From assembly GCA_965197585.1 (NCBI GenBank), contig OZ240215.1, positions 1,952,001 through 2,016,000 on the forward strand: a DNA stretch of 64,000 bases, given 5' to 3'. The position numbers were made by a program, and so were the translations under genes. The notes under the pieces are model-generated. The model did not search any database. It saw nothing but the letters and a program-made list of their open reading frames with translations, and was not told where the DNA came from. Origin of the DNA: Dehalococcoidia bacterium (lineage in GTDB: Bacteria; Chloroflexota; Dehalococcoidia; Plut-88900). Positions 1 through 64,000 of this stretch are shown here, piece after piece. How positions within the stretch are numbered: position 1 is the stretch's first letter; every line of letters starts with the position of its first letter.

Positions 1-630
1 CAGGCTGATGGGGATACCCACTTCCTGGGCTGCAGCCCACAAGGGGTCATACATTGGCTTCTCGTAGGTACGGTCTAGCTCGGGCCACGAGTTAATCAAG
101 ACACCCCGCAGCCCCATCGCCGCGCAGCGTTCCAGCTCCGCAACCGCAAGATCAATGTCATACGTCGAGACCAGCCCGATCCCCAACAGCAGTTCCGGGG
201 CATGAGAGCAGAACTCGGCCAGCCAGTCGTTGTAAACGGAGAACAGGGCCCGCTGGAGTGGGGGGTCTGTGAGGCGGTAGAGGGTCAGTGCATAGGAAGG
301 ATAGAGCACCTCGGCCTCTGTCCCGTCGATCTTCATGTCTTCCAGCCGAGCCGCTGGGTCGTAACCCCCCGGACGTCCATCTCTATAGGAGACTTCCTCT
401 ATGTGCGACTCGAACTCCGAGTAGCTATCCCGGCTCGCCCCTGCGAAAAAAGCCATGGATGCCGTTACGGTTGGCAGGTCTTCACAGACCCACCGGTCAC
501 CCTTCTCGCCGGGCGGGTCCTTGACTATTCGCGGGGCACGGTCACGGAACTCGTTTGGTAATCTGGTGGTCCATAGGTCTGCAGGGTCGGTGACGTGTGA
601 GTCCCCGGAGACGATCTTATAGTCGGCCAT
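1..630 (-). CDS. Amidohydrolase family protein (Amidohydro_2), 3' end outside window
   Basis: The reverse strand reads MADYKIVSGDSHVTDP...YNDWLAEFCS...LRGVLIN...LWAAAQEVGIPISL, with a GAGGAG RBS upstream. It is missing from the ORF track because it is truncated. Confidence 0.85.
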   Translation of the reverse strand, partial: MADYKIVSGDSHVTDPADLWTTRLPNEFRDRAPRIVKDPPGEKGDRWVCEDLPTVTASMAFFAGASRDSYSEFESHIEEVSYRDGRPGGYDPAARLEDMKIDGTEAEVLYPSYALTLYRLTDPPLQRALFSVYNDWLAEFCSHAPELLLGIGLVSTYDIDLAVAELERCAAMGLRGVLINSWPELDRTYEKPMYDPLWAAAQEVGIPISL

Positions 631-651
631 GGTCATTCTCCTCGTGCCCGA

Positions 652-703
652 GCCCCCTCATTTTCCCTCTCCCTCCATCGTAGAGGGCTAGGGTAAGGGT
701 GAA
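652..703. repeat. REP-like hairpin repeat, family A (CCCTCTCCC-n-GGGAGAGGG-TAGGGTGAGGG), degenerate
   Basis: Similar to 1594-1632 and, inverted, to 49871-49907. Confidence 0.65.
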
Positions 704-757
704 TACGCTCGGGCTTTCATTGTTATCGATTATAGTACCGAGTCCCTGGTCGGGCTA

Positions 758-1507
758 CTACACGTTCACCCGACCCCCGTCTATCGGAAGCTCGATTCCT
801 GTGACATAGGACGACTCGTCCGAGGCCAGGTACAGTGCCCCGAATGCTATCTCCTCCGGCGTCCCGATACGCCCCATCGGAATGTTAGCTACGGCATCGC
901 CTTTCTCCGCTGCTTCCCTGGTCTGGGTATGGAGCATCGGCGTGTCGATGGGCCCCGGGTGGATGGAGTTGGCCCTTATGCCGTCCATTGCATACTGATG
1001 CGCAGTCGTCTTGGTCAGAATCTTCACGGCTCCTTTGGAAGGACCGTACGCCGTGCCATCCGCATTGCCCACTATCCCCGCCCCCGACGACATGTTCACG
1101 ATTGATCCCCCACCCGACTTCTTCATCTCCGGTATGGCGTGCTTGCTCCCCAAAAAGGCCCCTGTGGCATTCACCGCCATTATCCGATTCCAGGTTTCCA
1201 ACGGCGTATCCGCCACGAGTTCTGGACTGTAAGCCCCGGCGTTGTTAACCAGAACGTTCAGCCCACCGAACCGTTTTACCGTGGCGGCTACGGCTCGTAC
1301 CCAGTCCTCTTCCTTCGTAACGTCCAGCTCTACGTAGAATGCTTCTCCTCCAGCTTCGGCGACCTCTTCAACAACGCGTTCTCCCCGCCCCGAATCTATG
1401 TCAGCGACAGTAACCTTTGCCCCCTCCGACGCGAATAGACGGCATATAGCCGACCCTATTCCCCCCGCCCCTCCCGTTACCAAGGCGATCTTTCCTTCCA
1501 TTCTCAT
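758..1507 (-). CDS. SDR family NAD(P)-dependent oxidoreductase
   Basis: TGGAGGIG, NNAG and YxxSK motifs. Confidence 0.95.
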   Translation of the reverse strand: MRMEGKIALVTGGAGGIGSAICRLFASEGAKVTVADIDSGRGERVVEEVAEAGGEAFYVELDVTKEEDWVRAVAATVKRFGGLNVLVNNAGAYSPELVADTPLETWNRIMAVNATGAFLGSKHAIPEMKKSGGGSIVNMSSGAGIVGNADGTAYGPSKGAVKILTKTTAHQYAMDGIRANSIHPGPIDTPMLHTQTREAAEKGDAVANIPMGRIGTPEEIAFGALYLASDESSYVTGIELPIDGGRVNV

Positions 1508-1529
1508 GACATTGCCAGCACTTTTCCAT

Positions 1530-1632
1530 CTCCTCTCCCTCGACGAGACCTTTGCATAACTCCAAGGGAGAGGGTTTGGGGCGGAGTCCTATACCCTCTC
1601 CCTCGATGGGAGAGGGCTAGGGTGAGGGTGAT
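1530..1632. repeat. Two tandem REP-like family A hairpins
   Basis: cctctccct...agggagagg, then ccctctccctcgatgggagagggctagggtgagggtg. Confidence 0.7.
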
Positions 1633-1642
1633 TGCCCTTTCT

Positions 1643-2725
1643 CTAGCCCTGCTCAGTTATCACTCTACGGCAGAAGGTTGCCGCATTAACCAAATCCGGG
1701 ATGATCACGAATTCTCTAACCGTGTGCATCTCGTTCGTCGCCATCCCGACCACTATGCACTCGATCCCGTGCTCCCTCATCACGTTGGCGTCGGTCCCCC
1801 CACCCGAGGGTTCCAGCCGCAGAGGCAGCCCCATGGCGTCGAGGTTCCGTTTTGCCAATTCCAGCATCTTCTCCCCGGGCCTGACGGTGTAGGTGTTGAA
1901 CTCTACGTTGAAACCATCCTCGATAATCGCCTCCTTGTACCGGTCCCGCACCTGATCGAAAATACCCCGAGCCTGGAGTTGTAGCAGGTCCAGGGTTTCC
2001 AGGTTGCGGCTGCGAAACTCGCCTGTGAAAGTAGCTTGCTCGGGCACCGCGTTCCTGACACTGCCGCCGGATATGGTCCCGACGTTGAAGGTCGTCTCTT
2101 CATCGAGCCTTCCCTGGGGAAGCTCGCTGATAATCTCCGCCGCGATCTTGATCGCCGATAGTCCCTTCTCCGGCTCGACACCCGCGTGCGCCGACCTGCC
2201 CGTGACATTAACCTCGAAGCTAACGTATGTCGGACTGGAGCCCGTGAGTTTGTTGACCGGCCCGTTCCCATCAAAGACCACCGCCTCATCAGCCGTGATC
2301 ATCGAAAAATCCATGTTACGGGCGCCCACCAGCCCGATCTCCTCGCCCCTGGTGAACGCCAGTTGAATGCTCCGCCGTGGCAATTCCTCCTCTACCACCG
2401 ACTCCAGTCCCTCTAGTATCGCCGCCACGCCAGCCTTGCAGTCTCCGCCTAGAATCGTAGTCCCATCGGAGACTATCCTGTCACCTTCTATCGTAGGTTT
2501 GATCCCCCGCCCCGGTTCCACCGTGTCCATGTGCGCCGACAATAGAAGCGGATTGTCTCCATCCTCGCGTGCGATCAAGTTGCCATGCGCATCCCTCAGA
2601 ATCTCGAAGCCCAGCGCCTCCAACCTCCTCGATAGGTCTTGTGCTACCTCCTCCTCTTCATCCGATGGGCTGTCGATTTGCACGAGATCGCAAAAGGTCT
2701 TCACCAAGCGGTCTTCATTGATCAT
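1643..2725 (-). CDS. M20/M25/M40 metallopeptidase (peptidase T-like)
   Basis: SAHMDTV, LGGDCKAG, GEEIG, GGGTDAN and terminal HT motifs. Confidence 0.92.
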   Translation of the reverse strand: MINEDRLVKTFCDLVQIDSPSDEEEEVAQDLSRRLEALGFEILRDAHGNLIAREDGDNPLLLSAHMDTVEPGRGIKPTIEGDRIVSDGTTILGGDCKAGVAAILEGLESVVEEELPRRSIQLAFTRGEEIGLVGARNMDFSMITADEAVVFDGNGPVNKLTGSSPTYVSFEVNVTGRSAHAGVEPEKGLSAIKIAAEIISELPQGRLDEETTFNVGTISGGSVRNAVPEQATFTGEFRSRNLETLDLLQLQARGIFDQVRDRYKEAIIEDGFNVEFNTYTVRPGEKMLELAKRNLDAMGLPLRLEPSGGGTDANVMREHGIECIVVGMATNEMHTVREFVIIPDLVNAATFCRRVITEQG

Positions 2726-2756
2726 TATTGCTTCCTCAAGTTTGTTGCCGCAGGGT

Positions 2757-3977
2757 CTATTTGCGGAATTCGTCGATTCTGGACATTCGCTCCCTGACTA
2801 TCTCCAGGGTCTCCAGCTTTTTGGGAAATGCGAACCGCACGAACTGTTTTCCCTGCTCGGCGAGGTGATAGAACGCCCGACCCGGGACCGGGGTCACCCC
2901 TATGGTCTCGGCCATAAACATGGCAAACGCAAGATCGTCATCATAACCACAGTCCGGATATTCGGTCATTACGTAGTAAGCCCCCTGGGGCGTCACGTAG
3001 TCAAATCCGGTATCCTTCAATATCGATAGTGTCGCGTCCCTGCGGGCTTGGTAGTCCGACGCCAGGCCTTCGTAATAGCTCATTGGAAATCCCATACCCT
3101 TGGCCGCGGCCATCTGCAAAGGGTGCGCCGCCCCGACAGTCAGGAAGTCGTGGGCCCGGCGTATAGCCGTGCACAACGTCGCATCCATCACTATCGCCCA
3201 GCCGATGCGCCACCCCGTCACGCTGTACGTCTTGGAGACGCTGTTTATGGTAACCGTACGTTCTGCCATTCCGGGCAGGGAAGCGATGCTGCGGTGGGTC
3301 AACCCGTCGAAAATGATGTGTTCATACGGCTCGTCTGAGAAGACCAGGGCATCGAATTCCTGGCAGAGTTCGGCAATGACACCGAGTTCTTCGTCGGAAT
3401 AGACCTTGCCCGAGGGATTGTGCGGAGTAGTGATAATTACAGCCTTGGTATTCTTCGAAAACGCCGCTCTCAGTTCATCCGGGTCGAATTTGAAGGAATC
3501 ACCGACACGCCGAAGCGGCACGTACACTGGCTTCCCCCCTGAGATCAAGGTGTCCGGCCCATAATTTTCGTAGAACGGCTCGAAGATAATGATCTCGTCC
3601 CCCGGGTCCACAAGCCCGAGCATCGTGGCCATCATCGCCTCGGTACCGCCACAGGTCACGGTGACGTGGGCGTCGGGTTCAGGACTCAGCCCGTTGTACC
3701 AGCTGAATTTCTCGGCTATCGCCTCCCGTAATGGCCCCGCGCCCCAAGTGTTGGCGTACTGGTGAAAATCACCGGAGAGGGCCTCTTCAGCCGCTTCTAT
3801 AAGGGCCGGGGGTGGGGTGAAATCGGGGAAGCCTTGGGCCATGTTCACACCGCCCAAGTTATTGTTAATCCGGGTCATATCCCGGATTATCGACTCAGTG
3901 AAATGGCGGACTCGCTCCGCCGTGTAGCGCTCACTGGACAAAATCGTGTGTGCCCCCGCCCCGTAGAGTTGGCCCAT
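2757..3977 (-). CDS. PLP-dependent aminotransferase class I/II (start uncertain)
   Basis: NMAQGFPDF, PHNPSG, DEPY, SVSKTYSVTGWRIG. Confidence 0.93.
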   Translation of the reverse strand: MGQLYGAGAHTILSSERYTAERVRHFTESIIRDMTRINNNLGGVNMAQGFPDFTPPPALIEAAEEALSGDFHQYANTWGAGPLREAIAEKFSWYNGLSPEPDAHVTVTCGGTEAMMATMLGLVDPGDEIIIFEPFYENYGPDTLISGGKPVYVPLRRVGDSFKFDPDELRAAFSKNTKAVIITTPHNPSGKVYSDEELGVIAELCQEFDALVFSDEPYEHIIFDGLTHRSIASLPGMAERTVTINSVSKTYSVTGWRIGWAIVMDATLCTAIRRAHDFLTVGAAHPLQMAAAKGMGFPMSYYEGLASDYQARRDATLSILKDTGFDYVTPQGAYYVMTEYPDCGYDDDLAFAMFMAETIGVTPVPGRAFYHLAEQGKQFVRFAFPKKLETLEIVRERMSRIDEFRK

Positions 3978-4041
3978 TCTAACACGTAGCAGTCACCTCC
4001 CCCGCCACTCCAGAAGGCCAAATCCGAAAGCAGGCGTCGCG

Positions 4042-4650
4042 TTAGAGTTTCTGCGCATGGAAGAGGACCGCGCTCCAGCGCCCGGTCTCTTGAAGCTCCA
4101 CTCGGCTATGATCGTGTACCGGTGTTTCCACAATCTCGGCCCTGATAACGCTGAACCCGGTGAAGGCAGCCTTGAGTTCCTCGAGGGTTACGAGATCAAG
4201 CTCTGCAAAGAACCTGACTCTCTTCATCGTTGAGTCGAAGTCCTTCATGAGCACGGTGCCCCCCGGTGCCAGGGACTCCCGGACCGTCAGATAGAGCGGC
4301 TCTCGTCCCTTCTTCCTTCCCGGAAGTGCGAAGCTGCTAGTTATTAAGTCATAGTGGGTGAACGGCTTCCAGGTAGTGGCGTCAGCCACCTGTAACTCTG
4401 CTTCTATCCCTCGCGCCCGAGTGATTTCGCGCGCCGCCTTAATGGCTTTCGCCGCGATATCTATGCCCGTCACCCGCCATCCCCGCTGCGCGAGGGCGGC
4501 GACAAGGCCGCCCGCTCCACAGCCTACGTCCAGCGCTCGGCCCGGCCGCAGGCCGTCGATAATTTCCAGCATCCCGGCGTCGGGCGCCTCATAGTCCGTT
4601 GCGTCGCCCGAGTAGGATTTGTTCCAGTCGAAGAGGTCCCGGCCTTCCAT
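4042..4650 (-). CDS. Class I SAM-dependent methyltransferase
   Basis: ALDVGCGAG motif I; start moved to ATG 4650. Confidence 0.85.
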   Translation of the reverse strand: MEGRDLFDWNKSYSGDATDYEAPDAGMLEIIDGLRPGRALDVGCGAGGLVAALAQRGWRVTGIDIAAKAIKAAREITRARGIEAELQVADATTWKPFTHYDLITSSFALPGRKKGREPLYLTVRESLAPGGTVLMKDFDSTMKRVRFFAELDLVTLEELKAAFTGFSVIRAEIVETPVHDHSRVELQETGRWSAVLFHAQKL

Positions 4651-4809
4651 ACCTGCACCTGCCCGTGTCTCCGAGTCACGCCTAGGCGATACAGCGCCAA
4701 CCAGAGCCATATGAAGCCAATCGACATGCCTGCATGCTCGGTAGCTTCCCGAATACACCCCCGTCGCCGACCCCATGACCCCATCCTTCGGGATGGAATC
4801 ACCGAGCCC

Positions 4810-5145
4810 TTACATGGGCAAGGGTATCGCTTCGTGGACTTCTATCGCACGACCTGGGTCCCACCCTACGTGCGGGTGACCCTCTAGCAGCGCCTTTGCC
4901 GCCTCCATACTCTCCGCCTCCAGGATTGAGTATCCCGTCACCTCGCTGTCGCTCTGCCCGGCCCCCGACGCGGTCATTCTCTGCCCACCCCCCAACGGCG
5001 ACCCCATGTCCACCAGGCTCTCTCCGCACTTCTCGGCCCACCCCATCCAAAGCGCCATGCCTTTCTGCATCTCCTCGGGTGTGCTCTCCGACATCGCGGC
5101 AACTGCCGACTTCGGAGCGTGATAAAGAACTATGTATCTTCCCAT
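4810..5145 (-). CDS. YciI/DGPF-like ferredoxin-fold protein
   Basis: W..W...LVD.G.PL, TGYSILEAES...A..LL.GHPH pattern. Confidence 0.7.
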   Translation of the reverse strand: MGRYIVLYHAPKSAVAAMSESTPEEMQKGMALWMGWAEKCGESLVDMGSPLGGGQRMTASGAGQSDSEVTGYSILEAESMEAAKALLEGHPHVGWDPGRAIEVHEAIPLPM

Positions 5146-5319
5146 TGTTGTCTTCTCTTTACCGGCTCCCTTCCAACGCCCCATATGAACGCCTTCGGTT
5201 CACCTTTATACTATCGTTAACCCCTGACCAATTCTGCCCGCCTCGCTCTCTGTCTCCAATCTAACCCACAGGGTATATCGAATTATCGGGGAGGCAATCT
5301 TGCAGTGTCAATCAACGGT

Positions 5320-5506
5320 ACTAGTTCAGCGTATATGAGTCACCATCGGGCAAGTACATCAGGGGGTTAGCCCTGGGCTAGCTGCTCTTGGCTCCCACGG
5401 TGTGAAGAAGGAGGAGGGGCGCTCCCTCAAACCTTCCGCCAACCTTCCCACAGTTGTTCAGAAACTCCTCGATAACGCCTCTATTCCAATCGTTCTGCGT
5501 TGTCAC
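5320..5506 (-). pseudogene. Deazaflavin (F420)-dependent nitroreductase family pseudogene
   Basis: GTG start with RBS; DWNRGVIEEF...GKVGGRFEGAPLLLLHTVGAKS, in-frame TAG at 5378-5380, then PRANPLMYLPDGD and a second stop. Confidence 0.75.
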
Positions 5507-5528
5507 TAGTCTCCTTTGGAAGGTGAGC

Positions 5529-5843
5529 TTATCGTTGGAGATTGATCTTGACACCTCCAACTCGGCTGGCCACCGAGTTATACAGCCAAGCTCCGAATGC
5601 TCCAGCCACGAACCCCACAGCTCCGCCGATAACCGGCATTGCAAGTAAAGCGCCAAAGGCAAGTGCCGTCCCAGAGCTTAGCCCAGGCGTTTCATCCGAA
5701 GTTACCCACCCTGCACTGACGAGTATGTCGATGATGGCGCCACCGAAGGAATAGATGATCCCAGCAAGCAACCCGAGAACTACGCCTCCAGCAACTGACA
5801 GCTTCGCTGCCGACCCCACTCCGATTCTGGTCAGAACTTCCAT
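5529..5843 (-). CDS. Small membrane protein, DUF3566-like
   Basis: Two hydrophobic segments; RIGVGSAAK ... WLYNSVASRVGGVKI; GGAGG RBS. Confidence 0.6.
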   Translation of the reverse strand: MEVLTRIGVGSAAKLSVAGGVVLGLLAGIIYSFGGAIIDILVSAGWVTSDETPGLSSGTALAFGALLAMPVIGGAVGFVAGAFGAWLYNSVASRVGGVKINLQR

Positions 5844-5929
5844 CGCATCCCTACCTCCAGGCATGTTGACCGGGATTTCCCATATTGTGAGTCTTCAGGC
5901 TCAAAGAGCAGCCCCAACGAGATAATGGC

Positions 5930-5958
5930 ATCATATTTGGCTCTGCAAGGCCAGTCAA
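5930..5958 (-). promoter_or_regulatory. sigma70-type promoter TTGACT-17-TATGAT
   Basis: Near-consensus with 17-bp spacer, upstream of the 5843 ORF. Confidence 0.55.
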
Positions 5959-6295
5959 TCTCCGGTCTATCCGATAAGGGATGCGGCTCTTGCCGTGAAC
6001 CATGCTTCTTGTCCGTCTTTGTTGTCTTCAGGCTCCCCGCCAATGGCGTGAAAGCGCATGGAAGACAAGGCGGCTCCCTGGAGCGCTCTCCCTCTTGGCA
6101 AGATCGTGGTTGCATTCTCCCTCAGCTTGGCGCCGGCGATAACCGGCCGATACGATCCAACACTCCCTGAAACACCCGTCTAGGAACCGACGCCTCGGAT
6201 AACTGAAAGATCAACCGCCGAAAGTGGCGCACCAGCCGACCTCCCATGTGAATCCACAGAGTCGAAGGGTCTCAAGAACGGAATGGGGTGGTGCC

Positions 6296-7043
6296 CTCCC
6301 AAAAGTGACACGAACCCCTTGACTAAAGCAAAACACTTGTACTATATTCACCCTCGACTAGCTAGTCACACACCTAAACCCTAAGGAGGAACCACAACCC
6401 GGGGGGAAGCCCAGCCCCGGCCCACACGAGGACTCAACGTCCCAGCCCATCCCAACGGGCGGCCCACGCGCCGCCCCTCGGCTCAAGCGAAAGCCGCCAT
6501 CTCCTCATTCCAAAGGCCCCGGCTCACCCTTCCCCCACCAACCACCAAGCGATGGAAGGTCCACAGACTATGCTCGGCAGGCCCCGTCCTACGACGCCCC
6601 TGCCGATTCAACGCCCCCCATCATCGGGTGCGTTTATCCCGGCCCTTTGCGCGCCGGTTTCCCGGGTAGGTCAACCGACCCCCGGTTTAACAAGGCCCTC
6701 GTGCCTTGTTTGTCCCGCCGTCCCCGCCATCCGTCTACCCGGCGGATGCACCAGGACGCCGGTTATGAAAGTCCGCCTCAGGCGGTATCTTCCCCGTCAG
6801 CGGTCCGGTCAAGTGCCGCTGCCGGTGGGATCTGCCCCACACAACCCTGACCACAGCCGACAACGTGTGGGGATAATCCAGCCCGGTGCCGACGGCTCGG
6901 CAGCAACCCACGGCCTGGTTTCTAGTCCCGGACCTTCCATCGCCTACCTCCCCTCAACAAACAAACCCGAAACACCCAAATCCCAATCGAAGATGGGACA
7001 TCCGCCTTGGGCGGGTCCCCCGCAGGAGGATTGAATAAACACC
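6296..7043 (+). ncRNA. Large structured non-coding element, copy 1 (putative ncRNA with own promoter)
   Basis: 5' block similar to 32577-32836; 3' block similar to 33241-33356 and to the reverse complement of 63500-63604; long-range stem 6549-6562/6930-6943. Confidence 0.7.
6319..6348 (+). promoter_or_regulatory. sigma70 promoter TTGACT-18-TATATT with overlapping LexA-like box AAAC-N4-GTAC
   Basis: Conserved in copy 2 (32602-32631). Confidence 0.6.
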
Positions 7044-7150
7044 GCCCACCCCTCCCGCTTGACCAAAACTCCCAATAAGGTAACAATGACAACCGACCCA
7101 AAGCTCACAGGCCGGTCTTTACCCAACGAATAAATGCAGGGGGTAACCGT

Positions 7151-8251
7151 ATGGGATACCGGATTATTTCAGCAGACAGCCACCTCGACTTGATATGGGT
7201 GCCCCACGACGCCTTTACGTCCAGGGCTCCTGCCGAGTGGAAAGACAAGGTCCCCTACGTAGAATCGCGGCCCGAGGGCAACTACTGGATGGTCGAGGGA
7301 CGCACCATGACTCGGGCAGGCTGGTATGGTCCCGGTGTCAACGGTGGCCAGCGTGGCGAGATGCTGGACAGAGAGGGCTTCACCCTCGGCGACCTACGCT
7401 GCTCCGACTACAAGTTGAGAAAGGCCGACCAGGAGCGGGACGGCGTCGACGCCGAGGTAATCTACGGCATCCTCAGCACAGACCGCAGCTTTGACGACAA
7501 AGAGGCCCTGGCCGCCACTTACCGCGCCTACAACGACTACATCTCTGAGTGGCAGCAATACGATCCTGAGTGGCTTGTCCCATTGGGGGAGATACCCAAC
7601 CACAACGGTAAGGTCGCCGGTGCCGAGCTCTCCCGCCTCGCCGATATAGGAGTCCGAGGCGCCGAGTTCGCCCCCGCCACCATGACCCAACCCTTCTGGA
7701 GCGACGAATGGGAACCACTCTGGGCGGCGGGAGAGGACACCCAGCTGCCCATCTCCTTCCACGCCTTCAACATATCCACCACCTTCTCCGACAAGGACCA
7801 CCCCGCCGCCGCAGCCGTAAACCTTGTACTGGCTCCCTCCCGCGCCGACGAGGTGCTCTGCTCCCTGATCTTCTCCGGCATCCTGGAAAGGCACCCCAGG
7901 TTCAACGCCATCCTCGGCGAGAGCGGCATCGGCTGGCTCCCCTTCACGCTGGAGCGCATGGACTACTCCTATGAGCGCCGCCTCACCGACCTGGAGCTTC
8001 CCATCCCTCCCTCCGAGTACTTCAGGCGTCAGGTCTATGCCAGCTTCATCATCGACTATTGGGGCACGAAGGCCATGTGGGAGCTGGGCTACCTGAAGAA
8101 CATCATGTGGTCCACCGACTACCCTCACCGAGACGGCTCTTGGCCCGACTCACAAGAAGTCATTGAGCGGACCTTCAGCGGCTTGCCCGAGGAGGTCAAG
8201 AAGGCCTGTGTCCACGACAACGTCGTCAGCCTGTTCAACCTGAACGACTGA
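7151..8251 (+). CDS. Amidohydrolase family protein (Amidohydro_2)
   Basis: ISADSH, ISFH, GESGIGW, WSTDYPH. Confidence 0.93.
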   Translation: MGYRIISADSHLDLIWVPHDAFTSRAPAEWKDKVPYVESRPEGNYWMVEGRTMTRAGWYGPGVNGGQRGEMLDREGFTLGDLRCSDYKLRKADQERDGVDAEVIYGILSTDRSFDDKEALAATYRAYNDYISEWQQYDPEWLVPLGEIPNHNGKVAGAELSRLADIGVRGAEFAPATMTQPFWSDEWEPLWAAGEDTQLPISFHAFNISTTFSDKDHPAAAAVNLVLAPSRADEVLCSLIFSGILERHPRFNAILGESGIGWLPFTLERMDYSYERRLTDLELPIPPSEYFRRQVYASFIIDYWGTKAMWELGYLKNIMWSTDYPHRDGSWPDSQEVIERTFSGLPEEVKKACVHDNVVSLFNLND

Positions 8252-8276
8252 CCGGTTCCTTACCCCTTTACACGTC

Positions 8277-8311
8277 AAATCGGCGGGCTCGCAATGCGAG
8301 CCCGCCGATTT
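8277..8311. terminator. Bidirectional terminator-like hairpin between convergent genes
   Basis: aaatcggcgggctcgc-aat-gcgagcccgccgattt, perfect 16-bp stem. Confidence 0.7.
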
Positions 8312-8340
8312 AGTCATTCCTTTTCGGAAGCAGTATGTTC

Positions 8341-9255
8341 TTACCCCACTGCTGGCGCCGCCTCTCGACTCAGGACACCTAAGTCGCTCATCAGGACTTC
8401 CAGCCTGGACTCCTGCTCTGCAGTCAACGACCTGAACGGCGCCCGAGGCACCCCAATGTCAACTCCGGCCATCGCTGTCGCCACCTTGGCCGTTGCAGCA
8501 TAACCCTCGGTCTCGAAGAAGTGGTTCAAGCGATACAAGGGCCTCCAAAGCTCTCGGGCTGCGTGCCAGTCCTTCTTCTCCACAATCAGTTCGTACAACT
8601 GCACACAGAGGCCCGGAGTCGCATTAGCGACACCCCAGACACATCCTTTGGCCCCGTGAAGAAGTCCGGCCATGGAGCCCGTGTCCGAACCATTGAAGAT
8701 GATCAGGTCTTCGGACCTCTCTTCGAGCACCCGCTGGAATTGTACCAGGTCTCCGGTGGAGTCCTTGATCATCTGGACGTTGGGGATTTCCACCAGTCGA
8801 GCCAGGACTTCGGGGGTCAGGTTAACCTTGGAATGTGCGGGAATGTTGTAGACCATGATCGGCAGGGGTACTGCGTCGTTGATTGCCTGGTAGTGATCTA
8901 CAAGCTCCTCGGTGCTGGGCACTTCGTAGAAGGGAGGCACGACCATTAACGCCTCGCACCCGACCGCCTCTGCGTGCTTGCTCAACTCGATCACTTCCCA
9001 GGTGCTGCAAGCCCCCGTGTGGGCCATAACCGGGACCCGGCCCGCCACCTGCTCGACGGTCAACTCGGTAACCCGTTTGCGCTCCTCGAAGCTGAGGCTT
9101 GCAAACTCTCCTGTGCCGCCACACGGAATGATGCCGTGTACGCCGTTCTCCAACTGGAAATCGATGAGCCGCCTCAGGCTGCTTTCATCAATGCTCTGGT
9201 CTACGCGAGAGAAGGGGGTACAGATAGGTGTGAAGATTCCTTTAAATTTGCTCAC
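8341..9255 (-). CDS. Dihydrodipicolinate synthase family aldolase/lyase
   Basis: GGTGEF, YNIP, IKDS (Schiff-base Lys). Confidence 0.92.
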   Translation of the reverse strand: MSKFKGIFTPICTPFSRVDQSIDESSLRRLIDFQLENGVHGIIPCGGTGEFASLSFEERKRVTELTVEQVAGRVPVMAHTGACSTWEVIELSKHAEAVGCEALMVVPPFYEVPSTEELVDHYQAINDAVPLPIMVYNIPAHSKVNLTPEVLARLVEIPNVQMIKDSTGDLVQFQRVLEERSEDLIIFNGSDTGSMAGLLHGAKGCVWGVANATPGLCVQLYELIVEKKDWHAARELWRPLYRLNHFFETEGYAATAKVATAMAGVDIGVPRAPFRSLTAEQESRLEVLMSDLGVLSREAAPAVG

Positions 9256-9412
9256 GGGCGCTCCTCCTTGGTTCAGGCGGTCGACTAGCGACCTCTTGGG
9301 TTAATTGATGGGGTAATGCTAACAAAGGCCCCGTCCCCTGACAACTCCAATGTTCGCCATGCTAGAATCAGTCGCCAAGATCGAAGCAATACCCACTTAT
9401 TGGAGGTCAGAA

Positions 9413-9883
9413 ATGAGAGTTGAGCAGAGACTAAACGAGTTAGGCATTACCCTGCCCGAAGTGAGAACTCCGGTCGGCAACTACGTTCCGAGCGTGAGGA
9501 CAGGTAACCTTCTCTACGTTTCAGGCCACATCGGCGACCTTAAAGATGCTCTGGGCCAGCTGGGAACCGACGTAACGGTGCAAGAGGGCTACCAGGCAGC
9601 TCGAAAGACGGGCATCGCTCTCCTGGGCACAGTGAAGGGCGCCATCGGGGACTTGGACAAGGTGAAACAGGTGGTTAAGCTGCTGTGCATGGTTAACGGC
9701 GCCGTTGGGTTCGCTAAGCACCCGGCGGTGGCTAATGGGTGCTCCGACCTTCTGGTCGAGGTGTTCGGGGAAAAGGGCCGGCATGCCAGGTCGGCCGTGG
9801 GTTTCTCCGGGCTCCCAGGTAACGGCTGCATCGAGATCGAGATGATCCTCGAACTCGAAGATGAGGATTCCATCACATACTAA
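9413..9883 (+). CDS. RidA/YjgF family protein
   Basis: GNYVP, VSGH, NGCSDL, HARSAVG; GGAGG RBS before ATG 9413. Confidence 0.92.
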   Translation: MRVEQRLNELGITLPEVRTPVGNYVPSVRTGNLLYVSGHIGDLKDALGQLGTDVTVQEGYQAARKTGIALLGTVKGAIGDLDKVKQVVKLLCMVNGAVGFAKHPAVANGCSDLLVEVFGEKGRHARSAVGFSGLPGNGCIEIEMILELEDEDSITY

Positions 9884-9918
9884 AGTCTCGGCCCTCTCCC
9901 CCTGGAAACGACTCTTAA

Positions 9919-9950
9919 ATCGGCCGGTGGCCCTAGGGCCACCGGCCGAT
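9919..9950. repeat. Perfect 32-bp palindrome
   Basis: atcggccggtggccct|agggccaccggccgat. Confidence 0.9.
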
Positions 9951-10009
9951 CTAGCCAGGTGGCAGAGATACTATGAGTTATGCCCAGAGTGGTAAGAATG
10001 GTTGAACAT

Positions 10010-10145
10010 TTAACCCTCAACGTTAAGAACGTAAAGGGTTATCCGGCATGGCCAACATAGCATCCGAATAAACCTGCAATGGCGGCTCTGCTTCCGATGG
10101 ACGGAAAGTGGAGCAATGGAAATCGAGATAGTTGACTATCACTGA
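10010..10145 (+). pseudogene. higB: HigB (RelE/ParE) toxin remnant
   Basis: GQHSIRINLQWRLCFRW...EIEIVDYH* from 10050; upstream frameshift, N-terminus absent. Confidence 0.75.
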
Positions 10146-10155
10146 GGAGCGCTCC

Positions 10156-10440
10156 ATGGATATCAGTTCGCCAATACATCCGGGGGAGCACCTCGCAGAA
10201 ATCATCGACGAACTTGGTATTAGTCAGTATCGTCTCGCCGTGACCATCGGCGTCCCACCACGCCGGATTAACGAGATTGTCCACGGCCGACGCTCCATCA
10301 CCGCAGACACCGCACTGCGCCTGGGTAAGGCCCTTCGCATGACTCCCGAGTTTTGGCTCAATCTCCAGCGAATGTTTGACCTGGACGTAGCAAACGCAAC
10401 CACGGATACGTCCGACATAAGGCCTCTCATACTGGGCTGA
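10156..10440 (+). CDS. higA: HigA family addiction module antitoxin (HTH)
   Basis: HPGEHL, RRINEIVHGRRSITADTALRL, PEFWLNLQ. Confidence 0.92.
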   Translation: MDISSPIHPGEHLAEIIDELGISQYRLAVTIGVPPRRINEIVHGRRSITADTALRLGKALRMTPEFWLNLQRMFDLDVANATTDTSDIRPLILG

Positions 10441-10477
10441 GAGACTTGGCCTGAAGGGAGTCGGGCAATACTGCCGC

Positions 10478-13162
10478 CTAGCTCCCGATACCCATTAGCT
10501 GCCGTAACACGTACTGGAGCACGCCCCCGTGCCTGTAGTATTCCAACTCTATCGGCACGTCAATTCGTGTGATAACGGAAAACGACTTCACGGTGCGGTC
10601 CTCCGCCGTCGCAGTCACCGTCAACTCCTTGCCCACCGAGAGCCCGTCGGCTATCCCCTCTATGTCGTACGTCTCTTCGCCCGTGAGCCCGAGGCTTTCA
10701 GCGCTGTGCCCGGACTTGTATTGAAGCGGCAGCACACCCATTCCTACCAAATTGCTGCGATGAATCCTCTCGTAGCTTTCCGCGAGCGTTGCTTTTATGC
10801 CCAGCAGGTAGGGCCCTTTCGCCGCCCAGTCTCGAGAGCTACCCGACCCGTATTCCTTACCAGCCAGTACAAGAGTCGGCACCCCTTCCCGCTTGTACTC
10901 CTCCGACGCCTCGTAGATGTTCATGTCCATCCCGTCAGGCAGATGCCGCGTCCACCCACCCTCCGTGCCCGGGGCCATCTGGTTCCGAAGTCGCACGTTG
11001 GCAAAAGTGCCCCGCATCATCACCTCGTGATTTCCCCGCCGAGCCCCGTATGCGTTGAACTGTGCAACCGGGACGTTCTTATCGGTAAGGTAGTAGCCGG
11101 CCGGGCTCTTGGCCTGGATGCCTCCTGCCGGCGAGATGTGGTCAGTCGTGATAGAGTCGCCAACCTTTACCAGCACCCTGGCCCTTGCTATGTCTTGAGT
11201 CTCTGATGGGGCATCAGCCAGGTTGCGGAATATCGGGAGTTCCTTCACGTAGGTCGAGTCCCGGTCCCATTGATATACAGCCCCTTCTGGTACGGGCAAT
11301 TCCCGCCACCTCTGGTCCCCTTCGAAAACTTTGCCGTATCTGTCTCCAAAAATCTCGGGATTCAGGGCCGCTGCCAGAGTTTCCCTCACTTCCTGCTGGC
11401 TGGGCCAAAGGTCTTTCAAATATACGGGTTGGCCGTTAGAGCCTGTGCCAAGGGGTTCCGTGGTCAGATCGATGTCCACCCGACCCGCCAGCGCAAACGC
11501 TACTACAAGCATAGGCGAGGCCAGATAGTTAGCCTTGACCGCGGGATGCACCCGACCCTCAAAGTTCCGATTCCCGCTCAGCACCGAGGCCGCTATCAGA
11601 TCACCTTGCGCAATGTCTGCAGAGACCGACTCCGATAAAGGCCCGCTGTTTCCTATGCAGGTGGTACACCCATACCCAACTATGTGAAACCGCAGATCTT
11701 CCAGATATTTCAGCACCCCCGACGCCGAGAGGTAATCTTCAACGACCCGGGACCCGGGAGCCATGCTAGTCTTCACCCAGGGCTTAGTCTCCAACCCTCG
11801 CTCGACCGCCTTTTTCGCCAGCAGCCCCGCACCCACCATCACCGAGGGGTTGGATGTGTTCGTACAACTGGTTATCGCAGCAATAACTACCGACCCATGG
11901 TCTAGTCCATCTTGCGATGCCCCTCCGTTTGAGGCAGCACCCTCCTTACCGTACACCTTGCCCAAGTTGTCTACGAACGCCTCTTTCATATCCCGTAGTC
12001 TCACCTTGTCCTGGGGCCTCTTAGGCCCGGCCAGGCTCGGCTCAACATAGGAGAGGTCTAATTCCAATAGGTCGGTGAAAAGAGGTTCAGGTGAATCGTC
12101 GGTCCTGAATACACCTTGGGCCTTGGAATACTCCTCCACTAGGCTGACCTGATCTTTCTCCCGCCCGGTCCCCGACAGATAGGCCAAGGTCTCGGAGTCT
12201 ACTGGGAAGAACCCGACGGTCGCGCCGTACTCGGGGGCCATGTTCGCAATGGTCGCTCTATCCGGCAGGGACAAGTTGGAGAGACCGGTGCCGCAGAACT
12301 CTACGAACTTCCCGACCACGCCCCTCTTCCGCAGCATCTGCACTACCGTCAGTACGAGGTCCGTGGCAGTTGCCCCTTCCGGCAAGGCTCCCGTCAGGCG
12401 GAACCCAACCACATCCGGCAAGAGCATGTAATAGGGCTGCCCGAGCAATACAGCCTCGGCTTCAATTCCACCCACCCCCCACCCCAAAACCCCGAGTCCG
12501 TTGATCATCGTCGTGTGCGAATCGGTGCCGATGAGCGTATCGGGGAAGGCCGTTCTCTCACCGTCTGAGCCCCGAGAGGCCACTACAGTTGCTAGATATT
12601 CCAAGTTGACCTGGTGGACTATGCCCGCCCCAGGTGGCACGACGCGCAGGTTGTCAAATGCCGACTGCGCCCAACGCAGAAGTCCGTACCTCTCCCCGTT
12701 GCGTCCGTACTCTCGGTCGACGTTTCGAGCCAATGCCGTGGACGTACCCGCAAAGTCAACTTGGACTGAGTGGTCAATAACGAGATCCACCGGGACTATG
12801 GGATTGATCTGTTGGGGGTCACCGCCCCGCCTCGCCACCTCGGCCCGCATCGCCGTAAGGTCCACGACTGCAGGCACTCCGGTGAAGTCCTGCATCAAAA
12901 CCCGAGACGGCATGAATGGGATGTCCCCCCGAACTGCATTTTTGGGAGACCATCTCCCAACCGTCTCCACATCCTCCCAGGTGACCGTGCCGTTCCCTGA
13001 ATGTCTGAGAACATTTTCCAGCAACACCCGTATGGTAAACGGCAGCGATGCAAGGTCTATATTGAGTTCTTTAGCCGCCGCATTAAGGTCGTAATAGGTG
13101 AAGGGCCCGTTTGGGATATCGAGGGTCTTATTGGCCTGAAATAAGTCGCGATTATCTGTCAT
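10478..13162 (-). CDS. acnA: Aconitate hydratase A
   Basis: QDFTGVP, DSHTT, ITSCTNTSNP, GCTTCIGNSG, TTDHISP, GSSRDWAAKG. Confidence 0.98.
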   Translation of the reverse strand: MTDNRDLFQANKTLDIPNGPFTYYDLNAAAKELNIDLASLPFTIRVLLENVLRHSGNGTVTWEDVETVGRWSPKNAVRGDIPFMPSRVLMQDFTGVPAVVDLTAMRAEVARRGGDPQQINPIVPVDLVIDHSVQVDFAGTSTALARNVDREYGRNGERYGLLRWAQSAFDNLRVVPPGAGIVHQVNLEYLATVVASRGSDGERTAFPDTLIGTDSHTTMINGLGVLGWGVGGIEAEAVLLGQPYYMLLPDVVGFRLTGALPEGATATDLVLTVVQMLRKRGVVGKFVEFCGTGLSNLSLPDRATIANMAPEYGATVGFFPVDSETLAYLSGTGREKDQVSLVEEYSKAQGVFRTDDSPEPLFTDLLELDLSYVEPSLAGPKRPQDKVRLRDMKEAFVDNLGKVYGKEGAASNGGASQDGLDHGSVVIAAITSCTNTSNPSVMVGAGLLAKKAVERGLETKPWVKTSMAPGSRVVEDYLSASGVLKYLEDLRFHIVGYGCTTCIGNSGPLSESVSADIAQGDLIAASVLSGNRNFEGRVHPAVKANYLASPMLVVAFALAGRVDIDLTTEPLGTGSNGQPVYLKDLWPSQQEVRETLAAALNPEIFGDRYGKVFEGDQRWRELPVPEGAVYQWDRDSTYVKELPIFRNLADAPSETQDIARARVLVKVGDSITTDHISPAGGIQAKSPAGYYLTDKNVPVAQFNAYGARRGNHEVMMRGTFANVRLRNQMAPGTEGGWTRHLPDGMDMNIYEASEEYKREGVPTLVLAGKEYGSGSSRDWAAKGPYLLGIKATLAESYERIHRSNLVGMGVLPLQYKSGHSAESLGLTGEETYDIEGIADGLSVGKELTVTATAEDRTVKSFSVITRIDVPIELEYYRHGGVLQYVLRQLMGIGS

Positions 13163-13244
13163 GTCAGTCTCGTTTAAGAAGATTTTGGCCAGGTTCCCGG
13201 GCCTGATGCCAGCGACGGTGAGTATATCACGGCTACCGATACGG

Positions 13245-14621
13245 TTATGTTAATTCACGCTCCACGTCAGTAAGCACCCTGTCCACCCGCTCCACCACAA
13301 AGTCAATCTCCTCACGCGTAACGATCAGGGGAGGAATCAGGAAGATTATGTCCCCTCTCTGGCGGGCCAAGAGCCCGTGCCGTAGGAAAGCCGCCGTGAT
13401 CCTTCGCCCCAGGCCCGAATCGGCAGGAAACCGCTCTCTCGTATTCCGGTCCTTCACCAGCTCGATGCCGCAGAGCAACCCTAGCCCTCCACGCACGTCT
13501 CCCACTATTGGGTGTTCGCACAGCGTTTGGAGTTGATCGTACATGTACGACCCCATCGTCGCGGCATTCTCTACCAAGCCTTCTCTTTCCAGGATGTCCA
13601 GGTTGGCCAACGCAGCGGCGCAGGCCGCCGGATGTCCGCCGAAGGTAAAGATGTGCCGGAACATCTCGCGGTTCCCGCCTACGAACGTATCCGCAACACG
13701 CCTGGAGGCTATCGCCGCGCCGATGGGCTGGTACCCGCTCGAAAGCCCCTTGGCCCCGACAAGAATGTCCGGTACAAGACCCCAGTGGTCCGATGCGAAC
13801 ATCTTCCCAGTTCTGCCAAACCCCGTTACCACTTCGTCGGCAATGATCAGGACCCCATAGCGGTCGCATATCGATCTGACTGTGGGCCAGTAGTCTGCAT
13901 GAGGAATAGTGCAAGTTGCCGCCGAAAGAGGTTCGGCCACGAACGCAGCCACCAGCTCCGGACCCTCTTCAAGGATCGCCCTCTCGACGTCCTGCCCACA
14001 TTCCAGCGTACACTGACCTCGCTGACTGCAATACAAACACCGGTACGGATTGGGCATGGATATGTGGACGTTGCCCGGTATCAGAGGCCCGAAGTCCTTG
14101 TCCCCCGCCCCCACCCCGCCTCCCAGGCTGATAGTCGCCAGGGTGCCTCCGTGGTAGGAGCCTGTCCGGCTAATAACTTTGTACCGGCCTGGCTCACCCC
14201 TCAACTTGTGGTACTTCTTGGCCATCTTCAAGGCCGTTTCGATACCTTCCGAACCACCGCTCACCAGAAATACCCGAGAGTCTTTATCCGGGGCCAGGGC
14301 TGCAAGCCTATCGCTGAGGCGAATGGCCGGCTCGCTAGTCGTGTGCTCGGGGGCGTAGCTTAACTTCAGCAGCTGCTCGTATACGGCTTCCGCTATCTCC
14401 TTCCGGCCATACCCAACGTTCTGTAGCTGCATCCCGGATATAAGGTCGAAATAGCGGTTGCCTTGAATGTCCTCCACCCAGCACCCCTCTCCCTTCTCGA
14501 CAACGTGAAGGCCGCCGGGCTGCGATAGCTCGGCCACCTGCTGGGAGTGGGGCCAGAAATGCTCGACGGCCATTTGCTGCAGCCTGTCGAATTGCTCGGA
14601 TGGGCTTGAGGAATAGGCCAT
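13245..14621 (-). CDS. Class III (omega-amino acid) aminotransferase
   Basis: SYHGGT, ADEVVTGFGRTG, AKGLSSGY, TFGGHP. Confidence 0.93.
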   Translation of the reverse strand: MAYSSSPSEQFDRLQQMAVEHFWPHSQQVAELSQPGGLHVVEKGEGCWVEDIQGNRYFDLISGMQLQNVGYGRKEIAEAVYEQLLKLSYAPEHTTSEPAIRLSDRLAALAPDKDSRVFLVSGGSEGIETALKMAKKYHKLRGEPGRYKVISRTGSYHGGTLATISLGGGVGAGDKDFGPLIPGNVHISMPNPYRCLYCSQRGQCTLECGQDVERAILEEGPELVAAFVAEPLSAATCTIPHADYWPTVRSICDRYGVLIIADEVVTGFGRTGKMFASDHWGLVPDILVGAKGLSSGYQPIGAAIASRRVADTFVGGNREMFRHIFTFGGHPAACAAALANLDILEREGLVENAATMGSYMYDQLQTLCEHPIVGDVRGGLGLLCGIELVKDRNTRERFPADSGLGRRITAAFLRHGLLARQRGDIIFLIPPLIVTREEIDFVVERVDRVLTDVERELT

Positions 14622-14717
14622 AATGATGCTCCTTGAGCGGCGGCGACCAAAGCTATACGCGGCAAAGGACGCAGTTTAACCAATGAGGGAACAAGGGTGT
14701 GACCAAACGAATAAGGC

Positions 14718-14836
14718 ACCCGGCAGCGTCCTATTTTCCACGGAGGGTCGCCCCTCTAGTATCGTCGGCGCAGAGGTGTTTCACTTCCGTGTTCGGAATG
14801 AGAACGGGTGGGCCCACCTCGCTATAGCCACCGCAG
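14718..14836 (-). rRNA. rrf: 5S rRNA (stand-alone)
   Basis: Reverse strand: gcggtggctatagcgagg...cacccgttctcattccgaacacggaagtgaa...cgccgacgatact...ggaaaataggacgctgccg. Confidence 0.95.
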
Positions 14837-14855
14837 TGCCTTCATTCAGCGTGGA

Positions 14856-14884
14856 ATGCTAGCATGATCAACTATTCTGGTCAA
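14856..14884 (-). promoter_or_regulatory. Promoter of 5S rRNA, TTGACC-17-TAGCAT (extended -10)
   Basis: Near-consensus, about 20 nt upstream of the 5S. Confidence 0.6.
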
Positions 14885-14959
14885 GTTGATGCAGTCTTTG
14901 GGGTTGTTCCGCTTTGGCCATATTTTTCCTAGGACTCGGCATCATAAAGACTGTCACGG

Positions 14960-15754
14960 CTAGTAGTAATCTGCTAGGCAGATGCGAAGGTCCTCATAGG
15001 CAGTCTCAAAGCCCGTTACATCAAAAATAGCCTCAGTTTTCTCGCCTTCGCCATCATCTACATTGAGGCCGAAATATTGGCCATTCCGTTCAGCTTGTTT
15101 GATCAACTCGATCAATTCATCGAATTCCGGATTCAGATCGAATGCGTCAAACCAACCAGGTCGCTCGCATAGCGCACAAACCGCGATTATGCCCGAATGC
15201 CTCCCCTCGGCCAGAAACGATGCCATATGCGTTACGACCCCGTTGTGGTCGGACAGATAGGCCTTAAGCGTAACCTGATCATGCCTGTAGTCATCGTACT
15301 GAGGCCAGGGACCACTTCTATCCAGTTCAACAAACTCCGAAAGCGAGTTGCGGACCGCTGGGTTCCGCCAGACATCTACCGAGAGCGTGGGGCGCCCAAG
15401 GGTTTCCGAGGTTATGGCTGTCTCATGGACGTAGTCCTGAGCATCGAGGGTTATGAATGGAAGAGAATGGCTCTCGTCCAGAGTCCACTGACCTGCTACG
15501 TTCTTCGTCCGCACCCGACAAGATATCGGCGTAGGTGTAATGGTCGGCAGCGGCGAGGGTATCGGCGTGATGGTCGGCAACGGCGTGAGAGTCGGCATAG
15601 GCTCAGGTGTCATGGTGGCGACCGCAGTGGGCTTGGGCGTGTCCGTCGGAGACAGCGTAGGAGTTACCGGCATAGCACAGGTCAGCATCAGGCCCAGCAG
15701 GGATAGGAATGCACCAACGCGCAACAGCTCACACCCGCTCGGAGGCTTTGTCAT
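14960..15754 (-). CDS. Hypothetical lipoprotein with Pro/Thr-rich linker
   Basis: Hydrophobic signal ending MLTC, then TPTP-type repeats. Confidence 0.65.
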   Translation of the reverse strand: MTKPPSGCELLRVGAFLSLLGLMLTCAMPVTPTLSPTDTPKPTAVATMTPEPMPTLTPLPTITPIPSPLPTITPTPISCRVRTKNVAGQWTLDESHSLPFITLDAQDYVHETAITSETLGRPTLSVDVWRNPAVRNSLSEFVELDRSGPWPQYDDYRHDQVTLKAYLSDHNGVVTHMASFLAEGRHSGIIAVCALCERPGWFDAFDLNPEFDELIELIKQAERNGQYFGLNVDDGEGEKTEAIFDVTGFETAYEDLRICLADYY

Positions 15755-16065
15755 AAAGACGTTCAGATTGCTCTAACCTTTCTTATGCACGCCCCTTAGT
15801 GAAACCTTAGTACCTTAGTCCACACGAAATTCACGTGGAGGATATGGTGGGAAGAATTGCCATTGCCTACATATCGCAAGCGCATCTTATAGAGAGTCCC
15901 TAGCTCTAGCAAACAGTCTATCTAATTCAGTCAGATCTGCTGGCCAGCCGTTAAAGTTGAATGAGACCACCCAACGGTGATTTGTTGTACCAATACCACA
16001 TAGCTCCTTCTCAGGCCCAGGTGCATTCAAAGAATTCCTTTGCGTGAACGTGATCTAAGAGTCGC

Positions 16066-16359
16066 TCACTCCATCTGATCGATCAACTCCACAGCCCGAG
16101 CCTTGGGAAATGCCTTGAGCGTCGTGAAGCGGATATTCCCCTCCCTACCCGTGCCCATGGAGAACTTCAGCATAGTCTCGTCATCAGGAAACTCAAATAT
16201 GCCCACGAAGTCGTACATACCGAGGGTGAAGTGGATGGATTCAATCTTGCCACCCATCGCCTCCACCCTGGCAGCGGCGCCCGCCATCCTGTCAGGGGCT
16301 GCCTTGACAGCCTGAACGCCCTTGTCAGTGTAGTTCCCTAATACAACGTAGTTCGGCAT
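16066..16359 (-). CDS. GYD domain protein
   Basis: GGKIESIHFTLGMYDFV, GNIRFTTLKAF. Confidence 0.9.
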   Translation of the reverse strand: MPNYVVLGNYTDKGVQAVKAAPDRMAGAAARVEAMGGKIESIHFTLGMYDFVGIFEFPDDETMLKFSMGTGREGNIRFTTLKAFPKARAVELIDQME

Positions 16360-16407
16360 GTGGTGCTCCTTGTAAACGGTCAGTAGACGATTATTCTCTC
16401 GGTTTCC

Positions 16408-17469
16408 TTATCCCGGGCTCGCAAAGGCCAGGGCCCGTGCCGGGTTACCGACCAGTATCTGATCGATCTCCTCTGCCAGAAAACCCTTGCGTCGCATGAT
16501 GGGCTTCACGTTTTCCAGGATATGCGCGTATCCGTGGCCCCCATATTTGGTGAGACGGTGCTTGTTGCAAATATCCTGGGCCATCAGGACCTGACCCAGC
16601 CGACCTTCGTCCCGAAGATGCATGAAAAAATCCAGCCTCTTGCCATCGTTGGGCATGTCGATGGGTGAGAACGGGTAGAAGGTGGTCTCTGAACCGAAGA
16701 GGTCGAACTCGATGAAGCAACCGGTCTCGGCGAGCTTGTCCAAGGTGTCGTTGTCGAAGATTGTGCGATCTACGTGGCTCATTATCGTACGGGTAGGATC
16801 GCCACCCGTCTCCCGGACTATCTCCATTATCTCCAACGGCGCCTGAGGGTTACGCCCTGGATGAATCAACAGAGGAGCCCCTGTTAACCGTTGGGCCCGA
16901 GCCGCGGCCCGAAGGCTCTTCCGCTCATTCTCCTCCAAGGGCCACGAGCACCCTACCTCTCCTATCACCCCCGACCTGATACCCGTGTCCCCAACACCCT
17001 CTGTAATGTCGGAGACAATCTCCTCCACAATCTCATCTTCCGATTTGTCTACGATATTGCTGGGGTGATAATCATGGACGTAGTAGCCGGAGCCCATTAT
17101 CACGTTCAACCCCGTGGCCCGCGCTATTCGTGCCAAGCCCAGTGGGTCCCGCTTTATGCCAACGCTTGTCGCATCGACGATTGTCTGGCCCCCTGACTTC
17201 TTGAACCGGGCCGCCTCAGCTATGGCCGTATCCTCATCCAGGAGCTCCATGTTGTCCTTGTTGCCGCCGTAGTTGTAGCGGACCCACCACAAGTTATCTG
17301 TGGAGACCGGCTGGTAGGCGAAGGAGTAGCTGGTTGCGTCATCCGGGGCACTAAAGGTAGACCCGAGATCGATTAGCAGGTGCTCGTGGGTGAGGGCTAT
17401 CCCAAGCTCTTCTGCGGGCACGGGGCCCAGAACGGTTTGAGCTTTTCCCATCAAGTTGGATTCAGACAT
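16408..17469 (-). CDS. Phosphotriesterase-related protein (PTER/PHP type)
   Basis: QTVLG, THEHL, GVIGEVG (bridging Glu), IHPGR, SHVDR, AQDIC. Confidence 0.92.
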   Translation of the reverse strand: MSESNLMGKAQTVLGPVPAEELGIALTHEHLLIDLGSTFSAPDDATSYSFAYQPVSTDNLWWVRYNYGGNKDNMELLDEDTAIAEAARFKKSGGQTIVDATSVGIKRDPLGLARIARATGLNVIMGSGYYVHDYHPSNIVDKSEDEIVEEIVSDITEGVGDTGIRSGVIGEVGCSWPLEENERKSLRAAARAQRLTGAPLLIHPGRNPQAPLEIMEIVRETGGDPTRTIMSHVDRTIFDNDTLDKLAETGCFIEFDLFGSETTFYPFSPIDMPNDGKRLDFFMHLRDEGRLGQVLMAQDICNKHRLTKYGGHGYAHILENVKPIMRRKGFLAEEIDQILVGNPARALAFASPG

Positions 17470-17574
17470 AGGTATCCTCGGTTTCTGCAGGGTACCCAAT
17501 GCCGGAGCCGTGCCCTGCGACACACCTGGGACTTTCGCAACGGTAAACCGTGCGGTTCAGGCGGAAGGCGGCAG

Positions 17575-18873
17575 TTAACCGCGGGCCTGGTCCAGGGAGT
17601 AGTCCATCGCCTCGATAGTCTTCGCCACGTCCTCGTCGGAGTGGGCGCTGGCTATGTAGTACTTGGAGTCTCCCTTGAGCACTCCCGACTCCAGCATGGC
17701 GTGGTTGAACCGGGACATCATGGCTTTGTCCGCTTTAAGAGTGTCACGATAGTTGTTCACCTCGTCCACCCCGAAGTACACGTCGAAGCAAGGCGCTTCC
17801 CCTACAACCGTGCCCTGGATCTCCTTCTCCTTCAGCATACGGTCAAGCTCGGCCATCAGCTTGTTGCCCGTCTCCCAAATCCGGTCTACCCCACCCTCCC
17901 CCTTCAATATCTTAAGCGTCGCCATGCCGGCTGTTGCCGCTATGGGGTTGCCGCTCAGCGTGCCGACCCCAGGTACGAAGGTGCCTTCTTCTTTGGACAC
18001 GGGGTCAAAGACCCGCATGATCTCTTCTCGGCCCGCTACCGCGGACAGCGGATACCCGCCTCCCACTGCTTTACCGAAGGTGGCCATGTCGGGCGTAACG
18101 CCGTAGTACTCCTGTGCGCCGCCGTAAGACCACCGAAATCCGGTTACAACTTCATCGAAAATCAAGGGAATCTGGTAGTGGCTAGTTATCTCTCGCAATC
18201 CTTGCAGGAAGCCGGGCTTGGGAGGAATGATGCGCTGGCAGCACTCCGTGATAACTGCGCCCAGCTCATCGTGGTGCTTTTCTATCACTGCCTGCGTGGT
18301 CTCGAGGTCGTTGAATGGGCAGACCAGGACCTCGTTCTCAAGGACGGCGGGGATGCCGGCGGAGTTTCGGCTGGGTCGCGGGAACTCCCTCATCTCCGTC
18401 GGAGTTACGCTCATCAGGGCGTAGTCGTTGGTACCGTGGTATCCACCCTCGAACTTCAGGATCTTGTCACGGCCCCGGAAAGCCCGAGCCGCTTTCATTG
18501 CGAAATAGGTTGCCTCGGAGCCGCTGGAGAGGAACCGCACCTGCTCTGCGCACGGGATGGCGTTGACCATCTCCTCCGCCAGCTCTACCGCGGCGCCGTT
18601 AGTCGAAAAGTAGGTGCTCCCCTTGCCTATGACCTCCATTACTGCCGCTACCACGTCCGGGTGCGAGTGTCCTACCAGCATCGGCCCTGAGCCCAACAGG
18701 AAGTCGATGTACTCGTTTCCGCTGTAGTCCCAGACCTTGGAACCCAATGCCTCCTTGATGATCATGGCGTCATCGGGCTTGAAGAATATGTTGCCCGTCG
18801 AACCTCCAGGGAGGTACTTCGCGGCTTTTGCCAGAATAGCTTCCTCTTCGGCTGTCCTCTTCTGTCTCGACAT
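17575..18873 (-). CDS. Class III aminotransferase, glutamate-1-semialdehyde aminomutase-like
   Basis: SGSEA, FEGGYHG, FDEVVTGFR, FGKAVGGG, GTLSGNP. Confidence 0.9.
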   Translation of the reverse strand: MSRQKRTAEEEAILAKAAKYLPGGSTGNIFFKPDDAMIIKEALGSKVWDYSGNEYIDFLLGSGPMLVGHSHPDVVAAVMEVIGKGSTYFSTNGAAVELAEEMVNAIPCAEQVRFLSSGSEATYFAMKAARAFRGRDKILKFEGGYHGTNDYALMSVTPTEMREFPRPSRNSAGIPAVLENEVLVCPFNDLETTQAVIEKHHDELGAVITECCQRIIPPKPGFLQGLREITSHYQIPLIFDEVVTGFRWSYGGAQEYYGVTPDMATFGKAVGGGYPLSAVAGREEIMRVFDPVSKEEGTFVPGVGTLSGNPIAATAGMATLKILKGEGGVDRIWETGNKLMAELDRMLKEKEIQGTVVGEAPCFDVYFGVDEVNNYRDTLKADKAMMSRFNHAMLESGVLKGDSKYYIASAHSDEDVAKTIEAMDYSLDQARG

Positions 18874-19041
18874 CGTTCCCCCCTCAGGGTTGAATTTGCC
18901 CATAGAATATCACGAGGGGCAGCCATTGATAAACTGGTCTTTACTAGCTATGACAGCGCAGGACAGGTCCCAGGTCTTGACACCCTCCTACCCCTTACCT
19001 ATGTTTAACCCTGCCCGCACGCAACAAGGAGGAAGTACATC

Positions 19042-19494
19042 ATGCTTAAAGCCGGAGACCCGGCCCCCGATTTCGAGGCCGTACTAGACAGTGGAGATAA
19101 AGTCTCGCTTAACCAGTTCAAGGGCAAAAACGTGGTCCTCTATTTCTATCCGAAAGACAACACCCCCGGTTGCACGAGGGAAGCATGCGACTTCCGGGAC
19201 AACATCTCGTCCCTGGAAGAGAAGAACACGGTGATCCTCGGCGTGAGCCCCGACAGCGTGAAGTCCCACCAGAAATTCAAGGACAAGTTCGACCTTCCCT
19301 TCCCACTCATCAGCGACGAAGCCAAAGACGTTGCACAGGCCTTCGGTGTTTGGCGGGAAAAGAAGATGTACGGCAAGACCCGTATGGGAATCGTACGTTC
19401 CACCTTCATAATTGGCCCGGATGGGTTGATTGCCAAAGCCTACGACTCCGTCAAAGTCGCCGGCCACGTCGAGGATGTAATCGCCAGTTTGTAA
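19042..19494 (+). CDS. bcp: Thioredoxin-dependent thiol peroxidase Bcp
   Basis: YFYPKDNTPGCTREAC. Confidence 0.96.
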   Translation: MLKAGDPAPDFEAVLDSGDKVSLNQFKGKNVVLYFYPKDNTPGCTREACDFRDNISSLEEKNTVILGVSPDSVKSHQKFKDKFDLPFPLISDEAKDVAQAFGVWREKKMYGKTRMGIVRSTFIIGPDGLIAKAYDSVKVAGHVEDVIASL

Positions 19495-19527
19495 TGGCGC
19501 TGCCTACCCTTTTAATCGGAGGACAAC

Positions 19528-20319
19528 ATGAGACCAAACAAAATTAAACAGTTATGGCGTGAGGGTAAACCCGCTGCAATAGCCTGGGTCGGCAGTGCAG
19601 ACACGTACATGGCTGAGGTCCTGGCCAACGTGGGCCTCGACGCCCTGGTCCTCGACATGCAGCACGGCATGGGCATCGGGCCCGACAGAGCTGCCCAGTG
19701 GTTCCAGGCAGTGAGCACCACCGGCACCGTGCCCTTAGCCCGCGTGCCTTGGAACGACCCGGTGTGGTTCCAGTGGGTGTTGGATGCGGGCGCCTACGGG
19801 ATTATCGTTCCCCTGGTGAACAATGGTGAAGAGGCCGCTAAAGCCGGAATGTCCTGCCGTTACCCGCCAATAGGGTTTCGCAGCATCGGCCCCAATCGGG
19901 CTCCCCTATACGCCGGTTCCGACTATCTTGCCCATGCCAACGAAGAAATCATTTGCCTAGTAATGGTCGAGAACATCAACACCATCCCCAACCTGGAGGA
20001 AATGGCCAAGGCCCCCGGTATCGACGGTTTCTACATCGGCCCCGCCGACCTTGCCATATCCATGGGCGTCGACCCCCGGAAATACCAGGGAAGCAAGGAG
20101 CACGCCGAGGCCTCCCAGAAGGTGTTGGACGTGGCCCGGGCCAACGGGCTGGTTGCTGGGACCCACTGTGGGAGTCCGGAGGAAGCCAAAGAGCGCTTCA
20201 AGCAGGGCTTCGTAATGTGCCCCGCACTTTCTGACGCAAGTCTCATGGCGTCAGCGGCGAGGGACGCCCTGGAAAGAGCAAAGACTCCGGAGGCCGAGGG
20301 AACGAAACCCGTCTACTAG
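19528..20319 (+). CDS. HpcH/HpaI aldolase family protein
   Basis: DMQHG, LDAGAYGIIVP, RYPPIG.R, IGPADL. Confidence 0.92.
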   Translation: MRPNKIKQLWREGKPAAIAWVGSADTYMAEVLANVGLDALVLDMQHGMGIGPDRAAQWFQAVSTTGTVPLARVPWNDPVWFQWVLDAGAYGIIVPLVNNGEEAAKAGMSCRYPPIGFRSIGPNRAPLYAGSDYLAHANEEIICLVMVENINTIPNLEEMAKAPGIDGFYIGPADLAISMGVDPRKYQGSKEHAEASQKVLDVARANGLVAGTHCGSPEEAKERFKQGFVMCPALSDASLMASAARDALERAKTPEAEGTKPVY

Positions 20320-20332
20320 TTCAGAGTGAAAC

Positions 20333-21589
20333 CTAGTTCTTATTGCCTCTGAAGTACCTCTTCCCCGAAGCCAGGGCCACGGGTCCCGCGGCTATGGTAG
20401 CCACTCCGAATGCAGCGAATACCCATGTGTATTCGCCCATACTGTCGAAAGCTACACCTGCCAAGTAGGGGCCCAATATCGCCCCGACGGCATAGGGTGC
20501 TGAAATCATTCCCTGGATAGCCCCGATATGTCCGTGTCCGAACTCGTCAGCCAAGAGTGGATATAGTACCGACCCGAAGGACTGGGCCGATAGTCCATAT
20601 ACAGCGATAAAGAGGCCCAGCGTCCAGGCGCTTTCAACGTTTGCCAGGGCGAGGATGCCGAGCCCCTGCAGAATGTACGATCCCGCCAAAACTATCCGCT
20701 TGTCCAAAACGTCCCCGAGCCAGCCGAACCCCAACTTGGGGATTAGGCCCAGCACCGAGACAACGGCAACTATCTGTCCACCCGTAGTCCTCGAAAGGCC
20801 TTCGGCTTCCAGGTGGGGCAGTATGTGCACCGACACGGAGACTAGCCCAAATATGGCCAATACCTGCCCAAACCCAAGTGCCCAGAATGTCCAAGTGGAC
20901 AGGGCCTGTCGAAGGGTAAAGTCCAAGCCACCATTCCGACTCTGGAGCGGCGTACTAGGTGGCGGTGTATCCAATCCATCGGGGTATAGGCCGTACTGCT
21001 CAGGCTTGTGGCGCAGGGCCATAGAGGTAGGGATACCGACAATTGCGAGGCCGATAGCCGCGGCAATGGAAGCAACACGCCAGTCATAGGTGTCGATACC
21101 CCAGACCAACAGAGGCGCTAACACTCCCCCCACGTTGGAGCCGCCCAGTAGCACTCCATTGGCCTTACCCCGATGTTTACGGAACCAGACCGCAGCAAGA
21201 GCCGGGCCGATGCCCGCAAAGAATATCGTCCATCCTACCGAGAGAACTGCAAAATCCAGGTAGAAGCTCCATGCCGACCGGCTGACAGACAGCAGCAGCA
21301 TCCCCGCCACCCCCAGCCCCGTGGCCAGGAACATAAGCGCCCGTCCGCCAAAACGGTCGAACAGCATCCCAACAAAGACCGAGCCGACCCCCGCCATTCC
21401 CTGCTGCATGGAGAACGCCAGAGAAGTTGATGCGCTCGAAAGCCCGAAGCTCTCCTTCCAGGGGTTGAAGAACGCCGTAAACCCCGATCCCATCACCCCC
21501 GACCAGTAGAAGTTGATGAAGAAGAAGGATATTGCTATCCACCACCCGTAATAGATCCTTGGGCGGCGGGCCGACTGCGCGGTCGACAT
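20333..21589 (-). CDS. MFS transporter
   Basis: About 12 TM segments, YYGWWI start, DRFGGR motif A. Confidence 0.92.
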   Translation of the reverse strand: MSTAQSARRPRIYYGWWIAISFFFINFYWSGVMGSGFTAFFNPWKESFGLSSASTSLAFSMQQGMAGVGSVFVGMLFDRFGGRALMFLATGLGVAGMLLLSVSRSAWSFYLDFAVLSVGWTIFFAGIGPALAAVWFRKHRGKANGVLLGGSNVGGVLAPLLVWGIDTYDWRVASIAAAIGLAIVGIPTSMALRHKPEQYGLYPDGLDTPPPSTPLQSRNGGLDFTLRQALSTWTFWALGFGQVLAIFGLVSVSVHILPHLEAEGLSRTTGGQIVAVVSVLGLIPKLGFGWLGDVLDKRIVLAGSYILQGLGILALANVESAWTLGLFIAVYGLSAQSFGSVLYPLLADEFGHGHIGAIQGMISAPYAVGAILGPYLAGVAFDSMGEYTWVFAAFGVATIAAGPVALASGKRYFRGNKN

Positions 21590-21698
21590 TCGGGATGCCT
21601 CTCCTGGGAGCCTGTCAGTGCCAGGGAAAGTTATCGCGCATCATAGACAGATGCCACGCTGCTCACAAGTGAGGGTAAGGAAAGAGCCGGGGGGTGAT

Positions 21699-22973
21699 TT
21701 AGGTAGGGGCCGGAACGGGATTGCCTGTCCAATATATACGCCGCATGGTTGGGCCTATGCCACTGAACAGTGTCACTGCAAGGAACGCAACGCCTCCGAT
21801 GCTCAGGAGCCAGAACGGGTCGGCGAGTTCCGCCAAAGCGCCATTGCCCAGATTGGCGAAGGACATTATTCCTCCGGCGTGGATTATGTATATGCTCGAT
21901 ATCCGGCCCCTTACCGCGTCCGGGACCATCGATTGCATCATGGTCAAGGTTATAACCATATAGGCCGTCTGCGTCGCTCCCATCACACTGGCTGCGAGCA
22001 TGCCTATCGCCATGTTGGGAGCGACCGCAAGGGCCAACGGGGCTAATGCGCTGAGCACTCCCGCAATTAAGAGCAATCTGCCCCGATACCTCTCCGATCG
22101 AATCCCCGCGAGATAAATGGAAGACACCATTGCCCCCGCCCCTACTGCCATCATCAGGTATCCCACCCCGCTGCCACCCCACCCAAATCTCTCGTCAGAC
22201 AAAACGGGGAGCAATGCTTCGAAGGACATGGTCAGGCCACAGTGGAAGGTTATCAGCAGGACGATCATCGTCAGTGCAGGCCTTCTGTAGACATAGCTGA
22301 ACCCTGCGATCAAGTTTGAAATAAAGCCCTTGCTCGCCTCCATTGCCCCGGTCGAAACCGTGCTGATGCCCAGCACGAGTACTAGGCTCAGTATGAAGGG
22401 TACGTTGCATGCGGCGAAAACCCAGCCAGGTTCAACTGTGGCCAGCAGTGGGGCAATCAGGCCAGGGCCCACGAGCCTCGACGCGTGGAAGGTTGCCGAA
22501 TTGAGGGCGTAGGCGTTGATCATCAGGTCACGGGGGACTAGATTCGCAACTAAGGAGAAGGCTGTCGGGGTCTGCACTGCCCTCGCCGACCCGTTTATGA
22601 ATGACAATGCGACCAGGTGCCACAACTCCAAAGCCCCTGTGAATGCCAGGACGGTCAATGCTACGCATTGAGCCCAGGCCAGCATGAAGGTGAACGCCAG
22701 GACGTGCTTTCTAACGAAGCGATCGGCAAGATAGCCGGCGATAGGCGGAACAATGATGAACGGGATCATGCCCGCGAAGACTACAATCCCGACCCACAGG
22801 TCGCCGTGCTCGTCCGCAATGTCCCGGGCCATCACCGCCCGCACGGTTATCAGCGCCCAAGTTCCCGAGTCCGACAGCAGTATCGCCGTCCAGAGAAACC
22901 GGAAGTCCCGATGACCCAACGCGGGGAAGTATCGCCCGCCAACATTGCGGCTGATGTTGTCTAGAGAAGTCAA
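21699..22973 (-). CDS. MFS transporter (MFS_3-like)
   Basis: DFRFLW, GYLADRF, VRGRISS. Confidence 0.9.
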   Translation of the reverse strand: MTSLDNISRNVGGRYFPALGHRDFRFLWTAILLSDSGTWALITVRAVMARDIADEHGDLWVGIVVFAGMIPFIIVPPIAGYLADRFVRKHVLAFTFMLAWAQCVALTVLAFTGALELWHLVALSFINGSARAVQTPTAFSLVANLVPRDLMINAYALNSATFHASRLVGPGLIAPLLATVEPGWVFAACNVPFILSLVLVLGISTVSTGAMEASKGFISNLIAGFSYVYRRPALTMIVLLITFHCGLTMSFEALLPVLSDERFGWGGSGVGYLMMAVGAGAMVSSIYLAGIRSERYRGRLLLIAGVLSALAPLALAVAPNMAIGMLAASVMGATQTAYMVITLTMMQSMVPDAVRGRISSIYIIHAGGIMSFANLGNGALAELADPFWLLSIGGVAFLAVTLFSGIGPTMRRIYWTGNPVPAPT

Positions 22974-23010
22974 ATGCCCCGGACTCGCTGCGGGCCTAAA
23001 TCACTAATGT

Positions 23011-23511
23011 CTATTGTCTTCCCCAGCCGGGATTATTGCCGCGCATGCGGGCCAGCCAGTCGTCCCGCTTCTCGGGAGTGAATATCTCTGCGGAGGCCTC
23101 ACTCATCACTCCCTCGGTTAAATCTATCCGCTTGTCAGCCCCGGCCAGAGTCAGCATACCCGACACTGAATACTTACCGTATGTCCGGTGCTCTCCCTCG
23201 AACCTTCCACCGACAATCAGAGTCTCTAACCCCGAGTTCATGATCGCCCCGCAGCACATGGGGCAGCACTCGAAGGTCACGTACATCGTGCATCCGGCCA
23301 GGTACGGGCTCCCGATATTGGCCGCGGCGTTCCGTATGGCCAAGAGCTCGGCGTGGGCCGTGGGGTCGCAGTCGACCATGACCCGCGGCTCGCTCTGCCC
23401 GATGATCTCACCGTCCTTCAAAATAATCGCCGCTACCGGCACGTCCCCGTGGGACTCGGCTGTCCGGGCCAACTCCAGGGCCTGTTCCATCACTCTTTCG
23501 TCTATCTCCAC
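23011..23511 (-). CDS. Zn-dependent nucleoside deaminase (TadA/guanine deaminase-like)
   Basis: DPTAHAE and ECCPMC motifs. Confidence 0.88.
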   Translation of the reverse strand: MEIDERVMEQALELARTAESHGDVPVAAIILKDGEIIGQSEPRVMVDCDPTAHAELLAIRNAAANIGSPYLAGCTMYVTFECCPMCCGAIMNSGLETLIVGGRFEGEHRTYGKYSVSGMLTLAGADKRIDLTEGVMSEASAEIFTPEKRDDWLARMRGNNPGWGRQ

Positions 23512-23520
23512 ATTCGCCTC

Positions 23521-24042
23521 CTATGACCAGAAACGGTCGCAGTACTCTTCCAGGGAATCCCTGGTGCTGGGGAAGGCCAAATCATCCCACGGGATTTCGT
23601 CTCGATCGAAAAAGCCGATGCTTATGGATTCGTCCAAGGCTCGGGGCTCTCCCTCAACTATCGTCCCCGCGTATACGATTATCACCACCGGCGAGCCTTC
23701 GTAGGAATAAGCTCCAATAAGCCCGTCTATCGAGACCTTGATCCCAGCCTCTTCCATGGACTCACGTGCGGCCGCGCCTTCCAGAGTCTCGCCGGCGTCC
23801 ACAAAACCGCCGGGGAACACCCACTTCCCGTAAGCGGGCTCGATTCCCCGCCTAAGCAACACCAGCTTCCCATCAGACCTCACAATCGCCCCCGACGCAA
23901 CTCTCGGGTTCAAATACTGGATATATCCGCAGGCTTCACAGACCAGTCTCTCGGGCTCCCCCTCCTTGACCAGCTTCAACCCAAGCCGACCCCCGCAACG
24001 AATGCAGAACTTGTATCCTGAGTGTTTGTGGTCGTGCGGCAT
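23521..24042 (-). CDS. NUDIX hydrolase with N-terminal zinc ribbon
   Basis: CxxCG...CxxC; GGFVDAGETLEGAAARESMEEAG. Confidence 0.92.
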   Translation of the reverse strand: MPHDHKHSGYKFCIRCGGRLGLKLVKEGEPERLVCEACGYIQYLNPRVASGAIVRSDGKLVLLRRGIEPAYGKWVFPGGFVDAGETLEGAAARESMEEAGIKVSIDGLIGAYSYEGSPVVIIVYAGTIVEGEPRALDESISIGFFDRDEIPWDDLAFPSTRDSLEEYCDRFWS

Positions 24043-24194
24043 GGAGTCTTTAATCAGTGTGTCCAGTCCGGCTAAGGAGGACAGAAATGACACTTGGGGA
24101 CGCTGAATTGGCTAGAGTTCCGCCGATTATAGCAAACACCCATGTCGGGGATTCGAGGGAGGGTCAAGGAAGCGAGGGTTCCTTACGCCGATGA

Positions 24195-24584
24195 TCACCC
24201 AAGACCCGGCAAGCGCTTAACATGCTCTTCAAGCCACACGTTCAATTCCGCGAACCGGAATGAATGTGACTCGAACAGATGCATGAAGAAGGCATACACT
24301 TCTTCGTTGCCACAGTCGATGAAGTGTCTGTTAAGGCGTAGAAAAGCATCCGTAACAGCGAACGCTACCCGCTTGTTGCCGTCTATGAAGGGATGGTTCA
24401 TAGCCAAACTCTCCATCATCGCGGCTCCTTCCTGGATGAGGCCATCGTAATAACCGATCTGAGGCCGCATCAGCGCCGAGGCCAATGCCCCCTCGTCACG
24501 TAGCCCCTGTGCGCCTCCATGCTCGCGGATCAAGAGATCATGTGTAGCTATGACGTCCTCAATGGAAGGATAACTATGGGTCAT
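24195..24584 (-). CDS. doc: Doc/Fic family toxin
   Basis: HPFIDGNKR Doc motif. Confidence 0.92.
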   Translation of the reverse strand: MTHSYPSIEDVIATHDLLIREHGGAQGLRDEGALASALMRPQIGYYDGLIQEGAAMMESLAMNHPFIDGNKRVAFAVTDAFLRLNRHFIDCGNEEVYAFFMHLFESHSFRFAELNVWLEEHVKRLPGLG

Positions 24585-24808
24585 TGGGCGAGCAATTCAA
24601 GAAGACGGCGATTTCGCTCCATGCTCGCCCTGGCGTGGGCCATGAACACCGGGTTGGGTTTCTGCCGATCCCTGTTGGTGATATATTCCCGCAAAGCGTC
24701 CTCCAGTACTACTTGGAACTGACGCCCTTCCTTGCGAGCGATCTCACGCATAGCATTCAACAACTCTGGAGAGGCCTGACTTGAGAATTTCTCTCGAGAC
24801 GCAACCAT
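24581..24808 (-). CDS. Antitoxin partner of Doc (RHH-like)
   Basis: 75 aa, ATGA overlap with doc, C-terminal N..LL..LA helix typical of Doc antitoxins. Confidence 0.75.
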   Translation of the reverse strand: MVASREKFSSQASPELLNAMREIARKEGRQFQVVLEDALREYITNRDRQKPNPVFMAHARASMERNRRLLELLAQ

Positions 24809-24850
24809 TTCACATTTCTCCTCTGTATGGTCCCCCCATTTTGTCGCCAT

Positions 24851-24892
24851 GCATCAATCATTGTCAAGAAACATCTTGATGTAAATTGATGC
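24851..24892. promoter_or_regulatory. Nested inverted repeat, likely TA operator overlapping a minus-strand TTGACA
   Basis: gcatcaat...tcaaga-aaca-tcttga...attgatgc. Confidence 0.55.
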
Positions 24893-24903
24893 CAGCCACT
24901 TCC

Positions 24904-26427
24904 TTACCCCAGCCCCCGAGGCCGGTACTGTACTGCCTCAGCGACATGTGCAATCTCTATGCCCTCTGATCCAGACAGGTCCGCTATTGTCCTCGACAGC
25001 TTCAATATCCGGTGAAATCCCCGCGCCGATAGCTGAAGCTGCTGCGTCGCCTGTTGAAGCAAGCCGCGAGCCCCATCTTCCAAAGTGCAGACGTCCTTCA
25101 CCTGCGCGGCTCCCATGTCCGCGTTGCAGGCCAGGCCACTCCCTTCGAACCGGGCAATCTGGCGGCCTCGAGCCTCTTCCACCCTACGTCTCGCCTGTTG
25201 TGACGCCTCCGCGTCATCCGTATTCATCAACTTTTCGTAGTCGACTCTCGGCACTTCCACAAACATGTCGATACGGTCCAAAAGCGGTCCACTGATCCGT
25301 TTCTGATATCGGGACACGAGCCCCGGCGCGCAGGTGCACTCCCTGATCGTGTCTCCGTAGAATCCGCAGGGACATGGATTCATGGCAGCGACCATCATAA
25401 AATTTGCCGGAAAAGTGACCGTTCCCTGGGCACGGCTGATGGTTACCACCTTGTCTTCAATAGGCTGGCGAAGCACTTCCAACGTATTCCGTCCGAATTC
25501 GGGCAGCTCGTCAAGGAACAGCACTCCCCGATGGCTCAGGCTTATCTCCCCAGGCCCGGGTCTCCGACCTCCTCCCACCAGACCCGCATGAGAGATGGTG
25601 TAGTGAGGCGATCGGAAGGGCCTCTGTCTCATGAGTGCCGTGTCCGATTGAAGCATCCCGCTCACGCTGTATATCTTCGTCACTTCCAGCGCCTCGTCGG
25701 AAGACATCTTGGGCAAGAGGGAGGGTAGTGACCGGGCTAACATTGTCTTGCCGCTTCCCGGCGGGCCTGTCATCAGGATGTTGTGGCCTCCTGCCGCTGC
25801 AATCTCCAAAGCCCGCTTGGCATGCTCCTGCCCCTTGATGTGGGCAAAGTCCGATTCGAAGAATTGCGGCTCCTCGTCGCCGGAATCGGCCTCATCTTCA
25901 TGATGGGCAGCCATGGGTACGTCACCTCTAAGGTGGTTTACGAGGGCTGGCAGCGTTGTCACGGGGAAAATGTCTATGCCGTCCACAACAGCCGCTTCCG
26001 CCTTGTCGTGGTCGGGCACGTAAACTCCGCGGAAACCCTTGTCCTTGGCGATGCCCACCATTGGCAGGACTCCGTGGGTGTGCCTGACCGACCCCTCCAG
26101 CGAGAGTTCACCAAGGAAGATAACGTCGGAGGCATCAGTCTCTACCTGCCCGGAGCTCATCAGAATCCCGACGGCAATGGGCAGGTCGTAGGCAGGGCCT
26201 TCTTTTCGCAGATCGGCAGGGGCCAGGTTGACGGTAATCCGCTTCATCGGGAACTGGTACCCCGAGTTTCGGATCGCCGCCCTTACTCTCTCACGAGACT
26301 CCTGTACTGCCGTGTCCGGCAGCCCGACTATCGTGAATGTCGGCAGCCCCGGAGAGATGTCTATCTCTACTTCAATTATGGCCCCTTCCAGGCCAACAAC
26401 CGCGCAGCTTCTAACCCTTGCCAGCAT
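24904..26427 (-). CDS. comM: YifB/ComM Mg-chelatase-like AAA+ ATPase
   Basis: GLPDTAVQESRERV, GPPGSGKT, FLDELPEF, NPCPCG. Confidence 0.95.
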   Translation of the reverse strand: MLARVRSCAVVGLEGAIIEVEIDISPGLPTFTIVGLPDTAVQESRERVRAAIRNSGYQFPMKRITVNLAPADLRKEGPAYDLPIAVGILMSSGQVETDASDVIFLGELSLEGSVRHTHGVLPMVGIAKDKGFRGVYVPDHDKAEAAVVDGIDIFPVTTLPALVNHLRGDVPMAAHHEDEADSGDEEPQFFESDFAHIKGQEHAKRALEIAAAGGHNILMTGPPGSGKTMLARSLPSLLPKMSSDEALEVTKIYSVSGMLQSDTALMRQRPFRSPHYTISHAGLVGGGRRPGPGEISLSHRGVLFLDELPEFGRNTLEVLRQPIEDKVVTISRAQGTVTFPANFMMVAAMNPCPCGFYGDTIRECTCAPGLVSRYQKRISGPLLDRIDMFVEVPRVDYEKLMNTDDAEASQQARRRVEEARGRQIARFEGSGLACNADMGAAQVKDVCTLEDGARGLLQQATQQLQLSARGFHRILKLSRTIADLSGSEGIEIAHVAEAVQYRPRGLG

Positions 26428-26443
26428 TAGTGCAGGGGACTCT

Positions 26444-27349
26444 TTAATCCGAGTCCGTGCTCTGCGCCCTCACTTGGACCCCCGCCCTCTCCTCTATGAT
26501 CAGGTCTGTTGAAGTGAAATTCCTGTTGCCCCAGCCCCGATCCATAGCCTCCAGCTGGATCTGTTCCGCTATGCTGGACAAAGGCATCGGGGCCCGCACC
26601 TCGCGTGCCAGCTGTATCGCCAAAGAAGTATCCTTCTGCGACAGCTTAAGTGCAAAGCTCGCAGGATCGAACTTGCCCGCCAGCAGATCGCCCTCCAAAC
26701 CACCGACAGGAGATCGGGCATACATACCCCCGCCTACTGCCTTCAGAAGGGTCTCGGCGTCCACGCCGGCCTTGACGCCCATGGTCATCCCTTCCAGCAC
26801 TACCATCCGGGTCGCCGCACCCATGACGTTGTGGACCAGTTTACATACCGAGCCGTTCCCTATACCGCCCGTGTACAGGATGTTGGCGCCCAGGTGGTCA
26901 AGCAGGGGCTTCACTCTATCGAAGATCTCCTTGTCTCCGCCGATCATTATTATCATCGTCCGGTTTGTTGCCCCGACCTCGCCACCGCTAACCGGGGCAT
27001 CCAAGACGTGAGCGCCCTTCTCCCTGAACGCCGGGTACATCCTCCGGGCGAGGGACGGGGAGATGCTGGACAAGTCCACGTATACGGAGTCCTTGGAGAT
27101 CCCATCCAGGATGCTGTCGGGGCCGAAAGCCACAGCTTCTACCTCTACGGGGCCGGGAAGGGAACTCAGGATAATTTCGCTGCCCTCCGCAGCCTCCCGA
27201 GGCGTGGCTGCCCAGTCGGCCCCCATCTCCTCCAGTGGCCGTACCGCCTCCCGATTGACGTCGTTGACCTTAAGCTTGTAGCCGTCTTCCAAAAGATTGC
27301 GCGCCATCGGCCCACCCATAGTCCCTACACCAATAAAGCCCAAGTTCAT
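26444..27349 (-). CDS. NAD(P)-dependent beta-hydroxyacid (3-hydroxyisobutyrate-like) dehydrogenase
   Basis: GFIGVGTMG, DAPVSGG, KLVHN, KD motifs. Confidence 0.92.
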   Translation of the reverse strand: MNLGFIGVGTMGGPMARNLLEDGYKLKVNDVNREAVRPLEEMGADWAATPREAAEGSEIILSSLPGPVEVEAVAFGPDSILDGISKDSVYVDLSSISPSLARRMYPAFREKGAHVLDAPVSGGEVGATNRTMIIMIGGDKEIFDRVKPLLDHLGANILYTGGIGNGSVCKLVHNVMGAATRMVVLEGMTMGVKAGVDAETLLKAVGGGMYARSPVGGLEGDLLAGKFDPASFALKLSQKDTSLAIQLAREVRAPMPLSSIAEQIQLEAMDRGWGNRNFTSTDLIIEERAGVQVRAQSTDSD

Positions 27350-27503
27350 ATCAAGCACTCCTACTAGGAATAATCGGCCGTCCACCCGACTCTACGAGCC
27401 GCCATTATAGCAATGACACATCCGCTTGACACCTTGTGAACCACGGTCTAGCCTCCCCATTAGTCGGGCCAATGGTTATTGCAGATGGAGATTGGGGGCA
27501 GTC

Positions 27504-28622
27504 ATGACCAGAAGTGGATTCAAAGTAATGGACTCCGACATGCACGTGATCGAGCCCATAGACCTGTGGCAGACATACATGGATCCCGCCTTTCGGGACC
27601 GGGCGCCGAAGGGCGTCACCCGATTCCAGGGCGACATGATGATGGAGGTGAGCGGGAAGAACGTACCATACTGGATGCCCAGCAAGCGCTACTTTGATTG
27701 GCAAAAGCAGACGGCAGAAGACCAGGACGCCGCCTACAAATACTCTTACGAGCGGAATTGGAACTCGGCTACCCAGGTACGGGCCATGGACATAGAGGGA
27801 TTGGACGTCGCTTTTCTCTACCCCAGCCGCGGACTCTACACCCTAGCCGTAGACGGCATGGACCCCGATCTCGGGGCGGCTATTGCCACAGCCTACAACC
27901 GATGGATGCACGAATTCTGCTCCATTGCACCCGACCGCATGTACGGCGCTTCTATGGTGTCCGCATTTGATGCGGAAACAGCCGTCGCCGAGGCCCGTGC
28001 CAGCGTCAGGGACCAGGGCCTCAAGGCGATTTTCATGAGGCCCAACATCGTGAATGGACGCAACTGGCATGATTCCTACTACGACCCTCTTTGGGCCGAG
28101 ATAGAGTCTCTGGGCGTTCCATTAGGTTTTCACGAAGGGGCTAGTGCGCGCTTGCCGCAAATTGGCGACAGGTTCGAGACCTATATGATGCATCACACCG
28201 TCTGCCACCCCATGAACATGATGCTGGCTGTTGTCAGTTTCATAGGAGGTGGTGTGCTGGAGCGGTTCCCGAAGCTGAACGTCGGTTTCCTCGAGGCGAA
28301 TTGCGGTTGGGCGCCCTGGCTTGTCTGGAGGCTCGATGAACACTACGAGCTCGTCGGCCGCTTCGAGTCTCCGGAACTCAAGCGCGAGCCCAAAGACTAT
28401 TTCTTGAGCCAGTGTTTCGTATCGGTGGAGGCCGACGAAACCCCGGCTACCTTCGTGGAGACTTCGGGCCTTAGCAGCACGGTCGTGTTCTCCACCGATT
28501 ACCCCCATAACGACTCAAAGTTCCCGAAGGCGACCGATATGTTCCTGGAAATGCCCCTGTCCGAGGAATTCAAGCGCATGATCCTGTGGGACAACTGCGC
28601 CCGAATGTACAACTTCAACTGA
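27504..28622 (+). CDS. Amidohydrolase family protein
   Basis: MDSDMH, GFHE, LEANCGW, STDYPH. Confidence 0.93.
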   Translation: MTRSGFKVMDSDMHVIEPIDLWQTYMDPAFRDRAPKGVTRFQGDMMMEVSGKNVPYWMPSKRYFDWQKQTAEDQDAAYKYSYERNWNSATQVRAMDIEGLDVAFLYPSRGLYTLAVDGMDPDLGAAIATAYNRWMHEFCSIAPDRMYGASMVSAFDAETAVAEARASVRDQGLKAIFMRPNIVNGRNWHDSYYDPLWAEIESLGVPLGFHEGASARLPQIGDRFETYMMHHTVCHPMNMMLAVVSFIGGGVLERFPKLNVGFLEANCGWAPWLVWRLDEHYELVGRFESPELKREPKDYFLSQCFVSVEADETPATFVETSGLSSTVVFSTDYPHNDSKFPKATDMFLEMPLSEEFKRMILWDNCARMYNFN

Positions 28623-28737
28623 GCACGCCAAGCAACTCCGATTCGTAGTATGCTATGCGGCAACGTCGGCTCAACTCCGAGTTAGAGCAGGCAATACGGA
28701 GACCACATTACCGAGACGAGAGGAGGTCGGACAGCAA

Positions 28738-29985
28738 ATGAAAGACGGAATGAGGTTCGTGGATTGTGACATGCACATTATGGAGCCCCAGGACCTGTTC
28801 GACCGGTACCTGGACACCAAGTTCAAGGACCGAGTCTCTTCCATGGTCGGCGCGGACGGCGCCTCCCGGGCCAACTGGTACATCGACGGCATACACCCGT
28901 CCGAGGACACCGAGCTTTCCCAGTACCGCAAACCCATACGCCCCAACACCGCTGACACCTCCATCCTCGGCCCCTCTCTCGGCAACCTCACCAGCTCTCG
29001 CCTCATCGCGACGGGCCGCATGGATTTCGCCCTGGACCGCAAGTACAACGAGGAAGCCCAGGTCATGGCGATGGAGATGGAGGGGATCGATATCGCCGTC
29101 CTCTTCCCCACCTCGGGCCTCAACCTGCTGGCTCGAGACAACATGGACCCCCTACTCTCCTACGCCCTCTGCCGGGCCTATAACGACTGGCTTCACGAGT
29201 TCTGCCAGGCCAGCCCCGACCAACTGAAGTTCGCCGCCATGCTCCCGGTCCACGACGTAAACCTGGCTTGCCGTGAGCTGCTCAGGGCCGTCAACGAGCT
29301 CGGGGCGGTGGGATCATTCATACGGCCTAACCTGATCAACGGCCACTACTGGCACTCCAACTACTGGGACCCTCTCTACTCCCTCCATGAAGATCTGGAT
29401 GTCACCTGGGGATTCCACGAAGGCACCGGGCCCTGGTATTCCAACATGAACCGCCTCTACGGCGAGAACCGTTTCTACCGTCACGTGGCCAGCCACTGGA
29501 TTGAGATGCAGCAAGCCATGATCGCCCAACTCATCGGTGGTGTCTTCGAGTTCCACCCCAAGCTCCGGGTCGGTTATCTGGAAGCTCAGAACTCCTGGGT
29601 TCCCGGCATTTTGACCAGAATTGAATGGGACTACCCCAACTACAAAGAGACCCATGCCCCCTACCTGACCATGACTCCCAAGGAGTACTTTCTACGCAAC
29701 TGCTGGGCAGCAGTGGAGGGCTCGGAACCCGAGATTGAGCCAACGGCCAGCCTCATCGGGTCGGAGCACATGTGCATGTCCACCGACTACCCGCACTTCG
29801 ACTCCAACTTCCCCAATGTCTCCAACAATCTGCTCAACACCGTGTCCCGGGAGACGGCCAGGAACATCTTGTACGGCGGCGCTCTCCTCTACAACTTCTC
29901 CGAGGCAGACTTCGCCAAGGCCGGCACTGCCATGTCCAAATTCCAGGCACAACACGAGAAGGAGAGGGCTCCCGCTGTCGGGTAA
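28738..29985 (+). CDS. Amidohydrolase family protein
   Basis: VDCDMH, GFHE, LEAQ, STDYPH. Confidence 0.93.
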   Translation: MKDGMRFVDCDMHIMEPQDLFDRYLDTKFKDRVSSMVGADGASRANWYIDGIHPSEDTELSQYRKPIRPNTADTSILGPSLGNLTSSRLIATGRMDFALDRKYNEEAQVMAMEMEGIDIAVLFPTSGLNLLARDNMDPLLSYALCRAYNDWLHEFCQASPDQLKFAAMLPVHDVNLACRELLRAVNELGAVGSFIRPNLINGHYWHSNYWDPLYSLHEDLDVTWGFHEGTGPWYSNMNRLYGENRFYRHVASHWIEMQQAMIAQLIGGVFEFHPKLRVGYLEAQNSWVPGILTRIEWDYPNYKETHAPYLTMTPKEYFLRNCWAAVEGSEPEIEPTASLIGSEHMCMSTDYPHFDSNFPNVSNNLLNTVSRETARNILYGGALLYNFSEADFAKAGTAMSKFQAQHEKERAPAVG

Positions 29986-30012
29986 CCTCCCCCTTTCCTC
30001 CGGAAGTAAAGA

Positions 30013-30046
30013 AAGACCCGCCTCGCCGAGCGAGGCGGGTCTTTTG
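30013..30046. terminator. Intrinsic terminator between convergent genes
   Basis: aagacccgcctcgc-cga-gcgaggcgggtctttt. Confidence 0.75.
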
Positions 30047-30072
30047 CAACTCTTTCTATAAGAGATCGCTTG

Positions 30073-30429
30073 CTACAAGTAGGTTGTGTGCTTATCGGTA
30101 AACGCCTCGGTCACGGGGAAGAAGATCAGCAGCTTCGCGGGGCTCGTTCCTACCACCGTGAACCCGTGGTGCGCGTCCTTCGGGATGGCAATGGTCTGCA
30201 TCGGGAGAGCGCGGTGCGTTTCTCCGCTCAGTACGGCCTCAACCTCTCCCTCCAGTACGACTATCAGTTCATCAATATCATGGTGGTGGGGTGGGGCTCC
30301 CGCACCCGGGTCCACAATGTGATAATCGAAGGTCAGCTCGAACCCATCGTCGTATCCGGCCAGCCTTCTGCGCCGGTAGCCGGGTCTACGGGTCTCTTCG
30401 GCTGCACTCTCGTGGTCGATTATCGACAT
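30073..30429 (-). CDS. Cupin domain protein
   Basis: PPHHHDIDE..VLEG, IPKDAHHGF. Confidence 0.88.
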   Translation of the reverse strand: MSIIDHESAAEETRRPGYRRRRLAGYDDGFELTFDYHIVDPGAGAPPHHHDIDELIVVLEGEVEAVLSGETHRALPMQTIAIPKDAHHGFTVVGTSPAKLLIFFPVTEAFTDKHTTYL

Positions 30430-30451
30430 TCCAATCACCTTTCGTCGAGAA

Positions 30452-30958
30452 TTAGCCGCCGTAGAAGACTTTGTCTCCCAGGTCCTTCATCCAAAGCGTG
30501 GCGTCGTCGACCCGACCTTCTCCCAGGTCTCCCGGCGTACCGGCTTCGATCACTTCTCCGATGAAAATGGAGTGGTCGCCCTTCTCTATAGTGTCGGTCA
30601 GCTTGCATTCGACCCACGCGGGCGCGCTGTCGAGAATCGGTGCTCCCGAGCTTCCAGCCTGGAAGGACTCGCCGCCTATGGAGTTGCCGTCCCTTTCGTG
30701 GGACTTGAAGAAGTTGAAAGCCAGGCCCTGCTGGCCCTTCCCCAGTACGTTCAGGACGAAACTGCCGCTGTCTTTAACTATGGCGTGGGCGCCGGAGTCG
30801 GCCTTCACCCCAACTGCCACCAGTGGCGGCGCGAATGAGGCCTGAGTCACCCAGTTCACCGTAGCCGCGGCCACCGACCCATCCTTGCCCTCAGCCGTCA
30901 TTACATAGATCCCGTACGGGATCATTCTGAGCGCCTTTTTCTTTGCATCCTGGTCCAT
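30452..30958 (-). CDS. Flavin reductase family protein
   Basis: QASFAPPLV, GDHSIFIGEV. Confidence 0.92.
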   Translation of the reverse strand: MDQDAKKKALRMIPYGIYVMTAEGKDGSVAAATVNWVTQASFAPPLVAVGVKADSGAHAIVKDSGSFVLNVLGKGQQGLAFNFFKSHERDGNSIGGESFQAGSSGAPILDSAPAWVECKLTDTIEKGDHSIFIGEVIEAGTPGDLGEGRVDDATLWMKDLGDKVFYGG

Positions 30959-31067
30959 TGATTTCCTCCCAGTTGGTTACTTCAGTCGGTACCCGGCTGA
31001 GCCATTATATCAGTACGTTTGACACCCGTTTTCAGCGATGGGATACTCGCTCGAAGGGGGCACAACT

Positions 31068-32237
31068 ATGAAATACACCACTATTTCGGCGGACACGCAT
31101 ATCGACATCCCGTGGCTTCCGGCGGATTTGTTCACGTCCAACGCCCCAGATGAGTACACGTCCCACATGCCCCAGGTCGAGGAGACCGACCAAGGCTTGA
31201 TGTGGATGGTGGACGGGCAAGTGTTGGGGTCCGTTGCGGGGGCCGGCCTCAAAGACGCATGGGAGCCCTACGTTCCAGGACTGTCAAAGCACCTCGACGA
31301 AATGGCTGGCACGGAGTTCTTCACCGATGGGGAAAAGGGGCAATTCCACCCCACCACGCCCCACCTCCGCCTTCAAGACCAGGACTTGGACGGCGTACAG
31401 GCAGAGGTAATTTACGGCATCCTGGGCTTGGGCGGCGGGTTACCGGTCGGGGGCAATGATTACGGCATCACCGACGCCGACCGCACGGTTTTGATGTATG
31501 ACATCTACAACGAGTGGCTGGCCGGTTTTTGCAGCAGCAATCCCGACAGATTCGCCGGACTCGCCTGCCTCACCAGCCACGACCCGAAGGTAGCCGCAGA
31601 TCAACTGCGGAAAGCCGCCGAGATGGGACTTCGGGGCGCCGAACTGAACGTCAGTCAAGCCGTCAAACCCATCTACCACGAGGCTTGGGACCCCCTATGG
31701 GCCGTCTCAGAAGAGTGTCAAATGCCCGTTTCCTTCCACACTCTCGGCATACCCTACCGCAAGCCCGACCCCGAAGACCGGAAGAGGCTGGAGTGGGTAG
31801 ACTTTGGACTCACCTTGGTGATGTTTCAACTTTCCGGGGCAGAGTTCCTGGCAAGTATGACCTTCGGAGGCGCATGTGACCGGTACCCGGGGCTCAAGTA
31901 TGTTCTCGGAGAGTGCGGCATCGGGTGGATCCCCTACGTCCTCTACCGTATGGACGAGGAATACAAAGAGACTCTGTTCCACCTGAACCTGAGCATGGAG
32001 CCCAGCCAGCTGTGGCATCGGCAGGGTTACTCCACATTCCAGCACGAACGCCCAACCCAGGAGGTGGTGGACACAATCGGTGAGGAGAACGTGATGTGGG
32101 GCTCCGACTACCCTCACCATGATGGCGTCTGGCCCTACTCTCAGAGGGTGATAAAGGAAGACTTGGGACACCTCGAGCAGTCGGTGATTGACAAGATCAC
32201 TTGCCACAACGCGGCAAAGCTGTACCGGTTCAACTAA
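31068..32237 (+). CDS. Amidohydrolase family protein
   Basis: ISADTH, SFH, LGECGIGW, GSDYPH. Confidence 0.93.
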   Translation: MKYTTISADTHIDIPWLPADLFTSNAPDEYTSHMPQVEETDQGLMWMVDGQVLGSVAGAGLKDAWEPYVPGLSKHLDEMAGTEFFTDGEKGQFHPTTPHLRLQDQDLDGVQAEVIYGILGLGGGLPVGGNDYGITDADRTVLMYDIYNEWLAGFCSSNPDRFAGLACLTSHDPKVAADQLRKAAEMGLRGAELNVSQAVKPIYHEAWDPLWAVSEECQMPVSFHTLGIPYRKPDPEDRKRLEWVDFGLTLVMFQLSGAEFLASMTFGGACDRYPGLKYVLGECGIGWIPYVLYRMDEEYKETLFHLNLSMEPSQLWHRQGYSTFQHERPTQEVVDTIGEENVMWGSDYPHHDGVWPYSQRVIKEDLGHLEQSVIDKITCHNAAKLYRFN

Positions 32238-32335
32238 TCCTCCCTCTGCCCTCGGCGGGATATCCTCGTCCTGGAATTGAAGCAGCCTCAACACGTCTAG
32301 CTGCTATGGTCTTGACGCGTCGACATTCTTTTGCT

Positions 32336-32424
32336 CCACCCCTCCCCACCCCCCGAGGGGAGCCTGTCCGCCAAAGGCGGATCATTCCGAGGCCCTGCGC
32401 TGAAAGTCCGCTGGGGGGGGAAGG
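32336..32424. repeat. Composite REP-like element with internal TCCGCC-AAA-GGCGGA hairpin
   Basis: C-rich left arm, G-rich right arm, internal gtccgccaaaggcgga. Confidence 0.45.
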
Positions 32425-32483
32425 AATCTAGGACTTGCCCTCTCACACCCTTCCTAGCTTTTCCTCCTTTCCTCCTGGATAAC

Positions 32484-32524
32484 GATATATGGGCCATGCT
32501 GCTCTGCAACATGGCCCATATATC
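32484..32524. repeat. 19-bp inverted repeat (1 mismatch, 3-nt loop)
   Basis: gatatatgggccatgctgc-tct-gcaacatggcccatatatc. Confidence 0.85.
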
Positions 32525-32576
32525 AATAAAACAGGGCGGGTGGGCGGGACTCAACTTATCCCGGGGCCAGAGTCAT

Positions 32577-33386
32577 CCCCCCAAAAAGTGACACGAACCC
32601 ATTGACTGAATCAGGACATCTGTACTATTATCCCCCTCGACTAGCTCGTCACTCACCCTAAACACCAAGGAGGAACCAAAAACCCAGGGGGAAGCCCAGC
32701 CCTGGCCCCCGAGGACTCAACGCCCCAGCCCATCCCAACGGCCCTGCACACGGGACCCGCGGCACAAGCGAACGGCGCCATCTCCTCATCCCACCGGGTC
32801 CCGTGTCCCCTTCCCTACCCAGGCGATAGAAGGTCCATCGACTCAATACGGGCAGCCCCTCTCTCATCGAGACCCTGCCCTTTCGCGCCCTACCTGATGG
32901 GCGCACTGTTTAACCGGCATTGACTTCGCCGGTAACAGGTACGGCCCCACTTTGTCGGGCCTGGGGCCTCAGGGCCCTTGCGGGACTCCACCGTCGTAGT
33001 CATATACGATGGAAGCGGGTTCGCGCTCCCTCTTCACAGAGAGGTCGAGCGCTACGGGACTCCACCGTCGTAGTCATATACGACGGAAGCGGGTTCGCTC
33101 TTCCTCCTCATAAAGAGGTCGAGCGCCACTGGTAGACGGGTATGCGCCCCACGCCGAGACTCTCTCGGTCCGCCCCGGAACCAACTTGAAAACCTGTGGG
33201 GTTGCGCAGGCTGGCCTCCCGCCCCCTGTGCCCGAGTCCCGGACCTTCCATCGCCGACCCCCTCCCACCAGACAAACCGAAAACCCGAAACACGACAATC
33301 GAAGATGGAACATCCGCCTCAGGAGGATCCGCCTCAGGAGGACTGAAGAAAACCCCGGTGTGTCACTAACCTACCGAACGAGTACA
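32577..33386 (+). ncRNA. Large structured non-coding element, copy 2
   Basis: Promoter TTGACT(32602)-18-TATTAT; conserved 5'/3' blocks; stem 32822-32836/33241-33255. Confidence 0.7.
32981..33128 (+). repeat. Tandem 74-bp duplication inside copy 2
   Basis: cgggactccaccgtcgtagtcatatacga... begins at 32981 and again at 33055. Confidence 0.9.
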
Positions 33387-33696
33387 ACCCCTTGCCCTTC
33401 TCCCCTTCACTCCGCCTACAATCTCCCGTGAGCTTACGACTCCAATTACGCCCTTTCCTTCCATCCCATGGTTTGGGGGTGCGCAAAAATCTTTCCCGAA
33501 TCAATCAAACAGGCACGGATTCAATCTGAAACAATCAAACTTCGCAGGTTATGACAACAAGCATGCTCCATTCATCGTCCTCTCGGCATCCCAACCTCCT
33601 GAGCAATTGCCGGATATTGACTATACCAACCCATGTTCTTAACATAGCCAGTTAGAGAAGACGTGCGACACATTTGATGTGATTTAGGAGGAGCCG

Positions 33697-34857
33697 ATGG
33701 ACTACAACATTATTACCGCAGACACCCACATGGACGTCACCTGGCTGCCGGGCGACATGTTTGTCAAAGGCGCACCCGACGCCCTTAAGGACAAGATGCC
33801 CTATGTCAACAATAAGAACGGCAAACCCCAATGGGAGATCGAAGGAGAGTTCATGTGCTGGGTCGGGGGCGGGGGACTCACCGGAGCCTTTGGAGGCTAC
33901 GTGCCCGGCGAATCAAAACACCTGGACCGCATGGCCGAGGTGGGCTTCTTCGACGGCATCAAGGATGGTGTATACCACCCCTCAAACGCCGACCTCCGGG
34001 TCAAGGACCTGGACATAGACGGCCTGGACGCCGAGGTCATTTACGGGATCCTTGGCATCGGTGGAGGCGGCTTCTCCGGCCCCGGCTTCAAGGACCCCGA
34101 AGTCACCGCTACCATCTATGACGTCTACAACGAGTGGATTGCAGAATTCACGTCGACCGACCCCGGCCGGATGAAGGGTCTGGCCTGCCTCGCCAGCCAC
34201 GATCCCGCCAGAGCCGCCCAACAGCTCAGAAGAGCCGGCGAGCTGGGTCTTAGGGGCGCCGAGATCAACGTCGGCACTATGGTAAAACCCGTGTATCACA
34301 GGGACTGGGACCCCCTATGGGCCACTTCCGCTGAATACCAGATGCCTATCTCCTTCCACACCCTCGGTGTCCCCCATCGGACACCCGACGCCGCGGACGC
34401 AGAGGCCTACCGTTGGCTTAGCGTCTGCCTCAACTACACCCTATTCCAGCTCTCGGGGGCGGAGTTCCTGTGCAGCATCGTTCTCTCAGGCGCCTGTGAA
34501 CGCTACTCTGATTTCAACTTCGTCCTGGGTGAATGCGGCATCGGCTGGATCCCCTACGTCATCGAGCGCACCGACGAGGAGTACGACGACCGAGGATTCC
34601 ACATGGGCTATCCGATGAAGCCCAGCGAGTACTGGAGACGGCAGGGTCACTCCACCTTCCAGAACGAGTACGTATCCGTCGACCAGATCGAGCGAATCGG
34701 ACTCGACAACATCATGTGGGGCAACGACTATCCCCACCCCGACGGCGTATTCCCCGATTCGAAGAAGGCGCTGGATGACGGCCTAGGCCACCTGCCCGCA
34801 GACATCCGCAACAAGATAGTGTGCGAAAACGCCATTAAGGCCTATCGCTTTAACTAG
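33697..34857 (+). CDS. Amidohydrolase family protein
   Basis: ITADTH, SFH, LGECGIGW, GNDYPH. Confidence 0.93.
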   Translation: MDYNIITADTHMDVTWLPGDMFVKGAPDALKDKMPYVNNKNGKPQWEIEGEFMCWVGGGGLTGAFGGYVPGESKHLDRMAEVGFFDGIKDGVYHPSNADLRVKDLDIDGLDAEVIYGILGIGGGGFSGPGFKDPEVTATIYDVYNEWIAEFTSTDPGRMKGLACLASHDPARAAQQLRRAGELGLRGAEINVGTMVKPVYHRDWDPLWATSAEYQMPISFHTLGVPHRTPDAADAEAYRWLSVCLNYTLFQLSGAEFLCSIVLSGACERYSDFNFVLGECGIGWIPYVIERTDEEYDDRGFHMGYPMKPSEYWRRQGHSTFQNEYVSVDQIERIGLDNIMWGNDYPHPDGVFPDSKKALDDGLGHLPADIRNKIVCENAIKAYRFN

Positions 34858-34874
34858 TCCATTTCCCCAGAGGA

Positions 34875-35213
34875 TTGGGTAAAGTGGCCTACGACGAACG
34901 ATTGGCACAAAGTGTCCGCTTGGAACTGGCAGCCCAGGAGGGTGTGTCGGAAAAGCGGATGTTCGGCGGTCTGGCCTTTATGGTGCACGGGAACATGGCC
35001 TTGGCGGTCGACAAAGACAGGCTAATGGTTAGGGTGGGACCGGACCGGTATGAGGCCGCACTGAATATGCCCCACGCCGGCCCGATGGACATGACGGGCA
35101 GACCTATGAAGGGATTCGTGGTAGTGCAGCCGGATGGACTGGACAACAAAGAGGGCCTGGAGGACTGGGTTCAACAGGGGGTGGAGTTCGCACTTAGCCT
35201 GCCCCCAAAGTAA
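34875..35213 (+). CDS. TfoX/Sxy N-terminal domain protein
   Basis: EKRMFGGLAFMVHGNM, GRPMKGF, SLPPK end. Confidence 0.88.
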   Translation: MGKVAYDERLAQSVRLELAAQEGVSEKRMFGGLAFMVHGNMALAVDKDRLMVRVGPDRYEAALNMPHAGPMDMTGRPMKGFVVVQPDGLDNKEGLEDWVQQGVEFALSLPPK

Positions 35214-35251
35214 GCCCAACATCGCGCCCTATAAGAAGGATTGGAAAGACT

Positions 35252-36394
35252 ATGGAATACAGCGTTATCTCTGCTGACACCCACCTCGACCTCACCTGGC
35301 TTCCCGGCGACATGTTCGTCGAGGCCGCACCGGCTCATCTCAAGTCCCAGATGCCCTACACAACCGACGCGGGACCCGAGAAGCGCTGGATTGTTGAGAA
35401 AGAGGACATCGCACGCGCAGGCGGATTTATAGGCTACACTCCCGGTCACTCCAAGCACATGGACCGAATGGCCGAGGTCGGCTTCTATGACGGAGTTGCG
35501 GACGGCGTCTACCATCCCGCCGTAGCCGATCTCCGAGTCCAGGACCAGGACCTGGACGGCATTGACGCCGAGATCATCTACGGCATCCTCGGCATAGCCG
35601 GCGGCGGGTTCTCGGGCCCCGGGTTCCGAAACCCGGAGGTGACCACGGCCATCTACGACATCTACAACGAATGGGTTAGTGACTTCGCGAAGGCCTCCCC
35701 CCAGAGACTCGGGGCCCTGGCCTGCGTCATAAGCCACGATCCCGAAGTCGCAGCTAAGCAGTTGAGACGAGCGGCGAAACTGGGCCTGAAAGGCGCCGAG
35801 ATCAACGTCGCGAAAATGAGTTCACCCATGTACCAGAAGGATTGGGATGTGCTTTGGGCCGTAGCCGACGAATGCGACATGCCTATCTCTTTCCATACTC
35901 TCGGCATTCCCACACGCACACCTGAAGGGGAGTCGGCATCGGACTACGCTGTCGCCTATGACGGGGTTAGAGAATGCCTCTTCCAGCTGTCGGGGGCCGA
36001 GTTCCTGGTCAGCGCCGTCTTTTCTGGGGCCTGTATGCGCTACCCCAATTTCCAGTTCGTCCTCGGTGAGTGCGGTATCGGTTGGATCCCGTACGTCATT
36101 GAGCGAATGGATGCGGAATATGAAGACCGCTACCACCCCATAGGCCTTGAGATGGCTCCGACGGCCTACTGGCGTCGGCAGGGATTCTCCACCTTCCAGA
36201 ATGAATTCGTCTCCCAGGACCAGGTGGACAGGATTGGGGCCGAGTGCATCATGTGGGGTTCCGACTATCCCCACCGGGACGGCGTCTTCCCCGACTCCCG
36301 AAAGGTCATAACCGAAGGAATGGGCCACCTGGACGATGCTGTTACCCAGCAGATCGTCTGTGGCAACGCCGCACGTCTTTACAACTTCAACTGA
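35252..36394 (+). CDS. Amidohydrolase family protein
   Basis: Close paralog of 33697-34857. Confidence 0.93.
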   Translation: MEYSVISADTHLDLTWLPGDMFVEAAPAHLKSQMPYTTDAGPEKRWIVEKEDIARAGGFIGYTPGHSKHMDRMAEVGFYDGVADGVYHPAVADLRVQDQDLDGIDAEIIYGILGIAGGGFSGPGFRNPEVTTAIYDIYNEWVSDFAKASPQRLGALACVISHDPEVAAKQLRRAAKLGLKGAEINVAKMSSPMYQKDWDVLWAVADECDMPISFHTLGIPTRTPEGESASDYAVAYDGVRECLFQLSGAEFLVSAVFSGACMRYPNFQFVLGECGIGWIPYVIERMDAEYEDRYHPIGLEMAPTAYWRRQGFSTFQNEFVSQDQVDRIGAECIMWGSDYPHRDGVFPDSRKVITEGMGHLDDAVTQQIVCGNAARLYNFN

Positions 36395-36433
36395 CCAGGG
36401 CCCGGTCCGCGACCTGCGGCAACGAAAGCGGGG

Positions 36434-37429
36434 ATGGGAAGTATGACGGTAATGGACCGGTTCAGCGTGTTCGCCTTCGCCCTCGGCGATCCGCCTCCGG
36501 CCGCGTCCGAGTTGATTGCCGCCGCCAAACACGCCGACGCCCTCGGATTCCACTCCATATCGCTGCCCCATCACTTGACTCTGCCTGCCGCGCAGGTGTA
36601 CACGGGATTCCCGAGTCGGGACATCCTTGATCCGTTGGTCCTTCTGCCAGCGATGGCCGCGGTCACCAAGAACATCCTGGTAGGGACCAACTCGGCAATA
36701 GTACCGGTGCTGGCCCCATACGTGTGGGCAAGGTACTTTGCGACGCTCGATGTGATGTCAGGGGGGCGGGCGCTGGCGGGGATGGCTATGGGTTGGTTCG
36801 AGAAGGACTTCGCTGCAGCCAAGGCCAATCTCAAGAGAAGGGCCCGACACTTCGACGAAGCCCTCGGGCTGATACGCCGCCTGTGGACCGAACCTGCCGT
36901 CACCCACTCCGGCGAGACTTGCCAAATATCCGAGATGGAGCTTGAACCAAAGCCTATACAACAACCTCATCCTCCTATCTGGATTGGCGGGCATATGGCG
37001 TCCATAGAAAGGGCTTCGCGGCATGCGCAGTACCTGCTGCCGGCAAATCTCACCGTCGAAGAGATAAAGGAAACGTACCTCCCGCGTCTACAAGAACAGA
37101 ACGCCAAGTGGGGCACCGAGGCTGCGATTTGTTTAAGTGTTCGGGTCAATGTCGGGGACAGCCGAGGTGCGGACTCTGAGATGCTGCCGCGCATTGCCCG
37201 GCTGGTCTCATCGCGGAGATACCCGGTTAGCGACATCCACAAGATAGCCATCGCCGGATCTCCCCAGCACTGCGCCGAGAGGATTGAAGAATACCTGGAA
37301 GCCGGAATTTCCCACTTCCTCCTGGACTTCCAGTATCATGGCCTCACAAGGGTGGACTATTCGATGCGGCAGATGGACCTGTTTGTGTCGGAGGTCGTAC
37401 CCATACTTAGTGGGGAAATCTCTCCGTAA
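36434..37429 (+). CDS. LLM class (probably F420-dependent) oxidoreductase
   Basis: DPLVLL..MAAVT, ATLDVMSGGR, PKPIQQPHPPIWIGG. Confidence 0.9.
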   Translation: MGSMTVMDRFSVFAFALGDPPPAASELIAAAKHADALGFHSISLPHHLTLPAAQVYTGFPSRDILDPLVLLPAMAAVTKNILVGTNSAIVPVLAPYVWARYFATLDVMSGGRALAGMAMGWFEKDFAAAKANLKRRARHFDEALGLIRRLWTEPAVTHSGETCQISEMELEPKPIQQPHPPIWIGGHMASIERASRHAQYLLPANLTVEEIKETYLPRLQEQNAKWGTEAAICLSVRVNVGDSRGADSEMLPRIARLVSSRRYPVSDIHKIAIAGSPQHCAERIEEYLEAGISHFLLDFQYHGLTRVDYSMRQMDLFVSEVVPILSGEISP

Positions 37430-37432
37430 TTC

Positions 37433-37474
37433 GAACGTATGTTTATTGACCCGGTGATGCCGGGGGAATAGTGT
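37433..37474 (+). promoter_or_regulatory. LexA-type box GAAC-GTAT-GTTT abutting promoter TTGACC-17-TAGTGT
   Basis: Matches the Gram-positive/Chloroflexota GAAC-N4-GTTY SOS box. Confidence 0.55.
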
Positions 37475-37480
37475 TCCGTT

Positions 37481-37700
37481 CACTTATACGGGGCCGCTTT
37501 ACTTAGTAGCTTCCTTGCGGGAAGCCAAGGCAAATAGAGCAATGGGCATAGGGCCCTTCAAATGTCGGCTCCAAAGCGGGCATGTACCCGCACCGTGGTG
37601 GGGTACATGGGGTGTTCCGCCGCCCAGATCCCTTGCTCCTCACCAATGGAGCCCCGCGCCCCGAACAAACCTCCACTCAGCGTAAGCTAAAGAGGCTTTT
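37481..37700 (+). ncRNA. Candidate ~200-nt structured RNA or leader
   Basis: Nested stems cggggc/gccccg, gagcaatggg/cccttgctc, catgtaccc/gggtacatg; terminal cctc..gagg followed by ctttt. Confidence 0.5.
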
Positions 37701-37791
37701 ATCGCCCACGTAGAGCAAACGTTGCAGCCGATATTGAGCATTGGGGCAAGGGTCTCCGCCTCAGCATAGTTAGCCTAGCAAGGGAGACTCT

Positions 37792-39039
37792 ATGAAGTTT
37801 CAACTTTTTGTATTGCCAACAATTCCGGGCATTCTGGAAGACGGAGAGCGGCTCCGTCCTATAGCCCGGAACAACGACCGTTTCCAGGAGATGCTGGAAC
37901 AGGTGAGGCAGATATGCATCCTGGGCGATGAGCTCGGGTTTGACTGCTTCTCCACCACAGAGCATCACTTCCACTCAGAAGGATACGAGTGTTCGGTAGC
38001 GCCGCTGGTGCTCTACTCGAACCTCGCAGCACAGACCAAGAGAATCAAGTTTGGCCCGCTGGGGCTCGTGCTCCCCTCATGGGACCCAATCCGGTGCGCA
38101 GAAGAGATCGCGATGCTGGACCACCTGACCAAGGGCCGGGTCATCGCGGGTTTCGCCCGGGGCTACCAGGACAGGTGGGTGAACGTGATGGGCCAGCAGT
38201 ACAAGGCCATCGCCGCGCAGTCCGACGAAAGCGCGGGCGACTCCCACAATCGTGAGATCTTCCAGGAAATCTTCCAGATCATCAAAGGAGCCTGGACACA
38301 GGACGCCTTCTCATTCAAGGGGAAGTACTACCAGGTGCCATACCCCTACGAGGAGGGGATCAGAAACTGGCCCGCGCAGAAGTGGACAGGTAGTCATGGC
38401 GCCCCTGGCGAGTTAGACGAGGAAGGGACAATTCGCAAGGTGTGCGTGGTGCCCAAGCCCTACCAGCAGCCCCACCCTCCCATTTTCAACGCCTTCTCGG
38501 TAAGCGAAAGTACGGTGCGATGGGCGGCAAAGGAGGGAACGATACCCCACATCCAGATCTCCCTCCCGGAGTCTTTCAACCGGCTTTGCCACGTCTATCA
38601 GGACGTGGCCCGGGAGAATGGACGAGACCTTAAACTGGGCGAGAGCGTCGGGGCGTCAAGGGTGGTGTACACGGGCAAGACCTACGAGGAAGCTTACAAG
38701 CTTGCGGAAGAGACGCTGGGCTGGAGCTACGCCGTATACTATAACCAGTTCGGGTTCGCAGAGGGGTTCCGGTATCCGGGCGAGGACGCACCAAGACCGT
38801 TGACCTTCACAAGCAAGGCCGCCGCCACTGAGCGGCTCGTTGACCAGGGCTATGGCATTGTCGGCACGGTGGATGACGTGAAGCGGAAGCTGGAAGACCT
38901 GCAACGCTGCCACGAGGACGGCGACGGCGACCTGGAATGGTTCGGGTTCCTGGTAGACCAGGGCATGTACCCGCTGGAGGAGGTGCTGGAGCAGGTCCAC
39001 ACCTTCGGGAGCAAGATCATGCCGGAGTTCCAAGGATAA
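37792..39039 (+). CDS. LLM class flavin-dependent oxidoreductase
   Basis: TEHHFHSEG, DHLTKGR, ARGYQ, PKPYQQPHPP. Confidence 0.93.
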   Translation: MKFQLFVLPTIPGILEDGERLRPIARNNDRFQEMLEQVRQICILGDELGFDCFSTTEHHFHSEGYECSVAPLVLYSNLAAQTKRIKFGPLGLVLPSWDPIRCAEEIAMLDHLTKGRVIAGFARGYQDRWVNVMGQQYKAIAAQSDESAGDSHNREIFQEIFQIIKGAWTQDAFSFKGKYYQVPYPYEEGIRNWPAQKWTGSHGAPGELDEEGTIRKVCVVPKPYQQPHPPIFNAFSVSESTVRWAAKEGTIPHIQISLPESFNRLCHVYQDVARENGRDLKLGESVGASRVVYTGKTYEEAYKLAEETLGWSYAVYYNQFGFAEGFRYPGEDAPRPLTFTSKAAATERLVDQGYGIVGTVDDVKRKLEDLQRCHEDGDGDLEWFGFLVDQGMYPLEEVLEQVHTFGSKIMPEFQG

Positions 39040-39099
39040 ACATGTATCGGGGGTGGCGCTGGCGCGCCACCCCCACCCGGCATAGGAGGTATTCCCGCA

Positions 39100-40206
39100 A
39101 TGACCTCTTCAGTAACCGAAAAGGCATCCCCTATCTGGAGGACTCTGCCCAGTCGCTACTATTGGGCCGAGGACATCTACGAACTTGAAAAAGAGCGCAT
39201 CTTCTACGACTCCTGGCTGTATGTCGGGCGGGTCGCCCAGATCCCGAACCCCGGCGACTTCATAACACAGGACATCGTTGACGAGAGCGTCATCGTAGTC
39301 AGGGACAAGCACGGCATCATAAACGCCTTCTCCAACGTTTGCCGACACCGGGGTAACAAGTTGTGCGGTGTGGCGTCGGGAAAGTTCAAGGGAAGCGCCA
39401 TTTCCTGCGGCTACCACGGTTGGACCTACGACCTGGATGGCGAGCTCATCGCCACGCCCAACATGCTAGGCACTGAAGGATTTCGCAAGGGAGACTTCCC
39501 CCTGTATCCCGTGGCCCTTCACTTTTGGGAGGGCGGCATCTTCGTCAACCTGTCGCCAAACCCAGAGCCATTCGACCCGGGGGTCGGGCCGATGGCGGAC
39601 ATATTGGCGCGGTACAACCTGGCGAACTTGGGTGTCGCTGCACGCAGGGAATACCACATCGACGCCAACTGGAAGCTGGTCCAGGAGAATAACGTAGAGT
39701 GTTACCACTGCCCTTCAATCCACCCCGAGCTCTGCGCTATACAGCCGAACGTAAGGAGGGGCAACATAGGCGCCTCTAACAGCGACGGCAACGCTCTCAT
39801 AGAAGGCGGAAACTCCTTCACGCTGGACGCTACGACTAACAGGCCCCTCATCAGCACCATAACTCCGGAGGATGAGGGACGCTTCCGAAGCACCCCCGTA
39901 TGGCCCGCCTTCTTCCTGGGCTTTCTGCCTGACCACGTCTTCACTTTCAACGTCTGGCCGACGGGAATAGAGAAGAGCACGGTGGTGATGGAGTGGCTGT
40001 TCGAGCCCTCAACCATCGCCATGCCGGACTTTGACCCGAGCGACACGGTGGAATTCCTGGACACGGTCGTGAGACAGGACTTCGGGATTTGCCACGAGGT
40101 GCAGAAGGGCATTAAGTCCCGGGCGCACAAGTCGGGGATCTACGCACCGAACGAGTTCCTGCCCCACGAGTTCAACGAATGGGTCAGGGCAAGGGTGGAT
40201 CGATAG
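39100..40206 (+). CDS. Rieske non-heme iron oxygenase alpha subunit (choline/glycine-betaine type)
   Basis: CRHRG...CGYHGW Rieske motif; ECYHC..IH and QD mononuclear Fe ligands. Confidence 0.93.
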   Translation: MTSSVTEKASPIWRTLPSRYYWAEDIYELEKERIFYDSWLYVGRVAQIPNPGDFITQDIVDESVIVVRDKHGIINAFSNVCRHRGNKLCGVASGKFKGSAISCGYHGWTYDLDGELIATPNMLGTEGFRKGDFPLYPVALHFWEGGIFVNLSPNPEPFDPGVGPMADILARYNLANLGVAARREYHIDANWKLVQENNVECYHCPSIHPELCAIQPNVRRGNIGASNSDGNALIEGGNSFTLDATTNRPLISTITPEDEGRFRSTPVWPAFFLGFLPDHVFTFNVWPTGIEKSTVVMEWLFEPSTIAMPDFDPSDTVEFLDTVVRQDFGICHEVQKGIKSRAHKSGIYAPNEFLPHEFNEWVRARVDR

Positions 40207-40295
40207 AGGTCTTCAAGATTGGACTTTGAGTGGACAAGCCCGGATAATGGGGCCGTCCCAATGGCATAAATTAGTGTTTCCTGGGGAGGATTAAC

Positions 40296-41531
40296 ATGGG
40301 CTACACAGGTAAAGTTATCTCCGGGGACTGCCACGTGGACATACCGTGGCTGCCCGCAGACCTATTCACCTCCAACGCTCCGTCCCATCTCAAGGACCGG
40401 ATGCCCCACGTGGAGGACACCAAGGATGGCGAGCAGTGGTTCGCCGGAGGCAGGCAACTCGGTTGCGTTGGGGGCGCCGGCATCGGACTGCAGCCCAGTC
40501 TATTCTGGGACCCCTATGTGCCCGGAGTCTCCACTCGGCTGGACCGGATGGAGGAACAGAATTTCTTCACCGATGCTCAACAGGGCCTGTTCCACCCCAC
40601 CACCCCCGAGTTGAGAATCAAGGACCAGGAGACGGACGGTATAAAGGGTGAGGTGCTATACGGCGTCCTGGCCCTGGCCAGCGGTTTTGGCTCGACTCAA
40701 GGTGAAGAAGGAGCAGTCATAGGCGGTGACGAACCCAGTGGCCCCGGTTACGGCCTCACCGACCCGGATGCCATCCTCTCAGCCTTCGACATCTATAACC
40801 AGTACATAGCTGACTTTTGCAATACCAACCCGGATAGATTAGCGGCCCTTGCCTGCCTATTTGCCCGAGACCCCAAAGAGGCTGCGCGCCAGGTACATCG
40901 TGCCGCAGAACTGGGTCTTAAGGGTACCGAACTCAACGTGAGCTCCACCGAAGAACCGATCTATCTCCGGGACTGGGACCCCTTGTGGGCCGCTGTGGAC
41001 GAGTCTGGGTTGCCGATCTCGTTCCACACGGTCGGGCTGTCGCCCAAGGCGCCGAAGAGGGACACCACAGCGTCAGAAAGGGCGATCATGACAGGGGTGG
41101 CACTGACCGTCTTCCAGCTGTCGGGCGCGGAATTTGTATCCAGCATCATCCTTTCCGGCGCATGCGAGCGGTACCCGAATATGAAGTTCGTCCTGGGAGA
41201 ATGCGGCGTCGGGTGGCTTCCCTACGTCCTGTTCAGGATGGACGACGAGGCGGAGCGCTGGAAGATCGCAGAGCACGGCCTGAAAATGAAGCCGTCCGAA
41301 TACTGGCACCGCCAGGGTTACTCCACATTCCAGATCGAGTACCTCACCAATGAGATGGTGGAGACGGTGGGAGAGGACAACATTCTTTGGGGCTCCGACT
41401 ACCCACACCCCGACTGCGTGTGGCCCGACTCCCGGTCCGTCATCGATGAGAACCTGAGCCACCTGGACGAGGGCAAGCTAAAGAAGATCGTGTGTGATAA
41501 CACGGCCAAATTGTACGGTTTCCCCAACTAA
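40296..41531 (+). CDS. Amidohydrolase family protein
   Basis: ISGDCH, SFH, LGECG, GSDYPH. Confidence 0.93.
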   Translation: MGYTGKVISGDCHVDIPWLPADLFTSNAPSHLKDRMPHVEDTKDGEQWFAGGRQLGCVGGAGIGLQPSLFWDPYVPGVSTRLDRMEEQNFFTDAQQGLFHPTTPELRIKDQETDGIKGEVLYGVLALASGFGSTQGEEGAVIGGDEPSGPGYGLTDPDAILSAFDIYNQYIADFCNTNPDRLAALACLFARDPKEAARQVHRAAELGLKGTELNVSSTEEPIYLRDWDPLWAAVDESGLPISFHTVGLSPKAPKRDTTASERAIMTGVALTVFQLSGAEFVSSIILSGACERYPNMKFVLGECGVGWLPYVLFRMDDEAERWKIAEHGLKMKPSEYWHRQGYSTFQIEYLTNEMVETVGEDNILWGSDYPHPDCVWPDSRSVIDENLSHLDEGKLKKIVCDNTAKLYGFPN

Positions 41532-41590
41532 ACTAATCCCGTAATTTCGAGGTCTAGGCAGTCAATAGCACTTCTTATAGGAGGGCGGCC

Positions 41591-42817
41591 ATGAGCTATA
41601 CGGGCAAGGTTATATCGGGGGACTGTCACCTGGACATTCCCTGGCTGCCGGAAGACCTGTTCACGTCCCGGGGCCCGGCTCACCTGAAAGACAAGATGCC
41701 CCGGGTGAAGGAAACCGACCAGGGCCTCAAGTGGTTCTCCGAAGACCGCGTACTTGGTTGGGTTGGAGGCGCCGGAATCGGCGTGAGGCCCGGGGGTTGG
41801 GACCCGTATGTCTCGGGGATGTCCAAGCGGCTGGACCGTATGGAGGAGCTTAAATTCTTCTCCGACGCCAACAACAGGGTCCTGCGCCCCGGCACCGCAG
41901 ATTTAAGAATCAAGGACCAGGACTCCGACGGCGTGAGTGGCGAAGTGATATACGGCGTACTGGGGCTTGGCGGGTTTGCCGGCCAAAACGAATCGGAGAG
42001 TGCGCCGGTTATGGGCGACGAGCCCTCGGGCCCCGGCTACGGCATACAGGACCCGGAGGTGATTACCGCCGTCTACGATGCCTACAGTGAGTGGATGTCG
42101 GGCTTTTGCAAGACCAACCCGGACCGGCTGGTGGGCCTCACCTGTCTCAGTCCCAACGACCCGAACATCGCCGCGGCACAGCTGCGGCGGGCCTCGGACC
42201 TCGGTCTCAGGGGCGCGGAGATGAACGTCGCCTCCGCTACCGACCCCCTCTACCACAAGAACTGGGACGCATTATGGGAAGCCGCCGACGAGACGGGCCT
42301 GCCCATATCCTTCCACACCGTCGGCATCGCGCCCCGGTCCCCGAAACCCGAGGAGGTAGAGGACTACCACTGGGTGCTGAACGGCCTCGTGATAACCATG
42401 TTCCAGCTAGCAGGGGCCGAATACCTAGCCAGCATCATCTACGGCGGGGCCCTGGATCGTTATCCCAACTTCAAGTTCATCCTGGGAGAGTGCGGCATCG
42501 CATGGATCCCCTACGTCCTGTTTCGCATGGACGACGAGTACGAAAGGCAGCTCTTCCACCTGGGCCTCAGCATGAAGCCCAGCGAGTACTGGGCCCGCCA
42601 GGGTTACTCCACCTTCCAGATAGAGCACCTGACGAACGAGATGATCGACGTGGTTGGCGAGGACAACATCATGTGGGGGTCCGACTACCCGCACCCCGAC
42701 TGCGTCTGGCCCGACTCCCGGACTGTGATCAACGACCACCTCGGACACCTCGATGAGTCCAAGATCAGGAAGCTGGTCTGTGACAACACAGCCAAGCTGT
42801 ACGGATTCCCGAACTAG
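41591..42817 (+). CDS. Amidohydrolase family protein
   Basis: Tandem paralog of 40296-41531. Confidence 0.93.
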   Translation: MSYTGKVISGDCHLDIPWLPEDLFTSRGPAHLKDKMPRVKETDQGLKWFSEDRVLGWVGGAGIGVRPGGWDPYVSGMSKRLDRMEELKFFSDANNRVLRPGTADLRIKDQDSDGVSGEVIYGVLGLGGFAGQNESESAPVMGDEPSGPGYGIQDPEVITAVYDAYSEWMSGFCKTNPDRLVGLTCLSPNDPNIAAAQLRRASDLGLRGAEMNVASATDPLYHKNWDALWEAADETGLPISFHTVGIAPRSPKPEEVEDYHWVLNGLVITMFQLAGAEYLASIIYGGALDRYPNFKFILGECGIAWIPYVLFRMDDEYERQLFHLGLSMKPSEYWARQGYSTFQIEHLTNEMIDVVGEDNIMWGSDYPHPDCVWPDSRTVINDHLGHLDESKIRKLVCDNTAKLYGFPN

Positions 42818-42860
42818 TATTTCCCAGCGAGCCCATTAGCATTCAGTGGGGAGGAAGACG

Positions 42861-44570
42861 ATGGCTGAGTTCGATGCCGTAATCAGGAACGGGACGGTAG
42901 TTGAGGCCACGGGGATACCCGCCTACAGGGCGGATGTGGGGATCAAGAACGGCAAGATTGCCCAGATGAGCGGCAGCATCAAGGGCTCCGGGGCGAAGGA
43001 GCTGGACGCTACGGGGTGCATCGTGGCGCCCGGCGCAGTAGAGCAGCACGCCCACTACGACGGTCAGATCAATTGGGACCCGTACTGCAGCCTGTCCGGC
43101 TGGCATGGTATGACTTCCATGACCATCGGGCACTGTGGCTATGGAGTCGCCCCCGTGAGGCCCGAGGACCGGGAAGCTAACATGCAGCTCCACTCCCGCA
43201 TAGAGGCGATACCGCTGCACTCCATGCGGGCGGGCATTCGCTGGGACTGGGTCACATTCCCGGAGTACCTGGATAGCCTCCAACGGCAGGGTGTAGGTGT
43301 GAACGTGGGCGCAATGTTCGCGTATTCTCCTGCACGGGTATGGGTGATGGGAGCAGAAGAGGCGGCGAACAGGGCAGCTATCACTGAAGAGGAACTGGAC
43401 CAGATTCTTGCTCTATTCAGGGAAGCGCTGGACGCGGGAGCCTTCGGTTTCTCCCTGAACAAGAACATGGCAGACCGGCCTGCGACCGGTGGACTATTGC
43501 CGACCCACGTGGCCGCCGACGTCGAATTCGAGTCCCTGGCCCGAGTCCTCGGTGAGTACGGGCTTGGGGGGATCACGATGACCCTCGGGAGTACGGATGA
43601 CGAGGGGAGGGACATGCTGGTCGAGAAGCTCGCCCAGGCCAGCGGCCGCCCCGTCCAGTTCGCCGCCCTGAACTACAGCGACCAGGACCCGGGCCTGTAC
43701 AAGAGGCAGTTGGCCTGGGTGGAGGGCGCCAAGGCTCGAGGGATGTCCATCTACGGTCAGTCCATCGCCATGCCGATAGACCCTAGGTTCAAGCTCTCGG
43801 AGTTCAACCTCCTCGACGATATGCCAAATTGGTTCATCGCCCTCCTTGGCACCCGGGAAGAGAGGATCGAGAGGCTTCAGCGCAAGGAGATACGGGACGG
43901 GATGAAGAGGGACATCGCCGAGTGGGAGGAGACGGACTTCCATAAGGACTGGTCAAAGATCACTGTGATTGAGACGGTGCACGAGCGAAATTACAAATAC
44001 GACGGCATGAGCATCGCCGAAATAGCTGCGTCGGAGGGCAAGGACCCCGTGGATGCATGGCTAGACCTGAGCCTTGACGAAGGTCTGGAAACCGAGTTCA
44101 GCCTCTCGGGGCTGATTGGCGGCAACGCCGAGGCGGACGTCGAGACGCTTACTCATCCCCTGACGCACCCGTCGTTCTCGGATGGCGGCGCCCACGTCCG
44201 CTTCTTCACAACCAGCACCTGGCCGACCTACCTGCTGAGCCACTGGGTGCGGGACGAGGGGGCTCTTACACTGGAGCAGGCCCACTACAAGATGAGTGCT
44301 CTTCCCGCTTGGCTGGCCGGGTTCCGGGACAGGGGCATCCTCCGGGAAGGCATGGCCGCCGATACCATCGTCTACAACCTGGACGAGATAGGCTTCGAGA
44401 CGGACAAGCCCGAGTACGCCACCGACTTCCCCGGGGGCGAGAAGAGGCTGATCCAGAAGCCCAAGGGAATGCGCTACATCATGGTCAACGGCACGGTGAC
44501 TTTCGAGGAGAACAAGTGCACCGGAGCCCTGCCGGGCAACGTCTTGAGAAGCTACGACATGATTGGCTAA
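42861..44570 (+). CDS. N-acyl-D-amino-acid deacylase family amidohydrolase
   Basis: HAHYD, GHCG, SDGGAH, DRGILREG, DFPGG. Confidence 0.88.
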   Translation: MAEFDAVIRNGTVVEATGIPAYRADVGIKNGKIAQMSGSIKGSGAKELDATGCIVAPGAVEQHAHYDGQINWDPYCSLSGWHGMTSMTIGHCGYGVAPVRPEDREANMQLHSRIEAIPLHSMRAGIRWDWVTFPEYLDSLQRQGVGVNVGAMFAYSPARVWVMGAEEAANRAAITEEELDQILALFREALDAGAFGFSLNKNMADRPATGGLLPTHVAADVEFESLARVLGEYGLGGITMTLGSTDDEGRDMLVEKLAQASGRPVQFAALNYSDQDPGLYKRQLAWVEGAKARGMSIYGQSIAMPIDPRFKLSEFNLLDDMPNWFIALLGTREERIERLQRKEIRDGMKRDIAEWEETDFHKDWSKITVIETVHERNYKYDGMSIAEIAASEGKDPVDAWLDLSLDEGLETEFSLSGLIGGNAEADVETLTHPLTHPSFSDGGAHVRFFTTSTWPTYLLSHWVRDEGALTLEQAHYKMSALPAWLAGFRDRGILREGMAADTIVYNLDEIGFETDKPEYATDFPGGEKRLIQKPKGMRYIMVNGTVTFEENKCTGALPGNVLRSYDMIG

Positions 44571-44593
44571 GGGTGCGATTCATACGATAACCT

Positions 44594-44628
44594 TATAGGG
44601 GGGCGAGACTCGTCCCCCTATATTTTTG
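44594..44628 (+). terminator. Intrinsic terminator
   Basis: tatagggg...cccctata followed by a T-tract. Confidence 0.65.
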
Positions 44629-44645
44629 TGGACGAGTAGCCAGAT

Positions 44646-44957
44646 ATGCGCATAAAAGAAGGTAACAGACCCATTGTCCACCGCGGCGATTCCTTCGAGA
44701 TCGAGGTTGACAGTAATCCGATGTCGGCTCATCACGGTGAGACGGTTGCATCAGTGATGTTGAGTAGCGGCAGTCGGGCGCTCCGTAACACCCGTAAGGA
44801 GGGCAAGCCTCGGGGGCTCTTTTGCGGGATAGGGGTGTGCTATGACTGTCTGGTGGTGGTGGATGGAAGGGCTAACGTGCGGGCCTGCATGACTAGGGCC
44901 GTACCGGGCATGCAGGTGCGGACACAGCATGGCATTGGGGGAGAGGAGGAGGAATGA
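44646..44957 (+). CDS. 2Fe-2S subunit (HcnA/opine oxidase-like)
   Basis: CGIGVCYDC...RAC. Confidence 0.9.
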   Translation: MRIKEGNRPIVHRGDSFEIEVDSNPMSAHHGETVASVMLSSGSRALRNTRKEGKPRGLFCGIGVCYDCLVVVDGRANVRACMTRAVPGMQVRTQHGIGGEEEE

Positions 44958-46360
44958 ACAGCATCGACCTGGCGATAGTCGGGGCGGGGCCCGCAGGGCT
45001 GTCGGCGGCGCTGGCTGCGGCGTCGTGCGGCCTTCGGCCCGTGGTCATCGACGAGAACCCGGCTCCCGGGGGGCAGATATACCGCCAGCTTCCTGCCGAC
45101 TTTCGGGTGGAAAGGGCAGGGGCCCTCGGGCACACCTATCAGAAGGGCCAAAAGCTGCTAGCCAGGGCCTATCAGGCCGATATCGAATTGAGGCTGGGTA
45201 CTACGGTCTGGGGGCTGTTCAATCCCCTAATCCTCGGGCTGGACAGTGGGGATAGCGCCGAGTCCCTTCAGTGCAAGGCACTAGTGCTCTCTACAGGCGG
45301 CTACGACCGGACGGTTCCCTTCCCCGGCTGGACACTCCCCGGCGTAATGACTCTTGGAGGGGCGCAGACGTTGGTTAAGAGCCAGAGGATGCTGCCGGGG
45401 AAGAGGATTGTGCTGTCCGGGTCAGGGCCGTTTCTAATGCCGGTAGCGTCGCAGCTGATAAGGGGCGGGGCGAAGATAGTAGTTGTGCTCGAAGCGTCTA
45501 AGCCAATGGGGTGGCTCTCAAGGGCGGGCGCCCTCTGGGGGCAATGGGAGCGTTTCCAGGAGGCATGGGAATACGTGACTCCGGTGATCAAGGCGCGAAC
45601 GCGGGTCAGGTTTGGTCAGGCGGTAATTGAGGTGAGGGGCAGGGACAAAGTGGAAGGGGTCGTAACAGCGTCTCTGGACAAGAACTGGCGCCCGATACCC
45701 GGGACAAAGCGGACGATAATGGCGGACGCTGTGGCGGTGGGGTACGGGTTCAGCATCAACACGCAGCTGTCGCGGCTGTGCCGGTGTGAGCACGAGTTCA
45801 AGCCGGGCTACGGCGGCTGGACAGTGAAGGTCGACGCCCGGCAGGCGACTTCCGTCGCCAACGTCTTTGCAGCGGGGGAGGCCACTGGCATCGGGGGTTC
45901 GGACATTGCGGCTGCCGAGGGGGCGATAGCCGGATACTCGGCGGCGCAGGCCTTGGGAAGGATCACCGAGTCGGTGGCCCGGGCGCTGCAAGCGCCCCAC
46001 GTCAGTCGGCTCCGCAAGCTGAGACCCTTCGCCCGGATGATGGCAGACTTGTTCGCGCCAAGGGACGGATTGCTGGAAATAACCACGCCCGACACCATCG
46101 TATGCCGGTGCGAGGAAGTCTCGGCGGCTGAGATTGACCAAGCCATCGACTCAGGTGCAAACGACCTCAGTGGGGTGAAGTCTAGAACGCGGGTGGGGAT
46201 GGGTCTTTGTCAGGGTCGAGTGTGCGGGGCGGCGGTGGCCGGGCTGATAGCGCGGCATACGGGTCGGCCGCAGGCCGAGGCGGGGGCCAATACCGGCAGG
46301 CCGATAGTGAAGCCCGTGTCGATCGGGGCGCTCGCCAAGATGGAGCAGAGCGAGTCATGA
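44954..46360 (+). CDS. FAD/NAD oxidoreductase with BFD-like 2Fe-2S domain (HcnB/OoxA-like)
   Basis: GAGPAG, GGQIYR, PGWTLPGV, CRCEEV, GMGLCQGRVC. Confidence 0.92.
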   Translation: MNSIDLAIVGAGPAGLSAALAAASCGLRPVVIDENPAPGGQIYRQLPADFRVERAGALGHTYQKGQKLLARAYQADIELRLGTTVWGLFNPLILGLDSGDSAESLQCKALVLSTGGYDRTVPFPGWTLPGVMTLGGAQTLVKSQRMLPGKRIVLSGSGPFLMPVASQLIRGGAKIVVVLEASKPMGWLSRAGALWGQWERFQEAWEYVTPVIKARTRVRFGQAVIEVRGRDKVEGVVTASLDKNWRPIPGTKRTIMADAVAVGYGFSINTQLSRLCRCEHEFKPGYGGWTVKVDARQATSVANVFAAGEATGIGGSDIAAAEGAIAGYSAAQALGRITESVARALQAPHVSRLRKLRPFARMMADLFAPRDGLLEITTPDTIVCRCEEVSAAEIDQAIDSGANDLSGVKSRTRVGMGLCQGRVCGAAVAGLIARHTGRPQAEAGANTGRPIVKPVSIGALAKMEQSES

Positions 46361-47517
46361 GTCCAACCGTCGCAACGGCTGACGCGGTGGTGATCGGCGG
46401 GGGGATAGTCGGGACTTCCACAGCGTACCACCTGACACGGATGGGGGCCAAGGTAGCGCTGCTGGAGCGGGGGGCCATCGCTTCCGGGACTTCGGGGGCG
46501 TGCGACGGGCAGATCCTGATCGCGGACAGGCACCCGGGCCCCGAGCTGGAGCTGGGCAAACTGGCCGTGCGTCGGTGGAAAGAGCTGGCCGCCGAGCTTC
46601 CGTTCGATGTCGAGTACGAGGTGAACGGGAGCACGCTCATAGCAGAGGTGGAGGAGGATCTGGGCGTATTGGCCAAGCTTGTTAAGTCACTTCAGAACGA
46701 GTCGGTGGCCGCCGAACTGATAGAGGGCCCGGCGGCGCGGGAACTGGAACCCAATCTGGCGGAGGACATACCTGGCTTGGCCTTCTTCCCGGGACATGGG
46801 CAGGTGCAGCCTCAACTCGCTTCGTGGGCTATGGCGGAGGCGGCAAGGCTCGGGGGGGCGGACGTCAGGACCTATTCGCCGGTTACCAGCATAGAGAAGG
46901 ACAACGATGGGAAAATCTCGGCGGTGTTGGCCGGAAATGACCGGATAGCGACACCCGTGGTGGTGAATGCGTCGGGGGCGTGGAGTGCGTCGATTGGGGA
47001 GATGGTGGGAGTCAAGGTGCCGGTTATACCCCGGCGGGGGCACATCCTGGTATCGGAGCCCGCGCCGGCGATAATCAAACACGCGGCGATGGGAGCATCC
47101 TATACACGCACCATAGATGCGGAGGCGGCGAGCCTGCAGGTGGCGACGGTTATCGAACACACAAAGAGCGGGCCGATGCTTCTAGGGAGCAGCCGGGAGT
47201 TCATAGGGTTCGACGGCAACGAGCAGCTGGCCGCGGTGACGGGCATAGCGGCAGGGGCGGTACGCTTCTTCCCTGCCCTGGCCGGGGTTCAGATCATGCG
47301 GTGCTACACGGGGTTCCGGCCCTACACGGCAGACCACCTGCCGATCATCGGGGCTTGCGAGGCCGTGCCAGGCTTCTACCTGAACACGGGCCACGAGGGT
47401 GGCGGGATCTGCATGGGGCCCGTTTCTGGGATGCTGGTGGCACAGTTGATCACGGGGCAGGATCCGGCGATACCGATGGAGCCGTATAACATTGCGAGGT
47501 TTGGTACTCAAGCCTAG
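46357..47517 (+). CDS. DAO-family FAD oxidoreductase (HcnC/OoxB-like)
   Basis: IGGGIVG, GFRPY, GHEGGG; ATGA overlap with the previous gene. Confidence 0.92.
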   Translation: MSPTVATADAVVIGGGIVGTSTAYHLTRMGAKVALLERGAIASGTSGACDGQILIADRHPGPELELGKLAVRRWKELAAELPFDVEYEVNGSTLIAEVEEDLGVLAKLVKSLQNESVAAELIEGPAARELEPNLAEDIPGLAFFPGHGQVQPQLASWAMAEAARLGGADVRTYSPVTSIEKDNDGKISAVLAGNDRIATPVVVNASGAWSASIGEMVGVKVPVIPRRGHILVSEPAPAIIKHAAMGASYTRTIDAEAASLQVATVIEHTKSGPMLLGSSREFIGFDGNEQLAAVTGIAAGAVRFFPALAGVQIMRCYTGFRPYTADHLPIIGACEAVPGFYLNTGHEGGGICMGPVSGMLVAQLITGQDPAIPMEPYNIARFGTQA

Positions 47518-47558
47518 TGCTTGGCTTTCACCAGAGGGAAGGGCCACCACCCGCTCGA

Positions 47559-47627
47559 CCCTTCGACTCTGCTCAGGATGAGCGGCTCCTCACGGAGGTG
47601 GATTCTCGATCGTGGTCGGGAATGACG
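47559..47627. repeat. REP-like family B (CCCTTCGACT..CTCAGG and GATTC..GAATGAC)
   Basis: Related to 48544-48568 and, inverted, to 6257-6269. Confidence 0.55.
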
Positions 47628-47724
47628 GAGGGTGGGGTGACACTGCTCGGAGCCCGAGTGGTTGAAGAAGTGATTTGGCACACCTATAATCGGGCAACGA
47701 ACTGCCCGTTTAAGGAGAAAATGA

Positions 47725-48435
47725 ATGGCCATTGATCGAATACCCCCCGGACTGATCCCGAGCAGTGGCTCGCATACTTTTACGGAAGACACGATCCCGG
47801 AAGCTCTTCAGAAGGAGCACAAGCTGGCCGCGGGGCATTGGGGTGTGCTGCACGTTTTTGAAGGCAGTCTCAATTTTGTAGACATCGCTAGCGGGGAGCA
47901 GAGAACAGTGTCGGCGCCAGACCTGGTGACCATTCACCCCGAGGCACCGCATCGGGTGGAAGTGGAAGGCCCCGTAAGCTGCCGGGTCGACTTCTTCAGG
48001 GAGCCGGATGCGGGCTCTTCAATGTCTACGCCCGGGGCGTTCGCCGAACAGGACGTTCGGAGCAGCTTCGACCGGTGCGAAGCGAACGGGAATTTTGCAG
48101 AGACCTTCTACAACAACTTCCTGAATTCCTCGCCGGAGATAGCGCCATATTTCGCAGCGACAGATTTCGAGAAGCAGCGGAAGGTGCTCCGTCAGTCGGT
48201 ATACATGATGGTGATCAATGACGTGGCAGACCCGGGGATGAGGGACATGCTGGGCAATCTCGCCAGAATTCATAGCCGGGCATGGCGGGACATACATCCA
48301 AAGCTCTACGAACTGTGGCTGGACAACATCTGCAAAGCGGCAAGCACCCTGGACCCGGAATGGAGCAAGGATCTTGAGAGGAAGTGGCGCGTGCGGTTGC
48401 GGGATGGCATGCAGATTATCATGGCGGCTTATTAG
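47725..48435 (+). CDS. DUF1971 (YeaR/TehB-N cupin)-globin fusion protein
   Basis: N-terminal FTEDTIPEALQKEH...WGVLHVFEGSL; C-terminal FAETFY..F..SPEIAPYF, proximal H in LARIHS. Confidence 0.75.
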   Translation: MAIDRIPPGLIPSSGSHTFTEDTIPEALQKEHKLAAGHWGVLHVFEGSLNFVDIASGEQRTVSAPDLVTIHPEAPHRVEVEGPVSCRVDFFREPDAGSSMSTPGAFAEQDVRSSFDRCEANGNFAETFYNNFLNSSPEIAPYFAATDFEKQRKVLRQSVYMMVINDVADPGMRDMLGNLARIHSRAWRDIHPKLYELWLDNICKAASTLDPEWSKDLERKWRVRLRDGMQIIMAAY

Positions 48436-48543
48436 GGTGTAGGCGGGGCTATCAAGGTGGGTGAGGGCCAGGGAGGGGTGAGGATTGGAGGGGGCAGGCG
48501 CGAGATTTGCTCATACAAGCGAGGTTGGAGGAGTGGCGCCTTG

Positions 48544-48568
48544 GATTCCTCGCGGAGCCTCGGAATGA
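48544..48568. repeat. REP-like family B hairpin
   Basis: gattcctcgcggagcctcggaatgac. Confidence 0.55.
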
Positions 48569-48614
48569 CACGTCATGGGGTGGCAGGGTTTTCGTGGGTG
48601 GGCAGATTAAGTGC

Positions 48615-49817
48615 CTAACCCACGGCGCCTGTTTCTCGGAGGGCGGTTATTTCTGAGGGGGAGTAGCCGATTGTCTTCAGGACATCTTCGGTGTTCTCGC
48701 CGATTTCGGGGGAGAAGCTGCGGGGCTGCAGGGACTCTCCGGCGTACTTGAAGGGCACTCCCACTTGCTTGACCGCGCCCAAAGTCGGGTGCTGCATCTC
48801 GACAACCATTTCACGGGCCTGGATTTGCGGGTCGGTGGCAACTTCATCTATGGCATAGACTCGGCCTACTGCGCTATCGATTTTGCTCAGTATGTCGAAC
48901 CACTCGTCTCGGGTGCGGGTGAGGAAAGCCTTGGCTATCTCTGACTTAACACGTTCGTCGTCCATACCATGTTCGTACTGGTCGGCAATGTCATCAAGAC
49001 CCATGGCTTTGCAAAGGGCAACGTAGAACCAGGGCTCCAGGCTGGCTATCGAGATGAACTTGTCGTCCTTGGTACGGTATATGGCGTAGCGGGGATTGCC
49101 GCCCGCCAAGGGCGATTTCCCGAGAACCGGCACGTTTCCCGTCTTGAAGTAGTCTTCGAACATGGTGGCCATGAGGTACATGACACCGTCGGTCATGGCC
49201 ACGTCGACGTACCGGCCTCGGCCCGTGGCCCTTCTATCTACAAGCGCAGCCAGCACGGCTACCGCAGCGGTGAGGCCGCCGCCTGCGAAGTCGGCGAGGA
49301 GGTTCCAGGGGATAGCGTGACCGCCATCGGAATTCCCGATCGTGCCCTGGGCCCCGGCGGTCGAGGTGTAGTTGATATCGTGGCCGACCATGCTCTTGTA
49401 GGGGCCGGTCTGGCCGTAGCCCGTGACGGATAGATAGACGATGCCGGGGTTGATGCCGCTGATGGTATCGTAGTCGACGCCGAGGCGCTTGACGACGCCG
49501 GGCCTGTACTCTTCGACGAAAACGTCGGCGTCCTTGACGAGCTTGTAGAGGACCTGTCGGGCGTCATCGTTCTTGAGATTCAGGCCGATGCTGCGCTTGT
49601 TGCGGCCCATGGCGTCAAAGGCGTTCTCTTCCTCGGAGCGGTTGAGCCAGTGAGCCCCGGAGATGGCTCCCTTGACGGCAGCCCTTCTGCCGCTCAGGGC
49701 GAACTCTTCGATTTTCAGGATGTCGGCGCCAAGGTCTCCGAGTACCATGGTGCAGAAGGGGCCCGGGGCCATGCGGGAGAGGTCGACTACTTTTACGCCT
49801 TCAAGGGGGAGAGTCAT
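48615..49817 (-). CDS. Class III CoA-transferase (CaiB/BaiF)
   Basis: DLGADILKIE, RNKRS, GHDINY, LAD. Confidence 0.93.
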   Translation of the reverse strand: MTLPLEGVKVVDLSRMAPGPFCTMVLGDLGADILKIEEFALSGRRAAVKGAISGAHWLNRSEEENAFDAMGRNKRSIGLNLKNDDARQVLYKLVKDADVFVEEYRPGVVKRLGVDYDTISGINPGIVYLSVTGYGQTGPYKSMVGHDINYTSTAGAQGTIGNSDGGHAIPWNLLADFAGGGLTAAVAVLAALVDRRATGRGRYVDVAMTDGVMYLMATMFEDYFKTGNVPVLGKSPLAGGNPRYAIYRTKDDKFISIASLEPWFYVALCKAMGLDDIADQYEHGMDDERVKSEIAKAFLTRTRDEWFDILSKIDSAVGRVYAIDEVATDPQIQAREMVVEMQHPTLGAVKQVGVPFKYAGESLQPRSFSPEIGENTEDVLKTIGYSPSEITALRETGAVG

Positions 49818-49870
49818 TTTTGAGGTCCTCCTAATTGAGTCACGGGGTTATTCTTCTAGGATCGGGGAAC

Positions 49871-49907
49871 ACCCTTACCCTAGCCCTCTTCCATCGAGGG
49901 AGAGGGT
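49871..49907. repeat. REP-like family A (inverted)
   Basis: cccttaccctagccctcttccatcgagggagaggg. Confidence 0.7.
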
Positions 49908-49926
49908 ACAGGATACATCCGCCTGC

Positions 49927-51147
49927 TCAGCCTTCGACGGTAATTACGCCTTCGGCGATGAGGTCTCCGATTTGTTCGTCGGTCATGCCGAGGATCTCCT
50001 TGTAGACGTATTCGTTGTGCTGGCCGAGTGTCGGGGCGGCGGCGAGGGTGCCCGGAGTGCGGGAGAGATCGAAAGAGAAGCCGTCGTACGCGTGACGCCC
50101 GATAACCTGATGGTCGAGATAATGGAAGAAGCCTCGGTGCTTGACCTGGAGATCGTTGAACTGGCCCTCGGCGCTCAGTACCACGCCGGCGGGGACGCCC
50201 GCGGATTGCAGAGTTTCCATGACATCTTGGGCATCACGTTCTCGGGTCCATTCACCAATGAGGCGGTCGAGATCGTCTTCGTTGGCCTTTCTCGCTTCCA
50301 GGGTCGCGAAGCGGAGGTCGCGGACGATGTCGGGCCTGTTCAAGACCATGCAGAGGCTGGTCCATTCTTCGTCGGTGAAGACGGCGATGGCGCACCAGGA
50401 GTCGCTGCCGAGGCAGGGGTAGGCGTTGTGGGGGGCGGCTCTCGGGTCCCGGTTGCCGTCACGAATCATCTCGTGATCGTTCAGCACGTAGTCCATCTGC
50501 ACGGGGGCGATCAGCTGCAGGCCGCACTCCAACTGTGACAGATCCAGGTGTTGGCCCACGCCTGTCTTTCGTCGGTGGTCCAGCGCGGCTACCAAGGCTG
50601 CGGACCCGAAGAAAGGCGATATGAAGTCCGTGTAAGCGCCGTAGGGCGTTGCGGGGTCGCGATCGGGCCAACCCGTGAGATGGGCGTATCCGGAGAGACT
50701 GGCCATCATCATGCCGAAGCCGATGAAACCACTGTGGGGTCCGCCGTGGCCCTGCTGGCTGGCGCTATAGTAGATTATGTCGGGCTTGAGCTTGCGGATG
50801 GTCTCATAGTCGAGCCCCCACTTGGCCATGGCCCTGGGGCTGAAGGACTCGGCGACGACGTCGGCCCATAGGATCAGCTTCCTGGCAATCTCGACGCCTT
50901 TGGGTTTGTTGACGTCCAGGCTGACACCGTACTTGCTCGTGTTGTAGTCGGCCATGAAGGCGCTGTTGTTAACCCCCGCCACCCCATCCTTGAATGGGGG
51001 TGTCATGCGCAGGGTATCGAGGTGGGTGTGGGACTCGATGTGGACGACGGTGGCGCCGTGGTCGGCGAGGTTCTTGACGGTTATGGGCCCAACGCCCACC
51101 CACGTGAAGTCGGCGACTTTAATCCCTTCAAATATCTGTTCAGGCAA
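49927..51147 (-). CDS. Class III CoA-transferase (BbsF-like, catalytic Asp present)
   Basis: DFTWVGVGP, GAYTD, APTLGQHN. Confidence 0.92.
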   Translation of the reverse strand: MPEQIFEGIKVADFTWVGVGPITVKNLADHGATVVHIESHTHLDTLRMTPPFKDGVAGVNNSAFMADYNTSKYGVSLDVNKPKGVEIARKLILWADVVAESFSPRAMAKWGLDYETIRKLKPDIIYYSASQQGHGGPHSGFIGFGMMMASLSGYAHLTGWPDRDPATPYGAYTDFISPFFGSAALVAALDHRRKTGVGQHLDLSQLECGLQLIAPVQMDYVLNDHEMIRDGNRDPRAAPHNAYPCLGSDSWCAIAVFTDEEWTSLCMVLNRPDIVRDLRFATLEARKANEDDLDRLIGEWTRERDAQDVMETLQSAGVPAGVVLSAEGQFNDLQVKHRGFFHYLDHQVIGRHAYDGFSFDLSRTPGTLAAAPTLGQHNEYVYKEILGMTDEQIGDLIAEGVITVEG

Positions 51148-51159
51148 ACCGTTCGCTCC

Positions 51160-52416
51160 TCAGATAACTCCGGCGTTCTTAAGGCGGGCCAAGTCCCGCG
51201 GTTTCAGGCCCAGTTCGCCGGCATAGATATCCTCGTTGTGCTCCCCGACGTGCGGGGCCCGGCGGGGCGGGGGGACGGGGTTCTCCGACTGTCGAATAGG
51301 CCATCCCGGATAGATAACGGTCTCCCCGATCTCCGGGTCAAAGACCTTTTGCCAGAAGCTGCGGGCCTCCAGCTGCCGGTTGACCATCTGGGTAGCCGGT
51401 GTGCCGATTGGGGCTATCCAAACGCGTCGGGCCACGGCGCCTTCGTAGAGCTCTTCCATGGTGTGAGCTTCGAAGAAGGCGCCGATGCTTTTTTCGAGCA
51501 ATTCGCGGGTCTCGGGGTCGGTGGGGACAAAGCCGAGGCTGGCCCAATCGAAGTCCTTGAGGTCGAGGCCCAGGCCTTCGCTGTTCATCCACTCGGTGAG
51601 GATCTGGTTGACCCGGACCCCGGGGCCCGAGCCAACGATGAGGAAGTTGACGTAGCCATCCTTGCACGGCCACGTGTATCGGACAGGAACGTCCATCGCT
51701 TTGCCGTCCCTGACCATGGAGAAGGTCTTGACGGCCCCACCCCTGAGGGTGTTCATGCGGGACAGGTCCCAGGTAATGGTGACGTTCATCTGGGTCCAGA
51801 TAATCGATAGCTGCATTGAGGCGTCAACGTGCTGGCCCTTGCCGGTGGTCTCACGATAATAGTAGGCGTTCATAGTCCCGACAGCGGCCTGAAGGGCTGC
51901 ATGGCTCCACGCCTGAGGGTAACTAACCCGCACCGGGGGGCGATCATCGTCGCCGCTGATGTACATGATGCCGCCCATAGCCATGCCGATGAGGTCGGTG
52001 GCCTTGTACCGAGCGTAGGGGCCGGTTTGGCCGAAGGGAGTGATGGAGGTCATGACGAGGCCGGGGTTCTGCCTATTCAAGTCCCGGTACCCGAGACCCA
52101 AATCATCCATATAACCGGGGGTAAAGGACTCGATGACGATGTCGGCCTTTTCGGCGAGGCGGAGAAAGAGTGCTCGGCCCTCGAGGCTTTCGATGTTGAG
52201 GGTTATGCCCCTTTTGTTGGTGTTGAAGGACCACCAGTAGAGGCTTTTATCGGGGTCTGGGGTGTTTTGGTAGAAGGGGCCCTGGAGTCGGCCCGGGTCT
52301 CCGCCCGGCTCCTCGATCTTGAGAACGTCACAACCGAGGTCGGCGAGGACTTTTCCACAGAGGAAGCCGTTTTCACGGGTGAGGTCCAGGACTCTGAGGG
52401 GACCGAGAAGGTTCAA
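51160..52416 (-). CDS. Class III CoA-transferase (BbsE-like)
   Basis: CGKVLADLG, NTNKRGITL, ITPFGQTGP; TTG start with GGGAG RBS assumed. Confidence 0.88.
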   Translation of the reverse strand: MNLLGPLRVLDLTRENGFLCGKVLADLGCDVLKIEEPGGDPGRLQGPFYQNTPDPDKSLYWWSFNTNKRGITLNIESLEGRALFLRLAEKADIVIESFTPGYMDDLGLGYRDLNRQNPGLVMTSITPFGQTGPYARYKATDLIGMAMGGIMYISGDDDRPPVRVSYPQAWSHAALQAAVGTMNAYYYRETTGKGQHVDASMQLSIIWTQMNVTITWDLSRMNTLRGGAVKTFSMVRDGKAMDVPVRYTWPCKDGYVNFLIVGSGPGVRVNQILTEWMNSEGLGLDLKDFDWASLGFVPTDPETRELLEKSIGAFFEAHTMEELYEGAVARRVWIAPIGTPATQMVNRQLEARSFWQKVFDPEIGETVIYPGWPIRQSENPVPPPRRAPHVGEHNEDIYAGELGLKPRDLARLKNAGVI

Positions 52417-52682
52417 GCCGGAAGTCTCCCGTGTAGTGATTACGGCAGGGCTAGTCGTTGATGGGGAAACCCTAAACGCGGGGTGTCGGGTTGTCAACGG
52501 CGCGTATTATTTCGCTATCGTTTATGTGGAATGCCGAAACAATGGACGGAAGACCCACGACGCCCAGTGAAGTACGAGCACAGCCGTGCAGAACGCCCAC
52601 CCTCGATACTCGCTTAAATGTATAATCGCCCCACCCCGTCCGTAAGCACCGACAGCCTTTCAAACAAGGAGGCACACCCGAC

Positions 52683-53099
52683 ATGGATAACGTAAAGCGG
52701 ATTGTAGCCCTCTACCTCGCCCTAACTGCCCTGGCGGTCTTCTTCAACCTCATCCTCACCCCCGTATACCATGACGGCTCCCCCGACTACCCAGTATGGG
52801 AGATCATCAACTACTTCATGGCCGCCGGCACCCTCTTTGCCCTTGCCGCGAGCTACCTGCGAAGACGCGCTGCGGGAAACTCGGGCGCCAGTACCGCCGA
52901 GTCAATATGGGCCAACGTCTTCTGCTACGCGGCCATAGCGCTTGCTATGCTTTTCTTCTGGCAGTATCTCTGGCTCCAATTCCCCGACAGCGAGACAGGC
53001 GACGCTGTCACATCCCACGTCATCTACTTCCCGATAGTCGACGTTCTCTACACCATCGTCACCCTTGATGCGGCTCGCTGGCTGTGGAGGAGGGGGTAG
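52683..53099 (+). CDS. Hypothetical 4-TM membrane protein
   Basis: AAGGAGG RBS, upstream TATAAT, hydrophobic segments. Confidence 0.75.
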   Translation: MDNVKRIVALYLALTALAVFFNLILTPVYHDGSPDYPVWEIINYFMAAGTLFALAASYLRRRAAGNSGASTAESIWANVFCYAAIALAMLFFWQYLWLQFPDSETGDAVTSHVIYFPIVDVLYTIVTLDAARWLWRRG

Positions 53100-53219
53100 A
53101 GACATAGCTGCCTATGGTGGGACAACAATACCCACTTCATACGCACACGTAAATAGTTCAGAATAGCCCCAAATCATACAGCCGAGCTAGTGTCTGCTAA
53201 CCCCATGCTATACTCGGCT

Positions 53220-54452
53220 ATGGATACCACCCAGCCCCCACCTCCCGGCCCTGCGTTTCGGCAGCGCTGCGCCGCCTCCCTTACCCATCCCATCACCCTG
53301 TTCGCCGTTCTTGTTCTCCTCCTAAACGACCTCGTTTTCAAAACTCTGCTTTGCCACCGATGGAGGTCCGATACTAGGAATATCCGCGTTTACCCACGTT
53401 CGGTTCTTCTCTCAGTTGGAATTGTTTCCCTCGTTGCTGTGCTCGCGTGTAGTGACCCATTTTATCGAGGGATTACCTCTAACGTTGTCGATGTGGATGG
53501 CCGACTGATTTCTATTGCGGAATCAATTGGGCATTCATCGGGAGCCTCTGAAATTCCCTCCCTACCTGTGCAAGTGAGTATCGAGCATCACGAAAGCATG
53601 TACGTGAGTACGGATGGAGGATGGAATTGGCATTACACCGACGCACGGACTTACTCACCCGTTTTGGCAAGTGCACAATCAGCCGAGACCCCACGTGGTA
53701 CGTATACTATCCATGGATCGGACCTTGTCCTAACGACAGACTACGGATCTCCGATGGTGGTCTACTCTACCGATGAATGGGGCCACGATGCCCAGCTTTG
53801 GGTGCAGAGCAATAGTTTGGACCCATATTCCTATTCATTCGCCACAGAACCGCACAGCGTAATTCATCACGAACAAAGCGGTAACATTATCATGACCGTG
53901 GGAGTCCGGGGAGTGATCGTTGGAACTTCGGACGGGGAGTGGACCCCCGTGGAGATCGGGCCTTACAAGTTGGCTGACTTCTCTCCTCTAGCCAAGTCCT
54001 TTGTCCTCCTCAGCGATCTTGTATTTTTGCTATCTACGGCTGTCCTAGCAGTGTGTTTTTCAATGTTAGCCTTTGTACTGTCCAAGTCTAAGAACTACAC
54101 ACCGGGAGCAGTCTTCGCAACAATTGTTACGGGCATAAGCATTTTGCCTCTAAGTCTCTTCGGGATCGTTAGCGTTGAAGACCGGGATAACAATGAGGTC
54201 ATCCAGCGATTTACAATAATCTTTCTTGTCGTCTCTTTCATCTGCGCTCTAGTAGTAGTTCCAACATTATTAGCGAATATTAGACGTTGGCGCCAATTGG
54301 TGGTTATCCTGCTATTCATGACGCATGTTGTTATTGTGATATTCATTGTATGGATCCAGGTGGGATTTCCATTGCCTATTGCGAAAGCTTTGGCGATAGG
54401 GCTCGTGGCATTGATGGCTATTGAACGCGCTAGAGCCCTAAGGAGAAGCTAA
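53220..54452 (+). CDS. Hypothetical membrane protein (lower GC), possibly chimeric
   Basis: N-terminal HP...LLLND..K, internal lipobox-like VLAC, Asp-box STDGG..W, five C-terminal TM segments. Confidence 0.55.
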   Translation: MDTTQPPPPGPAFRQRCAASLTHPITLFAVLVLLLNDLVFKTLLCHRWRSDTRNIRVYPRSVLLSVGIVSLVAVLACSDPFYRGITSNVVDVDGRLISIAESIGHSSGASEIPSLPVQVSIEHHESMYVSTDGGWNWHYTDARTYSPVLASAQSAETPRGTYTIHGSDLVLTTDYGSPMVVYSTDEWGHDAQLWVQSNSLDPYSYSFATEPHSVIHHEQSGNIIMTVGVRGVIVGTSDGEWTPVEIGPYKLADFSPLAKSFVLLSDLVFLLSTAVLAVCFSMLAFVLSKSKNYTPGAVFATIVTGISILPLSLFGIVSVEDRDNNEVIQRFTIIFLVVSFICALVVVPTLLANIRRWRQLVVILLFMTHVVIVIFIVWIQVGFPLPIAKALAIGLVALMAIERARALRRS

Positions 54453-54587
54453 GCAGCTTTGCTGATTCTACTAAAGCCAGACAGGGTTCAGACTTGCAGT
54501 GGCTACTCTTCATCTATGCCCCCATCGTGTATCATATGCCCCTTGTCCTAACGCGTAGAAAATCCACCCTCCCAGGAGTAACCCCCA

Positions 54588-56381
54588 GTGCCTGCCGACA
54601 TTACAGACCCCAGTGGCATCGAATACGCCTTAGAGTCCAAGAAGGGCCCCTCTGAAGAAAACGCCCTCGTCCTGCGCCGCGAGAGCATCCGGCACTCCGC
54701 CTCCCACATCATGGCCGAGGCCGTACGCTCCATCTTCCCCGAGGCCAAGTTCGCCATCGGGCCTCCAACCGAGGACGGCTTCTACTACGACTTCCAGCTC
54801 CCCCGAGCCCTCACGGATGACGACCTCCCCGCCATCGAGAAAAAGATGGCCGAGACCGTCGCCGCAGATCTCCCATTTCGACGCACCCAGGTATCCCGCC
54901 CCGAGGCTGGGGACATGTTCCGAGACCAGCCTTTTAAGCTAGAGATCATCAACGCCATTAAGGACGACACCCTGGGCATCTACACTCACGGCCCCTTCTC
55001 TGATCTCTGCAACGGCCCCCATGTCGAGACCACGAGCGGGGTGCCCGCGTTCAAGCTGCTCAGCGTCGCCGGGGCTTATTGGCGCGGCGACGAGAACCGA
55101 CCCATGCTACAGCGCATCTACGGCACCGCCTTCGAATCTCAAGACGCCCTGGACTTATACCTGAAAAGGTTGGAAGAGGCGGCCAAGCGCGACCATCGGA
55201 AGCTGGGCCGAGACCTGGGGCTCTTCTCCGTCCACAACGAGCTAGGCGCGGGCCTGATCTGCTGGCACCCGAAAGGGGCCCGGGTGCGGAGCCTCGTGGA
55301 GGACTTCTGGCGGCAGCTTCACCTGGACTCGGGCTACTCGCTGGTCTACTCGCCGCATATCGGAAAGAGCAAGCTGTGGGAGACCAGCGGCCACCTGCAA
55401 TTCTACAGCGAAAACATGTACGCCCCCGTGGAAATCGACGAGCAGGACTACTACCTGAAGCCGATGAATTGCCCCTTCCACATCCTCATGTACCGCTCCT
55501 CGCTCCGCAGCTACCGGGAGTTGCCCATGCGCCTGGCGGAGCTGGGAACCGTCTACCGATACGAAAGGACGGGTGTCCTCCACGGTCTGCTCCGCGTCCG
55601 AGGCTTCACCCAGGACGACGCCCATATCTTCTGCCGCCCCGACCAGCTGGAAGACGAGGTCCGCGGCGTTCTTGATCTCACTTTCCGGCTTCTCGGGGCA
55701 TTCGGATTCAGCGACTACAAGATCTTCCTCTCCGACCGCCCCGAAAAGTATGTCGGTGAGCAATCCGAGTGGGACACTGCCACCTCCGCACTTCGCAACA
55801 CCCTCGAGGACATGGGCATCAACTACCAGGTCGACAGCGGAGGCGGGGCATTCTATGGCCCCAAGATCGACGTCAAGATCGAAGACGCCATTGGTCGAGA
55901 GTGGCAATGCACCACCGTCCAGTTTGACTTCAACCTCCCCCGCCGCTTCGAGCTGTCTTATATAGCCGAAGATGGCCGGGAGCACAGGCCCTACATGGTC
56001 CACCGGGCCATCCTCGGGTCCATGGAGCGATTCATGGGCATACTCATAGAGCACTATGGAGGTGCGTTCCCCGTGTGGCTGGCCCCGACCCAAGCCTCGC
56101 TAGTCCCGATTACCGACCGCCATGTCGAATACGCCCGGTCAGCCGCTGCCCAAATGTCTGCCGCCGGCCTCCGAGTCGAAGTTGACGACCGGGGCGAACG
56201 CATGAACCGCAAGATCCGGGACGCACAGCTGAACAAGGTCCCGTACATGCTTATAGTCGGCGACAAAGAAGTCTCCGCGGAGACCCTGTCCGTCCGCAAA
56301 CGCAACGGCGAGAACTTGGGCCCGCAGCCCCTCGCCTCCGTGATAGATATGCTCCAGGAGGACATTGCCTCCAAGACTTAG
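54588..56381 (+). CDS. thrS: Threonine--tRNA ligase
   Basis: RHSASH, DLC.GPH, RDHRKLG, KPMNCP, FYGPKID, HRAILGS. Confidence 0.98.
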   Translation: MPADITDPSGIEYALESKKGPSEENALVLRRESIRHSASHIMAEAVRSIFPEAKFAIGPPTEDGFYYDFQLPRALTDDDLPAIEKKMAETVAADLPFRRTQVSRPEAGDMFRDQPFKLEIINAIKDDTLGIYTHGPFSDLCNGPHVETTSGVPAFKLLSVAGAYWRGDENRPMLQRIYGTAFESQDALDLYLKRLEEAAKRDHRKLGRDLGLFSVHNELGAGLICWHPKGARVRSLVEDFWRQLHLDSGYSLVYSPHIGKSKLWETSGHLQFYSENMYAPVEIDEQDYYLKPMNCPFHILMYRSSLRSYRELPMRLAELGTVYRYERTGVLHGLLRVRGFTQDDAHIFCRPDQLEDEVRGVLDLTFRLLGAFGFSDYKIFLSDRPEKYVGEQSEWDTATSALRNTLEDMGINYQVDSGGGAFYGPKIDVKIEDAIGREWQCTTVQFDFNLPRRFELSYIAEDGREHRPYMVHRAILGSMERFMGILIEHYGGAFPVWLAPTQASLVPITDRHVEYARSAAAQMSAAGLRVEVDDRGERMNRKIRDAQLNKVPYMLIVGDKEVSAETLSVRKRNGENLGPQPLASVIDMLQEDIASKT

Positions 56382-56434
56382 CCATCACCTTATCCTTGAA
56401 CCGCCCCAACCTTCGTGCTAAGCTACCGACTCGT

Positions 56435-56511
<77 letters not shown>

Positions 56512-56641
56512 TTTTCTCTCCCCCAACTCTTTCCCCGCCCTTTATCAAGGGCCTGCATTGGTGTCACGACCCATTGGCGAATGTCCCAATTTGCTCGTCT
56601 GCTATAATCGGTTCACGGCTGTATTCGACGGGAGTGTGAAC

Positions 56642-57850
56642 ATGGGAACGGCATTGGACGGCGTTCGGGTTATAGATCTCACCCAGTTCGAGGCTGGCAC
56701 CACCTGCACCCAGGCCCTCGCCTGGCTTGGCGCCGACGTTATAAAGGTCGAGGCGCCCGGCCGCGGCGATCCGGGCCGTAAGGTGCGCCAGGACGGCACG
56801 GGCTTCGATAGCTACTATTTCATGACCTTAAACGCCAACAAGAAGAGCATCACCCTCGACCTGAAATCCGAGGAGGGCAAGCTCATCTTCTTCGATCTGG
56901 TCAGGAAGGGCGACATCGTCGCCGAGAACATGGGTCCCGGCACCCTCGAGCGCCTAGGTCTGGGCTACGACGTGCTTTCCAAGATCAACCCCCGCATCAT
57001 CGTGGCCCGGGTCAAGGGGTTCGGAACCTACGGCCCTTATAGCAACTACAAGAGCTTCGACATGATAGCCCTCACCACCGGCGGCGCTGTTGCCATGACC
57101 GGCGAACCGGGCGGTCCGCCTCTGCTGCCCGGCATTACGGCCGGCGACATCGGGACTGGCTACCACACCGCCCTCGGCATCATGGCCGCACTCTGGCAGC
57201 GAGAGAAGACGGGTAAGGGACAAGAAGTCGAAGTGTCCATGCAGGACGCGGTGGTGAACTTCACCCGAGTCACCATGCACGGCTACTACTACGATAAGAA
57301 GGCCCCCGACCGCCGAGGCCGCGCCTCCCCCGGTTCCGCTCCTGCCGACCTATACAAGTGCAAGCCCGGCGGCAAGGATGACTACGTGTACCTGTTCGTC
57401 AACGGCATAGTCGGGTTGAAGGTCTGGGACCAATTCCTTCGGTTAATCGAACGCGAAGACTTGATCGGTGACCCACGCTTCTCCACCAACGACGACCGTA
57501 TAGCCAACAAGGATGAGCTCGCCCGCATCATAGAGGATTGGTCCGCCGACCACGACAAGCATGAGGTAATGAAGCTCATGGGCGAAATCGGCGTCACCGC
57601 CGGCGCTCTCCTCAACGCCGTGGACATCCACACCGACCAACACCTCCTCGAGCGCGAGATGATCGTCACTGTCGATCATCCCCAGCGCGGCGAATTTACC
57701 TTCCCGGGCAACCCCATCAAGCTGTCCGACTCCCCCACCAGCGTCGAGCCCTCGCCTCTGCTCGGGCAGCACACCGAACAGGTGCTGTCCGAAGTCCTGG
57801 GATACGACGGGGAGCGCATCGGCAAGCTGCGGGAAGCGGGCGTGGTTTAA
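56642..57850 (+). CDS. Class III CoA-transferase, formyl-CoA transferase-like
   Basis: DLTQFEAGTTCTQALAWLGADVIKVE, KGFGT.GPY, AGDIGTG. Confidence 0.92.
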   Translation: MGTALDGVRVIDLTQFEAGTTCTQALAWLGADVIKVEAPGRGDPGRKVRQDGTGFDSYYFMTLNANKKSITLDLKSEEGKLIFFDLVRKGDIVAENMGPGTLERLGLGYDVLSKINPRIIVARVKGFGTYGPYSNYKSFDMIALTTGGAVAMTGEPGGPPLLPGITAGDIGTGYHTALGIMAALWQREKTGKGQEVEVSMQDAVVNFTRVTMHGYYYDKKAPDRRGRASPGSAPADLYKCKPGGKDDYVYLFVNGIVGLKVWDQFLRLIEREDLIGDPRFSTNDDRIANKDELARIIEDWSADHDKHEVMKLMGEIGVTAGALLNAVDIHTDQHLLEREMIVTVDHPQRGEFTFPGNPIKLSDSPTSVEPSPLLGQHTEQVLSEVLGYDGERIGKLREAGVV

Positions 57851-57900
57851 GGCCCTTGGCTTGGTCTACGCCCCGTTCTCCGAGCTAAGGTAAACGCTGC

Positions 57901-58506
57901 GTGCCATTCTTCCGACGTAAAAAAGAGCCAAAGGAGCCGAAGTCCCTCCAGCAGATGATCGAGGAGAGGGAGACCCGAGAGGGCAAGACCCGGCCTCTTC
58001 CCTTCATACCCCTTTACATCATCGGCGGGCTAACCGTATTCATCATTTTTATCTCCTCATGCGGGTTGGCGGTATTCTTCTTCGTCGGCCCCGACCTCGG
58101 GGAGGAGCCTCTCCCCACCGCCGTGGCCGTCATCCCGGAGGAATTCCTTATCCGCGGTATCGCTTTCGCCGAAGAGGGACAGTTTGATTTGGCTATCCGG
58201 GACTTCACGGAGGCCATACACATGCGGCCCGACTACTCCTCCGCCTTCTACAACCGGGGCCTTACCTACACCAGGCTGGAACAATATGAGGATGGAATCC
58301 GGGACTACACCACTGCCATATCCATCGTACCGGAGCACCAGGGCGCCCACGTCTGGCGTGCCATGTCCTACACACTGCTCGGCCGGGATTCCGAGGCGGA
58401 AGTCGACGTGGCACGTGCCATTGAACTAGGCGTAGACCCCGACGAGCTCCGAGCCAGAATTGAAGGCGCCAAACTGTCCCGTGACACCGCCACCGCTACC
58501 CCCTAG
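57901..58506 (+). CDS. Membrane-anchored TPR protein
   Basis: One TM segment, then AI.DF..AI...P..A.YNRG TPR repeats. Confidence 0.85.
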   Translation: MPFFRRKKEPKEPKSLQQMIEERETREGKTRPLPFIPLYIIGGLTVFIIFISSCGLAVFFFVGPDLGEEPLPTAVAVIPEEFLIRGIAFAEEGQFDLAIRDFTEAIHMRPDYSSAFYNRGLTYTRLEQYEDGIRDYTTAISIVPEHQGAHVWRAMSYTLLGRDSEAEVDVARAIELGVDPDELRARIEGAKLSRDTATATP

Positions 58507-58555
58507 CTCACCCCACCATTACCTGTTGGGGCAGGTCTTGCGCTTACCGTGTTTC

Positions 58556-59368
58556 CTACCTCCCCCGATCAACCCACACCTGATACACTCTGTTCCTCCC
58601 CACCCCATACTCCCCGGACACCCTATCGACCGCCTCCCTTCCTGATACATCTTCCGACTCAAGACGCTCGAACGCCGAGCGCAACTCCGCGTCGCTGACA
58701 TCGGTGTCCGGCTGGGGTTTGGGCCCTATAACCAGCGTGAATTCGCCGCGGGGGTTGGTGAAGTGCGCCCGTGCCTCGGAGGCAGATCCCCGGAACACCT
58801 CTTCGTGCAGCTTGGTAAGCTCTCGGCACACGGCGATCTCTACGTCGGGGGCTACCGCGGCGATGTCATCCAGCGCAGCTTGAATCCGGTGGGGAGTCTC
58901 AAAGGCAACGGTGGTGCGCCCATCGTCGATCACTGATGACAGGAGTTTCCTCCGCTCCGAACTTTTCCTCGGCAGAAACCCGACAAACGTGAATTGGGAG
59001 GTCGGAAGCCCCGAAGCTACCAGTGCGGAGATGACCGCTGTGGCTCCTGGAATCGGGACCACGGGCACCGAGTTCGTTATTGCAGCCGCGATCAGGTCGT
59101 GGCCCGGATCGTTGATGTTAGGCATCCCCGCATCTGAGACCAGTGCAAGGTCATCGCCCATCATGTGCTCCACCAGCCTCGACAGCTTGGCCTCGCCGCT
59201 GTGGTCGTGGAAGCTAGTGACTTTTGTCTTTATCCCGTGTCTTTCGAGAAGTCGCCTGGTCTTTCGGGTGTCCTCCGCTGCGATGAGTGGGACCTCACGC
59301 AGGACGCGCAGGGCCCTCAGCGTGATGTCCTCCATGTTACCTATGGGCGTCGCGACTACGTAGAGCAA
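58556..59368 (-). CDS. rsmI: 16S rRNA (C1402-2'-O)-methyltransferase
   Basis: LYVVATPIGN, AEDTR, SDAG.P, RELTKLHEE. Confidence 0.96.
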   Translation of the reverse strand: MLYVVATPIGNMEDITLRALRVLREVPLIAAEDTRKTRRLLERHGIKTKVTSFHDHSGEAKLSRLVEHMMGDDLALVSDAGMPNINDPGHDLIAAAITNSVPVVPIPGATAVISALVASGLPTSQFTFVGFLPRKSSERRKLLSSVIDDGRTTVAFETPHRIQAALDDIAAVAPDVEIAVCRELTKLHEEVFRGSASEARAHFTNPRGEFTLVIGPKPQPDTDVSDAELRSAFERLESEDVSGREAVDRVSGEYGVGRNRVYQVWVDRGR

Positions 59369-59719
59369 CCTATCTCAACCTGCTAGAGCGGACACATCGG
59401 AATTCGGTCAATAGTAGCATCCCCTCAGTGGCAGGTCTTTGTAAAGGCTTTCATGGCGCTCGTCGATGGCCCGGCTTGCGCGTACACAACGCGTTCAATA
59501 CACTACGCAGTCCACGCGCTATTTTCGTGTGAGGGTCCTTCTTGGTCAGGGAGACGGAAAATTGATCAATCCCGATTCTTACGACCCGTCAGCAATGACT
59601 CACAGCGATTTCCTCGAAATAGCCGACGACGGCCTCAGGGTCTACGACTGCGTGAATGACGACGAGCTACGCCGGATGCAGGAATTCTCTGTGAGCGCCT
59701 TGTCTCAGTAGGTACGAAT

Positions 59720-60526
59720 ATGGCAAGCGACCAAGTTAAAGAGCGGATAGCGGTTTCGAAGGCGGAGTCTGCGCGGCTGGGGCAACGGCTGAGAAGTCTG
59801 TCGGCAGATGACCTAAACCGGCCCAGCGCCTGCGACAGGTGGGCGGTCGGGGACGTGGTCGCGCACCTGGTTTTCGTGGTGCAGTTCCAGAAGAACATGA
59901 TTGTGCGGGGAATGCAGGGCGACGACAGCGCGCCTGAAGGGGCTCGGAGGCCGGGGGCCGCGGACGTGCCCACGGAAGTGAGGATAGCCCAGGGCGCCAT
60001 AAGGCTGCGAGAGAAGCTCGGGGAGGGGCTGCTGGACGCTTTCGACGAGAAGTACCAGGATTGCTTTGCGCTTGTCGACTCCCTAAACCCCTACGACTAC
60101 GCCAAGCCGTGCTGGCACCCCTGGGGACCCATGAACGTGGCCGATTTCGTGGACCTGGTGGTCAACGAGCTTGCCATCCACGCCTGGGATGCACTATCTC
60201 CCGTGGACTCCGACTACCATATGTCGCAGGAGTCGTTGCCAGCGGCGCTGGCTATCGGAAGCATGACGCTGGCCCGCATGGCCGCGACCGGACCTGCGCG
60301 GTTCAGGTTTGACGTGACGGAGGGCCATGAGATGCCTGACCTGGTTGTCGGTGGAGACGCAGCCCCAGAGACCCCCAGTGCAACGCTAAGCTGCGACGGC
60401 GAGGCGTTGGTGCTGATGTCCTGCGGGCGATTGGGCTTGGAGGACGCTCTGTCCTCCGGTCGGCTGAGCGTGTCGGGGGATGAGGGGTTGGCTCGGGAGT
60501 TGGGTCGGGGGTTTACGGGGTTGTAG
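59720..60526 (+). CDS. Maleylpyruvate isomerase N-terminal (MDMPI/DinB) family protein
   Basis: PSAC..W.V.DVVAHL, E..IH.WD. Confidence 0.85.
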   Translation: MASDQVKERIAVSKAESARLGQRLRSLSADDLNRPSACDRWAVGDVVAHLVFVVQFQKNMIVRGMQGDDSAPEGARRPGAADVPTEVRIAQGAIRLREKLGEGLLDAFDEKYQDCFALVDSLNPYDYAKPCWHPWGPMNVADFVDLVVNELAIHAWDALSPVDSDYHMSQESLPAALAIGSMTLARMAATGPARFRFDVTEGHEMPDLVVGGDAAPETPSATLSCDGEALVLMSCGRLGLEDALSSGRLSVSGDEGLARELGRGFTGL

Positions 60527-60531
60527 GGGAC

Positions 60532-60927
60532 CTACGCAAACGGCAGCTGTATTAATTCAAGGCTGGAAATGCCAGAGAAGTCTCTGTCATGAGAAGCCAA
60601 AGGACATTGCAGCAAAATTGCAGTTGCTGCTATCCAGGCGTCCGCTACATCTAAGCGGAGTCCGATAGACTCTCTTTCCATACGCACTTGAGCACAGATG
60701 TCCACCATTTCAAAGTTGGGCCAAACAATCTCATATTGCTCAATATGCTGCGATAGCTCGTTCTTGCGCCTTGCTCCCCAACCTTTCTTATAGGCCCCAA
60801 ACCAGAGTTCCTCTAACGTTTGGAAAGACAAAAATGTGCGTAGGCCACGAATCATCTGTAAGTAACGCAGGGCGCGGTAGTCCCCGCCAAAAATATACGA
60901 AACGATATTAGTATCCAGGATTATCAA
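60532..60927 (-). CDS. vapC: PIN domain (VapC) toxin
   Basis: ILDTNIVS, DAWIAATA, SHDRDF. Confidence 0.92.
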   Translation of the reverse strand: MIILDTNIVSYIFGGDYRALRYLQMIRGLRTFLSFQTLEELWFGAYKKGWGARRKNELSQHIEQYEIVWPNFEMVDICAQVRMERESIGLRLDVADAWIAATAILLQCPLASHDRDFSGISSLELIQLPFA

Positions 60928-61784
60928 TTGGGAGTTTCCTCTAAGCGCGTATCCCTTGCTTCGTGGATGATACCTATGAACTCGTCAGCATCGAAGGGTT
61001 CACTTGCTCTAACTACTTTTTCAGGATCGAATATCTTGGGATTGGGGTTATTTAGGAGCGTTTCCAAGCTAGTAGGGTCGCTCCAAGCTCGAGTAGCATT
61101 GAGTTGCTTAACCTGAACGGTGATCCATTCCCCCTTCGCGTTGAGTCGGCCCCGCCCGCGTACATCCACGAATCCATTTGCTAATTTCAGCATTTCTATG
61201 TCGAGATCACTATTGAAACGCAACTGAACAAATTTATCCCCATATTGATGGAGCTGTGCCGTCCCTTTATGCCAATTCACTTCCTTCAGCCAACCGTGCA
61301 CCAATGCTTTTTCTGTGTCTGAATTTCCAACCGGAGCACGACCTACGCTTTCTATCTTTACCTTACGAGGCTTTTCATCGCTGCCAATCCAGAGGCTAAC
61401 ATCATCAGGCAGCGCATGTGGTATTTCGTAAAGTCTTCCCATCACTTCCCCAGGCAGGGTGGAATCCTCGCTCCCATCCCAGTTTCTTAAGGCATCAAAC
61501 GCTTGTTGGCCAAAGTCCTCCAAATACCCCTGACGGTCAGGTGGATGTTCTAGGGTCAATTCGGCAACATAAGACCCAACATGAGTAGCATTCAGACGTA
61601 AGGTACTCTGTTCGCGAACCCACTTTGGCGGCTGTCCCGGACTCCGTTGACGTTCGCCTAGGTGTTCCACTATTAGGCGCATCGCATCTTGGACACCCTG
61701 CATTGCAATCATGAATTCATTCAGGGGCACACTACCATCGCTAACTCGACCACCATCCAATGTTACGAAAAGTTTGTCATTCAC
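60924..61784 (-). CDS. Hypothetical protein translationally coupled to PIN toxin
   Basis: 286-aa ORF with RBS, ATGA overlap, lower GC. Confidence 0.75.
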   Translation of the reverse strand: MNDKLFVTLDGGRVSDGSVPLNEFMIAMQGVQDAMRLIVEHLGERQRSPGQPPKWVREQSTLRLNATHVGSYVAELTLEHPPDRQGYLEDFGQQAFDALRNWDGSEDSTLPGEVMGRLYEIPHALPDDVSLWIGSDEKPRKVKIESVGRAPVGNSDTEKALVHGWLKEVNWHKGTAQLHQYGDKFVQLRFNSDLDIEMLKLANGFVDVRGRGRLNAKGEWITVQVKQLNATRAWSDPTSLETLLNNPNPKIFDPEKVVRASEPFDADEFIGIIHEARDTRLEETPN

Positions 61785-61971
61785 CGTGACTCCCTTCCTG
61801 CACCCTAGGATACCGACATGGTGTTAAAGGAGCGCGTATTATATCCCGACCTAGTCTAGATTTCTCGATTTGGATTCTAACAACAATTGTAGCCCTACCA
61901 AGAAACGCGGAAGTTCTTTCAGTCCTTGCTAGTGAAGTCCGCAGAGGCAGCAATCCCCACTATCAGAGTCC

Positions 61972-63393
61972 CTAGTTCGCGTGCGCCATCTGCACCGGCG
62001 CAGGGCCGATCTTGTTGTAGCAATCCAGGGCGGCGACTTTGTAGCACTCGGCGAGGGTGGGGTAGTTGAAGACGGTGTTGACGAAGTAGTCGAGGGTGCC
62101 GCCGAAGGCCAGGACGGCCTGGCCTATGTGAATGAGCTCTGCGGCCTCGGCGCCGATGATGTGGATGCCCAGCAACTCCCGGGTGTCCCTGTGAAACAGC
62201 ATTTTGAGCATCCCCGTGTCGTCGCCGAGAATGTTGCCCCGCGCTATCTCCCGGTACCTGGCCAGGCCCACCTCGTAAGGGACACCGGCCTCGGTCAAAG
62301 CCTGCTCCGTGCCACCGACCATGGACAGTTCGGGCACGGAGTAGATGCCGAAGGGGTAGTGGTGGGGGGAGGAGTGGTACTCGATCCCGAAGGCGTGGCA
62401 GGCCGCGGCCCGGCCCTGCTCCATGGAGGTCGAGGCCAGGGAGGGGAATCCCACCACGTCGCCTACCGCGTAGATGTGGGATTGTGCAGTCTGGTAGTGA
62501 TCGCCGACGGGTATGCGGCCTCGGTTGTCGGAGGTCAGGCCGGCGGAGTCGAGATTCAGCACACCTGTTGCGCCCATCCGCCCAACTGAATACATGAGCA
62601 GGTCGGATGTGATTCTCTTTCCCGACTTTAGCGAGGCGACGGCCTTGCCGCCGATGGACTCCACGAGCTCCACTTCCTCGCCGAACCGGAAGATGCAGCC
62701 CATGTTGCGCATGTGGTAGACGAGGGCCTCGGTCAATTCCCTGTCTACGAAATCAAGGATGCCGGAACGTTTCTCCACAACGGTGACTTCCGAGCCGAGG
62801 GCGGCGAAGATCGAGGCGTACTCGATTCCGATTACCCCGGCCCCGACCACGGTCATCGTGCGCGGAATGGTGTCCAAGCTGAGGACTCCGTCGGAGTCGA
62901 CGATCGCCCGGCTGTCAACGTCGAACCCCGGCAGGGACGCGGGCGTCGTGCCGGTGGCTATCACGATCTTGTCGGCCTCGACTCGGACCGTGCCTTTTCG
63001 CCCGGTGACCGCCAGGACGTTGGGAGATTCGAAGGCGGCCTCGCCCTGCAGAACATCGACGCGATTGCGCCTCATCTGGTGGCGGATCACCTCGGTTTCC
63101 TGGACGATCACGTGGTTGCAGCGGAAGAGGAGGTCGTCCGCCATGGATATGTCTTCTTTGACCGTGAAGGAAGAGCCGTAGATGCCCCGCTGTCGGAAGC
63201 CGGTCAGGTATAGCACGGCCTCGCGAAAGGTCTTGGAGGGGATGGTACCGGTGTTGATGCATACACCGCCGACGACTTCTCTACGCTCGCAGATCCCGAT
63301 CTTTTTGCCCAGCTTGGCAGCCTGGATTGCGGCGCGTTGCCCGGCAGGCCCGGTACCGATCACGAACATGTCGTAGCGTCCGTTTTCGGCCAT
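61972..63393 (-). CDS. sthA: Si-specific NAD(P)+ transhydrogenase
   Basis: GGVCINTGTIPSKT, GAGVIGIEYAS, FNYPTLAECYKVAA. Confidence 0.95.
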   Translation of the reverse strand: MAENGRYDMFVIGTGPAGQRAAIQAAKLGKKIGICERREVVGGVCINTGTIPSKTFREAVLYLTGFRQRGIYGSSFTVKEDISMADDLLFRCNHVIVQETEVIRHQMRRNRVDVLQGEAAFESPNVLAVTGRKGTVRVEADKIVIATGTTPASLPGFDVDSRAIVDSDGVLSLDTIPRTMTVVGAGVIGIEYASIFAALGSEVTVVEKRSGILDFVDRELTEALVYHMRNMGCIFRFGEEVELVESIGGKAVASLKSGKRITSDLLMYSVGRMGATGVLNLDSAGLTSDNRGRIPVGDHYQTAQSHIYAVGDVVGFPSLASTSMEQGRAAACHAFGIEYHSSPHHYPFGIYSVPELSMVGGTEQALTEAGVPYEVGLARYREIARGNILGDDTGMLKMLFHRDTRELLGIHIIGAEAAELIHIGQAVLAFGGTLDYFVNTVFNYPTLAECYKVAALDCYNKIGPAPVQMAHAN

Positions 63394-63437
63394 GTTGCTC
63401 CAGAAAGCACGTGGGGGAATTGCCTATAACGCTCTGG

Positions 63438-63469
63438 CAGTGTAGTTGCCGCCCGCGCATCATGTCAAT
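63438..63469 (-). promoter_or_regulatory. Promoter of sthA, TTGACA-18-TACACT
   Basis: Directly after the 3' end of element copy 3. Confidence 0.55.
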
Positions 63470-63473
63470 TGAG

Positions 63474-64000
63474 TGTATTCGTTCGATAGATTAGTGACAC
63501 ACCGGCCTTTTCTTCAGTCCTCCAGAGGCGGATGTTCCATCTTCGATTGTGGGGTTTCGGTTTCCGTTCTGTCTGTTAGGTTTTGAGAAGGCGATGAAAG
63601 ACGCTTGCCGGATTAGGCTCCCTACATTTAGATAATGCGGGCTAAGAGGCGTCCCGGGAGCGTGGGACGGGACTCCGCCGCCGCCTAGACCTGGAAGTAT
63701 GGTCGGACGTACGGGTCCGTCATCCGTCATAGGCTCCAATGAGGTTTGGCTGCGCTGTCCGCCGTAGGCGGATGCAGTAAGGGGAAAGTCCAGGGTCAGT
63801 TCCCCTCGCAGGAGTACGGGATATCCAGTTAGCCGCCTGTATCCAGGAGCCGGGAGTGGCGGACAGTCCAGTTTATTTGAGGAAGCGGACGGAGAGCCGA
63901 GCGGTCCTCGGCTACGGGCTGCCCCGTTCCGCTCCATGGGTCGGGTTGCTCCGTGAGGAGACTTTTAAGTACGGTCCAGGGCGTCTTCCATCGCCTAGTG
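63474..64000 (-). ncRNA. Large structured non-coding element, copy 3 (5' part outside window)
   Basis: The reverse complement matches the 3' block of copy 2 (caatcgaagatggaacatccgcctc.ggaggactgaagaaaa..ccggtgtgtcactaa.cta.cgaacga.taca); stem 63981-63995/63590-63604. Confidence 0.7.

What the first reader, a model, noticed from the sequence alone, without database searches (positions are those of the whole stretch)
6296..7043. Multi-copy ~750-800 nt non-coding element: conserved scaffold plus variable hairpin cargo (copies at 6296+, 32577+, 63474-)
Seen: three intergenic regions with no credible ORF share one layout. (1) A promoter and ~200-nt conserved 5' block (ctcgactagct.gtcac...aaggaggaacc...gggaagcccagccc...gaggactcaacg.cccagcccatcccaacgg...caagcgaa...cgccatctcctcat), present in copies 1 and 2. 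(2) The left arm of a long-range stem, GCGATGGAAGGTCC-like. (3) An interior of 367, 404 or 376 nt that cannot be aligned between copies. (4) The right arm. (5) An A/C-rich linker and a conserved 3' block (caatcgaagatgg.acatccgcct...ggagga.tgaa). Each copy lies upstream of, and co-oriented with, a gene that appears to have its own promoter. Inference: an undescribed large structured ncRNA family, or a non-autonomous ssDNA/RNA mobile element, whose scaffold presents an exchangeable domain. I do not recognise it as RNase P, tmRNA, SRP or a group I/II intron.
Basis: partly seen in the sequence, partly recalled or inferred. Interest (0 to 1): 0.92.

Follow-up and report, generated by a model that had tools for sequence, protein, structure and literature searches.

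The report
Multi-copy structured RNA gene family
About 60 to 70 copies of a 0.7-kb non-coding unit, each with its own promoter, fill the gaps between genes in one uncultured Dehalococcoidia genus; they look like a new family of large, modular, highly folded RNAs that matches no described RNA family or mobile element.

Summary
The 3.43-Mb genome holds 58 copies (46 kb, 1.35%) of this unit, plus 12-14 copies of a sister type. Every other genome of the genus has them (8 of 8). Three sister genera and 145 other genomes of the class have none, by BLAST or by covariance model. Each unit has a conserved sigma-70-type promoter (142 of 145 copies), an invariant AAGGAGGAACC, and a ~120-nt 5' domain of invariant motifs held by small hairpins with alternative, compensating stems. 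A 15-17-bp long-range helix then closes one of about ten recurrent 300-660-nt multi-hairpin central domains. An A/C-rich, G-poor tail follows. There is no Rfam match and no consistent ORF. The genome has no RT, Y1 transposase or TnpB, and the units have no detected TIR, TSD or near-identical copies. Copies sit at syntenic sites in a sister species, but their modules are reshuffled there. Metatranscriptome contigs from two studies cover the element. Best reading (0.55): independently transcribed structured ncRNA genes ending at a Rho-type terminator, function unknown. Rivals: promoter-bearing selfish repeat; cis-acting leader.

The parts
6296..6348 (+). Copy 1: conserved promoter cassette (A-tract/GTGACAC motif, -35 TTGACT at 6319, -10 ending at 6348)
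   Evidence: Promoter scan. The cassette TTGAC-N17-19-T[AG]nnnT is present in 142 of 145 copies, 29-36 nt before AAGGAGG in 140 of those 142. Homology between copies begins about 15 nt upstream of the -35.
6353..6547 (+). Copy 1: leader and conserved 5' domain. AAGGAGGAACC 6383-6393, GAGGACTCAACG 6428-6439, AGCCCATCCCAACGG 6444-6458, hairpin H3 6457-6476, CGCCATCTCCTC 6495-6506.
   Evidence: 134-sequence alignment A3. H3 has alternative compensating stems. A 13-pair structure is 93.2% paired versus 36-69% when slid. The start near 6353 is inferred from the -10 box, not measured.
6548..6562 (+). Copy 1: left arm of the long-range helix (AGCGATGGAAGGTCC)
   Evidence: The arm core is present in all 58 genome copies.
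6563..6929 (+). Copy 1: central multi-hairpin domain, one of about 10 recurrent types (18-member family)
   Evidence: Clustering. Family fold. The MFE structure shows about 10 hairpins inside the closing helix.
6930..6944 (+). Copy 1: right arm (GGACCTTCCATCGCC)
   Evidence: RNA-library contigs of two studies end at 6944/6945; this is a weak hint only.
6945..7035 (+). Copy 1: A/C-rich, G-poor tail, then the optional 3' block (6984-6996, hairpin module, GGAGGATTGAA 7025-7035)
   Evidence: Composition of the 55 nt after the right arm over 145 copies: A 41%, C 40%, G 11%, T 8.5%; C>=2G in 134 of 145. The 3' block is in 28-29 of 145 copies. The last ~45 nt is also present without the element in G005.
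7059..8251 (+). Neighbour of copy 1: promoter-like site 7059-7087 and an Amidohydro_2 gene 7151-8251. This is context, not part of the element.
32577..33347 (+). Copy 2: promoter 32602-32631, AAGGAGGAACC 32667-32677, left arm ~32822-32836, interior with a tandem ~75-nt hairpin module, right arm ~33241-33255, tail and 3' block to 33347
   Evidence: No close full-length paralogue in G000 (best hit 303 of 796 nt).
63513..64000 (-). Copy 3 (3' part; runs off the window): left arm 63985-63995, interior of the largest family (32 members), right arm 63590-63600, tail and 3' block 63513-63589. The 5' domain and promoter are at genome 2015985-2016256.

Best explanation
This is a family of independent transcription units, restricted to one genus and present in about 60-70 copies, that make a ~0.6-0.7-kb highly structured non-coding RNA.

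Each unit carries its own strong sigma-70-type promoter. The transcript starts with a short leader holding an invariant AAGGAGGAACC. Next comes a ~120-nt 5' domain, in which invariant single-stranded motifs are presented by small hairpins whose stems differ between copies but stay paired. A 15-17-bp long-range helix then closes one of about ten alternative 300-660-nt multi-hairpin central domains.

After the helix comes an unstructured A/C-rich, G-poor stretch. I infer that this stretch is a Rho loading (rut) site that ends the transcript shortly before the next gene's own promoter.

The copies are old. They sit at the same loci in sister species, and they evolve by recombination between copies that swaps the 5' domain, the central domain and the tail independently.

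The RNA function is unknown. The most likely design is a common 5' 'handle' for a shared partner plus a type-specific 'head'. The strong bias for promoter-containing gaps upstream of co-oriented genes suggests some coupling to the downstream gene.

Shown: copy number, layout, conserved promoter, absence of an ORF, pairing conservation, synteny, mosaicism, presence in RNA libraries. Inferred: transcript ends, Rho termination, partner binding, any effect on neighbouring genes.
For: Copy number and distribution:
- 58 copies with all landmarks in G000, totalling 46,191 bp or 1.35% of the genome.
- Present in 8 of 8 other genomes of the genus and in 0 of 32 genomes of other genera by blastn.
- Covariance model R1 hits only the genus: 5 of 5 plus G000, and 0 of 145 other genomes of the class. 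The three sister genera give only E about 0.28 or nothing.

Promoter and coding potential:
- The promoter is kept in 142 of 145 copies at a fixed distance.
- There is no consistent reading frame. The longest open stretch falls in frames 50/50/45, and a frame stays open through the interior in only 13, 11 and 13 of 145 copies.

Folding and pairing:
- MFE z-score is -6.5 for copy 1 and -4.4 for copy 2, with 0 shuffles folding as well.
- The long-range helix is present in all copies. Its extension covaries between types (GGTCC/GGACC versus GACGC/GCGTC).
- Hairpin H3 keeps its place with at least 6 different compensating stems in 55 distinct versions.
- The 13-pair test gave 93.2% paired versus 36-69% when slid. 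Cells changed on both sides numbered 35 versus 14.4 in shuffles (0 of 500 shuffles reached it).

Strand:
- In the helix core, positions 0-8, G.U pairs readable on the promoter strand number 37, against 6 readable only on the other strand.
- In the interiors the counts are G.U 808 versus A.C 242. This count is biased by the prediction having been made on the promoter strand.

Expression:
- RNA-library contigs of two studies lie on the element, for example a 505-nt contig over 6433-6944 at about 91% identity. Summed depth is similar to that of the neighbouring gene.

Tail:
- Composition is A 41, C 40, G 11, T 8.5%, and C>=2G in 134 of 145 copies.
- A Rho gene is present.
- No intrinsic terminator is found on the promoter strand.

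Age and recombination:
- The nearest paralogue is 75-96% identical.
- 23 of 37 G002 copies sit at syntenic sites that hold a G000 copy, with mosaic identity between segments.
Against: - Direct covariation is thin. RNAalifold on A3 found 0 of 19 pairs changed on both sides. Within the 15-member family of copy 1, only 1 of 115 pairs was. Most helices simply never vary, which says nothing for or against them.
- Mutual information in the 5' domain is dominated by two linked haplotypes.
- P1 has 22 unpaired cells at one pair and 39 at another.
- The opposite strand folds almost as well (z -5.7).
- The RNA evidence is contigs only. They give no strand, no ends and no level, and DNA carry-over in the libraries cannot be excluded.
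- Conservation of loops could reflect homogenisation by gene conversion rather than selection.
- 12 of 58 copies face away from, or into, the next gene.
- No partner protein and no consistent neighbouring gene was found.
- Rho termination at the tail is an inference from composition alone.
Confidence: 0.55

Rival explanations
1. It is a selfish or neutral DNA repeat: a large MITE-like, non-autonomous element that happens to carry an outward-reading promoter (a 'mobile promoter'). The hairpins and the long-range inverted repeat serve a DNA-level copying or recombination machinery, and sequence conservation is kept up by gene conversion. Transcription is a by-product.
For: - High copy number, strictly intergenic location and restriction to one genus.
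- By the working criterion quoted in PMC11109978 (passage read), motifs present in many copies per genome are classed as mobile/repeat candidates.
- A short inverted match sits at the two ends of some copies: AGTGACAC near the 5' end and GTGTCACT after the tail of copies 2 and 3.
- 8 of 37 G002 copies lie where the flanks map to different places in G000, so copies mark rearrangement points.
- Modules are exchanged between copies.
- Small hairpin modules are inserted at varying places, including loops of the 5' domain.
- DDE transposase genes exist in the genome, 11 matches.
Against: - There are no near-identical copies. The best pair is 96% identical and most are 75-93%.
- No clean presence/absence case was found between G000 and G002. 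The single candidate is a replacement by other DNA.
- No target-site duplication was seen.
- The GTGACAC motif is missing from the promoter region of the more distant species and from the 3' end of copy 1.
- The ends of the resident IS (about 1.2 kb, 6 copies) are unlike the element's ends.
- No Y1 transposase, TnpB or reverse transcriptase in the genome.
- Only 3 of 28 upstream neighbours are integrase-type genes.
- No replication-strand bias: 22 of 58.
- No match in plasmids or phages.
- Invariant single-stranded blocks persist across copies that differ by 20-30% elsewhere and across all species of the genus.
- G.U asymmetry favours the transcribed strand.
Confidence: 0.22
2. It is a cis-acting regulatory cassette. 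The element's promoter drives the downstream gene through a long structured leader. The A/C-rich tail is a conditional Rho-dependent attenuator, so about 45 unrelated genes form one regulon that answers a common signal sensed by the conserved 5' domain.
For: - 46 of 58 copies are co-oriented with the next gene.
- 33 of 58 lie in divergent gaps, against 373 of 1607 for all gaps of at least 50 bp. In tandem gaps 13 are co-oriented and 4 are anti-oriented.
- The right arm ends a median 207 nt before the called start codon.
- The tail is rut-like and Rho is present.
- There is no intrinsic terminator.
- A second promoter-like site is found in only 19 of 46 cases, by a loose pattern.
Against: - 12 of 58 copies cannot be sense leaders of the next gene.
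- All three window copies are followed by a separate promoter-like site.
- Downstream genes have no common theme: Amidohydro_2 in 8 of 45, the rest scattered, including tRNA synthetases, transporters and Lgt.
- A ~400-nt central domain in ten alternative versions has no obvious role in an attenuator.
Confidence: 0.18
3. It is protein-coding, or dual-function: the unit encodes an odd, low-complexity protein missed by gene callers.
For: - Copy 1 has a 160-codon ORF at 6552-7034.
- The sister type B has an SD plus ATG and a frame kept open for 224-455 codons in 11 of 12 G000 copies and in 5 of 6 loci of other species.
- 473 predicted proteins resemble the type B ORF.
Against: For type A:
- There is no frame preference (50/50/45). 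Frames stay open through the interior in only about 9% of copies, as expected for T-poor sequence.
- No Pfam hit for the copy 1 ORF.

For type B:
- Mismatches are even over codon positions (907/948/922), and 103 of 145 gap runs are not multiples of 3.
- No Pfam hit.
- The AlphaFold2 model has mean pLDDT 50, pTM 0.13 and no secondary structure.
Confidence: 0.03

Closest known systems
Large structured bacterial ncRNAs of unknown or recently found function (OLE, GOLLD, ROOL, HEARO, raiA; Rfam families)
   Same: Size of 0.6-0.8 kb. Many hairpins around multi-branch junctions. Invariant unpaired motifs between variable helices. No ORF.
   Different: No match to any of the 4227 Rfam models, even at E<=10. 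There are about 60-70 copies per genome instead of one or a few. Every copy has its own promoter. The central domain comes in about 10 alternative versions. Restricted to one genus. That the known classes have one or a few copies is from my own knowledge, not from a call.
Promoter-bearing intergenic repeats: Correia/CREE elements of Neisseria, other MITEs, and 'putative mobile promoters'. (PMC3575422, PMC10969869 and PMC3184786 were seen only as search listing and abstract starts.)
   Same: Many intergenic copies close to gene starts, carrying promoters. They can be co-transcribed with neighbours and can mark rearrangement points.
   Different: Five to seven times longer. No terminal inverted repeats shared with a resident IS, no target duplication and no young copies. 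Conserved internal single-stranded blocks, and stems that change by compensation. The sizes and features of Correia elements are recalled, not taken from a call.
ORF-less group II introns
   Same: Length of 0.6-0.8 kb. Several domains radiate from a wheel closed by long-range pairing. They can be multi-copy.
   Different: No match to the group II models in Rfam at E<=10. No reverse transcriptase in the genome. The units have their own promoter and lie between genes, not within them.
T-box leaders and other multi-copy cis-regulatory leaders
   Same: Dozens of copies per genome upstream of unrelated genes. A conserved scaffold with a variable part.
   Different: No terminator/antiterminator pair. 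12 of 58 copies are not upstream of a co-oriented gene. A separate promoter often follows. Much larger.
IS200/IS605-type non-autonomous elements (PATEs) and their omega-RNAs; REP/REPIN with RAYT
   Same: Hairpin-rich ends, a variable middle, strand-specific structure, and small REP-like hairpins (TCCGCC-N3-GGCGGA) scattered in intergenic DNA.
   Different: No Y1 transposase and no TnpB in the genome. No replication-strand bias (22 of 58). HEARO and the IS605 RNA models do not match.
Rho-dependent terminators and attenuators (rut sites; for example the mgtA, corA and rho leaders of enterobacteria, recalled)
   Same: About 55 nt that is C-rich, G-poor and unstructured directly after a folded RNA, with no intrinsic terminator. 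Rho is encoded.
   Different: This is a resemblance in composition only. No termination was measured.

Membership tests
Any Rfam 15 family (incl. OLE, GOLLD, ROOL, HEARO, raiA, group II intron domains, RNase P, tmRNA, 6S, SRP) | Covariance-model score at or above the family's gathering score | tested here: not met
   Whole window at gathering score: only 5S rRNA and one tRNA. Copies 1 and 2 at E<=10: only chance miRNA hits with E 1.2 and 6.6. Five type B loci at E<=1: only sub-threshold miRNA, flavivirus stem-loop and sRNA hits, best E 0.0047, all below their gathering scores.
MITE / non-autonomous DDE-transposon derivative | Terminal inverted repeats matching those of a resident IS | tested here: not met
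   The ends of the 6-copy ~1.2-kb IS (DDE_Tnp_1) do not resemble the element's ends. Only an 8-nt inverted match (AGTGACAC/GTGTCACT) is seen in some copies, and it is absent in distant species.
MITE / mobile repeat | Target-site duplication and filled/empty site pairs between close relatives | tested here: inconclusive
   Of 37 G002 copies, 23 are syntenic with a G000 copy, 1 site in G000 holds other DNA instead, 8 have flanks mapping apart, and 5 had only one flank found. The one candidate is a replacement, not a clean insertion. G000-only copies could not be checked against the whole of G002.
MITE / mobile repeat | Recent, near-identical copies | tested here: not met
   Best paralogue pair is 96% identical; all others are <=94%.
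IS200/IS605 PATE, omega-RNA, REPIN | Y1 transposase (TnpA/RAYT) or TnpB/IscB encoded in the genome | tested here: not met
   PF01797: 0 matches. PF07282: 0 matches. Controls were positive.
Group II intron / retron / other RT-linked RNA | A reverse transcriptase in the genome and a domain V-type RNA signature | tested here: not met
   PF00078: 0 matches. No intron model hit.
Cis-regulatory leader (riboswitch/T-box type) | Always directly upstream of, and co-oriented with, the regulated gene, without an intervening promoter | tested here: not met
   46 of 58 co-oriented. Promoter-like sites follow the tail in all three window copies and in 19 of 46 copies genome-wide.
Structured ncRNA (generic) | Pairs maintained by compensatory change, more than controls give | tested here: inconclusive
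   For: alternative stems in H3 and in the closing helix; the 13-pair test beats shuffles and slides. Against: 0 of 19 and 1 of 115 pairs with double changes; relatedness was not controlled for.
Structured ncRNA (generic) | A discrete transcript of the predicted strand and ends | not testable with these tools
   Only assembled contigs of RNA libraries were available. They show presence, not strand, ends or level.
Rho-dependent terminator | C-rich, G-poor unstructured stretch of at least ~50 nt, and Rho present | tested here: met
   Tail composition A 41, C 40, G 11, T 8.5%; C>=2G in 134 of 145 copies. Rho_RNA_bind scores 103 bits in a 453-aa frame. Termination itself was not tested.
Protein-coding gene | One reading frame kept open in most copies | tested here: not met
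   Type A: frames 50/50/45; open through the interior in 13, 11 and 13 of 145 copies. Type B does meet this feature (11 of 12) but lacks codon-position bias, any Pfam family and a predicted fold.

The most novel reading that the evidence does not exclude
These units are a combinatorial RNA system with no known counterpart. A genus has built about 70 separately promoted RNAs from exchangeable modules: two alternative 5' 'handles' (types A and B), about ten alternative ~400-nt 'heads', and optional small hairpin inserts. Recombination reshuffles these modules between loci. The RNAs act as scaffolds or assemblies, as the cage-forming ROOL/GOLLD RNAs are reported to do (recalled, not from a call), or as locus-specific regulators. 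In the type B version a ribosome is made to run through the whole folded RNA: the frame is kept open across species, but the product shows no protein-like constraint and no fold. That would be a case of selection on translation itself rather than on the protein.
Probability: 0.15. Interest if true: 0.9.

Novelty: new variant of a known kind. Interest (0 to 1): 0.74.

Why it matters
If these are functional RNAs, they form a new class of large bacterial ncRNA. Several hundred natural variants are already in hand from nine genomes, which is ideal material for covariation and structure work. It would also be the first such class I know of that is built from swappable domains and takes up more than 1% of a genome.

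If they are instead selfish repeats, they are an unusually large, old, promoter-carrying kind that lacks the usual transposon hallmarks. They would still shape the transcription of about 45 neighbouring genes and mark rearrangement points between species.

Either way they explain a good part of the 'empty' intergenic DNA of this uncultured Dehalococcoidia lineage, and gene callers should mask them. The sister type is currently predicted as hundreds of hypothetical proteins.

Tried and rejected
- **Tail mini-ORF** (ATGGAACATCC...GGAGGACTGA, in frame in all three window copies). It is present in only 28 of 145 copies, so it is not a family feature.
- **Tail as a competitor of the left arm** for the right arm (GATGGAA mimic). 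The motif is present in 29 of 145 copies. Duplex energy is -10.7 versus -25.9 kcal/mol. Rejected.
- **The 160-codon ORF of copy 1.** Chance, given 16% T.
- **Mutual information on A3.** Dominated by two linked sequence variants and not informative.
- **RNAalifold on the gap-rich A3 alignment.** It gave only invariant pairs. MAFFT places the two H3 variants in different registers, so column-wise counts understate H3.
- **Within-family covariation.** Too little variation: 1 of 115 pairs.
- **GC-skew test for replication-strand bias.** None: 22 of 58. Genes overall are at 1364 of 2743.
- **Upstream and downstream gene content.** No theme.
- **Plasmid and phage collections.** No match.
- **Literature.** Searches with 'Dehalococcoidia + sponge + noncoding RNA' (0 papers), 'large noncoding RNA...', 'SAR202 + sponge + repeat + intergenic' (1 unrelated paper) and 'Chloroflexi + structured RNA...' found nothing describing this element. 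Supplements were not open.
- **Read laying.** Bins 5600-5787 and 7010-7197 had no cover in any of the four runs. With contigs this proves nothing.
- **Run labels.** The RNA runs held only small shares (0.04-0.08) of the element's words. One study's label reads 'sponge metagenome'. I draw no habitat claim from that.
It cannot show absence elsewhere. All 80 listed stretches are in 8 'MAG: Dehalococcoidia bacterium' assemblies.
- **AlphaFold2 of the type B ORF.** No fold.
Full report
**What is there.** The window is bases 1,952,001-2,016,000 of a single-contig 3.43-Mb genome. blastn with the 5' and 3' blocks finds far more than three copies. After merging, 58 places carry a long 5' block, and every one of them also has the left arm GCGATGGAAGG and, 304-529 nt further on, the right arm CCTTCCATCGC. 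Together they cover 46,191 bp, 1.35% of the genome. About 14 further places hold only the first ~55 nt, the promoter cassette.

**Anatomy.** Homology between copies begins about 15 nt upstream of a -35 box. A TTGAC-N17-19-T[AG]nnnT promoter is present in 142 of 145 distinct copies from nine genomes, and in 140 of those 142 it ends 29-36 nt before an invariant AAGGAGGAACC (scan hits).

The 5' domain that follows contains blocks that hardly ever change: GAGGACTCAACG, AGCCCATCCCAACGG, GGC(A/T)CAAGCGAA and CGCCATCTCCTC. These blocks are separated by short variable stretches.

One such stretch, directly after CCCAA, always folds into a hairpin, but the stem differs between copies: GGCC/GGCC, GGCCC/GGGCC, GGGCGGC/GCCGCCC, GGUCGC/GCGACC, GGGCAGC/GCUGCCC, GAGCGGC/GCCGCUC. 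There are 55 distinct versions in 133 sequences.

I named a 13-pair structure (P1, P2, H3) and counted it on the 134-sequence alignment. It is 93.2% paired, against 36-69% when the partners are slid. It has 35 cells changed on both sides, against 14.4 in shuffles, a value reached by 0 of 500 shuffles.

The long-range helix is 15-17 bp. Its invariant core is extended by GGTCC/GGACC in some types and GACGC/GCGTC in others.

After the right arm comes a stretch that is 41% A, 40% C, 11% G and 8.5% T. C is at least twice G in 134 of 145 copies.

Its last part is a small hairpin module (TCCGCC-N3-GG[CA]GGA) that also stands alone. It is found at the syntenic site of a relative that lacks the element, inside loops of the 5' domain of some copies, and at 85 other intergenic places.

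**The interior is not free cargo.** The central domains of 145 distinct copies cluster into families of 32, 21, 18, 15, 14, 10, 8, 8, 7, 4 and 2 members, plus 6 singletons. Most families are shared by several genomes. Each family folds into a multi-hairpin domain closed by the arms. Copy 1 belongs to the 18-member family and copy 3 to the 32-member family. Copy 2 has no close full-length paralogue in this genome. Within a family both stems and loops are highly conserved, so covariation there is almost absent: 1 of 115 pairs.

**Coding or not.** For this type (type A) there is no preferred frame. The longest stop-free stretch falls in the three frames 50, 50 and 45 times. A frame stays open through the interior in only 13, 11 and 13 of 145 copies. 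The sequence has only 16% T, which explains chance ORFs such as 6552-7034. That ORF has no Pfam match.

**Known families.** No Rfam model matches at gathering score or at E<=10. RNase P RNA and tmRNA are found elsewhere in the genome. There is no match in plasmid or phage collections. The genome encodes no Y1 transposase, no TnpB and no reverse transcriptase. It does have DDE transposases, but the ends of that IS are unlike the ends of the element. Four literature searches found no description of the element.

**Distribution.** blastn finds the element in 8 of 8 other genomes of the genus and in 0 of 32 genomes of other genera. A covariance model of the 5' domain hits 5 of 5 genus members plus the window's genome, and 0 of 145 other genomes of the class, which cover 109 other genera. 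The three sister genera give E about 0.28 or nothing. A pattern scan of 185,579 species' genomes returned only 'MAG: Dehalococcoidia bacterium' records, 80 listed from 8 assemblies.

**History.** Paralogues are 75-96% identical, and only one pair exceeds 94%. I compared 37 copies from the closest relative, G002, whose flanks are mostly about 90-97% identical to G000:
- 23 lie at syntenic sites that also hold a copy in G000.
- 1 site in G000 holds other DNA, including a gene.
- 8 have flanks that map to different places.
- 5 had only one flank found.

Among the 23 syntenic pairs the segments are mosaic. In 8 pairs the interior is of a different type (31-61% identity). In 5 pairs the 5' domain is only 77-84% identical although the interior is 94-98% identical. 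So the loci are old and stable, and the modules move between them by recombination. I found no target duplication and no clean empty site.

**Context.** I used a simple codon-usage gene caller of my own. By it, all copies are intergenic. 46 of 58 are co-oriented with the next gene and 21 of 58 with the previous one. 33 of 58 lie in divergent gaps, against 373 of 1607 for all gaps. In tandem gaps 13 are co-oriented and 4 anti-oriented, and 8 lie in convergent gaps. The right arm ends a median 207 nt before the called start codon. Downstream genes are diverse: Amidohydro_2 in 8 of 45, the rest scattered. So are the divergent upstream genes: 2 rve and 1 phage integrase among 28. There is no replication-strand bias (22 of 58).

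**Strand and expression.** In the invariant helix core, positions 0-8, 37 mismatches are G.U on the promoter strand and 6 would be G.U only on the other strand. Positions 9-10 are misregistered in one type and were left out; with them included the counts are 42 and 49. In predicted interior helices G.U outnumbers A.C by 808 to 242, but that prediction was made on the promoter strand and is biased towards it.

Copy 1 folds with z = -6.5, and its complement with z = -5.7.

Contigs of four RNA libraries from two studies lie on the element, including a 505-nt contig over 6433-6944 at about 91% identity. Contigs of both studies end at 6944/6945, the end of the right arm. This shows presence in RNA libraries. 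It does not show strand, ends or level.

**How it probably works.** The evidence fits independent transcription units that make a folded RNA of about 600-700 nt. I find no intrinsic terminator. The A/C-rich, G-poor tail has the composition of a Rho loading site, and Rho is encoded. I therefore infer Rho-dependent termination just upstream of the neighbour's promoter.

The invariant unpaired blocks of the 5' domain look like a common binding surface. The ten head types would give the RNAs their individuality. None of this is measured.

The position bias can mean coupling to the downstream gene (the cis-leader rival), or merely that such gaps tolerate or attract the unit (the selfish-repeat rival).

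**A sister type (not in the window).** The promoter-only hits led to a second class, type B. It has 12-14 copies in this genome and is present in all nine genomes of the genus but in none of the three sister genera. Type B shares the promoter cassette, the closing helix (ATGGAAGGTCC...GGACCTTCCAT) and interior modules with type A. Its 5' domain is different and ends in AAAGGAG-N5-ATG.

From that ATG the frame is open for 224-455 codons in 11 of 12 copies. It is also open in 5 of 6 loci from other species: 281, 291, at least 324, at least 340 and 339 aa. The sixth locus was cut. 473 predicted proteins in the large protein set resemble it, none with a name or a Pfam domain.

Yet differences between paralogues are spread evenly over codon positions (907/948/922), and 103 of 145 gap runs are not multiples of three. 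There is no Pfam match. An AlphaFold2 model built on 35 relatives has mean pLDDT 50, pTM 0.13 and no secondary structure. An open frame kept without protein-like constraint is unexplained.

**Verdict.** The unit is new to Rfam and to the searched literature. It is modular, and its modules are exchanged between loci. But the 'cargo' is one of about ten fixed types, the 3' block is optional, and no mobility machinery was found.

My odds:
- 0.55: structured RNA gene family.
- 0.22: promoter-bearing selfish repeat.
- 0.18: cis-acting leader/attenuator.
- 0.03: coding.

Noticed in passing
window 5870-6250: Directly upstream of copy 1, a ~380-nt stretch has summed RNA-contig depth of 800-1900 per bin in two runs, against about 14 for the neighbouring amidohydrolase gene. 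There are many contig variants, and loose ends at 5870 and 6247. It is single-copy in the genome. It has no Rfam hit at E<=10 and no tmRNA call. RNase P and tmRNA lie elsewhere, and no 6S RNA was found anywhere in the genome. The two ORFs in it (94 and 81 aa) have no Pfam or NCBIfam family. The minus strand does not fold better than shuffles (z -0.29). It is an unidentified, apparently very abundant transcript.
   Followed up: partly
G000 genome, e.g. L206-L210 (G000:C1:1590700-1592400, 2280050-2281750, 3021930-3023800, 3033500-3035400, 3385100-3386920): Type B elements have the same promoter cassette and closing helix as the finding, but another 5' domain with SD+ATG. A 224-455-codon frame is kept open in 11 of 12 copies and across species. 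Yet there is no codon-position bias, no Pfam family and no predicted fold.
   Followed up: partly
window 6774-6790, 7000-7016, 32362-32380, 33310-33344, 63755-63775 and about 140 places genome-wide: A small hairpin module TCCGCC-N3-GG[CA]GGA, often preceded by GGAAC(A/G). Its matches split as 85 in other intergenic DNA, 54 inside type A elements (46 on the element's strand) and 5 in called genes. It is inserted at two alternative places in a loop of the 5' domain in a minority of copies. It looks like a REP-like mini-repeat or a protein-binding hairpin. The window coordinates were read by eye and are approximate.
   Followed up: partly
window 6257-6290 and about 30 other genome places: A ~30-nt motif (GGGGTGGTGCCCTCCCAAAAGTGAC-like) recurs at 93-100% identity just upstream of promoter cassettes. 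Some of these cassettes do not belong to full elements.
   Followed up: no
window 4008-6995: This 3-kb segment is absent at the syntenic site of G005, where only 73 nt of other repeat-rich sequence lie between the flanks. The segment holds a methyltransferase gene, a YCII-like ORF, a DUF3566-like ORF, the abundant transcript above and copy 1. G003 and G001 have 2.3-3.3 kb of different DNA there.
   Followed up: partly
G000:C1:1119830-1119960 and 2874280-2874410 (minus strand): The same promoter cassette also drives two paralogous operons. Each starts with a 132-134-aa ORF and a 72-73-aa ORF, followed by a ~287-aa ORF. So the cassette is reused outside the element family.
   Followed up: no
G004 locus L009 (G004:C1:1273525-1276643), about 1315-1619 minus strand: In this more distant species the core module of the 5' domain (GAGGACTCAACG...CGCCATCTCCTC) is duplicated in tandem within one copy.
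   Followed up: no

Follow-up and report, generated by a model that had tools for sequence, protein, structure and literature searches.

The stretch of Dehalococcoidia DNA analysed here (the window, 64,000 nucleotides long) contains three copies of a sequence in which two complementary arms enclose several hundred nucleotides of variable DNA. A preliminary description interpreted the arms as a covarying long-range stem and proposed that selection acts on single-strand secondary structure. The questions raised by the locus are to what kind of element the stem belongs, and what selection acts on.

Stem-closed repeats in the window

The organization of the three copies and their surroundings is as follows.

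6300..6348, plus strand: left conservation edge (AAAAGTGACACGAACCCC) of copy 1 with its own promoter (promoter scan, motif counts)
6319-6348, plus strand: copy 1 promoter, TTGACT-18-TATATT (10/12 matches in promoter scan, 0.3 expected)
6349..6548, plus strand: conserved 5' block of copy 1 (nhmmer profile, 57 full matches)
6383-6389, plus strand: orphan Shine-Dalgarno-like AAGGAGG of copy 1
6399..6420, plus strand: small 5' hairpin CCGGGG/CCCCGG of copy 1 (covariation unsupported)
6428-6455, plus strand: near-invariant GAGGACTCAACG..GCCCATCCCAA of copy 1
6493-6508, plus strand: anti-Shine-Dalgarno-like GCCGCCATCTCCTCAT of copy 1
6549..6562, plus strand: 5' arm of the closing stem of copy 1, followed by GACTA at 6566-6570
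6563..6929, plus strand: variable core of copy 1 with about ten GC-rich hairpins; subtype 'cluster 2' (clustering, fold, 25-core alignment)
6766-6788, plus strand: optional 22-nt hairpin module of copy 1
6930..6943, plus strand: 3' arm of the closing stem of copy 1, with TAGTC at 6923-6927 just before it
6944..7040, plus strand: 3' tail of copy 1, beginning with a linker rich in C/A, then an optional module (TCGAAGATGG..CCGCC..GGAGGA) and TGAATAAA
7059-7087, plus strand: resident promoter-like TTGACC-17-AACAAT, 3' of copy 1 (promoter scan)
7151-8251, plus strand: amidohydrolase gene co-oriented with copy 1 (Pfam PF04909, E 1.5e-17)
32602..32821, plus strand: copy 2 promoter (TTGACT 32602-32607, TATTAT 32626-32631) and 5' block
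32822..33255, plus strand: stem-closed core of copy 2 (arms 32822-32836 / 33241-33255)
33256..33397, plus strand: 3' tail of copy 2, containing the right-end inverted repeat
33360-33386, plus strand: right-end inverted repeat GTGTCACTAACCTACCGAACGAGTACA of copy 2, followed by 5 nt and then -35-like TTGCCC
33697-34857, plus strand: amidohydrolase gene downstream of copy 2, to which the -35-like TTGCCC belongs
63590..64000, minus strand: stem-closed core of copy 3, subtype 'cluster 1' (5' block beyond the window end)
63474..63589, minus strand: 3' tail and right-end inverted repeat of copy 3, followed by TTGACA
63393-61972, minus strand: flavoprotein gene co-oriented with copy 3 (Pfam PF07992)

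The closing stem pairs as originally described in all three window copies, and it is also present in 56 of the 57 full copies in the 3.43 Mb genome, where the arms are 315–543 nt apart. The arms of copy 1 are 14 nt long and 100% complementary, those of copy 2 are 15 nt long and 93% complementary, and those of copy 3 (minus strand, 63995-63981 / 63604-63590) read GGCGATGGAAGACGC / GCGTCTTTCATCGCC and form 14 Watson-Crick pairs and one G-U. The reported change of GTC to ACG is found on both arms of copy 3. The copy-specific continuations of the helix, GACTA/TAGTC, GACTC/GAGTC, and CTGGA/TCCGG, are likewise in the sequence, and that of copy 1 is also part of the minimum-free-energy fold. The exact 11-mer of the arm occurs ten times outside the copies (both strands together, five per strand); four of these occurrences coincide in position with family-2 or partial copies, and six remain. 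Because the arm pair is present in nearly all full copies and its 11-mer is rare elsewhere, the stem is more than a chance feature.

Distribution and coding status of the repeat family

It had been overlooked that the three copies are members of a mobile, promoter-bearing repeat family with about 70 copies, and this membership changes what the target of selection may be. The repeat is 0.65–0.9 kb long, with distances of 738–1102 nt between left and right ends. Per genome, the main family has about 57 copies and a sister family about 14; together these make up the roughly 70 copies of the source genome and, by a rough estimate, 2% of its sequence. The repeat occurs in all eight congeners and in none of the 392 other genomes of the class; in the class-wide search 9 of 401 genomes were positive, all from the genus. 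A comparison with three other genera of the family and with 29 other families gave no occurrence in any of them. An exact-motif search of genome, metagenome, and viral contig collections, which may omit the genus, returned no matches.

The repeat was rejected both as a protein-coding gene and as a known RNA family. Its sole long open reading frame in copy 1 (160 aa, 6552-7034) has no Pfam match, and copies at least 90% identical to each other differ by frameshifting indels of one nucleotide. In the sister family, long reading frames range from 249 to 357 aa and are low-complexity in appearance. Rfam 15, whose models include large structured RNAs as well as group II introns, matched none of the copies searched. 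Across the window it identified, at gathering score, a 5S rRNA and a tRNA and nothing else; on 5700-7200 it gave nothing credible at E values up to 5, and 13 loci covering other subtypes had no matches at gathering score.

Selection on the fold

The proposal that selection acts on a single-strand fold stands with respect to the rates of change at paired and unpaired sites; by contrast, the covariation of the closing stem, on which it was originally based, comprises very few independent events. In 12 orthologous copies with unswapped cores from two genomes, 70 of 3006 paired sites differ, as against 106 of 1987 unpaired sites (Fisher p 2.8e-8), in a comparison that uses predicted structures and a single genome pair. 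Expressed as rates, these are 2.3% (paired) and 5.3% (unpaired), with 5.4% in the flanks, and the lower rate of paired sites holds within G/C sites and within A/T sites. In 25 cores of the copy 1 type from five genomes, 7 of 105 predicted pairs still pair after two-sided change. Hairpins deep in the core display both compensatory changes and slow evolution. Selection on the predicted fold of the element is supported by these comparisons.

Stem positions 12–14 each contain two types of Watson-Crick pair in near-equal numbers among 112 distinct copies: G-C 50 and A-T 54 at position 12, T-A 47 and C-G 42 at position 13, and C-G 55 and G-C 54 at position 14. The six-position extension of the helix has a mean of 4.28 canonical pairs, compared with 3.56 ± 0.07 when the 3' arms are permuted (300 permutations, maximum 3.74). 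The independent covariation events within the long-range stem are, nevertheless, very few: one lineage-shared GTC/ACG switch and the family-2 variant. A single protein binding both inverted repeats would be expected to generate the same pattern.

Two further elements of the preliminary description are not supported. The covariation claimed for the 5'-block hairpin (CCGGGG/CCCCGG, 6399-6404 / 6415-6420) is indistinct from background, with 75.1% of cells paired in 44 distinct copies versus 74.0% after shuffling, and with the observed figure attained in 60 of 500 shuffles; where both positions of its A/G-T/C pair are occupied (35 sequences), 26 sequences do not pair there. As the 3' GAAGATGG module is optional, the outer helix CCATCT/AGATGG can form in just 16 of 56 copies. 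The 5' block is conserved in other respects. The orphan Shine-Dalgarno-like AAGGAGG is present in 57/57 copies and GCCATCTCCTC in 56/56, and the 5'-block motifs are also found in the copies of eight other genomes. Across the genus the block as a whole falls to about 72–79% identity to copy 1, and the near-invariant motifs persist in nine genomes.

The strand on which the fold acts is not named by the pattern of wobbles and mismatches, as had been stated from the outset: 23 transitions at paired sites are compatible with the plus strand and 17 with the minus strand (p 0.43). The suggested tally of G-U against A-C pairs gives 13 and 23, respectively, among 71 distinct arm combinations, the latter including position-11 calls due to a bulged A, and it names no strand either. 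In the alignment of copy-1-type cores, a tally by eye found G-U in 15 pairs and A-C in 17. Relative to 100 dinucleotide shuffles the core fold has a z of -8.2 on the plus strand and -7.7 on the minus strand. The folding energy is -214.9 kcal/mol for the minus strand and -186.2 kcal/mol for the plus strand; a strand call on this basis was rejected, since the minus strand, being G-rich, always gives the lower energy.

Ends and insertion sites

The intact form of the element has imperfect terminal inverted repeats of the type TG...CA and a 5-bp target duplication. A motif search for the ends found 16 left and 25 right motifs, and the inner part of the inverted pair is recovered by a repeat tool. 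The left end TGATCCCGTTC..GTGACA and the right end TGTCAC..GAACGAGTACA co-occur in 17 of 57 copies; the left inverted repeat is missing in 40/57 and the right in 31/56. The majority of copies are thus either degenerate or represent a different form. Family-wide conservation begins at GTGACA, and the right-end inverted repeat is absent from the 3' tail of copy 1 (6944..7040). Among the 17 two-ended copies, inspection by eye identified an exact 5-nt repeat in seven, a match of 4/5 (or 4/4, or with a 1-nt offset) in another seven, and three or fewer matches in the remaining three. The hexamer that follows the duplication starts with TTG in 9/17 and with TT in 13/17.

Two clean empty sites, GCCTCCC^TTAGCA and CCCCCAAAA^TTGAGCC, were found in the sister genome G002 by mapping 28 source-genome loci onto 2.05 Mb of its sequence; the same sites are filled in the source genome. 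Both place the insertion against a -35-like hexamer. The empty site p1815092 corresponds to a 4-nt repeat, and p1428074 to matches at three of five positions. A congener that lacks the element at the site of copy 2 has TTGCCC-N17-TACAAT there. In a third and a fourth candidate for presence/absence, the flanks are so diverged, or so occupied by other repeats, that the junctions are illegible.

Insertion sequences of the IS3/IS481 type, which encode an rve transposase, are characterized by TG...CA termini and duplications of 3–5 bp. The element has TG..CA termini and a 5-bp duplication; the one rve insertion sequence seen, inside copy p660651, was rejected as the source of the partner transposase because its ends are unrelated. 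No autonomous partner with the same ends was found in the source genome, in which each of the 16 left motifs is located either in a non-coding copy or at the promoter of groES. The core was also considered as an independently mobile, nested MITE, which is not supported: it was not found outside the two scaffolds, and there is no target duplication around the closing-stem arms (copies 1 and 2).

Core subtypes and their exchange

The closing stem is common to two families that differ in their 5' blocks. Clustering divides the stem-closed cores of the source genome into at least seven old subtypes, and the core types recur, with the stem kept, in congeneric species. Of 16 orthologous loci, 4 have had their core subtype replaced at an unchanged insertion site, and in three of these the new subtype is known from elsewhere in the source genome. 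In the two exchange loci that were aligned, the right breakpoint is at the 3' arm, whereas the left one falls at a different position of the 5' block in each. The subtype of copy 2 occurs once in the source genome; an orthologous copy with the same subtype is present in genome G005, and G002 has another subtype at the same locus. The 22-nt hairpin module is present or absent among otherwise similar cores and is also found elsewhere. Cores contain tandem duplications, such as that of 74 nt at 32981-33128 in copy 2.

Promoter and gene context

A near-consensus sigma-70 promoter, TTGAY-N17/18-TAnnnT, is present in 57/57 copies. It is located just inside the left end and points inward, usually toward the next gene. 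A crude gene caller places a co-oriented gene downstream of 44 of 56 copies and a divergent one upstream of 36 of 56; 12 of 56 copies face a convergent gene. The genes downstream of the copies are unrelated and include amidohydrolases, a flavoprotein oxidoreductase, and tRNA genes. A scan of the plus strand of copy 1 found no terminator-like site, which makes read-through into the downstream gene probable. Contigs from the RNA libraries of two studies fall on the 5' block (6427-6539) of this multi-copy family, and such contigs show neither strand nor transcription; their depth is inseparable from copy number. No RNA-library contigs, at 92% likeness, cover the variable core (6608-7009), which says nothing either way. 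We infer transcription of the element, its start site, and read-through from the promoter and its surroundings.

Proposed mechanism and alternative explanations

The explanation that we favor, with slightly better than even confidence, is that the repeat is a MITE-like, genus-specific, non-coding mobile promoter/leader element, the fold of which is under selection, probably as plus-strand RNA. The stem is the conserved closing helix of the core, and the right end of the element lies directly against a -35-like hexamer. Each copy may be transcribed from its own promoter into an untranslated, C-rich plus-strand RNA consisting of the 5' block with the orphan Shine-Dalgarno, about ten hairpins tied together by the 14–15-bp stem, and a C/A-rich tail. 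Read-through would probably make this RNA a long structured leader of the downstream gene. Pairing of the stems would be maintained by selection, and the conserved arms and flanks may allow recombination between paralogous copies, resulting in core exchange. The folded core might serve the stability or processing of the RNA, the insulation of the downstream start, or the binding of a factor. A bolder proposal, possible but doubtful, is that the cores are structured RNAs of 320–540 nt in at least seven old subtypes, delivered by a transposon with their own promoter to the edge of a -35 box and exchanged by recombination. They would then constitute a cis-regulatory leader system that is mobile, modular, and self-promoted (or an RNA gene family) and has no described counterpart, and the orphan Shine-Dalgarno and anti-Shine-Dalgarno-like motifs would point to interaction with the ribosome.

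A serious minority alternative is that the arms and hairpins act as DNA, as single-stranded or cruciform structures or as protein-bound inverted repeats, in transposition or in site-specific core exchange, with the promoter being incidental or aiding spread. A role as DNA is consistent with the lack of strand asymmetry among the wobble-compatible changes, with the equally good folding of both strands relative to shuffles, and with the occurrence of one stem in two families whose 5' blocks differ. It also accords with the core exchange at 4/16 orthologous loci and with the position of the 3' arm at the right edge of the replaced tract in both alignments. However, the left breakpoints vary, which is less expected of a site-specific cut than of paralogues undergoing homologous recombination; the arms have no flanking target duplication, and no solitary core was found, with six solitary arm 11-mers remaining outside the copies. 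Moreover, the deep core hairpins, for which a protein binding the ends has no need, show compensation and slow evolution. It is improbable that the repeats are stand-alone genes for a trans-acting structured RNA; in that case the subtypes would be variants differing in function, and both the transposon-like ends and the location near promoters would be secondary. The retention of the promoter in every copy, the motifs near-invariant in nine genomes despite 72–79% identity of the block, the recurrence of the core subtypes among species, and the 12/56 copies without a co-oriented downstream gene agree with such genes; yet 44/56 copies are co-oriented with the next gene, and copy 1 has no terminator-like site on its plus strand. 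Gain and loss of copies and swapping of cores between close relatives would also be unusual for essential RNA genes.

The core may alternatively have no function and be a pile of small palindromic insertions in a selfish repeat, in which the stem persists because the copies are young. The variable 22-nt module that also occurs elsewhere, the tandem duplications within cores, and the few independent covariation events of the long stem would be expected of such a pile, which is nevertheless very improbable given that the stem is kept in other species of the genus with 5' blocks 72–79% identical to copy 1, that paired sites change less than half as often as unpaired sites and flanks (2.3% versus 5.3% and 5.4%), and that compensatory changes are present. 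Inverted repeats of 14–15 bp around 320–540 bp next to promoters are also reminiscent of an invertible segment (inverton). That possibility is next to nil and was rejected, as it is contradicted by the assemblies searched: matches of at least 80 nt between 112 core interiors number 1814 on the plus strand and 0 on the minus strand, and there is no inverted match at the swapped orthologous loci.

The favored mobile promoter/leader element would place a strong promoter and a 0.7-kb folded leader before dozens of unrelated genes and tRNAs. If the element is transcribed as inferred, it would amount to a regulatory layer common to the whole genus, spread by transposition and diversified through core swaps. 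An apparent landing site flush with a -35 box is unusual, and the element provides a natural test of selection maintaining RNA or DNA folds within selfish DNA. For annotation, about 70 long intergenic regions per genome are repeats rather than unknown genes.

Comparison with known systems

By convention, MITEs are small, with a size of a few hundred base pairs. The element is larger, 738–1102 nt from end to end; it has no conserved open reading frame, and has terminal inverted repeats, a target duplication, and presence/absence polymorphism. In one review, bacterial MITEs are described as non-autonomous derivatives of insertion sequences, typically AT-rich with small cores, with an example of 113–145 bp (PMC10969869). 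The element resembles the MITEs of that review in lacking a transposase, in having terminal inverted repeats and a short target duplication, in its numerous intergenic copies and their insertion polymorphism, and in the very stable stem-loops predicted for transcripts (PMC10969869). Unlike them, it is C/G-rich and 0.65–0.9 kb long, and its stable fold is formed by the internal stem and about ten hairpins and not by the terminal repeats (PMC10969869). It also differs from MITEs in its swappable core subtypes and in that a partner insertion sequence was not found in the source genome.

Correia elements are several times smaller than the element described here. The Correia repeat-enclosed elements of Neisseria have an inverted repeat and a conserved core, supply promoters to genes, and give rise to an RNA stem that is a target of RNase III (PMC2649163). 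Inverted repeat, conserved core, and promoter next to genes are common to both (PMC2649163). By analogy, Correia elements are the nearest model for a repeat-borne stem that may set the expression of the next gene. Compared with the Correia elements, the element has a complete inward promoter instead of hexamers generated by its ends, its ends and target are different, and it belongs to an unrelated genus.

The BOX elements of pneumococci have a modular boxA-boxB-boxC layout. Like the BOX repeats (PMC3049150), the element is a modular intergenic repeat with conserved ends, a variable middle, and a strong predicted RNA structure. The two differ in size, sequence, and lineage, and the middle of the element consists of distinct subtypes of 320–540 nt under one conserved stem rather than of short units in variable number.

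Putative mobile promoters are highly similar promoter-bearing sequences upstream of unrelated genes in one genome (PMC3575422). The element corresponds to them in having a near-identical promoter region before non-homologous genes (PMC3575422). By contrast with the cases outlined there (PMC3575422), the vehicle is defined here by its ends, target duplication, and empty sites, and along with the promoter it carries about 0.7 kb of untranslated sequence that is both conserved and structured.

Organization of the element family

Iterated nhmmer searches with a profile of the element's 5′ block gave 80 matches, 57 of them full length, in the source genome, a single 3.43-Mb contig with a G+C content of 59%. 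In each copy, a promoter is followed by approximately 230 nt of conserved 5′ block and then by the core with its closing stem. Next come a linker rich in C and A, the CCGCC..GGAGGA modules, which are optional, and TGAATAAA; the last part, the motif GTGTCACTAATCTACCGAACGAGTACA, is present in 25 copies. The element is neither protein-coding nor a known RNA, because the sole long open reading frame of copy 1 has no match in Pfam, closely related copies are separated by 1-nt indels, and Rfam has no match to the element, whether across the window, at E values up to 5 in the region of copy 1, or at 13 loci of other subtypes.

Features of the window
6258-6293, 658-709, 1587-1638 and 49870-49913: short-repeat families (GTCGAAGGGTCTCAAGAACGGAATGGGGTGG; CCCTCTCCC..GGGAGAGGGCTAGGGTGAGGGTG)
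5529-5864: divergent DUF3566-like gene
5866-6205: sequence single-copy in the genome, non-coding according to Pfam and Rfam
approximately 6300-7040 (+): element copy 1, closing stem 6549-6562 / 6930-6943
6766-6788: 22-nt hairpin module TGAAAGTCCGCCTCAGGCGGTAT
7151-8251: PF04909 amidohydrolase gene
7151-8251, 31038-32237, 33697-34857, 35252-36394, 40296-41531 and 41591-42817: paralogous genes, 60-80% mutual DNA identity
14718-14835 (−): lone 5S rRNA gene; no 16S or 23S rRNA match within the 64-kb window
approximately 32602-33397 (+): element copy 2, closing stem 32822-32836 / 33241-33255
32981-33128: 74-nt unit in tandem duplicate in the core of copy 2, 91% identical
approximately 63474 to past the window end (−): element copy 3, closing stem 63995-63981 / 63604-63590

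Approximately 14 more copies form family 2, which has a 5′ block unlike that of the main family and shares with it only the promoter and a core closed by a GCGATGGAAGGTCC...GGACCTTCCATCGC-type stem. Copies of family 2 are located outside the window, near positions 62854, 505615, 684522, 1590853, 3022078 and 3386776 of G000:C1, the contig of the source genome, and elsewhere. Their 5′ block includes AAGGAGTCCC-ATG and the conserved, Arg-rich start of a reading frame (MSRTSL..RPRR.RAV); the frames are 249 to 357 residues long and do not look protein-like.

All 57 full copies carry TTGAY-N17/18-TAnnnT near the left end and, approximately 35 nt beyond this promoter, an AAGGAGG motif without a start codon. 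A scan of copy 1 identified the promoter TTGACT-18-TATATT (10/12 matches) and detected nothing resembling a terminator on the plus strand. A crude gene caller of our own, based on codon bias, places every copy between genes; of 56 copies, 44 have a co-oriented gene downstream and 36 a divergent gene upstream. By our reading, the right-end motif is missing from the copies that face a convergent gene, except for one, which precedes a tRNA gene missed by the caller. The downstream genes are mutually unrelated and include those for amidohydrolases, a flavoprotein oxidoreductase, and tRNAs. Two of the paralogous genes of the window, those starting at 7151 and 33697, are both positioned behind element copies.

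The segment 5866-6205 is represented in RNA-library contigs of three studies at a word depth of approximately 110-1430, whereas the depth over the adjacent amidohydrolase gene is 15-35. One possibility is a small RNA with high expression; another is a leader belonging to the divergent DUF3566-like gene. The approximately 30-nt motif GTCGAAGGGTCTCAAGAACGGAATGGGGTGG occurs in at least 20 copies, and the hairpin repeat CCCTCTCCC..GGGAGAGGGCTAGGGTGAGGGTG is often placed directly upstream of element copies.

The closing stem

The preliminary description proposed that a long-range stem closes the variable core in all three copies of the window. The 14-nt arms of copy 1 are indeed fully complementary, the 15-nt arms of copy 2 have the single mismatch claimed, and copy 3 has GTC replaced by ACG on both arms, with one G-U pair. 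The helix continues past an internal loop with copy-specific pairs in each of the three copies, as had been described, and also in the minimum-free-energy fold of copy 1. The 395-nt core of copy 1 has a much more stable predicted fold than 100 dinucleotide-shuffled sequences (z of −8.2 for the plus strand and −7.7 for the minus strand). Both arms were detected in all but one of the 57 full copies of the source genome, at a spacing of 315-543 nt; the exception has a 1-nt insertion within the 5′ arm.

In 112 distinct copies from nine genomes, stem positions 2-9 are nearly invariant Watson-Crick pairs, and positions 12-14 each occur as two Watson-Crick types in near-equal numbers, which is the pattern underlying the noted switch between GTC/GAC and ACG/CGT. 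The six-position extension of the stem contains on average 4.28 canonical pairs in these copies, compared with 3.56 ± 0.07 when the 3′ arms are permuted. Cognate inner arms form a duplex with an energy of −15.6 kcal/mol, compared with −12.0 kcal/mol for arms of other types and −11.2 kcal/mol for shuffled arms. The stem of family 2 represents a third variant, which has lost the outer four pairs and is extended inward by CCCGGAC/GTCCGGG. Because independent events are few, the covariation within the long stem taken alone is suggestive rather than decisive. The long-range stem is a real, conserved base of the structured core of the element.

Two further pairings put forward from the sequence were not supported. 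Covariation had been suggested for a hairpin in the 5′ block; however, a covariance model of this hairpin found 50 copies among the examined loci, and its pairing and covariation are no higher than in shuffles. The outer helix CCATCT/AGATGG depends on an optional 3′ module that is present in only 16 of 56 copies.

Selection on pairing and the functional strand

For 25 copy-1-type cores from five genomes, which are 72-100% identical, RNAalifold predicted 105 pairs, seven of which remain paired although both partners have changed; an example is a hairpin pair represented by U-A in 12 and by C-G in 10 of the sequences. Substitution rates were compared at 12 orthologous loci of the source genome and its closest congener, G002, after four of 16 loci with an unalignable core had been left out, and the paired sites were taken from a fold computed without G-U pairs. 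Differences affect 70 of 3006 paired and 106 of 1987 unpaired sites (odds ratio 0.42, p = 2.8e-8). The rates at paired sites are lower than those at unpaired sites for both G/C (1.8% and 3.7%) and A/T (3.9% and 6.8%), and the flanks differ by 5.4%, which indicates that the modelled stems are constrained by purifying selection and that the loops drift approximately as fast as the surrounding DNA.

The wobble and mismatch pattern does not name the functional strand, as had been anticipated: transitions at paired sites produced 23 plus-strand and 17 minus-strand G-U pairs (p = 0.43). The core of the stem contains 13 G-U and 23 A-C mismatches in 71 distinct arm combinations, the A-C count including position-11 bulged-A calls, and our own tally of the copy-1-type alignment gave G-U at 15 pairs and A-C at 17. 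Contigs from RNA libraries match the 5′ block; since this sequence is multi-copy, neither strand nor transcription can be read from them. A putative plus-strand RNA is suggested by the promoter, the orientation of the genes, and the orphan Shine-Dalgarno motif, and we consider a fold acting as an RNA leader about twice as probable as a structure formed by the DNA.

Distribution and exchange of cores

The element appears to be restricted to one genus. BLAST-level whole-genome searches detected it in all eight genomes of the genus, in none of three other genera of the family, and in none of 29 other families. With the conserved 186 nt as a query, nine of 401 genomes of the class matched, every one of them in the genus. 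Loci of seven congeners have an identical layout and the near-invariant motifs AAGGAGGAAC, GAGGACTCAACG..GCCCATCCCAACGG, and CGCCATCTCCTC; the identity of the whole 5′ block decreases to 72-79% in more distant congeners. An exact-motif scan of three public collections, which seemingly do not include this genus, gave no match.

Cores of the source genome fall into seven subtypes with 12, 10, 7, 6, 6, 5 and 5 members and five singletons. Copy 1 belongs to the seven-member group and copy 3 to the ten-member group; copy 2 is single. The core types are found again in other species of the genus and are therefore old. At four of the 16 loci orthologous between the source genome and G002, the core cannot be aligned despite matching flanks, and none of the four contains an inverted core match. 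At three of them, another subtype, present elsewhere in the source genome, matches the G002 core with 92-96% identity. Breakpoints were determined at two fully aligned loci; at both, the two genomes share the insertion site and the target duplication, and the 3′ tail and right end are near-identical. On the right, the replaced tract stops at the 3′ arm; its left edge is found either midway along the 5′ block or close to the left end. No common sequence lies nearer to the core than the arms, and gene conversion of paralogous copies, with the conserved blocks as anchors, fits the alignments. The locus of copy 2 shows similar behaviour: its subtype is shared by the congener G005, the copy-1 subtype occupies the site in G002, and a protein gene takes its place in three congeners.

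Smaller rearrangements are also observed. The TGAAAGTCCGCCTCAGGCGGTAT hairpin module is found in 19 and not in six of 25 otherwise similar cores, and also in 3′ tails, family 2 leaders, and one element-free intergenic site; it is possibly a mobile palindrome of very small size. Hairpin duplications akin to that in copy 2 occur in cores of other genomes (columns 115-142 of the copy-1-type alignment).

Ends of the element and insertion at promoters

Flanks of the copies in the source genome were mapped onto two rebuilt contigs of G002 (2.05 Mb), which are approximately 88-97% identical to it in syntenic blocks. Two loci are clean cases of presence and absence and show the element to be mobile. 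The first is empty in G002 (GCCTCCC^TTAGCA..TATTAT) and has in the source genome an 870-nt insertion, ATGATCTCGTTCAGATAGAGGAGTGACACC...GAGTACATCCC, ahead of TTAGCA. The second is empty in G002 as CCCCCAAAA^TTGAGCC and has, in the source genome, TGATCCCGTTCACATAGAGGGGTGACAT...GAGTACACTCAA ahead of TTGAGCC.

The ends are imperfect inverted repeats, with an outer part TG..C.CGTTC and an inner part GTGACA, and both are present in 17 copies. The 5 nt before the left end were compared by eye with the 5 nt after the right-end ...ACA; the target duplication is exact in seven of these copies, near-exact in seven (4 of 5, 4 of 4, or a 1-nt offset), and poor in three. The hexamer after the duplication starts with TTG in nine and with TT in 13 of the 17 copies, and adjoins the insertion point at both empty sites. 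Insertion therefore takes place at the 5 bp immediately preceding a −35-like box, or insertions elsewhere do not survive.

The left repeat is absent from 40 copies, which start with CCCCAAAAGTGACACGAACCCC-TTGAC and are positioned behind other repeats; in one copy it is displaced 220 nt upstream, with other repeats in between. In one locus of the source genome (L095:162-1433, G000:C1:659361-660632), an insertion sequence encoding a 423-residue rve-domain transposase is located exactly between the left repeat of the element and the −35 box. Its insertion point corresponds to the relative position of the other repeats in many copies. A solitary left inverted repeat directly precedes TTGCGA-N17-TAAAAT in the groES-groEL promoter (L096, G000:C1:3404800-3405500), which is followed by a CIRCE-like inverted repeat. 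This left repeat is either a remnant of the element or the source of its promoter-proximal end.

In summary, this is a genus-restricted, promoter-bearing element that inserts at promoters, with stems under purifying selection and cores exchanged among copies. No partner with these ends was found in the source genome, and apart from the missing partner insertion sequence and its size, the MITE-like nature of the element is well supported. The TG...CA ends and the 5-bp target duplication are reminiscent of a possible mobilization by IS3/IS481-type transposases.
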